A stretch of DNA of 62,229 nucleotides, the filler included, from Fonticula-like sp. SCN 57-25 (lineage: Eukaryota), in NCBI GenBank assembly GCA_001724245.1. It is 3 parts of 3 records of this genome, joined end to end, with 100 filler letters (N's around TTAATTAATTAA, not from the genome) between each part and the next. Parts side by side here need not be neighbours in the genome. Positions count along the whole stretch, not along the records: positions 1 to 20,421 come from MEDX01000090.1; 2 more parts are not named here. One strand, given 5' to 3'. Position 1 is the first letter of the stretch; every line of letters begins with the position of its first letter. Of the stretch, positions 1-62,229 are shown piece by piece. The position numbers were made by a program, and so were the translations under genes. The notes beneath the pieces were generated by a model. That model did no database searches and had not been told where the DNA came from. It saw only the letters and a list, made by a program, of their open reading frames with translations.

Positions 1-821
1 GTCGTAGAGCTCTATCAATGTCTTCATTGCACCGCTAAGCATCTGGTTGTTTTGCGCATTGTTGAACGCAATGGTGCGCTCGGCGACTTGATCCTGGGTA
101 ATGCGCTGGATTTCCACCATGTAGCTCAGGTAGTTTGGGTCCGATTCGCAGAGCAGATGGCCGGCCATGATTAGCATGCGCGCGATACGCTCGTGGATCG
201 CGATCGAGAGCTCATCGCGAATGTGCTGCACGGTAAGGTCATTCATGACAGCACGGGAGCGATCGCGAACAAACGCATACTTGTCCGCAAAAGTAACGGG
301 AAAGTGCGTCCAGCCCAGAATATCCTCTACAAGGTAATCCATGGTACGCCGCAGGGCTTCGGGGGTTCGTGTCTCCTCGGGTAGATGCACCTTGCCGGCC
401 TCGGACCGCTCAAACGTCTTGACTGCTCGCCGGTGGCTGATGCGAACATCGCTGCCGGTATCAACGCGCTAACAGTATGTTTAAGTAACGAAAGGCATGC
501 AATTACAGCAAGCGTACGCGCTCAAAAATGCTGATGGCACTGGCTCCGCGAAAGTCGCGCGCATGGCGCTCAAACAGCGGGCACATGTCGTGGCAAGTGC
601 CAGTTATAAGACCCACATGGTTCCTAAACTCCTCCATACGCGCGTCATGGTCGCTCTCCATCTAAAAGTCGCCGTCGTGCTTCAGTATCGTCTCTTGCGA
701 CACTATCGAGGCGGCAGCGTACCTCGGAGAAGCGGTTGGTCTCGACCGGCCCTTCGTCCTCGAAAGGCACGGCCAAGTTCCCGCCCATGGGGCCTTGATC
801 AAAATGTTCTATATCGCCCAT
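1..821 (-). CDS. SAC3/GANP-family protein, 5' part (runs off window edge), multi-exon
   Basis: Hand-spliced minus strand gives GTCHDMCPLFERHAR..ISIFE, AVKTFERSEAG..RTPEALRRTMDYL and YAFVRDRSRAVMNDLTVQ..HERIAR, which match SAC3/GANP domain motifs. ATG at 821. Confidence 0.85.
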
Positions 822-961
822 TTCGCCGCCCTTAATATATGTGCCCTCCTGGCAAAGAGCGAGTGCTCTCGCAGGCAAGGACGCGCGCCCAACGGACAGA
901 CCAGCCGCCCTGCTGATGCGCAGCTCCTGGCAAACTGCAAACTGCGCAAGATTTTAGTTTG

Positions 962-981
962 TGACGTCACGCGTGACGTCA
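962..981. promoter_or_regulatory. Paired CRE/ATF sites forming the perfect 20-bp palindrome TGACGTCACGCGTGACGTCA in the SAC3/NDUFS2 divergent promoter
   Basis: Read directly: TGACGTCA at 962-969 and 974-981, between ATGs at 821 (-) and 1015 (+). Confidence 0.6.
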
Positions 982-1014
982 TATATCACTTTTCGTGGAC
1001 GGGTGCCTCGCGAG

Positions 1015-2848
1015 ATGGCGGCTGGTGCTCTGCGTGCGGGCTTCCGCCTGCCTGCCACGGTACGGCCTTTCGCCTCTTTTTTCTTGCTGTGGGTGTCTGT
1101 TTGCAGATAATGTGTAGTTGTAGTTTCTGTATTAGTTTGGCAACGATTCATTTTATTTGCGCCATGTTCTGACGGGCATGACCTTTTTCTTCTTCCTTTA
1201 GGTGGCTCGTGCTTCGTTGGCGCGGTCGGCGGCTCGCTCTCTGTCGACGACGCCGGTGCGTTTTGCTACTGCGACGCACCAGGATTATGCGAGCCAGCTC
1301 TCGACGACTCTTGTTGAGGATGCTCCGGTTGGAGGTGCGCATCGAGGCTTTTTTTTCCCTTTCCTGCTCACCGTTGTCCTTGCTTTTACTTTTAGATGTG
1401 CCCGAGGGTGATGAGCACATCAAGAGCTTCACCGTAAACTTTGGCCCCCAGCACCCTGCGGCTCACGGTGTGCTTCGCCTGATTCTCGAGCTCAACGGTG
1501 AGGTGGTCATGCGCGCCGATCCTCACGTTGGTCTGCTGCACCGCGGTACTGAGAAGCTTGTACGCAACACTTTTGACTCTTGGCCACCGTCTTGCTCACC
1601 TTTTGTTTTCTAGATCGAGTACAAGACGTACACGCAGGCTCTCCCGTACTTTGACCGTCTCGACTACGTTTCTATGATGTGCAACGAGCAGTGCTATTCG
1701 CTCGCCGTCGAGAAGCTGCTCGGCATCGAGGTCCCGCTCCGCGCCAAGTACATCCGCACCATGTTTGGCGGTACGCCACTTGTTTTACTATTATGTGCCG
1801 ACTTTCTCACTGTTTCTATTTAGAAATCACCCGCATTCTCAATCACCTGATGGCCATTTGCTCGCACGTCATGGACGTTGGTGCCCTCACCCCCCTCCTC
1901 TGGCTCTTTGAGGAGCGTGAGAAGCTCATGGAGTTTTACGAGCGTGTCTCGGGCGCTCGCTTCCACACCGCCTACGTCCGCCCGGGCGGTGTCGCGCTCG
2001 ACCTGCCCATCGGCCTGCTGAACGACATCAACGCGTTCTGCACACAGTTCGCGTCTCGCCTCGACGAGGTCGAGGAGCTCGTCACCGGCAACCGCATCTG
2101 GAAGATTGTACGAGACAATGCGGATTTTGTAGCGCTTTTTGGCTCATTTTCTCTTTTCTTTAGCGTACCGTCGACATTGGCATTGTGTCCGCCGAGGAGG
2201 CCATCAACTGGGGCTTCTCTGGCCCGATGCTCCGCGGCTCTGGCGTCGCCTGGGACTTGCGCAAGTCGCAGCCCTACGATGGTGCGGCTCTCTCCTGGCC
2301 ACGCCTTGCCGTTGCTGACGCTTTCTTTTGCAGCGTACGACCTTGTGGACTTTGACATCCCCGTCGGTGTGCATGGCGATTGCTACGACCGCTACAACGT
2401 CCGTATGCAGGAGATGCGCCAATCGCTCCGCATCATCCACCAGTGCATCAACCAGGTACGCCCTTGAAAGTTTGTCTATGAGCGCTTTCTCACACTTTTG
2501 CCGCAGATGCCCGAGGGGCCCGTCAAGGTCGACGACAACAAGATTGTGCCGCCGTCGCGCGGTGACATGAAGACGTCGATGGAGTCGCTCATTCACCACT
2601 TTAAGCTTTTTACCGAGGGCTACACTGTGCCGCCGGGCGAGACCTACTCGGCCGTTGAGGCCCCCAAGGGCGAGATGGGCGTCTACCTCGTGTCGGACGG
2701 CACCAACCGCCCCTACCGCTGCCACATTCGCGCGCCGGGCTTCCCTCACCTTGCCGCCGTCGACCGCCTCGCTCGCGGACACATGATCGCCGACGTCGTC
2801 ACCATTATCGGCACCTGCGATATTGTGTTTGGTGAGATTGACCGCTAA
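1015..2848 (+). CDS. NDUFS2: NADH:ubiquinone oxidoreductase 49-kDa subunit (nuclear-encoded Nad7) with mitochondrial presequence, multi-exon
   Basis: Contains [44 protein letters not shown] and ends DIVFGEIDR*. Arg/Ala/Ser-rich N-terminus [24 protein letters not shown]. Confidence 0.97.
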
Positions 2849-3091
2849 GTCGCGGAAAAGGCCGAGCGAACGGGAGGCATCGCGTCATCGTCGCTGCTAT
2901 ACACAAAATTTACCAGATAATACACTACTCTTTTTTCTTTTCTCTTTTGTAATCTCCTGATTCTTCAATGGAACATTTCTTTAAAAACGCTCTTATTGAC
3001 TGAAATTACACTGCAAGTTGAGGCGCTGGACAGGATCGATCGACCGCATAAAAAGTTGTTGGGTTTTCTTCGATTATCTACGAGTCATCAT

Positions 3092-4246
3092 CTACATAAT
3101 GGTGCACTTTTCGGGATCCCCCATGTCCGGGAGCCCCCCGGGGATCTTTGGGAAGCCGTCGGGCCCCATCTCCATCCCCGGCGCGATCTGCTGGAGGATC
3201 TCTGGCGGCACCTGCCCCGACTCCTGCATCTCCTGCATGAGGTCCATGACGCGCTTGAGCGCCGGGCCGGTCGCATTGGATTCGTAAATGGTGATGATCT
3301 CGGACGTGATCTGGTGCTGCCTCTTGTATTGCGCAAACTGCTCGACGCTGTAGCGGCTCTCATTGGCGCTCAGCCACTCGGGGTACTGCAAAGGGATGCG
3401 GCATGTGAGCAGACCGAAAGCGGCCGGAAATGCGCACCTTGTCGTTGAGCTCCTTCATGGGCTCGTAGAGAATGTCTTTCGAGACGAGCTGGAGCATCAT
3501 CGTCTCCATCATGGAGTCCATGCCTTCGCCGCCAGCACCGCCCTCGAGCATCTTCATAAAGTCCATGCCTTCAGCAGGCGCAGCAGCAGCAGACTAAAGC
3601 GTCGCAAAGACAGAAAAGTAAGAATATAATTAACCATAATGTAACAGAAACACGGCAAAAAACTATAGTCAAAAAGCGCACCTGTTCCTTGCTCTGCTCC
3701 AGCTGCTGGACCGATCCGGCGATGGCATCCTGGAACGACCCGGCGGGCGCCGCGCTCTTCCCGGCTGCCCCGGTCTTCTTCTCCTGCACCTCGGGCTTCT
3801 TTGCGGCAGCACCGGCGCTCTTGCCCGCCGATGCCTGCCCCGCAAAGAGATCCTCAAGCCCCGTCCCACCCATCTCGCGCGTCATCTGCTCGAGCATGGC
3901 GGCCAACTCGGGGTTCTGCGAAAAGGAACGCATCGTCTCTTCCATCTGCTTCATCACGTCACCAGAAAGAGCGTCCTCGAAAGAGCTCATAAAGTTTTCC
4001 ATGCCAGGAATACCGTCCTCCATGAGGCGTTCAACATCGTACTCGTCGTCAAAGTTGATGAGCTTGGGGACGCCAGAAGAGGGGGCAGGCTCCGCAGCCT
4101 TGGCAGCCTTGGCAGACTCCTCCTTCGTCTTGTCGAAATCATTAAGCGCATCTAAATAACGTCTATAAGCATAATATACAGCGAAAGAGAAGGAGAGGCG
4201 CACTGTCGAGGAGGTCATCCAGCTCGCTGTCGCTCACGTCGCCCAT
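3092..4246 (-). CDS. PEX19: Peroxisomal membrane protein import receptor PEX19, multi-exon
   Basis: N-terminal [50 protein letters not shown]-terminal CaaX box CTIM*. Confidence 0.95.
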
Positions 4247-4284
4247 TTTGGCCCCACAGCAGCAGTGCGATTCAATCTGACCGG

Positions 4285-4306
4285 TCACGTGATGTGAATC
4301 ACGTGA
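4285..4306. promoter_or_regulatory. Two TCACGTGA E-boxes in the ~100-bp divergent promoter of PEX19 and the next gene
   Basis: TCACGTGA at 4285-4292 and 4299-4306. The same octamer lies upstream of other genes at 26546, 50563, 52340 and 62101. Confidence 0.55.
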
Positions 4307-4349
4307 ATTTGAAGGAGTCAGCATTTCGTCCAACGCGCGTGGCTCACCA

Positions 4350-5221
4350 ATGTTCAAGCACATTACGCGGCAGCTGGAGCGCCAAAAGGCGGGGAATTTC
4401 AAGGCCGATCGTGACGACGAGCTGTCTTCCGACTCGGAATCTGATTATGACGACGAGGATGAGAAGCAGGTGACGGCGCGGCCTACAGCAAACCTGAAGC
4501 GGAGATTGCCGCCCGTCTCGCACGACTCGGACGATGACGACAATGATGAGGACGATGAGGACGACAGCGATGACGATAGCGACGACGACGAAGATGGAAT
4601 GGATGGCGAGGAGGAAGATGACGGCGTGAGCGGGGAGGAGGAGGAAGGAGAAGAGGAGGAAGCGTACGATTATCAGCTTGTATGTTTCGAAATCTGACAC
4701 CTGCGATCAGCTCGGTGGTCAAGCGTTTCGAGTGCAGTCTGTGTCCCGAAAAGGTCCTGCTTAACGAAAAGGCCGTTGAGGATCACCTGAACAGCGCAGT
4801 ACGTCTCTCCTTCCCTCGCTCTTTTGTCGTTGCTGAGCCCGATCCAGGGACACAAGAAGCGCGCCGCCAGCCAAGCGCAGTCGACGCGGGCCGAGAAGCG
4901 CCGCCCTCGGCGGGAAAAGCGGAAAGCACTCAAAGCGGCAAAGGTTTGTATTTTGCTTTATATTTGAATATTGTTCTTATTTTGTCTTTGCAGGCTGCGT
5001 TGAACCCGAAGGAGGATAAGCCGGCGCCAACTGAGCCCGCCAAGGCGGCAGAGTCAAAGGCATCAAAGGAATCGAAGGCTGCCAAGGAGACAAAGGTCGC
5101 CAAGGAGACAAAGGTCGAAAAGACAACAAAGGAGGCCAAGAAGGCGGCGGCTGAGCCTGCTGCCGCAAAGCCGAAGGCGGACGACGGCAAGGCAAAGAAC
5201 AAGAAGCAGAAGAAGGTGTAA
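4350..5221 (+). CDS. Uncharacterised acidic/basic protein with one C2H2 (matrin-like) zinc finger, probably nuclear/nucleolar, multi-exon
   Basis: Long D/E tract, then CSLCPEKVLLNEKAVEDHLNSA|GH, then a Lys/Ala-rich tail. Introns carry GTACG/GTTTG donors. Confidence 0.65.
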
Positions 5222-5602
5222 ATAATAAACTGTTGTATTGTTTTTATGATTTATTCCTGGTTCTATGCCGTTTGATACTGTATGCATGTCCTGCAAACTG
5301 CACCGGTCCCTACAGGCTTGTTTATAGGGGTAAAACCCTTGCCCGCCTGCCCCCTTATCAGGATCAGACAAATCAGAAGAATAAGACAAATCAGTTGTTC
5401 GAGTCGAGTCGTCAGCCGCATCGTGGGCGGGAGATCGTCGTCGCGGATTTTTGGAGCAGCTTTTGTAGGCCAAGCAAGTAGGTGAGTGTCTCTATCATCT
5501 CCGTACTTGTTTTCCACAGTTTGCTCTTTTTCTCTATCTGTCTTCAAGGCATCCCCATTCATTTTCCCTGTTCTTTGTTGGCTAGCACTTCAAAAAGAGC
5601 GA

Positions 5603-7594
5603 ATGGCCCAGTCAGCAGAGCCAGATTTCCAGGCCCTCTTGGAGGCGCCGTTTGCTGAGAAGAAGACGGCCAAGGTGCGCTTTCTTTATCTTTTCTTTTT
5701 AAATATCCATATTAAACTTGCCTTTTCTTTTAACCAGGACGGGGTCACTACCGGTACGAGTAGCGCGGGCGAGGGCGAAAGTGAAGGTCTGAAGGATCTT
5801 AAGGAAAAGGATGACCGCAGCGACCGCAACCGTGACAGGAGCCGCGACCGCCGGCGCAGCCGCAGTCGCGACCGTCGCCGCAGCCGCAGCCGTAGTCGCG
5901 ATCGTCGTCGTAGCCGCAGCCGCGATCGCGATCGTCGCCGCCGCAGCCGAAGCCGCGAATACCGCCGCCGAAGCCGCAGCCGCAGCCGCAGCCGCCGGGA
6001 TCGCAGCCGGGACCGCCGCCGCGAGAACGAGCGCTGGAGCAGGGGACCGTACGCTTTTTTGGCCATTTTGGCGAGTCTAACCGTTTCTTTTTTCCACTCT
6101 TTGATAGTCGCCGCGGCCGGTCGCCTTCGCCTACGCCGAACGAGGACCCGGAACGCGAAGCTGTACGCCTTCCTATTCCACACTTTTATACTTTTTTGCT
6201 GACGCATTTTCCTGCTCAATAGCGCACTGTTCTGTGCGCGCAATTGGCACAGAGACTAACGTCTGCAGAGTTGAAGGAATTTTTTGAAAAGGGAGCCGGC
6301 AAGGTGAACGAGGCGCGCATTGTTTCTGACCGCAACTCGCGGCGGTCCAAGGGCGTACGCCATAAACCCTTTATTATATTATATGCTGATATTTTTTGTT
6401 ATTTAGATTGCGTACGTTGAATTTGCTAGTACAGATAGCGTGCCCGCGGCCATCTCGATGAGCGGCCAGCGCCTCTTGGGCGTCCCCATGATCATCACGC
6501 CGTCCATGTCGGAGCGCAACCGCCTCGCCGCCGCTGCCGCTCAGGCCAAGGAGGCGCAGAAGGGCGGGGGGCAGAGCCGCGTGTTCGTGGCCGGTCTCCA
6601 TCCGTCGCTCGGCATGGAGGAGATCCGCCAGGTTCGTTTATCGCTTTCGTTTTCTTGTTCTCACACCCTCGTCTCTCCATCCAGCTCTTTGAGCCCTTTG
6701 GTCAGGTCGACGATGTGCAGCTCCACATTGACCTCGAGACGGGCAAGTCAAAGGGTTTCGGTGCGTTTTCCTGCTTATTTCTTGCTTTTTTCTAGTTACT
6801 TTATGTTATAAATGCCGTTTTACTGACACTTTCCTCAGCGTTTGTTGTTTTCCGCCGCGCCCCCGACGCGCGCATGGCCGCGGAGCGCCTCAACAACTTT
6901 GACATTGGCGGGCACGCAATTCGTGTTGGTTTGACGGATGACAACCAGTCTGCAGGTAATGCCGGCGGCCGCACTGGCGGCGGGTCGGGCGGCTTTGGCG
7001 CGCCCATGTCGTCCTCGAACGGCTCGCTGGACGACGACGCGGGCATCCGCCTCAACTCTGTGACGCGCGCGCAGCTCATGGCCAACCTCAACCGCGACGG
7101 AGGTGCGTCTCATACTGCCTACTCTTTTTCATGTTGCACCGGGTCTGACATTGGTGCTTTAATAGAGCTTGCGTCGTACACTTCGACGGTTCGACCCGTC
7201 GCGACGGCTGCGCCCGATGTTGCCGCTGTGCGTACTCAGAGCAGAGTTGCAGGTTCGCCGTCCGAGTACGTCCTTCTCAAGAACATGTTTGACCCCGCCG
7301 CGGAGGAGGGCGACAGCTGGGACGCCGACCTGCGCGACGACGTCGTAGATGAAATGAAGAAGCACGGCCGCGTGTTGCACGCCAGTGTCGACCGGTATAG
7401 CCAGGTACGCTCTCCTGCATTTGCTGACATGAAGTGCTGACGAGGAATAGGGGCATATCTATCTTCACATGGAGACGGTGGCGGCGGCGACAGCGCTGAC
7501 GAATGCGAATCACGGGCGCTGGTTTGGAGGCCGCCAGATCTCGGCAGAGTTTATCGACGAGGGGGCGTACACGGCGCGCTTTGGTCGCACTTGA
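5603..7594 (+). CDS. RBM39: RBM39/RBM23 (CAPER) splicing factor: RS domain, two RRMs and a UHM, multi-exon
   Basis: RS repeats; DRNSRRSKG|IAYVEF; SGQRLLGVPMI; ETGKSKGF; VLLKNMFDP; ends GRWFGGRQISAEF..RT*. Confidence 0.92.
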
Positions 7595-7806
7595 ACAAGA
7601 TGCGATCGCATGTAGTTTTTGTTCCGTTAAAATTGTGCTTTATCGTTTCTTTTTGCAGTTATTCAAGAGCTTTGCAATGGAAATAATGAATATAATATAA
7701 ATATTTTTGTCAGTTGTCCGCAGAGTGATCACCGGTTTGGGAATGGGCATTGTCAGCAAGCAGTCATTCGATCACGTGCCCGGTAAGCAGAGTGGTGATC
7801 GAGGCA

Positions 7807-8907
7807 ATGTCGCGCATGCAGATCGGCTCCCTCTTTAATGTCGCTGGCAAGGTGGCGCTCGTGACCGGCGGTAGCAGCGGCATTGGGCTGAGTGCGCGCG
7901 CTGGCCCTTGCATTTGAATGAAAAGTAGTGCTCATATGCATGCCGAATCAGTGATTGCGAGGGCGCTTGTCAACAATGGCGCCAAGGTGTACATTTCGTC
8001 GCGCAAGAAGGATGTGTGCGATAAGGGTACGCAAGAGGCGTGGCTGTGCGTTTATAGCTATTGAGTGCTTACCTTTGCAATGGCGCAGTGGCCGCCGAGC
8101 TGACAAAGGAAGGCCCCGGCAAGTGCATCAGGTGCGCTCCCAAATATTGAAACCAAAACATTGACCTTGCGTCTCCAGCATGCCCGCCAACCTTGTGTCG
8201 GATGAAGACTGCAAGCAGCTTGCCGCCAAGCTCGCTGCCCTCGAGCCCAAGCTCCACATTCTCTTCAACAACGCCGGCGCCACATGGGGCAGCAACTCTT
8301 ACGAGGAGCATCCCGAGTCCGCCTGGAACAAGATCTTTAGCCTCAATGTCTTTTCGCCGTTCCACCTGACCCGCGCGCTGCTCCCCCAGCTCGAAGCGGC
8401 CGCCACGGACGACGACTGGGCGCGCGTCATCAACATTGGCAGCGTTGCCGGCCTCACCACGTCGCGCTTTGACAACGCGCCCGCGTACGCCGCTTCAAAG
8501 TCGTCCGTGATCCACCTTTCCCGCCACCAGGCGATCCAGCTCGCCGAGCGCAGTACGCACAGCGCGCTCTTTTTTATACACACTTTTTTATGCAATTTTC
8601 TCATAAGAGCCGTATTTGCTATAGAAATCAGCGTCAACTGCATTGCGCCGGGCGTGTTCCCGAGCAGGATGGCGACCTTCCTCACTGATGAGGTCCGTAG
8701 CGAAGCGACGCTCAGCACGATCCCCATGGGTACGAGCCGGCTTTTCTCTTGAACATTAATTGAGCTAACGCTTCACAAAAAGGGCGCTTTGGCAACGAGA
8801 CGGACATGGCCGGCATCGCGCTGTTCCTCTGCTCCAAGGCGTCGGGATTCATGACGGGCGCCGTCATCCCGTACGACGGCGGGTACTCGGCCACATCCAA
8901 GCTCTGA
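7807..8907 (+). CDS. Short-chain dehydrogenase/reductase (RhlG-like) with PTS1, peroxisomal, multi-exon
   Basis: TGGSSGIG nucleotide-binding motif, NNAG, YAASK catalytic motif, VNCIAPG; C-terminus SKL*. Confidence 0.9.
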
Positions 8908-8961
8908 GGGCTATATTGAAATTATACAAAGTAATGTACAGAAATAGGGAAATTGTTGCGC

Positions 8962-11282
8962 TCATCTTGTACAGAGGGAGCAGAACCACGAGCCTTCGGG
9001 CACCTGCTCGACCGGCGGGTCCGCACACTGCTTGTGGAAACCGCGATCGCAGCCATCGCACAGCAAAATGTCCTCCTAAAAGCATAGTCAGCAAAGAGCA
9101 ACAAGAGTCCGTTCAATGGCGCACCGCATTGTGCCCGCCGCTGCAGCCAGTGCACATTGCGCAGTTGCTGCACTTCCAATCGTAGGCGGTCGCGCGCGCG
9201 ACATGGGCTTCGTCCCACTCGAGGCACGCATAGTCGTCTATCGCACGGTGAGCGAGAAGGCAAACATTAATATACAAAATCGTACATGCTTTGAGGCACT
9301 TTGCACAAGAGATATGCGCCTCTGCTGTCGCCGCTTTCAAGCACACCTGGCACGTCTTCTTGCGACCGCGCTTGGCGGGGGACCGCAGCGGCGTCGCGCT
9401 CACCGGCGCATCCGCAAGAGGCAGCTGCGGCGGCGCCTCCACCTCTGGTGCAGCCTGCTTCTTCCTCGGCCGCTTTGGGCTCGGCGCCTCGGCTGGCGCT
9501 GCTGACGCTTTTGTCTTTGCCGATGACCGACGCGGCGCCTTTTCCGAGGTAGACGCCTTCTCCGAAGCAGACGCCTTTTCCGTCGCCTTTACCGACGCTG
9601 GCGCCTTTCCCGATGACCGACGCGGTGTCTTCTCCGACGCCTTTTCCGACGCCTTTTCCGACGCCTTTTCCGATGTCGGGGTCTTTTCCACCAGAGGCGC
9701 GGCGGCCTTTTGGCGACCTCCCCGTGCCGTCTTGCGCGCCTCTTTTTGATCGGCCGCGCTGCTTGACCCCTGGCGCGACTGTGCGCCCGCGGGCGACGGC
9801 GTCCGCGCCATGGCGGCCGCCAGGGCAAGCAGCGGCCGATTGCGCGTGGCGGACGCGGTCGCAGTCGTGGGCGTCACGATGAGCGACAGCGACGGGCGGC
9901 GCGCTGCGGGGCGTGAGCGGACCAATCAGACAAGAGAAAGAAAATGCGTACGCATGCCGGGGAGCATGGGCATTTGCCGAATGCGGTCGAGCTCGTCGTC
10001 CCAGTCCTCCTGCGTGCCGGCCGGCGGCGGGACGAGCGGCGACGATGGGATCGAGGCGACCGGCGTGCTCGGCATCGGTGTCGCCGGCGCCACGGGGGTG
10101 CGCACAGGAACGGGCGTTCCAGGCTTATCGGCGGCGGCGGCGGCGGCGGAGTAAGGCGCGCGGTTGATGGCAGGCGGGATCGTGCGGCGCGTAATGTCGG
10201 CAACGCGCGCGACGCTCTGCTGCTCATACTGGCGAACTCGGGACAAAAGGTCTTCCACCTGAGGAAGCATATTGCCGAGGCGGACAGTCGGCTCGCCCTA
10301 TTTCACATAAAATATGAGCATCCACCAAATAAGACGGCAGAGAAAACACGCACATTGGTGGCAGCCGCAATCATTTCCAGGCGGGCCTGATTGTACGCGG
10401 CGAGTTCAGACTCGAGCGAGGTGAGCGACGTAAGGTCAGCCAAATTGCCCTGAAATAGATAGTGAGCAGCAATGAAAGAAGCAAAGAAAACCCTCATACC
10501 AGTGTGGCGCTCGTGGCGAATTTTTCCGACTGGGCGAGACGAATCTCGAGGCCGAGCTTGTTGGCTGGGCTCGGATCGGGCCTCGTACCTAGCATGTGAA
10601 GATGCGATCCGCGTGAAAGTTCGTGCGGTGCCACAGCAGTATGGTAATAAGCGTTCATCTATACGTTCAGTAAGCACTTTTGAGCAGTATGGGGCAGTTG
10701 CGCACCGCACGAAGCGCCTGCGCAGCAGCCCGCGCATGGTCCATGCCGCCCCGACCCGCTTCCTCCTCAAAAAGCAGCAGTTCCTCAAATAGTTCTATGG
10801 CACAGTGAGCATGCTCGTCATCCTTGAAATAGGCTACTGTACCTAAATTGATAGGGATATGCACCCTTATAAGCGACTTTGGCTGCGTCGCGAAAACCAT
10901 GTACAATGCGAAAATTGCGCCTGCCCTCGCGCGTAGCAATCGGCCGACCCAAAAGATATCTAGCACCACTCAGCATTGGCAAGTCCGCTTGAAACAGGGA
11001 CACGTACCTAGTATACAACCATACAGCTCGTGCATATAGTCTGTGCGGTCGCTCCTGTCGATGCAGGCGGTGTGGAGGAGCGAAAAGTCGAGCTCATGCC
11101 ATTTCGCCCGAAAATCGTCAAACGTGCCCGATGTCTACCAAGTTTCATCAGCCTATTTCATGACATGCGCTCGTCGTGCGTACCTTCAGATACGCCCCTA
11201 CTAACGAAGAGACGTCAGCAGCGAGCGCCGCACGCAGGCTCGTGACGCCCGGCGGTGGATGAGATGGCGGCGGCGGCGGCAT
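8962..11282 (-). CDS. SNAPC1: SNAPC1 (SNAP43)-like N-terminal domain fused to a C-terminal double PHD finger, multi-exon
   Basis: N-terminus [58 protein letters not shown] resembles SNAPC1. C-terminus [37 protein letters not shown] is DPF-type. Intron phases that I checked are compatible. Confidence 0.72.
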
Positions 11283-11477
11283 CCCTGGTCAATCTGGACC
11301 TGAATCGGGTGCGCGTTCCCGCCAAAATTTCGTGATTGTCAACGGCAAAACCGCCACTGACGTTGTGGTCTTCAACAGCAAAACAAATATGAAAAGGTGT
11401 AGTATAAAGTGTATATTTAAGGAGTCGAACAAACGAGGCATCTGAAAGAAAATATTGCCGCCAACGTTGTGTTCAGA

Positions 11478-13758
11478 CTACATGTTGGTGCGTAAAAGCG
11501 CCGCGACAAGCTCGTCGCTGTCGGCGGTCGGAATCGACTGGCCCTGGTTCTGCCACACTGGATTAACGATGGGGCGCGCGGACGTCTAAGAAACAACCGT
11601 GTTAGATATTAATTTTTTTTTTAAATTGCGGTCGTACAGGCGCAGTCGGAGCACGCGCGACACTGCCGTCGTTGGCCTGCTGGAAGAGGCGGAAGAGGTC
11701 CCCTGTGGGGTTCATCTGCGGCCGAGCCGACGTGTTGGGCGGCGCTGCATACACCGGGACCATATCTAATAAAATGATTAGTATTTCGCTTTACCACAAG
11801 AACGAGTCGTACTTGGCCTCATTGGCCGCGAGGATGAGGGAGCCGCGACGGGCATGACCGGGCGGCCGGCCGCCTGCTGCTGCGCATACGCCTGCTGCGC
11901 ATACAGCTGCGTGGGCTGCCCGGCCGGCGCCCTCGCATTCGAGCCTCCCAGGACGGCGGCCATGAGCTCGTTCGCCTGCTGCTGCGATTGCTGCTGCGGG
12001 TTCATCGGCATCGACAGCTGCGGCAGCGTCATGCCGCTCTGCGAGGCCGGCTGCTGCGCAACCGGGCGGCTCGTCGCAGCGGCCGGGGGGACAATGGGGC
12101 GGTGAGCGGACTGCGGCATCATCTGCGGCGGCGGGGCGCGGTAGATTTGCTGCATCGGAAACTGCTGCTGCTGCTGGTGGTGCAGCGGCTTCTGCTCGGG
12201 CAGGTCCATGGGGTGCCGTACGTGCATAGCGGCAGGCTGCGAAGGGCCGCCAAAGTGCATATTGTCATCGCCAAAGTCAGTGTCCAAGAGCAAGTTATTA
12301 ATCATGTGTTCGGGGTCGGTCGGATTCTGCATCGGCGCAGCGGGGCGCGCGTTCGCTTCAGTCACATGCGGAACGGCCGCGTGGACATTGGGCTGCGCGG
12401 CTGTGATCGCGTGTCAGTCCGCGGGCACATTGGCGCTAACACAACGAGAAGCGTACGTGCGGGCCGCGGGCGCGGCTTGTGCAGAGTCTGCTGCTCAAGC
12501 TGAGCGAGCTGCATTACGTCGGGGCCCGTTGAGGCGGACGGCGCAGCAGCACCGCTGCCGACCAGCAGCGCAAACATGTCGGGCTCAGCCGCCGCGGGCG
12601 CGAATGCAGGCTTTTGCGGCGACGAGTAAAAGGCAGAGGAGGCGCCGGAAGACGATCCGGACTTGCCAAGCAGCGCATTCATGACGGCGGCCGGGTCGTC
12701 CTCTTCCGGCTCCGACGCAAACATCCGGCTAAACCGCGACCCAGCGGACGGAGCTTCCTCAGAGGGTTCCTAAAGGAAATATAGTCAGATCGCGATACCA
12801 GCGGCAAACTCGACGTACCAGAGGAATATCCTTGAGCCATGCATCACCCGCCAACACAGAAGAGCTGGGCGAAAACAAGTCGGCTTCTGATTCCACAACA
12901 TCGTCAGCAACCCGCTGTCAGCACTGCGATCACGCACCAAAACCAGGCGGCCTCGACTTTGGCTCAGCGCGCGGCGCCGCTGCGGGTTTACGGGGGGCAG
13001 CGCCAACGAGCTCGGCTAGCGACTGTGCGGGAGCTAGAGAAGTATACCCAGACTTGGGTACTGACGGTCTTGAGGGGGCCGCGGGGGCGTCCTCTCCATT
13101 GTTGGGCTTGCCTACGGAACTGTAAGAACGGGGAGCGCGGCAAGTATGGGAAACACACCTGATTTGAGGTAGGACGGTAACAACATCTCTGATGACGACT
13201 TGCGACTCCCCTGCATTGCGCGCGTCAGCGTCGAACAAATGTACGCACAAGAATCACGTACGATCGAGTCTCGTGGCGCCGGCGTCGCCCACTCCGGGTC
13301 CGCGTCTCCCTGCTGATGGCCACCTCGAGACGGCGCATCTACACAAGCACATTAAGACCGCCGCCACAAAAAATTAATGGGTGTTGAAGGGCGTACCTCG
13401 CTGCGTGCCCTTCTTTACCCCCTCCTGACCAGCACGCGTCCGTGTCCGTCTAGTCGCGCGCACGTGTCAGCCAACCGATAGCAACAGTCCACACAGGCAT
13501 AAAATATAAGGCGTACGGTTCGCGCGTGCGCGTGACCATCCTGGACGCGCGCAGATCACTTGGGAACGGTGACGAGCCGTGGTACTCGTACAGACCCAGC
13601 GCATGCAGAGTTTCGATGACTTGAATGGTGGCGGCCATGTTGGCCTCTCGTAGCTCCAGCAGCTGTTCCAATGTGTATTTGACTATATCATTTCCCTTGC
13701 TGACCTTGCCTGCGTCGCCGCTGGCAGCAGCCGCATTCGTTGCTCCGCCGCTCGCCAT
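11478..13758 (-). CDS. eIF4E-binding protein of the 4E-T (EIF4ENIF1/Cup)-like type, largely disordered, multi-exon
   Basis: N-terminal YxxxxLL motif (YTLEQLL), a probable DPEW motif, GSRFSRMF, and Q/P-rich regions. Internal splice sites are uncertain. Confidence 0.55.
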
Positions 13759-13855
13759 GACGCCTGCCTGTTTGCTTGGCTGAACGACAAAACGGAACTT
13801 TTGTGACCAAGATTACGGTAAAGTTGGAAACGTTTACGTCACTTTTACCTCAGCC

Positions 13856-15202
13856 ATGGCAAAGTCCAACGCCGGGCTGGTGGCAGCCGTGCTGCTGATC
13901 GCCTTGGCTGTCGGTGCCGCTGCGGCGCGCCACCGCGTGGTTTCGGACGACGAGGACGTAGAGCAGACCGAGCAGATGGATACGCAGTACGTGGCCTGTC
14001 GCGCGCCGGCTGGATCTCATTTTTGTGACTAGGAATGACGCTGCTGAGGCTGCCTTCATCCCGCCTCCGGAGGCAACGAAACGTGCGAGCATTCATGGCT
14101 TTTATCGCGCCTAACGCGTCCCTGTAGCGTTTGAGTTTAACATTATGGACTACACGAACGAAATGATCGTCGTGCTGCTCTTTGCCATCTACATTTTGAA
14201 CTTTTTCTCGGGCCGCATGCGCAACTCGTCCATGGCCAAGCAGTGGATGCAGGCCAACAAGGGCCTCATGGAGAAGAACTTTTCCTACCTGGGCGACGGT
14301 AAGACGAGCATGCTGATCCGCGACTCGAACAGCGACTTTATCTTCTTTGGTTCCGGCCGCAACCATATCCGCAGCTGGCTCTCCCGCATTTCGGTACGCA
14401 TTCATTTGATGATGCCGCCTTGGCGACTTACGAACCCTGCCCAGCTTCGTCACCGCCACGAGCTGATGGGTCTTATGTATGAGAGCGTTCAGCGTTCCGA
14501 CGACCTTGTTTCGACGGAAATCTCGCTTCAGCCGACGGCGATGGATACGTTCATCATTGCCATCTTCCCCAAGAAGACGGTTAACGCGGCCAAGAAGGAT
14601 CTCTATGACATTGACACGTTCACCAAGCCGCTCAACCTCCCGACCCTCAGCCCCGACCTTGTGCTGTTCACTGACTCGCCCGAGGCCGTCCACGAGCTGC
14701 TGACGCCCGCCGTCATCGCCGTCCTGAACCACTTTGCGCCCTACATCAAGCGCATCCAGCTGTCGGACCAGTGGCTGTACAAGCCGACCAAGTGCGATTT
14801 ACATGTCGCAGTGCACTTTTGATACTGACTTTTACGAATAGCGCTGCGGTTGCCCGCCTGGACCCCCCGCGCTCGCTGAACGCCACGTTTATGCTGCCGT
14901 CCGACCCCGCGCATTACGACGAGCACGTCCGCCTGCAGGAGCTCCTGTTCCACCTTATCGATGCCGCCGGCAGCTTCCAGCTCAAGCGCGATGCCAAGCA
15001 GCGCGCCGACAAGGCCCGTATCGCCGCCCTCGAGATCCTGCAGCGCGAGACGCACGCTGAGCGCCAGGAGGCCGCCCAGCAGCGCAAGGCGGACAAGATC
15101 AAGAAGGACCTCGAGCGTATGACGCCCGAGCAAAAGCAAAAGTGGGAGGAGAAGCAGGCCGAGAAGGAGCGGCGCAAGGGTAAGCGCGTCGTGCTCCGCT
15201 AA
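13856..15202 (+). CDS. CCDC47: CCDC47 / PAT complex subunit (DUF1682), multi-exon
   Basis: Signal peptide; TM segment followed by NFFSGRMRNSSMAKQW; FFGSGRNH; C-terminal coiled coil ERQEAAQQRK..TPEQKQKWEEKQ. Confidence 0.88.
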
Positions 15203-15306
15203 TACTTAGAACGGATATAGCGGCCATTAATTTACTATTATGATAATAATACATGGTATCAATCGAAAAACATGTGGGAATGCAGAGTAATAATGTACAA
15301 AAAGTG

Positions 15307-17229
15307 TTACAACTGAAATGACGCGGCCACCTGAATCATCATCGCGTCAGTGGCCAGCTCGAGCTGAATCCCGGAAGTTCCTTGCTCTGACATTTCTTCG
15401 CGCAGCGCTCGCTCCGCGCGCTCAATTGCTTGCCTCTCTTGAGCCGTCACCGTCCTCTTGACAGAAATTCCAGCATGCTGGAGACGATCAACGGCAGCCG
15501 ACACATCGTCCGAGTGGGCTGCGTCGATCACGCTAATGTTTCCGCGCGCATCCACTTCCATCAGCATCGTCCCGTCGGTCGCCTGGAGGCCGCTGCCCGC
15601 CGATCTGAGCCCTAACGCTGCCCACGTGCTCATGCGGCCCTGATCCGACTTTGACGGAGCGCTCAGGACGTGCGTCGCAGAGGCGGCAAACGCGAGATCG
15701 GGGCGCGAACTGACGGGAAGCGCGCTCAAATCCAGGTCGAGCCACGCGCTTTGCCTCGCCTCCGCGCCATGTGTATGGACAACACGGACGCGGAGCTTTC
15801 CTCCGTGCCGAGGAATGCTGCAGCGAGCGTAAACGGCCCCTTCTACATACGTCGATGACACCGCCACCGAATCGCTCGGGTTGGCCGCCGCCGCCTGGAG
15901 CACGTACCGACCAACAGCAGTGCTGTCCAGACACCAGAGCGCGACCCAAACCCATTGCTGGAATCGAAGGGCCGAGTGGGCCGAGATGTGCAGCGCGGCC
16001 CCCAACGCCGAGTCCTGGAGCGGGCGCGGCTCGGACCAGCGCACGCGGGCAACTGGCCCTGCAGACATGCCGGCAATCGGAGTCGACTCGGATTGCCGCG
16101 GCAAAACGCCGGCGGAGCGGTCTAGCTGCTGCTTAAAGTACAAATTGATGCGCTCCTCTTTCGCTACTTGCTCAGCCAAAGCTCGAACGTGCCCGGCGTG
16201 CTGCAGAACAGGCGACTCTAGGGCGGCGGCAATCGCTGCGGGCACGCGAGGCAGCTTTCGTGTCGGCTGGCCGTCGCCACTTGGCAACGATGCGCGGGAA
16301 AGAGCGGTGCGGTGCAAAAGGCCGTCCTCGCTGTCCACGCGCACAACTGACGGCCCCATGTCGGCGTTGAGCCAGTCGACTAGGAGGACACCGCAGTCGG
16401 CGTCGGCGAAGCAGTGCGCTCGCTCTCCCACCATCCACCACCCCTCGGATAGATGGGCCGCAATGCTGCCGTCGGGAAGCAGGACAAGCTCGTGCGGGCA
16501 GCCGGGGACATCCGTCCACCTCGCAATGTTGTTTCGCACGACGGCAACGCTGCTGTCCGTGGATGCGGCGACGCAGACCAGACCCGATGCTGTCCCGGAA
16601 TCGCTCAACAAAAGGCTCTTTAAGCGACTAATGTCTTGGGGAGGAATATAGTCCAAAAAGGGCAACATTGAGCTGGGAGGAACTTCGCAGCAGGTCACCT
16701 CGCCATTTGTGGAAGACACACGCCCTTCGTAGAGGACAAAGGAAGCGGCACCGTCAGCGTTCCTCTCCACGTTCGCCAATATGTGCACCACCACGAGCCC
16801 AGACAGACCTACGCGGCTGTGAACGGACAGTAGATGACCCTGCGCATTGCTAGGCCACGCAGTAAAGAGACCACCGAGCGAAAAGCCGTGGCCTGCCGCA
16901 ACGACAAGGTGAGGTCCGTGAACAATCGTCACAGACAGGGGGTCGCGCAATAAGACTCCCAGATGCTTCAATGAGCGACCATGCTCGCAGAACAGCTGGA
17001 AGGATCCTTGTGCGTCACATGATGCCACAAAAAGCTTTGGCAGCGCGTCCTCGACGTCCACCGCCCGCCGCAGCGCAACCAACGATGCATTCGCCGCGCC
17101 AGCCTCAATGGACTCCTCTCTCTGGCCAGAGTCCCCGTACGCGTCTAGCAGCAAACTCTGCTGGTCGCGCTTGACGGTCCATACGCGCCTGCGGGCGGAC
17201 TCCCACGCCCGGGGTGCGCACCCCGCCAT
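15307..17229 (-). CDS. FANCB-like Fanconi anaemia core complex protein (single 640-aa ORF)
   Basis: Recalled similarity to FANCB blocks: IVHGPHLV, VAASTDSSVAVVRN..VPGCP, VLLVDW, central coil QVAKEERI, terminal LELATDAMM. Divergent, recognised by eye only. Confidence 0.5.
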   Translation of the reverse strand: MAGCAPRAWESARRRVWTVKRDQQSLLLDAYGDSGQREESIEAGAANASLVALRRAVDVEDALPKLFVASCDAQGSFQLFCEHGRSLKHLGVLLRDPLSVTIVHGPHLVVAAGHGFSLGGLFTAWPSNAQGHLLSVHSRVGLSGLVVVHILANVERNADGAASFVLYEGRVSSTNGEVTCCEVPPSSMLPFLDYIPPQDISRLKSLLLSDSGTASGLVCVAASTDSSVAVVRNNIARWTDVPGCPHELVLLPDGSIAAHLSEGWWMVGERAHCFADADCGVLLVDWLNADMGPSVVRVDSEDGLLHRTALSRASLPSGDGQPTRKLPRVPAAIAAALESPVLQHAGHVRALAEQVAKEERINLYFKQQLDRSAGVLPRQSESTPIAGMSAGPVARVRWSEPRPLQDSALGAALHISAHSALRFQQWVWVALWCLDSTAVGRYVLQAAAANPSDSVAVSSTYVEGAVYARCSIPRHGGKLRVRVVHTHGAEARQSAWLDLDLSALPVSSRPDLAFAASATHVLSAPSKSDQGRMSTWAALGLRSAGSGLQATDGTMLMEVDARGNISVIDAAHSDDVSAAVDRLQHAGISVKRTVTAQERQAIERAERALREEMSEQGTSGIQLELATDAMMIQVAASFQL

Positions 17230-17478
17230 CAGCTTCGAGTTTGAGCTTTCCCGCGCTCAATTTACACACCAGTGCGTGATTGGTCAACGCATGTCATATT
17301 GCAGTTTGCACAAATTCATCGAGGGTCAAAAATGAGACTCTAGCGACCAATCAGAAGCTGGTAAAACAGGAAACCCGCGTGATGGCCACGTGGATGGGCC
17401 ATGCGCTTTTTTTCTTTTCGCCACGTTTTTTTTTTTCAGTCAGTCCCTCGCTTGCCTTCCCCCGAACATCGAGGTACC

Positions 17479-18420
17479 ATGGCGGCCGTTAAGAAGGAGA
17501 ACGACCCTATGTCGTTCCTTGTCGACTTTATGATGGGTGGTGTTTCCGCCGCCGTCTCCAAGACGGCTGCTGCCCCCATCGAGCGCATCAAGCTCCTCGT
17601 CCAGAACCAGGATGAGATGCTCAAGTCGGGCCGCCTCGACCGCCCGTACAAGGGTGTCATTGACTGCTTCAAGCGCGTCGCCGCTGAGGAGGGTGTTGCC
17701 TCCATGTGGCGTGGCAACGTTGCCAACGTGCTCCGTTACTTCCCCACCCAGGCCCTCAACCTGGCCTTCAAGGAGCAGTTCAAGCGCCTCTTCGGCTACA
17801 ACAAGGAACGCGATGGCTACTGGAAGTGGTTCGCTGGCAACCTCGCCTCTGGCGGTGCTGCTGGTGCCGTCTCCCTTGCCTTCGTCTACTCCCTTGACTA
17901 TGCCCGTACCCGCCTCGCCAACGACAGCAAGTCCGCCAAGAACGGTGGCCAGCGCCAGTTCTCCGGTCTCATTGATGTCTACCGCAAGACCCTCGCCTCG
18001 GACGGTATTGCCGGTCTCTACCGTGGCTTCAACGTCTCGTGCGTTGGTATCATTGTGTACCGCGGTCTCTACTTCGGTCTCTACGATTCGCTCAAGCCCG
18101 TTGTCCTTACCGGCGACATGAAGAACTCGTTCTTCGCGTCGTTCGCCCTCGGCTGGGTTGTCACCATCGGTTCCGGCCTCGCTTCGTACCCGCTTGACAC
18201 CATCCGTCGTCGCATGATGATGACCTCGGGTGAGGCCACCAAGTACAGCAGCTCGTTCGCCGCCTTCAACGCCATCGTCCAGAAGGAGGGTGTCAAGTCG
18301 CTCTTCAAGGGCGCTGGTGCCAACGTTCTCCGCGGTATTGCTGGTGCTGGTGTGCTCGCCGGCTACGACAAGCTCCAGGAGGTCTTCCTCGGCAAGACCT
18401 ACGGCAGCGGCTCGGGCTAA
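17479..18420 (+). CDS. AAC: Mitochondrial ADP/ATP carrier (fungal/plant type), intronless, strong codon bias
   Basis: [38 protein letters not shown] and the RRRMMM signature. Confidence 0.98.
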
Positions 18421-18558
18421 TTTTGCCAATCAAAAATGTAGATCCATCCTGCGTTTTGATATGAATAAAAGGCAGAGTTATACTACTGAATCCTCTTTGA
18501 GTCACTGTCCACTGCATCTGCACGGCTGTCACAAATAGATATATTACACAGTACAACA

Positions 18559-19923
18559 CTACAGCGAGCCTTGGCTCACGTCCATCCATATCTTGAAGAG
18601 ATCCCGCTGAAAGTCGTTCATATCTGGCCACAGGAGGTTCTCGATGTAGCCGACCGCCATGGTGTCCCCCGCATTGCCGGCCACGACCAGCGACTCGATC
18701 AGCGCAGCAGTGTCGGCGTCAAAGAGCACGCCGTGGTCCGCGGGCTGTGGCGGAATGTATGTGTGCTTGCTGTTGAGCGGGAGCGCCGCCAGGGGCGCGG
18801 CGGCGTCCTTGAGCGCGCTCGACACAGGGCGGCCTGAAACACGCTCGATATCTTGGATGACAATGCGCAGGTCGGCGTGCTTTAAAAGTGTCAGTGCGGC
18901 TAGGATGGGCAGGCAAGAGAGCGGTACCTCAATCAGGAGAAGGAGAGTGCGGGTGAGCTCGCATTCCAGAATCTTGAACTTGTAATAGTCACCGCTGTTG
19001 GCATCTGCATTCGGCAGCTTGGAGGCTAAGCCAAATAGGAAGCACGATATGTGTTTAGAGCGCAGATTTGAGTTTGCGAGGACGTACCTCGAGCGCTGGC
19101 AGCCATATTGATGATAGAAACGAGCACGTCCTGCGCACCGCGGAAATCGCCTGCACTGTGTCAATATCGCAGCAAAGAAAGGCCCAACATGTCGTACGCA
19201 TTAGCAGTCGACACTGCAGGCAGCAGTCCAGACAGTAGAGCGGCTGCACCAGCCCTGTTGACTGCACCTGATGAAGCACGACGGCTTTGGAAAAGTGAAG
19301 CGCGCTCTCGTCATACTTGCGAAGACTCTATGACCAGAATGCGGGTAAATATAAGACAAATATAATTATAATGTATGTAAATGTATTCGCACCATCAAGT
19401 TGTGCGCCAATTCGGTTTGAAGCTGGGCCGCCATGACAATGTTGTCGAGCTTCATGTATTGCTACTGGGCTGTAAGAACAACAACGAGCAAAGCACAGCG
19501 CGCACCTCAATGGCCTTTTCGTAGCAGTCAATTGCTTCCAAAAAGTATTCCTCGTATCCATAGTTGCTCCCGTCTACTGAAAAGCTGTACGACTGCGACT
19601 CTTCCTCGGCCTCCCAAAACAGCCGCGCGGCTTCCGACTCGAATGCCGCCTCGCTCGCCGCGTTCTGCATCACCTGCCCGCAGCGCGCAACAGCAAGCGC
19701 ACAAAATGCTGCATACTGGTGGTTCCCTTCCCGGGCCAGGCTGCGCGTAAGCTCTTCAAAGTCGTTGGATACCTCGCTAAAGTTCACCTTCCGCATGAAC
19801 CGCCTAACCACGCATGGTTAGTGCCTAATCTCGCGCCATACTGACGCACTTTTTCAGCTTGTTTGATATCCTGTCATAGCTCTCCCAGAAAGACTTTGGA
19901 GGAGCAGCACCTGACGACGCCAT
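18559..19923 (-). CDS. F8A1: Huntingtin-associated protein 40 (F8A1/HAP40), multi-exon
   Basis: YDRISNKLKK|RFMRKVNFSEVSNDFEEL..YAAFCALAVARC..EAARLF; later CELTRTLLLL and ENLLWPDMNDFQRDL. Confidence 0.88.
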
Positions 19924-20064
19924 GGTCCCTACACAGAGCAATCATCAGCCAAAACTTGGCGTCCTGCCCGTCATCGACACGTACCTGGCGGCAACGGGTC
20001 AGTTTGCAGTTTGCAATATTTTTGGCGGGCAATCCGAGTTCGCCGCCCCTCGCATTTCGGCGCC

Positions 20065-20421
20065 ATGTCGAGCTCAGCAGGGAGAGTAGCCAAGCCGCGC
20101 AAGTCGCTCAAGACAATTGTTCCTGGCGCAGGAGCCACCGCAAATGCGGACGAGATCATGGCTGTCGTGCGCCAGTACGGCGATCGGCAGCGCAAGTCGA
20201 AGCCAGCGAAGGCGCTGACGCTGCGGGATCTGGGGCTGGACACGGTCGGAAATGAGGTGTCGGAGAAGAGCGATGAGGAAGTGAGCCACTTGATAGAGTC
20301 GCTTGTACTCAAGACGGTCTCAAGCATCCTGGCGGATCAGGGCCTGACGTACGCCGTCCCTTCGCGCTCGAGCGGGAACCAGCTTTACGTCCCCGAGCTC
20401 GACCGCATCGTCCTCAAGAGC
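20065..20421 (+). CDS. TOP6A: DNA topoisomerase VI subunit A / SPO11-3 type, 5' part (cut by spacer)
   Basis: GLTYAVPSRSSGNQLYVPELDRIVLK closely matches the plant SPO11-3/TOP6A N-terminal signature. Confidence 0.82.
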
Positions 20422-20521
20422 NNNNNNNNNNNNNNNNNNNNNNNNNNNNNNNNNNNNNNNNNNNNTTAATTAATTAANNNNNNNNNNNNNNNNNNNNNNN
20501 NNNNNNNNNNNNNNNNNNNNN
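20422..20521. other. Artificial contig spacer (44 N + TTAATTAATTAA + 44 N)
   Basis: The 12-mer has stops in all six frames. An identical construct occurs at 41884-41983. Confidence 0.95.
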
Positions 20522-21875
20522 AAAGATCCCGAATGTCACGTGGGACGACGTCGGCGGCCTCGCGGCGGTCAAGCGCGACATCCTCGACACGATCCAGCTG
20601 CCGCTGCAGCGGCCAGACATCTTTGCGTCCAATTTGCGGCAGCGGTCGGGCGTGCTCTTGTATGGGCCGCCGGGGACGGGAAAGACGCTGCTTGCAAAGG
20701 CGGTCGCGACAGAGTGCTCGCTCAACTTTTTGTCGGTTAAGGGGCCAGGTGCGCGGGAAAGATGTTCGGATATTGGTGGCTAATGCAAAGAGGGTAGAGC
20801 TGATCAATATGTATGTCGGAGAGAGTGAAAAGAATATCCGCGACTTGTTCCAGAAAGCGGTACGCCTATATTTATGTTTTATTGCATGCATTTTTTTGTC
20901 GTAGATGTGCATATTTTGATGCATAAATTGCCCCTTTTTCATATTATTGCTCACTGTTTGTCGTTTTCCTTAGCGCAATGCTCGCCCCTGTGTGATTTTC
21001 TTTGATGAGCTCGACTCGCTCGCCCCCAACCGCGGCCGCACGGGCGACAGCGGCGGCGTCATGGACCGCATCGTGTCGCAGCTGCTCGCCGAACTGGACG
21101 GCATCACGAGCGGCCGCGACGTGTTTGTGATTGGCGCGACGAACCGCCCCGACCTCATCGACCCCGCGCTGCTGCGCCCTGGTCGCTTTGACAAGCTCAT
21201 CTACCTTTCGGTGTGCGAGGACCACCCAGCGCAGCTAAAGATTCTCACTGCGCTTACGCGAAAGTACGCCTTGTGCATTTAAAGAAATTGGTACTAAATG
21301 GTTGCTTTTTCTTGCTTTTTTGCCACTTTTTGTTGCCTTTTCGTTTCTTTTCGCTATTTTTTCACTGCTTCTTCGTTATTTTTCGTTGCTTTTTCGCCAC
21401 TTTTCGCAACCTTTTGTCACTAGGTTCCGCCTGGACGCCGACGTTGACCTGGAGCAGTTCTCCGAAAGCCTTCCCTTCACGTACACTGGCGCCGACTTTT
21501 ACGCGCTCTGACGTTGACCTGGAGCAGTTCTCCGAAAGCCTTCCCTTCACGTACACTGGCGCCGACTTTTACGCGCTCTGCAGCGACGCCATGCTAAACG
21601 CGCTGAAGCGCCGCGTGGCCGCCATGGACGCCGCGCACGCCGAGGCCGCGCTTGAGCGCCCCGGGCTCACCATGGAGCGCTTCCTGGCGTCGCGCAGCAA
21701 GGAAGAGCTCGCTGTGACGATCAACATGGCGGACCTACATGCGGCGCGCGACGCGCTCAGGCCGAGCGTCACCGAGGCCGAGATGGAGCGGTACCGCGCG
21801 CTGCAGTCCGAGTTTGCGCAGCAGGGCGACCGCGTCAAGCAGGCGGGCAAGGCGGCGGCGAGGCACGGCGAATAG
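20522..21875 (+). CDS. PEX6: Peroxisomal AAA ATPase PEX6, 3' part (D2 domain), multi-exon; frame broken by a 70-bp duplication
   Basis: [101 protein letters not shown]. Confidence 0.93.
21441..21580 (+). repeat. Exact tandem duplication of 70 bp inside the last PEX6 exon
   Basis: 21441-21510 and 21511-21580 are identical (ACGTTGACCT...GCGCTCTG). Confidence 0.95.
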
Positions 21876-22007
21876 AATGGGCATTTTTGAATGACTGTAA
21901 TATTCAGTATTATTGGCACATAATATGTATTTTGACTATAGACAGTTTATCCCGACGCAGTGGGAGGGGCATTGGAAACAAGAAAAGAAAAGGGAAAAGG
22001 AATACAC

Positions 22008-22705
22008 CTACTGGGCAGAGGCGGCGGCGGCGGCGCCCGCGGGGTGCACGTCAATAGAGTTGATGCGCAGCGCTGTCAACTCCTGGCGGTGGCCAAAAGT
22101 GCGCTTGTAGTTCTTTCTCCGCTTCTTCTTGACGGTATCATTCTTCTCGCTCTTGAGCTGCTCGATCACGGTGGCAGTCACAGACACCATGCTCTGCTCA
22201 ATGATCGGGAGACCAAAGAGAATGGGGCCATTGCTGCCGACGAGGAGAACCTCGTCTAGGAGAATGCGGTCGCCAACCTTGACATCGCGGCGCTCGGCAT
22301 CCTAGGAGCGGCACCGCATGAGCACGAGGGCGGCGAGGAAAGGGATCGAAAAGTACCTTGAGCTTGTTGCAAACAATAACGTCGTTCTCGACAACCTTGA
22401 ACTGGCGGCCGGCAAGCCCCACCATGGCGTACCGCTCCTTATCCTGCGACAATTCCTTGAGCGCGGCATCCTTGTCGGGCTGCACGCTGAGGCCCTTCAC
22501 GGCGATCGAGCCATAGGCAGGCTTGCCTTCGCCGAGCTGCTTCAAAATGCCCGACGTGTACCCAACGCGAACGAGGTTTTCTGTCGAAGTGGCCAGAGAG
22601 CGACGGCTAAAAAAGCAAATTACAACAGCTCGTTAGATCGCAAAAGAGCGGTCGAGCCGAGCCGTACCCGAGGCTGCTCACGGCCGCGATCCCGCTCCTC
22701 CACAT
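22008..22705 (-). CDS. MRPL21: Mitochondrial ribosomal protein bL21, multi-exon
   Basis: YAMVGLAGRQFKVVENDVI, VTATVIEQ, KKKRRKNYKRTFGHRQELTALRINSI. Confidence 0.92.
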
Positions 22706-23018
22706 GACGATGGGTCGGTTACAAACTGACTTTGGTCGATTTGCTTTTGGACAATAAATGTCGAAAGACTAAAGTAAAAAGGTAGTATTATAAAATGGTG
22801 GCGCTTTGGTGCATTGAGCATAGAGCATGGTAATGTGCGCTTAATACAGTGGGCTAATCCTCCTTTGCCTATTTCTTCCGCAACCCGCGGCCGACCTCTT
22901 TCGCCTCTGACTTGGCCCAATCCGCCCCGGACACAGGGGATGACTCTGCCCCAAACAAGCGATGTTGATTGTTCAGGTCAGCCTCCAGCCTCGTTCGGAA
23001 GACCGGGGCCAAGGGCCG

Positions 23019-25032
23019 ATGGCGGGCTACGTAGTAACTGCGCTGTGGGACTTTGATGCGGGCGCAGACGAAGAGTTGAGTTTTCCCGGCGTACGTGCTT
23101 ATCTCCGCGCCCATATCTTGACCTGACCTCGTTATAGGGTGCTCGGCTGCGCGTTCTCGAGGATGACAACCAAGAGTGGTACCGGGCCGAGTACAATGGC
23201 TCCGTCGGCATGGTCCCCAAGAACTACTTTGAGGTGACGGGCGAATCTGATGTCGATGACGATTTTGACGACTTTGACGACTATGACGGTGATGCCGCCC
23301 CGGCGTCGCGCGGCAAGCCATCCGTGCTGATCGTCCGCGTTCTCTACGATTACGAAGTGCGTCGCCCATTTTGTCGTCGGCATCGCTGACCTTTTCCTAG
23401 GCGACGACATCGGAGGAGCTTTCGATAACTCAGGGCGAAGTGCTGCAGGTTGTCGACGATTCTGACCCCGAGTGGTACCTTGCCAAGCCGATCGTGCGGC
23501 TCGGCGAGCAGGGCTACGTACCAAAGTCGTACGTCGAGGAAGAGGCCGTCCCCGCGTCGACGCAGCCCAAGAAGCCCAAGAAGGAAAAAAAGGACAAGGT
23601 GATCGACCCGCTCAAGGAGGAAGAAAAGCGCCGGCGGGCAGAGGAGAAGCAAAAGAAGCGCGAGGAGGACGCGAAGCGCAAGGAGGAGGAGAACAAGGAG
23701 CGCGAGAAGCGGAGGGAAGAAGAGAACAAGGAGCGTGAAAAGCGCCGCGAGGAAGAAGCCAAGGAACGCGAGAAGCGCCGAGAGGAAGAGGCCAAGGAGC
23801 GCGAGCGCCGCAAGGAAGAGGACATGAAGCGCCGCGAGGAGGACCAAAAGGAGCGCGAGCGCCGCCGCGAGGAGGAGCGCAAGTTCCGCGAAGAATCGGA
23901 GCGCATCGAAGCCGAACGCCTCGCTGCCGAGCGCCTCGCCTTTCAGAAAAAGATGTCTGCGCGCGTTGCCCGTACGATCAACAACGCACGCGTCACGTCG
24001 TGGGAGAAGCGCGGCGGATTTAGCGGCGGCTACTTTTTCATCATCGACGTCAACGCGACGGTCGGCAACTACATCATCGCGCGGTCGTACCAAGAGTTTT
24101 ACGACTTTCAGATCCAGCTGCTCGAGACGTTCCCTACCGAGGCCGGCGAGGGCAGCAACGGCGCCGCGCGCACCATCCCCTACCTGCCTGGGCAAAAGCT
24201 CATTGTCAACGAGGCTGTCACAAAGCAGCGCAAGGTCGACCTCGACCTGTACTGCCAGCAGCTCGCCAAGATGCCCGAGCACATCATGTCGTCGTTTATC
24301 GTGACAGACTTTTTCGGGCAGCGGCAGTCGGACGAGCTCGCGTACGGCGCGGCGGGGTCGTCAGGGTCAGCGGGGTCGGGCGAATCGGCCTCGGCGGCGC
24401 CGCTCAACCCGGCGCCAGTGAGGACGGCGCCCGCAAGGCGGCCCGTGCCGAGCATACCGGGCGACCGCAGCTCGGTCGTGCGCTCGGCGGCGGCAGGCGA
24501 AGACAGGGCGGCGGTGCAGCCGCCGTGGGCGCGCGGGCCGGCGACGACGACAGCGACCTCGCAGCCGGCGAGGAGGCCGCCGCCGCCGGGGGACAGTGGC
24601 GCTGCTCCTGCTCGCCCGCGGCCGGCGCCCGGGGCGACTTCCGCTGCCCGCCCGAGGCCGCCGCCGTCGATTGCCGCACAGGGTGGGGCGCCCGCCGCTT
24701 CCGCGCCGCGCCAGCAGCGCCCACCGCCCGCCGCAGCGCGCCCGAGGCCCGGGCCGTCCGCCGCTCCGCCGTCCGCCTCTACCTCTGCCGATGGCACGCC
24801 AAAGATCAAGGTCAAGGCGTACTACAAGGAAGAGGTCGTGTGCACGCTCGTTCCGCAGACGGTGCGCTTTACTGAGCTGCGCTCGCGGCTGTTTGCAAAG
24901 CTGGGGACGGCGCCAAAGCCGCTCCAGTACAAGGACGAGGACGGCGACATGGTCACGCTTCACAACGACGAGGATCTTGCGCTCGCGCTCGAGGCCAACC
25001 CGGCGCGGCTCGTCGTGTGGGTGTCGCTCTAG
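23019..25032 (+). CDS. BEM1: Bem1/Scd2/BemA-like polarity scaffold: SH3-SH3-(charged helix)-PX-(Pro-rich)-PB1
   Basis: ALWDFDAGADEELSF..EWYRA..GMVPKNYF; VLYDYE..EWYLAKPIVRLGEQGYVPKSYV; PX segment IARSYQEFYDFQIQLLETFPTEAG..IPYLPG; PB1 segment KIKVK..LQYKDEDGDMVTL. Confidence 0.85.
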
Positions 25033-25350
25033 CATGGAGGTAATATTTATCCGCGTTGAATGTACTCTAATGATTGTGTTTGCTTATGGCGCCACTGTCT
25101 GTTTCTGTATCTTGCAATAGTAAAAGTTCATATTTCCGGGTTTGGTAGAAGCAAGTGAAGATACGTGCACATATGGCCATATCCAGTATCCATGCAATGA
25201 TACAGAGAAAGTGACAAATCCGATTTTCCTGCAAAACAAAAAGTCCGTTGACAATAGAGCGTGATGTATTAAACAAGTCCAAACAGCAATAATGAAGAAA
25301 AAAAAGGTACATTTCAGAATTAATATGCCTCCGTCCTCTGTTGCCCGCGC

Positions 25351-26511
25351 CTACGCCGTCTGACGGCTCGTCTCCGTCTCCTGCTCGTACTCGATCTCGA
25401 CAAACTGTCCGCGCCTCCTCTTTGTCGCGGGCTTGGCCGGCGGGGCTGCCCGCTTGGGGGCGGGCGCGGGCGCCTTGCCCTTCGGGGGCCGCGGCGCCGG
25501 CGGCTGCTCGTCCTCCTCGTCCTCCTCGTCCTCTTCATCATCATCGCCTTCATCATCGTCATCACCTTCTTCGTCATCATCGTCGCCTTCTTCGTCTTCT
25601 TCGCCTTCGCCGTCCTCCATTTCAAACTCTTCGCCAAAGTCCTCGAGGTCCTCGAGGTCGTCCTCGTCAAAGTCTTCCACAAACTCGGACTGTTCGGCCG
25701 CCGTGTGAGCATCAAAAATAAAGTAGAAAATAAGCGTACCACGCCGACGTCCTCGTCGTCCTCCTCGTCCTCGTCCGAGAGCATGTCCTCCTCGCGGAGG
25801 CCGTCCTCGTCGGCCTGACCGCCCTGCGTCTGCAGCGCGCTCTCAAAGGCGACCTGCGGAAAGTTGTACACATCGCCGTACGTGCCCTTTTGCAACCGCT
25901 CCAAAAGCTCCTTTTCAATAGACTTTTCAAGCTTGGCCGCGACGAGCGCCTTTTGCTCGCGCGTCTTCTCTCGCCGCTCGATCTTCTTCTTGACGCCGAC
26001 AAGCTCGGGCGCATTTGTCTTGAGCGCGAGCTTGCGCATGCGGATCAAGTACTGCGTGATCTTTGTCAGGCGCTGCTTGGTCTTGTGAACAAGGAACTTT
26101 GGCCAATACCGAAGCTGCTCATCAAGCTGCGCAGGACAGGATTAGCATCACGATGGAGAAAGGGGGCAAAATCGAACCTGCTCGAGCGCCTTGCTGTACT
26201 GTTTTGACAGCTTGACGCGCTCCCACAACTTGGCGGGGGTGTGCGCGCGCTCGGGCGTCTTCATGTAAAGATAGCACACGCCGTCCTTCTCGAGGACCGT
26301 CGCGTAGCGGCTGTTGGCCAGCGGGCATGCCTCGCGGCGGCACAAGCCAGTCACATTATATTCATTGCGGCAAAAATTTCCATTCCGCGTTCTGCAAAGT
26401 ATCAAAAGGCGAAGGTCAGATATGCCAACGCGTCCAAATAGCAAGCGCGTACGTGATCTTGAACGAGCAGAACTGCTGGTTCAGCACCTGCCACACCAAC
26501 TCGTCGCTCAT
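25351..26511 (-). CDS. MAK16: Ribosome biogenesis protein MAK16, multi-exon
   Basis: [44 protein letters not shown], acidic tail, VEIEYEQE. Confidence 0.96.
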
Positions 26512-27154
26512 GGCCCGCGTGGCCTGAAGGCGAACTGGATGGTGATCACGTGACGAGTGCGATTAGACTCAAGTTTGCACTGTAAAATGTGGGGGGGGGC
26601 AGGCGGATATGGGCTTTGGGGCTGCAAGGCGCAACATGAGGACATATAGGGCAATGTACCGGTGTAATTTAACCTCTTTTCCTTTATGGTTTGCTTTCAA
26701 GCGAGGTCACTGGTCGCGAATCAGACAAAGTAAGTTCTCCATCGGAGCTTGTATCGTGCTCATTCCCCTACCGAGAGCCGTTCCTTCATCACTATTAAAA
26801 ATCAGCTATTGGAGACAAGCATTCACGCCCAGTGGTACATACAGCGTGCCGTTGCTGTCCATTCTTCATGCTCAATGCACCCCGCTGTCCTAAAGCAATG
26901 GCCGATTGTTGGAATGCTTGAATCAGTGATTTTCCCTGATCCGGATCTTATTCGATCGGGATTCAAGGCAACTGATTGCCCAGAGTTGACGCGTTTCACA
27001 CGAGGTGCGTGGCTTTGGTGTGCGTGTGTGAGAGAATGGGTGATGTACCGTTTACCGAGTCGGGGCTGAGCTGGCCGAGTGCGTACACGCCCCTAGTCCA
27101 ATGCAAATATAGCTTACACGCATGCTGCGCGCAGGCACCGGCACGCTCCAGCGC

Positions 27155-27892
27155 ATGTCGGAGAGCGAGGAGGAGAAGCAGGCGCGCCTCGACAAGATGG
27201 CCGAGGCGGTCAAAGTACTTCTCGAGTGCGTCGGAGAGGATCCCAACCGCGAGGGTCTGTTGAAGACACCGGAGAGATACGCCAAGGCCATGCTTTTCTT
27301 TACAAAGGGCTACGAGGAGAGCATCAGTGGTACGTGGGCGACGCTCTATGTAAGACAGGCGCTGACAAAGCACGCAGGTGTCATCAATGATGCCCTCTTC
27401 CTTGAGGGGCACGACGAGATGGTCATTGTGCGCGACATTGAGATCTTTTCCATGTGCGAGCACCACCTCGTCCCCTTCACCGGCCGTGTCTCGATCGGCT
27501 ACATCCCGAACGGCAAGGTGATCGGTCTCAGCAAGCTGGTGCGCAAAACCATCCCCGCGCTTTTCGCTCACCCGGATTCTGTAGGCGCGCATCGCCGAGA
27601 TGTACAGCCGCCGTCTCCAAATCCAGGAGCGCCTCGGCCGGCAGATCGCCATGACGCTGCAGGAGGTGCTGCAGCCCCGCGGCGTCGCCGTGGTTATAGA
27701 ATCAAGGTGCGGGTAATTTTTCCGCTGTATTCATGGCTGACGCGTCGGTGCAGCCACCTGTGCATGGTCATGCGTGGCGTCCAAAAGTCGACGAGCAGCA
27801 CGCTCACCAGCTGCATGCTGGGCGCGTTCCGCGACGACCCGCGTACTCGCGAAGAGTTCCTTTCGCTCGTTCGCACGCCGCAGAACCACTAG
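27155..27892 (+). CDS. GCH1: GTP cyclohydrolase I, multi-exon (start may lie in an upstream exon)
   Basis: [64 protein letters not shown]. Confidence 0.96.
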
Positions 27893-28750
27893 ACGAAGCT
27901 GTGCAATTTACCGCCGCGTCACTCTCCAATAGCTTATATATTTTTGTTTACCAGTTTGTTTGTTTCTATCCCCCTTTTGCAATTTTTGTTCGATTATTAT
28001 GAAATTGACGCCAAAATGACCTTGGCGTCCCCCCCAAGTATACCAAATACCGAGTTTAGCCGCCGAAAGACGTTCACTATGCGCGTTCCGCGGTAGCGGG
28101 CTGCCGCTCGCCATCTCACTCTAGCGCAATCGATATCGATGGGCAGCCCTGCAGCCCCGGGCGCGTGATACGGCCGCCAGGCCCCCACCCGCGTTATCCC
28201 GATGGAAGCCGCAATCGACGTGCTATCGAAGCGCTATGGGGGCGCCACTGATGTCGCTTCATCTGTTCGTCGCTCGTGATTGGTCCGCCTGCGATGATCG
28301 TTGATAAGGCCACAAAGGCCTCGATTTGTTTTCACGCGCGCTCTGGACTTTCTCTTCCTATAAAGGCAAATTGTGGACAAACATCCGATTGACCCGAAAT
28401 TCCCTTTTAACCGTCTCTCCTTTTAATCGAGATGTATCATATTGGTGAGACGATTTTCAGCAGCGCAACTTCCTTTTTGGGACAAGTTCGACGCGTTTCG
28501 TTTTTTATCCGTGAGAGAAGAAAGATTCTTGTTTGATAGTAGTGCGGACGAGGGAGGGCGAGGAGAAGACGTCGTCGGAGCGCGAGCGTGTGTGTGAAAG
28601 GGAGGCCTTTGCACGAGAGGAGCTGCAAGTTGGCAAGAAATTGAGTGGAGACGCTTGAGCGAAAAGGAAGGCAACATAACGAGTGTCACCCTGGATTCGC
28701 TGTGGGGCAACAATTGTAGTAGTGGTCGAGCTGCTGCGGGGATTTCGAGC

Positions 28751-29252
28751 ATGAGCATCGGGGTTGTGACGTCGATGGACGCGCTAAGGAGAGTCCCGTC
28801 GCTGCCGTCACTGGATAGCTGGGACGCAGCGGCCGCGTCGAGCATGGGGATGCCGTGCGCTATGACGGCGATGCCGTCGCCGGTGCCTGCGAGCCCCGGA
28901 AAGCGGTCGAGAGGTGCGTACATTCTTGGCAAACAAGATTTTGTTTTGTTGTTTTTTGGAATTTCACGGCTAATATTTGCTTATTGTAGACGGTCGCGAG
29001 CACACTGACGAAGAGGAAGAGGAGGACTATTTTTCCGACGCCGTGGCTTCGTCATGTCACTTGAAGCGGTCTGTGCTGCCGTCGCACTTGTATACGTCGA
29101 ATGAGAGGTTACTTCAGCGCGACGTCGAATCGTATCTCGCGTCGTCCGGAAGGAGGAAGGCGTACCCGAATATTCTCGCCGTCCCGCCGACGCCCGCCCC
29201 GTCATTATGCGGGTCGCCCGAGTCGTCGGTACCGTCGTCGCCGATCGGTTAA
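28751..29252 (+). CDS. Small two-exon Ser/Pro-rich orphan protein
   Basis: A GTGCGT..TAG intron joins ..PGKRSR|DGREHTDEEEEEDYF in frame. Long flanking non-coding regions; TATAAA at 28359. Confidence 0.55.
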
Positions 29253-30184
29253 AGGTTGCGCGACGTCATCATGGACTCTGAGGATTGTTTTTGTCCTCAG
29301 AGCGCGAGCTTTTTTCGGTGTTTTTCTTTCTTCATTTGTTCGTTTTGGTGTATTACAAGTACTTTGGTGTATTTAAGTACGCTTTAGTTTGGTGTGGCCG
29401 GCGGGTCTCATTTTCGAGACCTACGTCATCGCCCACCGCCGGATTGCCGCCTGTCGTTTTGTGCGGCGATCCCCCTCTCCTTCTGTTGCTTTTTTCGTCT
29501 CCTGCGCTTTCGCGCCATCGATTGTGTCGCGTCCAGGACGAGGCAAGCTGACAGACCGAGTGAAAAAATGTTAGCATTCGTTAATTTTCTTCTTTCCCGT
29601 TGACTTGGTCATCTCGAACGTTAATTTTCCGAGTCATATTAGCAAGGTGTGGTGGTAGTATTGGTATATGCATGAACGCCGAGTGCGTTTCCTCGCTGCT
29701 TTGTTTGAGTTTTCGGGCTTGAATAGCGTACTATTTGTGTGCGCGGCGTAGGGTTTATTTGATTATGTATTTGCCCGATGTTATTGGTCACTTGTTATAC
29801 GTGTCGTCTTCTTTAATCATTCTCATTTAGTGTACACAATGTTCCCTGATACCTTTTTTGCCTTTGTACGGTCTTGGCGCGAGCCCCACGTTTTTTTTTT
29901 TTTGTTTAGCGTGGCCGCCCAGCACCTGCTCGGGTCCTTATGTTTCGGCTTAATGTATCATCCATTTAAGCAACTTTATGTCCCTGCCCACACCTCTAAA
30001 AGCCCCACTAACTGAATACCACACTGGTCCACACTCGCCTTCCTTTTCCCTTTTGAAGGCCACTTTAGAATAGAAAGAAGATCATTATTATGTGGACATT
30101 CTGGCGCCCCAGAACAGCAACTAGAATGGCATAAAAAACTTTATATTTCACCGCATATTACAACCGGCGCGTCATTCACAGCAA

Positions 30185-30446
30185 TTAGTGCTCAACACCG
30201 TTCTTGGCCTGGATGTAGCCCGAAGTCTTGTGGGCAGCGGCTGTGTTTGAAAGAAGAACGAAAATGAGGAAGAGGCAAAATCAAAACATTTAGCGTCGAT
30301 AGACGGGCGAAAACAAAGCAGAAATAAAAAGAGGGCGTACGGTTACGGTACGACGCAAGGTAGGCCTTGGTGAAAAGGTAGCCCGAGGCGGCGAAGCCAA
30401 CGACAAAAGGCCAAATCGGCTTGAAAGTCTGAACCAGAGAGGCCAT
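30185..30446 (-). CDS. ATP18: Small mitochondrial ATP synthase subunit j (Atp18-like), two coding exons plus a 5'UTR intron
   Basis: Spliced product MASLVQTFKPIWPFVVGFAASGYLFTKAYLASYRNPAAHKTSGYIQAKNGVEH resembles the WPFF-TM motif of fungal Atp18. Confidence 0.6.
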
Positions 30447-30642
30447 CTTTCTTGCTACGAAAAGAAAAGGCAAAAAAAAAGTCAGAATACTGTGCGTAAT
30501 ACAGGAAAACTCCTTTTGCGCGTCTGCAATGCTCCGCGCGACCCTCCTTCGTCTCAGTAGCCGCCGCCACCCAACCCAGTCCGCCACTCGAAACGCGTAC
30601 CTCACAGCACTATGGGAGGGAAAGGAACAAGCGCATGCGATG

Positions 30643-30663
30643 TGACGTCACACGCTGACGTCA
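30643..30663. promoter_or_regulatory. Paired CRE sites in the ATP18/DDX52 divergent promoter
   Basis: TGACGTCA at 30643-30650 and 30656-30663. Confidence 0.6.
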
Positions 30664-30700
30664 CAACGGTCGCCAATTGACTGCCCCTCAAGTGACCATC

Positions 30701-32548
30701 ATGGCCTCGCGGGGGGATCTGGACGGCGCGGCTGGCTTGGCGTCGCTCGCGGGCGAGCGCGTTGCGTTCCAGGAGCACACTGAGCGCTCTCTCTTTATGA
30801 GCTTAGGAGCCGGGGCGCGGTTCGGTAAGAACAAGCGCATCGCTCCCGCAGATCGCCAGCCTGCCGCTGGCGGTGCGCATGGCGCACGCCGCCCTGCCAA
30901 AGGCTCGGCCGCCGCTTCGTCGTCGGCAGCCCAGGCAGCAGCCACGTCGCTCGACTTTTTCGGTACCGGCGCTTTCAAGAGCATTGCTGCGCCTGACGCT
31001 GCGTCGCCTGCGTCGGACGACGATGAGGTCGAGGAGCCCGTTGTCAAGAAGGCGCGTCAGCATCGCCCGTCAAAGGACCACACTGACGATGAGGCCGAGA
31101 CCGTTGACGATGAGGAGGAGGAGGAGGAAGAGGACGCTCCGTTGGAGAGCGCGGCGGATCTCCCCCTGAACACGTTTGAGGACCAGCAAGTGTTCCGCAA
31201 GCGCTTCCGCATCCGCGCGACCGGCAACGACGTCCCTGCGCCCGTCGCCTCGTTCAGCTCGTTTGCCGAGCGCTACAACCTCGCCACGTTTCTTTCGCGG
31301 AACCTGTCGGATTGCGGGTACGCCATCCCGACCCCGATCCAGATGCAGGCGCTTCCCGTGATCGCCGAGGGCCGCGAACTTCTTGCTTGCGCCCCGACCG
31401 GCTCTGGTAAGACGCTGGCGTACGTGCTGCCGATCATCCACGCGCTCAAAAGCCCGTCGACCATCGGCTACCGCGCGGTTTTTGTTGTCCCGACGCGCGA
31501 ACTTGCACAGCAGATCTTTCGCGAGATCAAGCGCGTGACAGTCGGCCGCAACTTTAAGGCGTGCGTTTTGACCAAGGCGACGAGCGCCGCCAACTCGCTC
31601 AACAACAAGGCCGCCGCCAAGTTTGACATTTTGATCACGACGCCGATGCGTCTCGTTCACCTTGTCAAGGAGGACGCCGTCGACCTGAGCCACGTGCTGC
31701 ACCTTGTGCTCGACGAAGGCGACAAGCTGCTCGAGATGGGCTTTCTGGAGCAGGTCGACACGATCCTCGCTGCGTGCACGCACACGTCGCTCAACCGCCA
31801 CCTGCTGTCTGCGACGCTGTCGTCGGCGGTGGAGAGCCTAGCAAAGTCGTTCATGCGCGACCCCGTGCAGGTCGTGATTGGCGGCCGCAGCGCCGCCGCG
31901 CAGACGGTCGACCAGAAGCTGCTGTACGTCGGCAGCGAGGACGGCAAGCTGCTCGCGCTGCGCCAGCTCGTGCAGCGCGGCGTGCACCCGCCGGTGCTCG
32001 TGTTTGTGCAGTCAAAGGAGCGCGCCAAGGACCTCTTCCACGAGCTCGTCTACGACGGCATCAACGTTGACGTCATCCACGCCGAGCGCACGCAGCAGCA
32101 GCGTGACAACATCGTGGAGCAGTTCCGCGCGGGGCGCATCTGGTTCCTCATTGCGACAGACCTCATGGGCCGCGGTATGGACTTTAAGGGCGTCAACATG
32201 GTCGTCAACTATGACTTTCCGCAGACGACCGTCAGCTACATTCACCGCATTGGTCGTGCGGGTCGCGCGGGGCGCCGCGGCGAGGCGGTTACTTTTTTCA
32301 CGAATGACGACGCGCCAATGCTCAGGAGCATTGCCCACGTCATCAAGTCGGCGGGCGGCGAGGTGCCCGAGTACATGCTGCAGATGAGGAAGCGCAGCAG
32401 GAACGAGCGCAAGGAGCGCGCCAAGCACCCCATCGAGCGGAGAGACATCAACCCGATCCCGCAGTTTGACAAGCGCCAGTGGGGGCACAAGCGGCAGATG
32501 ATCGAGCAGTCGCACCAAAAGACAAACAAGAAGGACGACGAAAAGTAA
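30701..32548 (+). CDS. DDX52: DEAD-box RNA helicase ROK1/DDX52, intronless
   Basis: LGAGARF, PTPIQMQ, APTGSGKT, PTRELA, DEGD, PPVLVFVQSKERAKDLFHEL, YIHRIGRAGRAGR. Confidence 0.95.
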   Translation: MASRGDLDGAAGLASLAGERVAFQEHTERSLFMSLGAGARFGKNKRIAPADRQPAAGGAHGARRPAKGSAAASSSAAQAAATSLDFFGTGAFKSIAAPDAASPASDDDEVEEPVVKKARQHRPSKDHTDDEAETVDDEEEEEEEDAPLESAADLPLNTFEDQQVFRKRFRIRATGNDVPAPVASFSSFAERYNLATFLSRNLSDCGYAIPTPIQMQALPVIAEGRELLACAPTGSGKTLAYVLPIIHALKSPSTIGYRAVFVVPTRELAQQIFREIKRVTVGRNFKACVLTKATSAANSLNNKAAAKFDILITTPMRLVHLVKEDAVDLSHVLHLVLDEGDKLLEMGFLEQVDTILAACTHTSLNRHLLSATLSSAVESLAKSFMRDPVQVVIGGRSAAAQTVDQKLLYVGSEDGKLLALRQLVQRGVHPPVLVFVQSKERAKDLFHELVYDGINVDVIHAERTQQQRDNIVEQFRAGRIWFLIATDLMGRGMDFKGVNMVVNYDFPQTTVSYIHRIGRAGRAGRRGEAVTFFTNDDAPMLRSIAHVIKSAGGEVPEYMLQMRKRSRNERKERAKHPIERRDINPIPQFDKRQWGHKRQMIEQSHQKTNKKDDEK

Positions 32549-32784
32549 ATATCTATTCTTTGCATATCGAGTTTTTGCGTGTACACCAGCGTCTAATATG
32601 ATTGATATTCTCTTGGATTTCCTTCATGTATTTGCCAACTATTCGTCTTACATAACTACACCCAGGCGCGCCGCCACACTGGCCGCCGCCTGATTCCTCA
32701 ACATTGCACACGCGCGCACACGCGCACGCACTCTCCTCAACTAAAAGGGCAACTAAAATGCGCAGAAAAGGGGAAAAATGCGGC

Positions 32785-35046
32785 CTACTCAAACTGGCGC
32801 AGGTCTAGCGACTTTAGCTTGTACAAGAGCGGCGCCTCGCCGTCCGCGTCGTCCTTGCCGATCTGCAGCTCGACATTGCCCGCATTCACAAGATGCAGCG
32901 ATGCGATGAACACGCGGATGACCTCGGCCGGCGTCGCGTCCTTGCCCGCGACCGTCTCAAGCGGCAGCACCGCATCTAGCAATGGTCAGCAGGGCAGCGG
33001 CAAAGCGAAAAAAAACGCGCACTCTTCTTCATCTTGCGCGTCGAAAACGACTCGAGGACGCCCTCGCCGTACTTGTGCACGTCAAAGAACGGCTGCTTCT
33101 CCTGCTCCTTGAGCACCGCCTGCAGCTTGTCCTCCCACTCGCGCACCCGCCGCGACATGTTGGTCTCGAGCTGCTGCTCATACCGCTGCGCGCTCAACAG
33201 ATACGATTCCTAAGGCACAAATGTCAGCAAAATGAATGTAACTCGATGACAGTCGTACAATCTTGGCGCGGCAGAGGTCCTCGTACGTCTGCGTAAAGTC
33301 ACTGTCGGACGGTGCATTGGTCTCGGCCTGCGCGGGCGCCGCGCCGAGGTCGACCGCGCCGCCGCCCAGCGAGAGCGTCGGCACAAAGTCGTCCATGTTC
33401 ACCTCAAAGTCACCGCCAAAGCCTGGCCGCTCGCCGTCGTCGTCGTCGTCGCTCAGCGCGCCAATGGAGAAGTTGAGGTCGCCGGGCGCGACGACCGAAC
33501 GGAAGCCGCGGGGGGCGCGCGAGCCCGTCGACTTGCGCGCAGCGCGTGTGTACAAGTAGTCGAATTCTATAAAATTGTTAGCGAGTGGGAAAAAGACAGA
33601 ATAAAGTGTCGAAATATGGCAAAAAGGCGACACAAAGGCAGCACAAATTGGCCAAAACACAACAAAACACGGCAATCTACGCACCCCTGAATGATGGCCC
33701 CGCCATAAAGTTTGGCCCGCGGGCGACGGTCGCCGCTCCCTTGGGGTCCTCTGCGGCCGCCATGCTCTCGAGGAAAGCGTCGACGCTGACGACCGGGAGC
33801 ACGAGTGCCTCCCCCTCTTGCTCCTTTTGCAGCTGCTTGGCCGTCCGCCGCCCCGACTTTGTGGTCGGCTCGGCGCCCTCGGCCTCCTTGTCGGCGATCT
33901 TGGGCAGGCGGTACGTCTTGCCAATGCGCATCGGCTTGCTGGCCGACGGGATCGTCGCGTGCGGGTCCATCTGCGCCCACGGGTCCGCGTAGTCGCCGCC
34001 GAGCGACATGTTGAGCGCGTTCCGGCCGGCGCTCTTGCCAACAAACGACGGGCTCGCAAGGTCCAAAAAGTCGCCGCCCGACACGCCCAGCTCGTCCTCG
34101 GGGTCGTCCACGTTGCCGCCAACAAGCGGCAGGGCGCTCGCACGGTTTCCACCACCGAGCTCGTCGTCGCTGCCGGCGCCGCCCGCGCCAAAGTCGCCGC
34201 CGCCGCCGAGCGCGAGCTCGTCGTCGTCGTCGTCCATCTCGTGGTCGGGGCCGCCAAAGCCGCCCTCCTCAACCGGAAAGTCCTCTAGGCGAATGTGCAT
34301 CTCGGCGTCGGGCACTGCCGCGACGGCGGCCACGGGCGGCGAGCGGATAGAGACGGCCGCCTGCGCCGCGATCGTCGAGTCGAGCAGGAGGGCTCCATTG
34401 TCGGCGATCACAGACGTGTTCATGCGAAAGTCGTCCTTGCGGCCAATGACGTCGCCTTTGCTGCTCAAAAGGTGGCCGGACGAACGGTCCATTGACGGGA
34501 GAAAGGCGATCGGCGTCCGCGACAGCAGATTCCGCGCCGGCATCGCGGCCGCGTCCTCGACGACATCAATGTTGGCGGCAGGCGTCAAGTCATCGAGCGT
34601 TAGAAATTCGTCCACATCACGGCCCCAAAGGCTCTCGTCATCCTCTGGCAAACGGTCGCGCTGCTGCTGCTTCTTCTTCTCCGCCATCATCTCCAGCGTC
34701 TGATGCGTTAGCGTGTACAGGTACTCTACCTTTCGACTGTAAATCATGGCAGACCCCTGAATCAGAAGCGCGGCCTCGGCAAAATTGAGCTTGCGGCCGT
34801 CATCCAACGAATACGTAATGTTCTTCAACTCGTCCGCATACTCGGCGAGCTCATTGGCAATGTCCACGTCCCAGTTCATGGCAAGATCCCTACCGCCATA
34901 ATCGGTGAGCGCGCCAAGAATCGCCAAACCAAACCAAAGGCGAACCTGATGGGCTGCAACAGATGATTGTACCGGCCGTCACGCTCTGTGTTTCTCTCCA
35001 CGGTGACCGCCGACATGGCGCCGCCCGCGCGACCCGCTCGCCTCAT
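32785..35046 (-). CDS. NCAPH2: Condensin II kleisin subunit CAP-H2, multi-exon
   Basis: RYNHLLQPIR|DLAMNWDVDIA..LNFAEAALLIQGSAMIYSRKVEYLY; TYEDLCR; FDVHKYG; RVFIASLHLVNAGNVEL. Confidence 0.93.
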
Positions 35047-35276
35047 TGTTCCGCTCTCAACCGCGACGGTCGCCCGCGGGATCCTTGACAGTTGGGATTC
35101 GTTTTGAAAAAGGGCGCCTTCAACGGTCACGATGTGATTGGTCAAAATTTCGATCGGCAAACTGTCAAATTGTCACTATTGATCACACTATATTCATCAT
35201 CCCTCTTTGTGAACTTCTGAATACACTAGGTGTATGTAATGCACACGCGCCGCGGTTATGAACCAAGCCGACTGCG

Positions 35277-37022
35277 CTATACCCACTTCTTGCTGTCGTT
35301 GTTCTTCTTCTGCAGGAAGAAGACGATGGCACCAAAGATGGCGAGGAGGATCGCAAAGCAGACGGCCACGATCTCGAGCGACACGGTGCCGCTCGACGAC
35401 ATGGACTTTACGTCGTCGCGCACGTTCTGGGCCATCGACCTCGAGTTTTGTACAATGGATTCAATGGTCGACAGGCGCTGTACGACCTGCGCCACGCGGC
35501 TCTCCACCTGCGAGAGGAGGGCGGCAACGGGCACGCCGCTCCCCTCGCTCCCGCCGCCGACGTTGCGCGACAGCAGCGTCTCAATTCCCTTCCTGCATGC
35601 CACGGTTAGCCAAAATAGAGGACCACCGGCCAATCGCAAAGCGCGCGCGTACTCAAAGTGCTCGAGCTTGGCGGCCAGGTTGCCAATGTCGTGGCGGACG
35701 GCGAGGACGTCGTTCTTGACGGCGTTGAGGGCGAGGGCGTCGGACGGCTTCCCGGAGCCGCTGCCGGCCGGTGCGCTGCTGATGACGCGGATGAGCTCGT
35801 CGAGCTTGTCGCTCAGGCCAATGAGGCGAGAGTCGTCGGCGAACGTGTTCTTGTAGTTGTCGTCCAGGGCAAAGTCATCGTTATTGTCGAGCTCGCTGTG
35901 CACGCGGTCCGCAACATCCTCATAAGCCTACCGCCTGTGTCAGCCATCGCACTACACCCATAGTGCGCGGTCGTACCGCCTGCTGCTCGGGGGTGGCGTC
36001 GATGCCGAGGTCGCCAGGGGCCTTGTCCGGGAACAGCTCGCGAACCTCAAAGTACATGACGTCGTGGTCGTCGGCAACGGCGCCCGTGCCCGCCGAAATA
36101 CCGAGGTAGTATCCCTTGGGGAGGGCGATGCCCTCGCCAGTGAAGCACAGGCGGTAGTCGCCGCCGCGGCCGTTCACGTCAACGTACACCGACAGGTTCT
36201 GGTTGACGTAGATGATCTTGATGCGCGTCGGGACAGGCGCGTTGCGGTAGTTCTTCAGGCACTTGCCAAACTCTTGCGAGAAGCCGTCCGCGTCATAGTC
36301 AAACTCCATCGTGCCGTCGTTCAGCACGCCCATGATGATCGGGTTGTTGCGCTGCAGAGCGTGTCAGTTAACCGCGGTGAGGCCGACAAGAGAGGTAGGC
36401 ACGAACCCGGTTGTCGTTGTCGTAGGTGTCAAAGATGATACCGAGACCGTCCCACTTGTCGAGGTTGCCGAAAATCGGGCCGGTCGTGCCGCGGCTCTTG
36501 GTCAGCCAAAACGCAAGTCCATCGCCTCCAATGCGACCACTGTTGAAGAAAAAGACGCAGCAAACAAAAGGAAAGGCGGTGAATTAGCAATAGAGCTACA
36601 AATTAAACATGGTATTCGTACCGGCTGCTGATGGCGAGCTCGGCCTCGATCTCCCAGTTGGTCAGGTCAAAAGGAACATCGTTCCAGATGGCGCCGCGCC
36701 GGCTGGACGTCGACGGCGCAATACGAACATAGTCGTCCGACAGAATCACGTCTAACGAGCACATTAAGCATTCGCACACTCAACGCTTTCATTCACGGCC
36801 TTGCGTATACAAGGCCGCGGTGTGGGGAAATCACGCACCTCCATATACGTCAAAGTGGGGGAACTCGTTGGTGTCAGGGAGCACGAACGGCTTCTTGAAC
36901 GAGTGCTTGTAGGCATGCCGCGAAAGGTACTTGGGAACCTCATCCGCCTCCAAGCGGCGCGCCGCGTGCGTCTGCACCAGGAGCGCCCCGAGCACCACAA
37001 GGGCGACAAAGACCTGCCGCAT
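35277..37022 (-). CDS. LMAN1: L-type lectin cargo receptor (ERGIC-53/LMAN1/Emp47 type), multi-exon
   Basis: Signal peptide, KHSFKKPF, GGDGLAFW, IIFDTYDN, GISAGTGAVADDHDV, coiled stalk, TM, KKWV* di-lysine tail. Confidence 0.88.
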
Positions 37023-37066
37023 CCTTCCTCCAAAGCGATGGCAAGGAGGTCCCGTGACTGGAGATA

Positions 37067-37139
37067 CTTGAGGGGCATTGTTTACGCCGATTACTTGAGG
37101 GGCATTCTCGATGATCGAGGATAGATCTCTTGAGGGGCA
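37067..37139. promoter_or_regulatory. Three direct copies of CTTGAGGGGCA upstream of the lectin gene
   Basis: Copies at 37067, 37094 and 37129. Confidence 0.5.
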
Positions 37140-37556
37140 CGGCTGCCTTGTCGGCACTCTTTCGCGGCAAGCTCCCTATTCAAGCAGTGCTCATTTTGAG
37201 CAGCGCCTCGCTGCAGCAACAATCACGTTCCATCGCCTCTCCCCGCCACTTGCCAGGGCAGACGGGCATCCGATGTGAGATATCTCATATGTCACCATTT
37301 TCCGACGACGCTATTTCCTAATTAGGAATCACACTGGCCATCTTGACCAATCTCGAGCGCGCAAGTCTTCGCGGGGCAGTGAGCGACCAAGGGCGCTAAG
37401 GGCAAAAAATTTGTCTGCGTCTGCTTGCGGGCTTGCCTTGCTTGTGGCTCGAGAGGACGGTGTCGAGACTGTTAGACGCATTGTTTTTCATAGATACGGG
37501 GGCAGCAGCGGTCTAGTTCAAGCCGATCACGGGTGATCATTTGATACCGCGCCGAG

Positions 37557-39755
<2,199 letters not shown>

Positions 39756-39951
39756 TGAAGAGTTTTTACAAGTTGTAGAATTTAACGTATTTAATTCCTA
39801 TGTTATTGCGCGTTACACAATACACAGTGCGCTGAATATGAACGGAAAATCCCGTGGAAACATGCAGGGAAACACTACTTTTAGTGGGAAATCAACATAT
39901 AGATGATATGTCCACGCCGAGCAGCGCTTCCCGCCCTGTTCGTCTAGATGC

Positions 39952-41698
39952 TTACTGCTTGAGCGTGAGCATCGCCGCCTCGACGGCCTTGCGCGCGTTG
40001 ACGCGCCCCTGCCCGTAGTGGTAGTTGGGGTACGTGGTGTAGTGCACGCCGCCGCACTCGTCCGACCCCGTGCGGCCATTGTCCGGCGCGGGCATCCCCT
40101 GGTCGGCGGTGGTCTCGAGGATGCTGGTGAGCTGCTCGACGGTGAGCTGCGGGTTGACCGAGAGGATGAGCGCGGCGACGCCGGTGACGTGCGGGCACGC
40201 CATGGAAGTGCCGCTCTTCTCAGAGTACTTTGCGTCGTCGTAGCTGCCCGTGAGGCTGGTGGCCGAGTAAATGTCGACGCCGGGCGCCGCAACGTTGGGC
40301 CGCGCGACCGAGAAGCCGTCGCCGCCGACGCCGGGACCGCGGCTGCTAAAGTCGGCGAGCACGTCGTCCTCGTCGGTGGCGCCGACACCCACGACGCCCT
40401 CGTGGTCAGCGGGCGAGCCGGCCGTCTCGCAGCGCGGGCCCTCGTTGCCGTTGGAGAAGACGGGCAGGATGCCGGCCTCGAGCCACGCGCGCGTCCAGTC
40501 GTGGTAGAAAATGTCGCCGCCGCCGCTGCCCCACGAGTTGGACACAATGTCCGCGCCGACAGAGCAGTCCTCGTTGTCGTTCTCAAGGTCGGTCGGGCAA
40601 ATCACCCACTGAGCGGAGCGCGTCAGGCCATAGTCGAGGCAGGAGCCGTCGCGGCAGCCCTTGGCGGCAATCCACTTGACGCCGGGGGCAACGCCAATGC
40701 CAAAGTCCTCAGAGCCGGCAATCGTGCCCATCGTGTGCGTGCCGTGGCCGTTGTTGTCAAAGGGGAACTCGGCGCAGCACTCCCACGGGGAGCAAACGCC
40801 GGGAATGCACCACCCTACGGACAGCGTCAGCAGGAAGTACAATACAAGGATAGCAAGCAAAAGTAAAGAAAACGCATGCAACAAAGCAGCAACATCATCA
40901 CAAATATACACCACATGCGTACAGGGATCGTTGGCAAACTCCTTGGGGTCGAACCAGTTGTAGTTGTGCTCGGCCACGTCGGTGCCGTTGTAGCCGCGGT
41001 ACGAGGCGAGCAGCGACTCGTGCGTGTAGCGGACGCCGGTGTCGATGCCGGCAACCGTCACGCCGGCGCCGCGCGTCACGTTCCACGCAACGTCAGCCTC
41101 AATCTTGAGAATGTTCCACTGAAGCGCCTTCTCCAGCTGGACGCGCGGGAGGCCGATGCGGGCGCGCGGAACGGGGTCGATGCGGCCGGCAACATTGTTT
41201 CCGCGCACAAAGCTCACAGAGGGGAGGCGGGCGACGCGCTCCACCAGGGCGCGCGTGGCCGAGTGCACAAACACACAGTTCACAATCCACATAGACTCGA
41301 CCTTGAACTCGGCGCCCTCGCGCGCAAGAACCTCGAGGACCTCGGCCTGGGACGCCTCCGCAAGCGCAACGCGAATCTTAAGGAACCATTAGCAAAGATA
41401 TAACGGAAACAGAGAAAGAAAGAAATATAACACAACAATAACAATAGCATGATAATAGGAAAGCATGGCGTACGTCGCGCGCGAACTGGCGGCGATCGGG
41501 ACGGGACATGGTCTCGAGCTCGGGACGGCGGGCCTCGAGGGCCGCAGCATTCGCAGACACAACCGGATTCACACAGATAAACGCATCAGCGCGGCCGTTT
41601 TCATCAAGTGACTTTAGCAGCGACGCCTCCACGGACGCAGCCGAGGCAGCGACAGCGGTCGCGAGCGCCGCCACAATGAGCAGCGGAAGGACCTTCAT
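39952..41698 (-). CDS. Secreted subtilisin (S8A, bacillopeptidase F-like), multi-exon
   Basis: Signal peptide; catalytic triad motifs IDTG, HGTHTMG and GTSMACPHV; GVAPGVKWIAAKGC. Confidence 0.93.
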
Positions 41699-41883
41699 CG
41701 CGGAGCGCTTCCCCACACTTCAAAACTGATTCAAGGCTGGAATCTGGGGCAGATTTTTCTATTGTTGGAGTCTTGGAAATATCCATATGGGTGCCCCTCA
41801 CCTAGTCAGAGAAAATTTTTGGAAAATCTGAGAAATTGGATCCGATGATGGAAAACGTCTCATCCAAGTAAATTCATTGAACC

Positions 41884-41983
41884 NNNNNNNNNNNNNNNNN
41901 NNNNNNNNNNNNNNNNNNNNNNNNNNNTTAATTAATTAANNNNNNNNNNNNNNNNNNNNNNNNNNNNNNNNNNNNNNNNNNNN
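41884..41983. other. Artificial contig spacer (44 N + TTAATTAATTAA + 44 N)
   Basis: Identical to 20422-20521. Confidence 0.95.
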
Positions 41984-44883
<2,900 letters not shown>

Positions 44884-45752
44884 GCCGTTCCCTCCAGGCA
44901 GGCGTGGGCGTGTCCACGTGGTAAAGCTCGCACGTACGTAATCGCGTTGATGATTGGACTGCGGACACTATCACTTTCCCGCGCTTTTCCTCTTACGATT
45001 GTCAACCACGTGGCCTTTTGAATACTTTGTCAGCAATCGCAGAGGGTCGATAATGATCGAAACGGACGAAAAATGGTCGAAAAAGATGCCAGAAACCGAG
45101 CGCGTTCGTAAAGTATTGTGCGCGACATTATGCACAATGGCTCATAGTACATTCCATGGATCAAAAGTATAATTTATTATTGAGAACATGCTCTCTGCTG
45201 GCCCGAAACTGTATCATTTTTGGCTGGCAGCAGCAGCGATGCGGTTGAATCGAAACACCTCAACTTTACATATGGCGACGCTGTACAGCTACCTGACACC
45301 CCCAATACAGCGTCGCCAGCATCTGCATAGCTGTCTATTCATACCTGCGCTGCTGGACAGGCTGATGTCCCATGTGCATCCCTCTCTGACCTTTTCCACC
45401 ATTCCGCATCGCTCTGTACATCAAGTCCGGTCGGGGGTGCAAAATACTGCCCCCCCAAGCAGCCTCGCGGTTTGGCTTTGTCGATCCGAATTGCCTGGAA
45501 ATTGCGGTCCCATGGCCAGGGCACGGAAGACTTCGGCTGAACCGCTCCAGCCCGAGGTCGATCGATCACCTTATCCTAATTTGGGCAATAAAATTCAGCT
45601 GATTCTTACCTGATTGGATGAAAGGAACCGGGCTGGCCAATAATCGATCGGCCAGGGAACGTGAAAGTGCCCTTAACGTTTCCTTATCAGAGTTTGCCTC
45701 TCGAGCCACGCACGCAAGGAACCGACCTGGCGCGCGCCAACGTTGCAGTGCC

Positions 45753-48700
45753 ATGGCTGACGACGAGAACACGGCGGCTGCCGCTGTAGAGGCAGCCGCC
45801 ACGCCTGTGGCTACCTCTCCGGATGCCGCGGTGAACGTGCACGAGCAGGAGGCTGTGGAAGCCGCTACCCCGATCGGCGAGAATGAGAATCCCACTGGTA
45901 TGCTGCCCTGCGGCCACGTTACCGTTTTGCTAAACGCGCGTAGATGCCGCCGGTGTCGAGAAGAAGAAGAAGAAGAAGAAGAAGAAGGTTGTGGAGGGCG
46001 GCGATGGCGAAGGTGCGCTAGATTCGGCCAAATGTTTCCATTGTGACTCACTCTACTGGATAGCCTCTGATGATGCCCTTGCCGGCGACGACACCATCAA
46101 GCGCAAAAAGAAGAAGAGGCGCGTGCCCGCTGATCCGGCTGCCGGTGATGACATCCCGATGACCCCGCTTTCCCCGTCTACGGAGCCCGCGACGCCCGGC
46201 TCCATCGCCGAAGACTCGCCCGCTGTCGACCACAGCGTGGTCGAGCTCGCCGATCCGGCCTCGGATGCGTCCACGCCCGCTATCGCCTCCACTGACCTGA
46301 CCCCTACTGCGACGCCCAAGGTCGCCGCGCTGAGCGATGACGAAAAGGAAAAGCCCGCGGCCGCCACGCCCGGCAAAAAGTACTCTGGCTCCGTGAGCGT
46401 CTTTCAGATGTTCCGCTTTGCGACCATGGAGGACATTCTGCTGATGATTGTTGGCATCATTGGCGCGATCGCGCACGGCGTCATTCAGCCGCTCTTTTCC
46501 GTCATTTTTGGTAATGTCATCAACTCTTTTGGCCCGAGTGCCGGCAACACGCTCGATGCTGTTGCCGAGAACGCGATCTGGTTTGTTATTCTCGGCGCTG
46601 TCGCCTTTGTCGTGAGTTACTTCCAGGTCATGACCTTTTTGACCACGTCGCACCGCCAGGGCAGCCGCATTCGCGAGGCGTACTTTCACGCTCTGCTCCG
46701 CCAGGAGATCACCTGGTATGACTCGCAGGATCAGGGCGCCATCACGTCGCGCCTTGCCTCGGACATTGACCTCATCCAGGAGGGTCTCTCTGACAAGATC
46801 ACCCTGATCGTCCAGAACTTTGCCATGTTCATTGCCGGCTTTATCGTGGCCTTTGTGTACAGCTGGAAGATGACGCTCGTCTTGCTTTCGCTGCTCCCGC
46901 TGCTGCTCGCCTGCGCCACCACGATGGGCAAGATCCTGACCACCTTTACCCAGCGCGGCCAAAAGGCGTACTCGAACGCCGGCATGGTCGCCGAGGAGAT
47001 TGTCGGCAACGTACGCACCGTGGCTGCTTTTGGCGGTCAGGAGCGCGAGATTGTGCGCTACGCCAAGGCGCTGCTGCCCGCCCTCAGGCTCGGCGAGCGC
47101 AAGGGTCTTGCGACCGGCCTCGGCATTGGCTGCACGATGCTCGTCATCTACTCGTCGTACGGCCTCGCCTTTTGGTACGGCGCCAAGCTGCTCAACGACG
47201 GCGAGTTTGGCATCGCGCCCGCGGGCGCCGGCAGCGTGCTCACCGTCTTCTTTTCGGTCATGATTGGCTCGATGGCCGTTGGCCAGGCCGCGCCGCACCT
47301 TTCGACGATCGCCAACGCGCGCGGCGCCGCCTACGAGATCTTCCGCGTCATTGACCGCACGCCCGAGATTGACAACATGGCCGACGAGGGCCGCCGCCCG
47401 GACTCGATCAAGGGCGACATTTCCTTCAAGGGCATCAAGTTCCACTACAAGACGCGCCCCGACGTGCCGATTCTGCGCGGCCTCGACCTCGACGTGAACG
47501 CCGGCTCGACCGTTGCGCTCGTCGGCGAGTCTGGCTGCGGCAAGTCGACGACCATTTCCCTGCTGGAGCGCTTCTACGACCCCGTCGAGGGCCAGGTGTT
47601 TGTCGACGGCAACGACGTGCGCGAGCTGTCGGTGCGCTGGCTGCGCGAGCACATTGGCGTCGTGTCGCAGGAGCCCGTGCTCTTTTCGACGACCGTGGCG
47701 GAGAACATTATGTTTGGCAAGCTGGGCACCTGCACGCAGGAGGAGATTGAGGCCGCGGCCAAGACGGCCAACGCGCACGAGTTTATCATGCGCCTGCCCA
47801 ACAAGTACGAGACGCTCGTTGGCGAGCGCGGCAGCCAGCTGTCGGGCGGCCAGAAGCAGCGTATCGCCATTGCCCGCGCGCTCATCAAGAACCCCAAGAT
47901 TCTGCTCCTCGACGAGGCCACGTCGGCGCTCGACAACAAGTCGGAGAAGATTGTGCAGGACGCGCTCGACAAGGCGCGCCGCGGCCGCACGACCATTGTG
48001 ATTGCGCACCGCCTGTCGACCATCCGCGACGCCGATCGCATCGTCTGCTTTGAAAAGGGCCTCATCGCCGAGTCGGGCACGCACGACGAGCTCATGGCCA
48101 TCAAGCACGGTATGTACGCTTCGATGGTCGAGCGCCAGGCGCTGCACACGGGCAAGTCGAGCAAGAAATCGATGTCGCGCATGGCGTCGCGCGCTTCGTC
48201 GGTCGCCACGCTCGACCTCGCCTCGAGCGAGTCCAAGGTGGACGTTGAGGGCGAGGACGAGCTGCTCGAGGACGACATCCCGGTGGCGGCGCCCGAGAAG
48301 GACCCGCTCGAAAAGGACGAGCTTGTCGCTGCTGAAAAGATGAACACGCGCTCGGTGCTCATGCGCGCGTACGGCATGTTTGGCGACGAGTGGTGGCTGC
48401 TGCTCGTCGGCGGCATCGGCGCCATCGCCTGCGGTGTCATCTACCCCGTCTACGCCATCATCATGTCTTCCATGCTTACGGACCTGCTCATGCTCAGCGG
48501 CCAGGCGCTCATGGACGCTGCCCAGTTCTGGGCGCTCATGTTCTTTGCGCTCGCGTGCTGCGGCTTTGTCGCGCAGCTGCTGCACCAGTGGTTCCTCATC
48601 ACGGCCGGCGAGCGCCTCACTGACCGCATCCGCAACAAGATGTTCAAGACGATCGTGCACCAGGACATGGGCTTTTTCGACCAGCAGAAGAACTCTGTCG

Positions 48701-50115
48701 GCGTGCTGGCGACCCGCCTCGCGACGGACGCGACGCAGGTGCAGGGCGCTACTTCGCAGAACCTCGGCGTGATGCTGCAGAGCGCTGGCACGCTCATCGG
48801 CGGCCTGATTGTCGCGCTCATTGCCTGCTGGCGCGTCGCGCTCGTCGTCGTCGCGTGCATCCCGCTCGCCATGGCCGGCGGCTTTTTGCGCATCCGCGCC
48901 GTGCTCGGCTTCAACCTCAAGAACAAGGCGGCCTTCGAAAAGGCGGGCCACTTTGCCGTCGAGAGCATTGGCAACGTGCGCACGGTCGTCGCGCTGAACC
49001 GCCAGGAGGTGTTTATTGAAAAGTTTAGCCTTGCGCTGAGCGCGCCCGTAAAGTCTTCGATCCGCAGCGCGCACATTTCCGGCCTTGGCTTTGGCCTCGG
49101 CGAGATGGTCGGCCTGCTCATCTTTGCGCTCGCCTTTTGGTATGGCTCGCAGACCGTGACGGACCTCTTCTGCGACTTTAACGGCATGTTCCGCGCCATC
49201 ATGGCCATCGTCTTTGGTGCCATGATCACTGGCCAGATCAACTCGACCGCCCCCGACGTCGGCAAGGCGCGCGTCGCCGCCCGCGAGATCTTTGAGCTCT
49301 TTGACCGCCCCGTGCCGATCCGCTCCGACTCTGAGGACGGCCGCAAGGTGGAAGCCGTGTCGGGCCGCATCGAGTTCCGCAACATCCACTTTAGCTACCC
49401 GTCGCGCCCGGACCTTCCGATCCTGCGCGGCCTCGACCTTGTTGTCGAGCCCGGCCAGACGGTCGCGCTCGTCGGCCAGTCGGGCTGCGGCAAGTCGACG
49501 CTCATCCAGCTGCTCGAGCGCTTCTACGACCCGCTTCGCGGCCAGGTCGTCGTCGACGGCATTGACATCCGCGACCTGAACGTGCAAAACTGGCGCTCCA
49601 AGATTGGCCTCGTGCAGCAGGAGCCGATCCTCTTTGCGTGCTCGATCGAGGACAATGTGCGCTACGGCCGCACCGACGCCACCCTCGAGGAGATCCGCGC
49701 CGCCACCGAGGACGCCAACGCGCTCCGCTTCATCGAGCGCCTCCCCGACACGTTCAACACGTTTGTCGGCGACAGGGGCACGCAGCTGTCGGGCGGCCAA
49801 AAGCAGCGCATCGCCATCGCGCGCGCCATGATCAGGAACCCCAAGATTCTGCTGCTCGACGAGGCCACCAGCGCGCTCGACTCCGAGTCGGAGCACGTCG
49901 TGCAGGAGGCGCTCGACAAGGCCGCCAAGGGGCGCACGACCATCATGATCGCGCACAGGCTGTCGACCGTCAAGAATGCTGATGTCATCGTGGTGATCGA
50001 CCAGGGTGTCGTTGTCGAAAAGGGAACGCACTCGGAGCTCCTCAAGCTCAAGAAGCACTACTACAGCCTCGTCATGCAGTCCGAGAGGTCGTCGGCAAAG
50101 CAGAGAAAAAGTTAA
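45753..50115 (+). CDS. Full-length ABCB/MDR P-glycoprotein (two small 5' exons and one large exon)
   Basis: TMD-NBD-TMD-NBD layout; GESGCGKST and GQSGCGKST; two copies of [14 protein letters not shown] and LLLDEATSALD. ATG at 45753, poly-Lys second exon. Confidence 0.96.
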
Positions 50116-50698
50116 TGTCGCTAGAGTATTGACAGTTCGGTGAATACATATTAATATATTGTGTCGTGTATGAATATGGTGCTGTGTGTATGTATGGTGC
50201 TGTGTTCTGTGTTGTGTTTAAAAGTGTCATTTTCCCTCTTCCTACCACGCATTTTGGTCATTTAGATTGTACCGGCAAGCATATTTCCCGCGCCGGCAAC
50301 GACCATACCCCCCATGTTAATAAAAGTTCATTCAATGACACATTTGCCGCCATTTGCCGCCATTATTTCGCAATCCGCCATTCACATGCTGACACGCTGC
50401 GCGCATCATACCACATTGCGGCCGCACCAATGGTTTGGCGCGTTTTCACACATGCGCAGCCCCCTGCGCCCCGTTTTCACATGCGCGCCGCCGCCGGCCA
50501 CCAAAGTGCGCCGATGGACCAATCAGAGGCGGCGAAATACGATCTAGGCCATTAGGCACGGATCACGTGATCTTGATTTTGTGAGACAATTTGGCCGTCC
50601 TGCCGCGCACACGCCGCCGCAGCACTCGCCTCTACGTCTCGCGTACCCGCGCGTTATTCCGCGCCAAAATACCACGCTTTCCTTTTCTCTCAGGGCTC

Positions 50699-51739
50699 AT
50701 GTCGCTCTTCAACTTGGTAAAGTCGAGATCCAAGTCGTCGGATTGGACGCTCGACTTTAGCAGCGATGACCTCCTTGGCGCTGGGGCCGGGACGAGTCAG
50801 TTCCTGTCAAAGTTTCGCGAGGCAGAGATCATGGCGCTGCTGACATCGAGCGGTGTGATCCCGCACGCGGCTTCAAAGGGATACGACTCGTTTAATGTGC
50901 GGTTTGATCTGTCGGATCCGTTCGTGCACAGCCTCTTTCTCGACGCTCGGCATGTGGCGACCGATAACGTGTACATGCTGATGGAGGTGCACCTGCGCGT
51001 CATCTGCAACGCCGGCGAGCTCAAGCTGAGCACCACCGCGTCGGACCTCACGCCAGGCCAGCTCTTCTTCCTCAACTCTGTGCAGCATCTCGACCATCTG
51101 CGCCTGCTCGCGTGCGAGTTCCTCCGCCTTCAGAACCCGGCCATCCCGTTCTCGGCATCGCGGCCGCCGCTGCCCGGGCAAGATCACCCCGGCCTCGGCT
51201 GCATGCGCCAGGCCGGCGACTTTCTCGTCGATCTCGCGGGCAGCCACTCTTGCGACGGCATCTTGAACGCGCCGCAGCACTTTCAGAACGCGTTCCTGTA
51301 CGCGCGGAACGGCTTCGAGTATGCAAACGCAGAGGTGCAGGGCGGGTTTGACACAATGGTCGCGGACCTCAAGGGGGACCTCGAGCGCCACGGGCTCGCG
51401 CCGGTGGCCAACGCGGTGCTGCAGGGGAGACTTTTTATGCACCGCAAGCTCGAGGTCAACGGGAAAAAGGAGGAGCAGCGCGTGATCTGGGCGCCAGAGG
51501 AGCAGATCTTTCCGATCTCAGACAGGTTAAAGGCGTACCTAAAGTCAAACCCCTACGAGCGCATCAGGAAATGCTGCGTCGCCAAGGGGGTCTTTTTCAT
51601 CGACTGGGACTGCCCGCTCGCCTCGGACGACGACATCAAGGAGGCGCAGGTGCTCAGGCACGCCATCGTTGACGCGCTCGACGTGGGGGAAAAGATCAAA
51701 AAGGTCGCAGAGGAGGAGGAGAAGAAGAGGAAACACTGA
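50699..51739 (+). CDS. Uncharacterised protein with a bacterial-like domain, intronless CDS with a probable 5'UTR intron
   Basis: Clean ORF containing EFLRLQNP..FSASRPPLPGQDHPGLG..DGILNAPQHFQNAFLY, a motif I recall from bacterial HDAC-associated and standalone hypothetical proteins. Confidence 0.7.
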   Translation: MSLFNLVKSRSKSSDWTLDFSSDDLLGAGAGTSQFLSKFREAEIMALLTSSGVIPHAASKGYDSFNVRFDLSDPFVHSLFLDARHVATDNVYMLMEVHLRVICNAGELKLSTTASDLTPGQLFFLNSVQHLDHLRLLACEFLRLQNPAIPFSASRPPLPGQDHPGLGCMRQAGDFLVDLAGSHSCDGILNAPQHFQNAFLYARNGFEYANAEVQGGFDTMVADLKGDLERHGLAPVANAVLQGRLFMHRKLEVNGKKEEQRVIWAPEEQIFPISDRLKAYLKSNPYERIRKCCVAKGVFFIDWDCPLASDDDIKEAQVLRHAIVDALDVGEKIKKVAEEEEKKRKH

Positions 51740-52413
51740 GTGTGGCGCTTTTTTTTGTTAGTTTGCTGCCTGTTGGTATCAACATGAAGCATTATTTCTC
51801 GTGTATCGATCCTGTATTGTGTGCAATGTACGTCCTTTTGTCTCTTTTCGTTCAAAGCACAGGCAAAGGCAAAGAAAAGGGCGATGCGTGGGCCGACGGC
51901 GAACACAAAATGGGCATAATGCATGATTGGGTAACATGCTTGTGACAGGCTTGTTGCTTCTGGAATGTTGTGCCGCGTGCTTGTGCGCCACATGCTCGCG
52001 GCGCATGCAGGGCACCAAAAAAGATGTACAATAACTCATTTAATGTATGCGAATGATATGGAGCGTACCTGCTTTATGCTATGATTGCCATGCACATATA
52101 TACCCATGATGATTCGCACGCGCCAGATGAGCCATGATCATTACAGTGTTCCATGCAAATACACTCTCAAGCCCATTCGTAATGCAGCGTGTCTGCTGCT
52201 CTCTTTCGCCCCCTTTGCCCCTTTTCCAAATAGCACCCCTGCCTATCCCTCCCTATCCCTGCCTTACCCCCTACGTCCTGCCTTACTGCTGCCCCATTGG
52301 CCGAGCGCGGCTAAGCCCACTTCGGGAAATTACCTCTGATCACGTGACTCCCTGCGTGGCATTTTCGAGCTTGACCACTGGCCTGACCTCCCTACCCTCT
52401 GGGCATCGCGGCC

Positions 52414-53912
52414 ATGTCGTCCGTGCTTGATCCGATCCTCTGCGTGGTGCTGGTGCCCGCGTCGATGCTGACGGGCTTTTCCGCGGCATCGATGTCGTTC
52501 ACCGCATGGTGCGCCCTCTTGATCGATCGTCTCACTTTTCACTGACTTTCCGGCATGTTTTGTCTTGTTTTCCCTCGTGATCCTTTAGGAATCTTGTGTG
52601 TCCTCTCCTGTTCTCTGTCTTTGGTCTCCCCGTCTTTCAGGCTCTCTTTGTGAGCGTGATGCTCGACGTCACGAACGGCCTCACTCTGACGATCATCTAC
52701 GGCCTTCACGGCAAGGTTGACTTCCGCTATGGCGTGACCTTTGGCGTCGTCGCGCTAGCGTGGGCTGTGCTGCTCTCGATCGTGCTCAGCGACTGGATCG
52801 AGGTCAATGAAGATAAGCTCAAAAAGGCCGTCTCGTTTGTGCCGCTGCTCATCGCGCTCCAGTTCCTGATCCGCGGCCTGCTCGCGTGGCGTCGCAAGCG
52901 CCGTGAGACCGCCGAGGCCGAGGCCGCAGCTGCCGCCGCAGAAGCCGATGCCGCCGCCAATGGCACCGCCGATCCCGAAGCCGAAGCCGACGCCGAGGCC
53001 GCCGCCGCCGCCGCCGAGACCCCCGAGACCCCCCTTACTGCGACCTCGTCGCACCCGCCCGCCCCCCGATCCCGCGCGGGCTCCCTGACGACGCCGCGGT
53101 CGCGCGCGGGATCCCTGACGGGCGATCGCCACTTCCCCGTCCTGATCAGCCGCCGCGACTCGATGGTGACGACGCCTATTGAGATTGGCTCGCGCATCGT
53201 CGTCGTTTCCGGCGGCCTCAAGGACGTTGAGCCCGGCACGCACGTCCCCACCGACGAGGAAGCCGCCGCGGCCGAGCTCGAGGGCAACAAGCTCTCGCTC
53301 GCCGTCGCTGGCGGCAGCGCCCACTCGTACAGCAGCATCGGCGGCAACCACGTGGCCCCTGTTTCGTCCCTGAACGGCGAGTCGAGTAAGGACGACATTA
53401 CGGAGACGGCCAAGGCGGCTGGCCTGCGCGTCATTGGCTTCCTGCGCACAAAGTTCCGCCCCGACGAGGACATTATTGCGCAGCAGACGGGCAACCGCGG
53501 GTGGCGCATCGGCGTCACTGTGCTCATCCACAGCATCCTCGGCATTGTTTCCGGCGTTCTCTACGCCGGCGGCGGCATGTTCTTTGCCAACGTCATTGTC
53601 AACTTTTGGACTGCGCGCGTGCGCACCGCCGCCGGCACGGGCTGCTTCATCATGACGGTCGTGATGGCGTCCATGTCGTTCACGTTCATTGGCCGCACCG
53701 ACATGGACAATATTGTCAACCTGTACCACCTGCTGCTGTCGCTGCCGTTTGGCATCATCGGGGCGGTGCTCGGAGCCAAGCTGGCGCTGCGCATCTCGGA
53801 CTTGCTCATGTACTTTGTCATTGTGGGCGTGTCGCTCGTGCTGTTTGCGGTCATTTTGATCAACGGGACGCTCGCGGGTGATGAGACGACGCCGTCGCCT
53901 GCGTGGATCTAG
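52414..53912 (+). CDS. TauE/SafE (DUF81) sulfite-exporter-like membrane protein with a large internal loop, two exons
   Basis: Two hydrophobic halves: PLLFSVFGLPVFQA..HGKVDF and GIVSGVLYAGGGMF..TAAGTG..GAVLGAKLA. Confidence 0.7.
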
Positions 53913-54239
53913 AGCTTTCTTTTTTCATTTTTGTAGTGTCATTTTATATCATTCGGATACCGTGACGGTCAAATATAGATTATGATTGAACAGTGAACAA
54001 AAGATGATGGGCTGATATCGAGAAAGAATACGTTGATACTTGTGGTGACCAACAAAGGTGCATTTGATGGAAATAGGGGCAATACTTTAAAAATGTGCTC
54101 ATATTCTATTCATGGCGATGCGTCTAATGTACACAGAAATACAACATCTTCAATGACGGGAAATGACACTCAATGATAGTCATCAATCTTCATCAATCAT
54201 CATCATCATCTTATCTTTATCTTCATCTTTATCTTCATC

Positions 54240-56626
54240 TTAATCGCTCCACTTGTTGGCCTTTCCACCTCGCCCCACCTTACCCCTTGAAGCCGCCCCT
54301 CCTCTCCCCCCCTTGGCACCAAACCCATGCCGCCCATACCGACTATCACTCTCACTCTCCGAGTCCGACGGCCCATCCACAAACACACCCGCAAACTCAC
54401 GCTGCATCTGCGCGCGCCTCCCACTCATCACACTCGGCCGCCGCGTCAGCTCGTCCCCAGCATCGCTGCTGTCACCATTTTCATCGTCGTCGTCCATCAA
54501 CAGGTTCACGTACGGCTCAAAGCGCGGCTTCTTGCGCGTCGACGCGCCGCCGTCAGAGTCAGAGTCGCGGCGCGCGTGCTTTGGCGGCGGCGGCGGCGGC
54601 GCAGAAAACGACCGCGCAGACTTTGGAAGGAAAACAGACGACGAGTGGCGCGGCAGTGTCGCCACTTCGCGTTGGTGGCGCGACAGTGGCGCGACTTCCT
54701 TGTAGTGGCGCAACGGTGGCGCCACCTCGACCTCGCCGTCGGCGGGCGCGTCGAGGCCGATGCCGAGCGAGGCGATGCGCTCGAGGAGAGCTTCGCGCTT
54801 GGCCTTGGCGGCGGGGTCCCAGCGGAGGATGAGGTTGAGGAGGGAGCGCGGGAGGCCTGCGAAAGAGGCGCGGTTGCGGTAGTGGAGAAGCTCAGAGGTG
54901 AGCACGTTGTAGGCGTGGGCAAAGGCGGCGCGGACGGTGGGGTAGTTGAAGGAGCCTTTAGAAATGTCATTCGCTAAAGGAGGAATTAGTATGAAAAGTA
55001 GCGAGGAGAGTAACGAAAATGATGGTGAAATGAAAGGGAGCATGTCATGAAAAACATCGAAAAGAACCAAAAAACATCAAAAAGCACCATCAAAAGACAT
55101 CATCACCACAATATTGCCATCATTACCATCACAATTACCACAATTTCTTTCGACGTACTGATATTCTGCGGGTCCTGCAATGACAGCGGACTCGGCTTAA
55201 AGTGCTGCCCACCCGGCGAAAACCTCGACGACTACGACCCGTTAGCCATATTTCTTCTTTCCCCTTCCCATTCAGCGCACCCTCCTCATGTACGACCCGC
55301 CCGCCAGCACGCTCACGCCGACATTCGCGTTGCCAAACGACCTCCCGTACAGCTCCAAAAACTCTACCAAAAACACGCCGAGGTTGTCCGACGGGTCCAC
55401 TTCGCCTGTCTGCACGCGCGGGTGCAGCTGCAGAAAGCTAATGATCATGACGGCGAGGCTGTACGACCCGAGCCCGCCGCTAAACACCTCGTTGAGCCCT
55501 CGCTCTAGCAGAAACTGCTTGATGACCATCATGAGCGGGCGCAGGGCGGGAAAGATTTCGATGGCTTCCTTGACGAGCCGCCCAGAATCGACGCCGCTCG
55601 TCACGTTGAAGCTAATGTCGACGTTGAAACCGACGACGGAATCGACCATTTTGATGATTGGGACGCGCGCCTTTTCGATGAGCTCCATCCTGGCGGCGAG
55701 CCCGGCGGCCTCGAGCGCGGTGGCGAGCTTGCGAAGGGGGGAAAGGCCGAGCGAGCCGACGACGACGAGGTCGAGGTCGCTCGAGGGGAGGTACAGCTGC
55801 GTCACAAAGCTGCCGAAGACTACGACGTCGCAGCCAGGCCAGAGGCGGTGCGCGACGGCGCGGACGCACTCGACGACGTGAAGGCGCGTGGCGTGCTCGG
55901 CCTTGTTGGGCGAGTAAAAGTTTACGTAATCAATGATCTCCTCGTGCAGACTAGTGGAGGGTTAGCTGCAGGAGTGAGGCAGAAGTTTAGGGCGTACCGC
56001 TCCGTGAGGACGTCCGAGTAGGTAGCAGACTCTCGGAGCCACGGCGGTGGCATGCGATCCTCGTGCGGCATCAGCGACGGCATCGCGGCAACGGCGGCGA
56101 GGCCGTTCGGGCGGGGGGTGCGCGAGGATGGCGGCTCGGGCGCGCCGAACGAGATATAGTCGAGCATCTCGCCGGGGACGGCGGACGCGGGGGTCGCAGG
56201 TGAGGGCGCGGACAGCGGCGCGGGGGATGCCAGCGGTGCGGGCGCGATGACCGGTGACGCCTTGGCGGCACTCGTGATGGGGAATTCGTCCGCGGAAAGA
56301 CCGAGAGGCGTCACGGTCGGCGTCGACACGGCGCCCATCGGACGCCCGCGGCCGAGCGCAACGGGCGTGCGCACCTTGTCGACCACAAAGAGCATGTCAT
56401 CCTCGACGCCGGTGATGGGCGTCTCGGCAACGACGGCATCGAGCTGGTTGGCCTTGTCCTCCTTGGCCTGCTTCTGGGCAAGCGCGAGCGTGTGCGCGGG
56501 CGTGCGAACATGCACGATATATCTACCTGTAGTGAAACGCGTTAAATGACACCAAAAACACCCAGAATATCCGCTACCTTTTGGATAGCGCTGGCCGCAT
56601 ATGTTGCACTCCATCATGTCCGCCAT
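54240..56626 (-). CDS. TRF4: Non-canonical poly(A) polymerase TRF4/PAPD5, multi-exon
   Basis: LHEEIIDY, VFGSFVTQLYLPSSDLDLV, KARVPIIK, VDISFN, LNEVFSGGLGSY, NDISKGSFN..AFAHAY. Confidence 0.93.
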
Positions 56627-56704
56627 GATGCGCGTCCCGCGATCCGCCCACGTGGTGGAAGTGCTCAGTTTGCAGTTTGCACTCAGTGTTTGACCACGCG
56701 GGGG

Positions 56705-58064
56705 ATGTCGCAGCCCGACGCGTATGACGACGAGGTGAACCCTCTGCCGGACTATGTGGAGCTTGGCTTCATTGACGAGAAGGGCCCTGCTTCAAAGGTG
56801 TCTGCCCTGCAGAGCCGCCTCGGAGGCCGCCCGGCGTGGCTCGTGCCGGAGCATCTCCCGCCGGTGAGCGGCCTGCTCTGTGGCGTGTGCCAGCGCCCCA
56901 TGCCGCTGCTTGTGCAGCTCTACGCGCCGGACGAGCGCTTTGACCGCTCATACCACCGCACAATAATGGTTTTCTGCTGCCGCACGGGGACGTGTCACAA
57001 GAAGCCGACTGAATGGTGCGCAGATCGCGCTTTAGTTTGTTGATCCTCTGCTGATCCCTGCGTGTCTTACAGCATGGCCGTGTGGCGCTGTCAGCTGCCG
57101 CGCGTGAGCCACTACCGCGACGACACGACGCCGCTTCCCGCCGCGTCCCAATTGGCGGGTACGCCTCATTTCTCTTGTTGAGCTATGCGTCTCTAACCCC
57201 TCGTCATCCCACTCAGTCCCCCTGTGCGTTGTGTGCGGGATCGCCGGCCCGCATCGCTGCAGCCGCTGCCAGCGCGCCACGTACTGCTCCCGCGAGCACC
57301 AGACGCTTCACTGGAACATGGTCCACAAGCCCTTTTGCCGCGCCGAAGCGCAGCCCGCGTCCGCCGCCACCGAGGAGCGCGCCCTGACCGACCGCGTGTC
57401 CGCCTCTGTCCTCTTCCCGCCGGCGACGATCAGCACCGAGGAAGAGTGGATCGACGACGAAAAGTATATTCAGGACATTCTCAAGGCGGCCGACGCGCAA
57501 GCGAGCGGCGCCGCTCACTCTGACGACGAAGATGACGACGACATTGACGACGAAGACGACGAAAAGGCCGAGGAAGCGCCTCAGGAGCTCGTCACGCCCG
57601 GCGCCGCCGCCGCCCTCGAGCGCACCGAAGAAGAAGAACGGGTTAAAGAATATCAGCGCTTCGCCGTCGACGCCGAATTTCTAAAGTTCCAGCGGCGGAT
57701 ATCGTTCCACCCGACGCAGGTTCTCCGCTACGCCCGCCTTGAAGGCGACGCCCCCGAGCCTCTCTGGGTCGCGCCGACAGAGCAGCCCGGCCCGCTCGAC
57801 ATCCCGCCGTGCCCGTGCTGCGGCACGCCGCGCTCGTTCGAGTTCCAGCTCATGCCGCAGATGCTGCTGCACATGGACGTGGACGACACGGCGGTCGAGT
57901 CGGTCGATTTCGGGACGCTGCTCGTGTACTCTTGCCCAGAGACGTGCGAGACGCAGACGCCGTACGCAAAGGAGGTGGTGTGGAGGCAAAACTTTAGCAG
58001 GCATGGAATGGCGATGGAGCTCGATGCGCAGCGCGCAAACTATGGCAAGGGAGAGCAGGCGTAG
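56705..58064 (+). CDS. PDCD2: Programmed cell death protein 2 (PDCD2/Tsr4 family) with MYND finger, multi-exon
   Basis: VELGF..SRLGGRPAWL, LLVQLYAP..YHRT, MYND finger CSRCQRATYCSREHQTLHW, PTQVLRY, FEFQLMPQML, DFGTLLVYSC. Confidence 0.95.
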
Positions 58065-58385
58065 TGAAGGTGTAGAATTGTGTATTTTGGCATTGGTTTT
58101 TGGTATGTGAATGTGAACGAGTGCAGTAAACGTGGTACTGGCTCAATAAAGAATTGCTTTAATTAAGGAAATGTTCAAGAAATTGGTCAAGAAATGGCTC
58201 AAATGAAGAGAGGTACATTGGGTTTGGTGCTAGAAAAGGGGCGGCAGAGCGAAAGCAAAGCAAAAGTAAAAAGGGATAACAAGTTTCATATGCAATGAAA
58301 ATATGAAAAAGCAGCGAAAAAGAGACGATAAACAACACGAAATGAACGGCCCTTATTTAATATTTGCTCCGTTTCGATGCTCTGC

Positions 58386-58985
58386 CTATGGGATGGTGTT
58401 GACGCAGTCGCAGCAGTTGTTGGGGTTGGTGCTGTCGGGGTGCGCACAGCGACCACCCTCATAGCCTTGCCCTTGGCACACTTCGTCGCACGTCTTTTGG
58501 AACGGCAAGCAAAACATGCATCCGTCTAAGAGTCGCATTCGTTAATAAAAATAAAATAGATATGTGCATCTGCTGATGATGCTGCAGGCGGTCGTACCCA
58601 TGGCAAAGCAGTTTGTCAGGCATGGCGCGCCATCCACCGCGAAAGGCGCGATAAAGTGCGGCGATCTGCTCGGTGCGTTGGGCGGCGGGCATCCGTACTC
58701 GCACACGGCGTGGGCGCCGTTCCCGTCGACGAAGCCGCGGTCGACGCAGCACATGTCGACCGACGCGATGCTGGTGGTCCAGCCGCCATAGACAAACGGC
58801 GCAGACGAGTTGCCAGTGTCGGCAAAGCAATTGCGGTACGAGTTCAAGTCAACGCTCGGGTTAAGCACGCGGCCGCGGAAGAGGACGCCGTCGCCGATCG
58901 GCCGCGTGTTGCCGATGGTCACCATGCCGAGCGCGCCTACGACGAGGCCGAGAAGCACAGCCACATGCCAATGCTGATGCTTCAT
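58386..58985 (-). CDS. Small secreted cysteine-rich protein with a C-terminal defensin-like motif, two exons
   Basis: Signal peptide. Removing intron 58526-58597 gives ..CLTNCFAMDGCMFCLPFQKTCDEVCQGQGYEGGRCAHPDSTNPNNCCDCVNTIP*. Confidence 0.7.
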
Positions 58986-59887
58986 GCCGACACACTATGA
59001 AGCGACGCAAAAGAGCCGCTGCAAAGGTAGGCGGGCGTGAAGCTAAGCGGGAACGAGCAGTAGTGCGGCTGCTAGGCGATAAAGGAGAAGGCGATGCCGC
59101 CCGCACGGCGATCGCGCGTGGCACCCCTGACGAAGCATGCGTCACACCGCCAAGGAGTTGCAACAAAAGTCAACGCAAAATCAATTTGAAGTTTGCACTC
59201 AGTCTTTTGAACGGCCCTTCATGTTGAGGCACGCAAGGTGTTAGGATTGCGCATTGAAGCAGGTATACTGCTACGATTTTGCGTAGATCAGAGCGGCATC
59301 CCCATGCAACGACGCGACAGTGCCTAGTACAAGCAGCCAATCAGAGAAGGGTGTTGATGTTTTTGGACCAATCACCAATCGATTCGGCTCAATTAATTAG
59401 GATTTTTATTATCACTTTGAGCATTGGCGCGGACAGCAATTAGGCATTTTAAAAGATTTTACGCATATAACTAGTGCTATATGTCCATTTTCTATTTGAA
59501 AAGAGCGAGAGAATGTCCCGAGACGTCTCCAAAAAGGGGGTACAAAAATATGGCGCAATATGGGGCGCTGACATCGAACAATTTGGCATTCCCGCTATGT
59601 CCTAGTGCAGAGGTACTAGATAGTTTGGTTGAAAATGCTAGTCACGGAGGTGGATCGGCCGAAGCTTCAGGAGGATAGCTCTGCGTTCGTGGACAGTGAA
59701 GCCATGGTGCTTATCGTAATCCTTGGGCAAAATAGACTATAGACTATTATGCTACTGTATTTATGGAAAGAGACAAGGAAAGACATCATGTATTACTGTA
59801 CAAAGAAAACTGAAATGCAAAAGTCACATCTTCATAGACAGAGAAACACAGCAAAGTGGCAAGTCTAAAATTATTACAGTACGGATA

Positions 59888-61994
59888 TTAGGCCTGATTG
59901 TCAATGGGAGTCGTTCCACTCCACTTTGACACCCACGTGGCCTTATCACCGTCTGTTTCATTTCGCTTTGCCTTGACGAGGTTGATGAACTTGACTGCAT
60001 CCGATACCTTGAGTGCTCCTTTGGATGCTTCAATGACACGTGGCGGTGAAAGTGAACATAGGGCAGCACCATGCCAGCCAGAAGAGGAAAGACAAGTGAA
60101 AGGAGCACCAAGTGAATCAATCCAGTTTGCAGTTTGCACTTCGTCCCATGATAGAACACTATCAGTGGGCGGGGCAAATGCGCTGTCAGCACTATGCTTG
60201 TAATGTGCAATGTAGCCACGAAGTTGAAGGGCGGCAGCATCATTAAATGACACACCATATTCCATGACGTCACTCACGTGGAGCATCGTCAAGGTTGCGC
60301 CATCAACATCTTTCAATGAAGTTTGCAGTTTGCACATGCCAATGTCACACAGCCATTCCTTAAAGGCCTCACCACGAAGGTCCTCCAATCCGGAAACAGA
60401 AAGACAGTCTGTCAAGCTGTCAAGTGTCTGCGTGCACATATGAATGATGCCGAGCAGTTCATCATGGCGCTCAATCAGTTTAGCAAAATCACGTGACTGT
60501 GCAATATACTCGGCAGTTTGCATATCTTCGAGTGCCTTTTTCTTGCTCGCCACTGCCATGACATTGTTAGTACTTTGGCCACGTGATACACAGTGCGCAC
60601 ATTTGGCCTCGAGGTCGGCGATGGATCGCTTCAGTTCCTGCTCACGTGACATTTGCTGACGTAATCCTTTATCTGCCTTGTCAATTGCTGCTCGAATATC
60701 ATTGGCTTCTGCCTGCGCCTCGGCCAGTCGCTCACGGACGCATTCATGGGCGGGAAGTGTCACTTGAGGGGCAGCAGATGGTGCAATATAAGGATAAGTT
60801 TGCCACATTTCCACTTGACCATGGCCATCATGAAGACCAACAATAATGTTGCCAGACGCAGCGTGATACGACAATGATGACACCTGCATAACAAAATGGG
60901 TGAGAGACGTAAATAGACAAAGTGTGACACACCTCTTCACCACATTGGTAGTTTGCAGTTTGCACTCCATCAGATGTGCGCCAAATGCGGATGGAATTAT
61001 CAAACGACCCAGTGATCACGTGCGACTCGTCACCAAGAAAAGCGCCGCCATAGACATAACTCGTGTGCCCCGTGAGTGTCACGTGAGGAGTAGATGACCA
61101 CGTGGCATCTGATGGAACATTCCAAATGGAAGCAGTCTTGTCATCACTTGTGACCAATAACATGCGGCCAGAGGGACTGAAGTGGATTGAACGAATCTAG
61201 TAACAATAATTAGAAAAAGAATATCGAGACAAGTATCATACACATCCAGAATGATACTTGATATCAGATACATGCGCCCACTTGCCATTGGTCAGTCCAT
61301 AAATGTGCACGTGGCCATCACCACATCCCGCGGCAAGTAGATCCCCATCGGGGGAAAAGGCAACACTCCACACCTGACACTTTCGTGTGAGCAACAGCAA
61401 ATAATCATTCACATACGCACAAAACCAGACAATCCAGTCAATGTTTGAATGACTGAATAGTTGTTCGATGGATCCAAAAGTGTCACTGCTTTATCAACTC
61501 CACCGATGGCAACGATCCCACTGGGACTGAACACGCATCCACACAACTAGACAAGGGATGAGCAAAGAATGAGCAGCAAGCGTGATGGCTACCTCCGTGC
61601 TGATCTTGTACACCGTCGAGTGCGCATTGTTGTTTGTGACTTGGATGACACTGCCATGATTAGTCACGCCGACAAGACGTGTTCCGTCGGGCGACCACGC
61701 TACACCACGCACCTTGACGTGGTGTCAGAAACAAATGTCAAAAGAAGGACAGATAGGCACGTACATAACCATCACACTGCGCAGAATACACTTTCGCCTG
61801 CGTGGCAATATTGGTGATGCAGATTGAGCAGTCATCACTGCCAGTTGCCACTAAAGTGCCATCGGGGGAGATCGCACACCCATACACCTGCAAACACAAG
61901 CAGCATCAGACCGGCAGCACATCAAAAGCAAAGAAAGACGCACACCATTCGTGTGCGGTTCAATATCCGCCTTCTTGACCAGCTGATGCGCCAT
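59888..61994 (-). CDS. WD40-repeat protein with a coiled coil and two C-terminal SAM-like domains, multi-exon
   Basis: GVAWSPDG, SVAFSPDG, TSDDKTASIWN, LTGHTSYV..TGSFDNSIRIW; coiled coil; EWLCDIGM..VDGATL and VLSWDEVQTANWI..HGAAL. Confidence 0.75.
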
Positions 61995-62229
61995 TGCGTC
62001 CACCACTCTTCTCTCTTTCCCTCAACTGATTCCCACTCACGCACGGCAGACACTCTCTCGAGTGCTGCTGCAGAGTCGGCCACGTGGTTGTGTTATTCAG
62101 TCACGTGATCCAACCCATCACGATCAACACCCAAAAAGGCAATTTATCACGGGTAAAATCGCATGTGACATTTTGGCGGGAGCGTTCAAATCGCGCACAA
62201 CGGTCTCGTCTCCCCCTCGGCATCATGGA

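Follow-up and report, generated by a model that had tools for sequence, protein, structure and literature searches.

The locus and its genes

We have analyzed a 62,229 nt stretch of DNA from Fonticula-like sp. SCN 57-25 (GCA_001724245.1), referred to as the window, in which positions 1–20,421 correspond to MEDX01000090.1. Its minus strand contains a gene whose predicted product begins with a SNAPC1 (SNAP43) family domain and ends with zinc fingers of the PHD type. The gene model is as follows:

8962..11282, minus strand: whole gene, 10 exons, 9 introns, 625 codons and TGA, obtained by script splicing
11282-11184, minus strand: exon 1
11134-11008, minus strand: exon 2
10959-10843, minus strand: exon 3
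10794-10706, minus strand: exon 4
10658-10500, minus strand: exon 5
10449-10354, minus strand: exon 6
10297-9952, minus strand: exon 7
9903-9286, minus strand: exon 8
9237-9125, minus strand: exon 9
9075-8962, minus strand: exon 10

The spliced frame has 1878 nt and 625 residues, ends with a TGA at 8962-8964 and contains no internal stops. The original prediction, made by hand splicing, had a continuous frame from the ATG at 11282 to the TGA at 8962, with upstream junctions which keep phase; script splicing reproduces both, as the 625 codons remain open throughout. The intron at 10298-10353 is also the same in both models. The start codon is the first ATG past an in-frame stop, which lies two codons upstream.

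All nine introns have GT..AG ends, with lengths of 47–56 nt, and a CTxA[CT] branch-like motif is found in eight of them, 10–17 nt from the 3' end. A strict intron pattern appears 44 times in the window, compared with 5.3 ± 2.3 times in 100 shuffles, an 8-fold enrichment; its chance rate is 4.3e-5 per strand-base. Two introns of 48 nt, intron 3 (10795-10842) and intron 8 (9238-9285), keep the frame and contain no stop: Retaining either of them would add 16 residues.

The neighboring gene on the plus strand (8165-8907), a short-chain dehydrogenase by eye, ends 54 nt from the stop at 8962. The two stops are convergent, and the DNA between them has a GC of 0.33. This is a very compact genome, with a possible overlap between the 3' ends of both genes.

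Several other ORFs on the plus strand have no introns. They include the following:

30701-32545, plus strand: DEAD-box helicase similar to ROK1/DDX52, 615 aa, single exon, found letter for letter in the ESM Atlas
45934-50115, plus strand: intron-free ORF, full-length ABC-B transporter by eye, 1393 aa
17479-18417, plus strand: intron-free ORF, ADP/ATP carrier by eye
23401-25032, plus strand: intron-free ORF, SH3-PX-PB1 scaffold of the Bem1 type by eye

The nearest Atlas clusters of the ROK1-like helicase are fungal, from Ascomycota and Basidiomycota. No Rfam RNA family is found in the window. Judging from sequence, the organism is most likely an uncultured early-diverging fungus or a close relative.

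The SNAPC1 domain

The N-terminal domain has the following location:

10366..11240, minus strand: SNAPC1 (SNAP43) family domain, residues 15-225, exons 1-6

Exons 2 and 3, each taken alone, match the Pfam SNAPC1 profile (PF09808) in collinear order, exon 2 with 20.7 bits at profile positions 17-56 and exon 3 with 15.2 bits at positions 65-93. Exons 2-4 may be read through, since introns 2 and 3 are in frame, with 48 nt each. The resulting sequence, P0001, has an X at the single intron stop and matches PF09808 with 36.4 bits (cut-off 23.8, E 7.1e-9) at positions 18-102 of 191. We have also built a fungal SNAPC1 profile from seven proteins, each of which matches PF09808 (71–131 bits). It aligns with residues 15-225 of the spliced protein, without gaps at the exon joints, and gives 112.6 bits, which validates both the family assignment and the gene model of exons 1-6. 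The SNAPC1 identity proposed for the N-terminus is thus upheld by both profiles, and the presence of a SNAPC1-family domain may be considered well supported at the level of sequence.

A HMMER search with P0001 (143 residues) among 1.84 billion representatives gives 11 matches at E ≤ 0.001. One of them is the unspliced ORF from the window itself. The other ten match Pfam SNAPC1 only: They contain no further Pfam domain and no PHD. Those with a name come from Dimargaris, Basidiobolus, Polychytrium, Pilobolus, Acaulospora, and Backusella. A search of PDB sequences with pieces of the SNAPC1 domain did not find a SNAPC1 chain, only chance metallopeptidase rows. We considered a C-terminal motif common to this protein and the tails of stand-alone fungal SNAPC1 proteins, but the profile alignment does not support it.

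The identity of the domain to known SNAPC1 proteins is low (29–47%). This would fit a diverged SNAPC1 paralogue which works outside SNAPc, a chromatin or Pol II factor reusing the fold, with a plain SNAPC1 encoded elsewhere and serving the snRNA genes. A SNAPC1 duplication with a new role is reported in C. elegans (bioRxiv 10.64898/2026.08.31.747621). Nevertheless, the domain of the window gene aligns end to end with fungal SNAPC1, and the only SNAPC1-like matches of this lineage in the 1.84 billion representatives are fragments of its own genes (P0002 and P0012, described in the next section). A paralogue outside SNAPc is unlikely. We prefer to consider the protein as a probable SNAPC1 subunit of SNAPc.

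Related genes in other genomes

A metagenome scan with a two-row alignment (A2), formed by exon 2 and its nearest fragment, P0012, led to two contigs: L001 (10,687 nt) and L002 (4,013 nt). Their genes are the following:

L001, 483-2786: 7 exons, 6 GT..AG introns of 90–96 nt, one frame of 583 residues
L002, 555-2835: 580 residues, every boundary GT..AG, exon boundaries projected from L001

In the L001 protein, a SNAPC1 domain (124 bits with the fungal profile) is followed by a linker rich in Arg and Gly, and then by one PHD of the C4HC3 type. Pfam matches in L001 and L002 are collinear for SNAPC1 when taken exon by exon (27.7, 27.3, and 15.5 bits), and reach 34.1 and 33.2 bits for PHD. The order SNAPC1, fast-evolving linker and PHD, in one spliced frame, is therefore found three times: in the window, in L001 and in L002.

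The window gene and L001 have 35% identity in the SNAPC1 domain, a value at which L002 is also placed, and introns 1-3 have the same positions and phases in both. These lineages are thus related but far apart. At E ≤ 1e-5, neither L001 nor L002 has a match with any other ORF of the window. Synteny does not extend to the flanks, and what is conserved is thus the SNAPC1-PHD linkage alone.

Intron lengths are uniform in each genome but differ between them: 47–56 nt in the window gene (n = 9), 90–96 nt in L001 (n = 6) and 85–94 nt in L002. Base composition is also different, with a GC of 0.57–0.60 in the window region, 0.69 in L001 and 0.65 in L002.

Public protein collections contain only fragments of these SNAPC1-PHD genes, in the form of unspliced ORFs of the prokaryotic style. 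The spliced proteins are therefore invisible to searches at the protein level. The window gene is represented by P0002 (window positions 10667-10969, 100 aa), whose cluster has four near-identical members, including two from contigs that reach 27.9 kb. The L001 gene is represented by P0012 (L001 positions 697-855, 53 aa).

The zinc module

The spliced protein has 16 cysteines, 14 of which fall within its last 98 residues. They form two adjacent fingers:

9161..9352, minus strand: finger 1, with C529, C532, C544, C547, D552, C555, C573, and C576, split by intron 8 (9238-9285)
8971..9154, minus strand: finger 2, with C579, C582, C594, C597, H602, C605, C620, and C623, split by intron 9 (9076-9124)

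Finger 2 has the spacing C-x2-C-x11-C-x2-C-x4-H-x2-C-x14-C-x2-C, that of a canonical C4HC3 PHD. Exon 10 matches the Pfam PHD profile (PF00628) with 43.3 bits, well above the cut-off of 24, so the C-terminal PHD originally proposed is found again, and we regard a canonical PHD finger at the C-terminus as supported by its sequence. Finger 2 matches 89 PDB sequences at E ≤ 0.01, including CHD4, BAZ2A, KAT6A/B, and DPF3 with E values of 1e-13 to 1e-11; its best solved relatives also include ATXR5, PHF12, AIRE, PHF21A, KDM5, and UHRF1. We take the nearest solved relatives to be readers of the unmodified H3 tail.

Finger 1 is different. Its cysteines have a cross-brace spacing similar to that of PHD fingers, with Asp552 at the usual His position (..KAYDYAC..); this replacement had been noticed before, and the spliced sequence bears it out. 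It has no match with the Pfam PHD profile. Searches of PDB sequences give no significant match for its N-terminal half, nor for the finger with intron 8 read through. Exon 9 alone finds the corresponding stretch of KAT6A, DPF2, and PHF10 below the threshold (E 0.19–1.6), among chance viperin rows. The L001 and L002 proteins have no finger 1, only a single PHD each.

The two fingers abut through a C-x2-C-x2-C-x2-C junction (C573, C576, C579, and C582). A double PHD of the DPF type had been predicted for this region, and is supported only in part. The cysteine spacing and the junction agree with such a layout; against it are the Asp instead of His in finger 1, the lack of significant matches for this finger and its absence from L001 and L002. 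DPF-type is a fair description of the layout, while membership in the family is at most putative, because the matches of finger 1 are either below the threshold or absent.

These features of finger 1 might suggest that the gene is real but does not read histones: The zinc module would then contact other proteins or nucleic acids or, in the window lineage, include a decaying first finger without function. We find this very unlikely, as finger 2 has a high score as a canonical PHD, is conserved in the window, L001 and L002, and has only chromatin proteins as its closest solved relatives. A terminal PHD which contacts histones is the reading that we favor.

The joint between SNAPC1 and PHD

The region which connects both domains contains the following features:

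9952..10297, minus strand: exon 7, with a conserved-looking start, then a Pro/Ala-rich tail (its final 14 residues are not shown)
9904..9951, minus strand: intron 7, the SNAPC1/PHD joint, 48 nt, phase 1, GTACGC..CGCTCAC..GCAG
9353..9901, minus strand: basic linker, rich in Ser, Ala, Lys, and Glu, with 12-nt tandem repeats at 9629-9673 and KRPRKK / KRGRKK patches

No Pfam family is found in exon 7 or in the linker (9353..9901). The final 120 nt of exon 7 have a GC3 of 0.92 in the frame of the model. In the linker, positions 9536-9673 contain tandem repeats of 12, 18, and 30 nt, which code for (S/T)EKA units in the window gene. The linkers of L001 and L002 are rich in Arg and Gly: The presence of a spacer and its basic character are conserved, its composition is not.

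Intron 7 was the key junction of the original prediction, as a phase 1 intron at 9904-9951 whose removal joins ..MLPGM-P-RRPSLSL without a stop, and script splicing gives exactly this result. Intron 7 shares its donor (GTACGC) with intron 1 and its CGCTCAC motif with intron 8. If intron 7 is retained, a stop appears eight codons on, at 9926-9928, giving a product of 353 residues with the SNAPC1 domain only. With a chance rate of 4.3e-5, it is improbable that a fortuitous intron should lie exactly where it removes this stop and keeps the frame. Retention of intron 7 could yield both plain and PHD-bearing isoforms.

From the acceptor to the first ATG in frame (9812-9903), the sequence has a GC of 0.77 and a GC3 of 0.90, compared with a GC of 0.33–0.52 in candidate intergenic stretches and 0.47 in introns. 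For the 30 codons which precede the ATG at 9811, the excess of GC3 has P = 0.065 given the local GC and is not significant by itself. We have considered GC3 as a proof that 9812-9903 is coding, but this P value makes it suggestive only. A single RNA contig of 238 nt covers 8907-9144 and nothing else; it is unspliced through intron 9 and uninformative on splicing.

The corresponding region of L001 and L002 may be compared directly:

Exon 5 (last SNAPC1 exon), L001 vs L002: 92.7% nt identity, 18 of 28 changes at third codon positions
Intron 5 (joint intron), L001 vs L002: 72.7% nt identity
Exon 6 (linker exon), L001 vs L002: 78.3% nt identity, 45/47/57 changes over the three codon positions, frame open

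The linker exon of these two genes looks like a fast-evolving spacer, probably disordered. In L001, this exon has 247 codons and carries the PHD. It contains no in-frame ATG, which leaves no independent start of translation for the PHD, and upstream of the acceptor the frame is open for 42 nt only. In L002, exon 6 has an in-frame ATG about 45 codons in. The joint intron is in phase 1 in the window gene and in phase 0 in L001. We have considered that it might occupy a homologous position in both genes, which is unsupported because the phases differ.

These data bear on whether the locus contains one gene or two. Two genes in tandem would consist of a stand-alone SNAPC1 with its stop at 9926-9928 and a small PHD protein initiated at the ATG at 9811, while the intron-like sequence at 9904-9951 would be fortuitous or unused. 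The read-through product of 353 residues is within the size of stand-alone fungal SNAPC1 proteins (305–368 aa), the ATG at 9811 is in frame and could start a separate protein, L002 also has an in-frame ATG, and the genome leaves little space between genes, only 54 nt in the case of the stops at 8907 and 8962. The different phase of the joint intron, 1 in the window and 0 in L001, may also be counted here. On the other hand, 9904-9951 fits the local intron type perfectly in its donor, branch motif, length, and acceptor, the 115 nt of the supposed spacer have a coding-like GC (0.77), the PHD-bearing exon of L001 has no ATG and yet its frame is open from the acceptor, and the SNAPC1-PHD linkage has persisted down to 35% identity, unlike the flanks. 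Two genes are very unlikely, and a small weight is kept for them because of the P value of 0.065, the size of the 353-residue product, the ATG at 9811, that of L002 and the difference in phase. A single gene is the most likely source of the SNAPC1 and PHD parts, since L001 and L002, whose flanks are not syntenic with the window, repeat this order within one spliced frame.

Comparison with known proteins

The closest known systems are stand-alone SNAPC1/SNAP43 proteins, such as those from Dimargaris cristalligena (RKP39077.1), Basidiobolus (ORX92161.1) and Polychytrium (XP_052962530.1), the entries from Pilobolus, Acaulospora, and Backusella, and human SNAPC1. Like the window protein, they match PF09808, with an N-terminal domain which spans about 210 residues in collinear order and precedes a low-complexity tail. 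Their size is 241–368 residues, and they contain no other Pfam domain. In contrast, the window protein has about 180 further residues of linker, which lead to the PHD fingers.

The zinc module is similar to those of DPF2/DPF3, PHF10, and KAT6A/KAT6B, which also have back-to-back cross-brace fingers with a W-x-C-x2-C-x2-C-x2-C junction. KAT6A/B and DPF3 match finger 2 with 45–47 bits. In this family finger 1 has a His, instead of the Asp found here, and an acyl-lysine (H3K14ac/cr) pocket, and the genomes related to the window have one finger only. CHD4 and BAZ2A match finger 2 with scores which are equal to those of DPF proteins or better.

A third comparison is TAF3 of TFIID, whose C-terminal PHD binds the H3 tail and reads H3K4me3 through an aromatic cage. 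It is also part of a core promoter-recognition complex with a histone-tail reader of its own, which follows a long disordered region. TAF3 belongs to a different complex, it has a different N-terminal fold and probably reads a different mark: Finger 2 is more similar to readers of unmodified H3.

According to the original prediction, this architecture is not known elsewhere. We have found it in no annotated protein, and the literature on SNAPC1/SNAP43/SNAPc, PHD, fungi, PSE, and Chytridiomycota, as far as its accessible text goes, contains no description of a SNAPC1-PHD join. On the other hand, the architecture is not limited to the window, as the same order is present in at least two further environmental contigs. 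Among the nearest SNAPC1 homologues, none of ten contains a PHD, in a shallow survey with a 143-residue query and 11 matches. Word-indexed searches of longer proteins with exon 2 and with exon 7 give no match. A SNAPC1 alignment (A3) has no match among proteins of 645–2000 aa, a weak negative result because this range begins just above the size of the SNAPC1-PHD proteins (580–625 aa). In view of its sequence and of the literature text accessible to us, the SNAPC1-PHD fusion looks like a real and conserved protein design, undescribed so far.

Proposed role

In our reading, this is one gene, whose product would have a SNAPC1 N-terminal domain, a basic and disordered linker which evolves fast, and a C-terminal PHD, and would act both as part of the SNAPc core and as a nucleosome anchor. 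We give it a probability of about 0.7. As in other eukaryotes, the SNAPC1 domain would belong to the core of SNAPc, the PSE-binding complex which SNAPC1 forms with SNAPC3 and SNAPC4 and which snRNA transcription requires. The basic linker might be a flexible tether, with patches which are likely to serve in nuclear targeting. The terminal PHD would bind the H3 tail on a promoter-proximal nucleosome, adding a contact with chromatin to the recognition of the PSE. The closest functional analogy is TAF3, whose PHD attaches TFIID to nucleosomes. In the window lineage, a degenerate second finger would precede this PHD, forming a tandem similar to that of DPF proteins.

The original prediction also suggested that SNAPc might be recruited to snRNA promoters through a built-in histone reader. 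Such histone-guided recruitment is what we infer from the domain content. Both histone binding and its specificity are suggested by the likeness of finger 2 to its solved relatives and by the ligands of the latter. A more detailed version is tentative and rather unlikely. In it, the SNAPC1 PHD would read the H3 tail of a promoter-proximal nucleosome and help to place the snRNA pre-initiation complex, a solution similar to that of TAF3, and it could replace recruitment dependent on activators. The window lineage would have added its second finger afterwards, with a tandem which could sense an acylated H3 lysine, and the clade with this anchor would consist of uncultured early-diverging fungi.

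SNAPc is treated as a promoter factor directed purely by DNA sequence, whose recruitment is helped by activators. The genes described here are an example of eukaryotic genes which are invisible in the large protein collections we have searched. If our reading is true, they would show how a basal factor may gain a reader domain through gene fusion. A SNAPc subunit with a conserved histone-tail reader would then be a natural test case for the placement of the snRNA machinery guided by chromatin.
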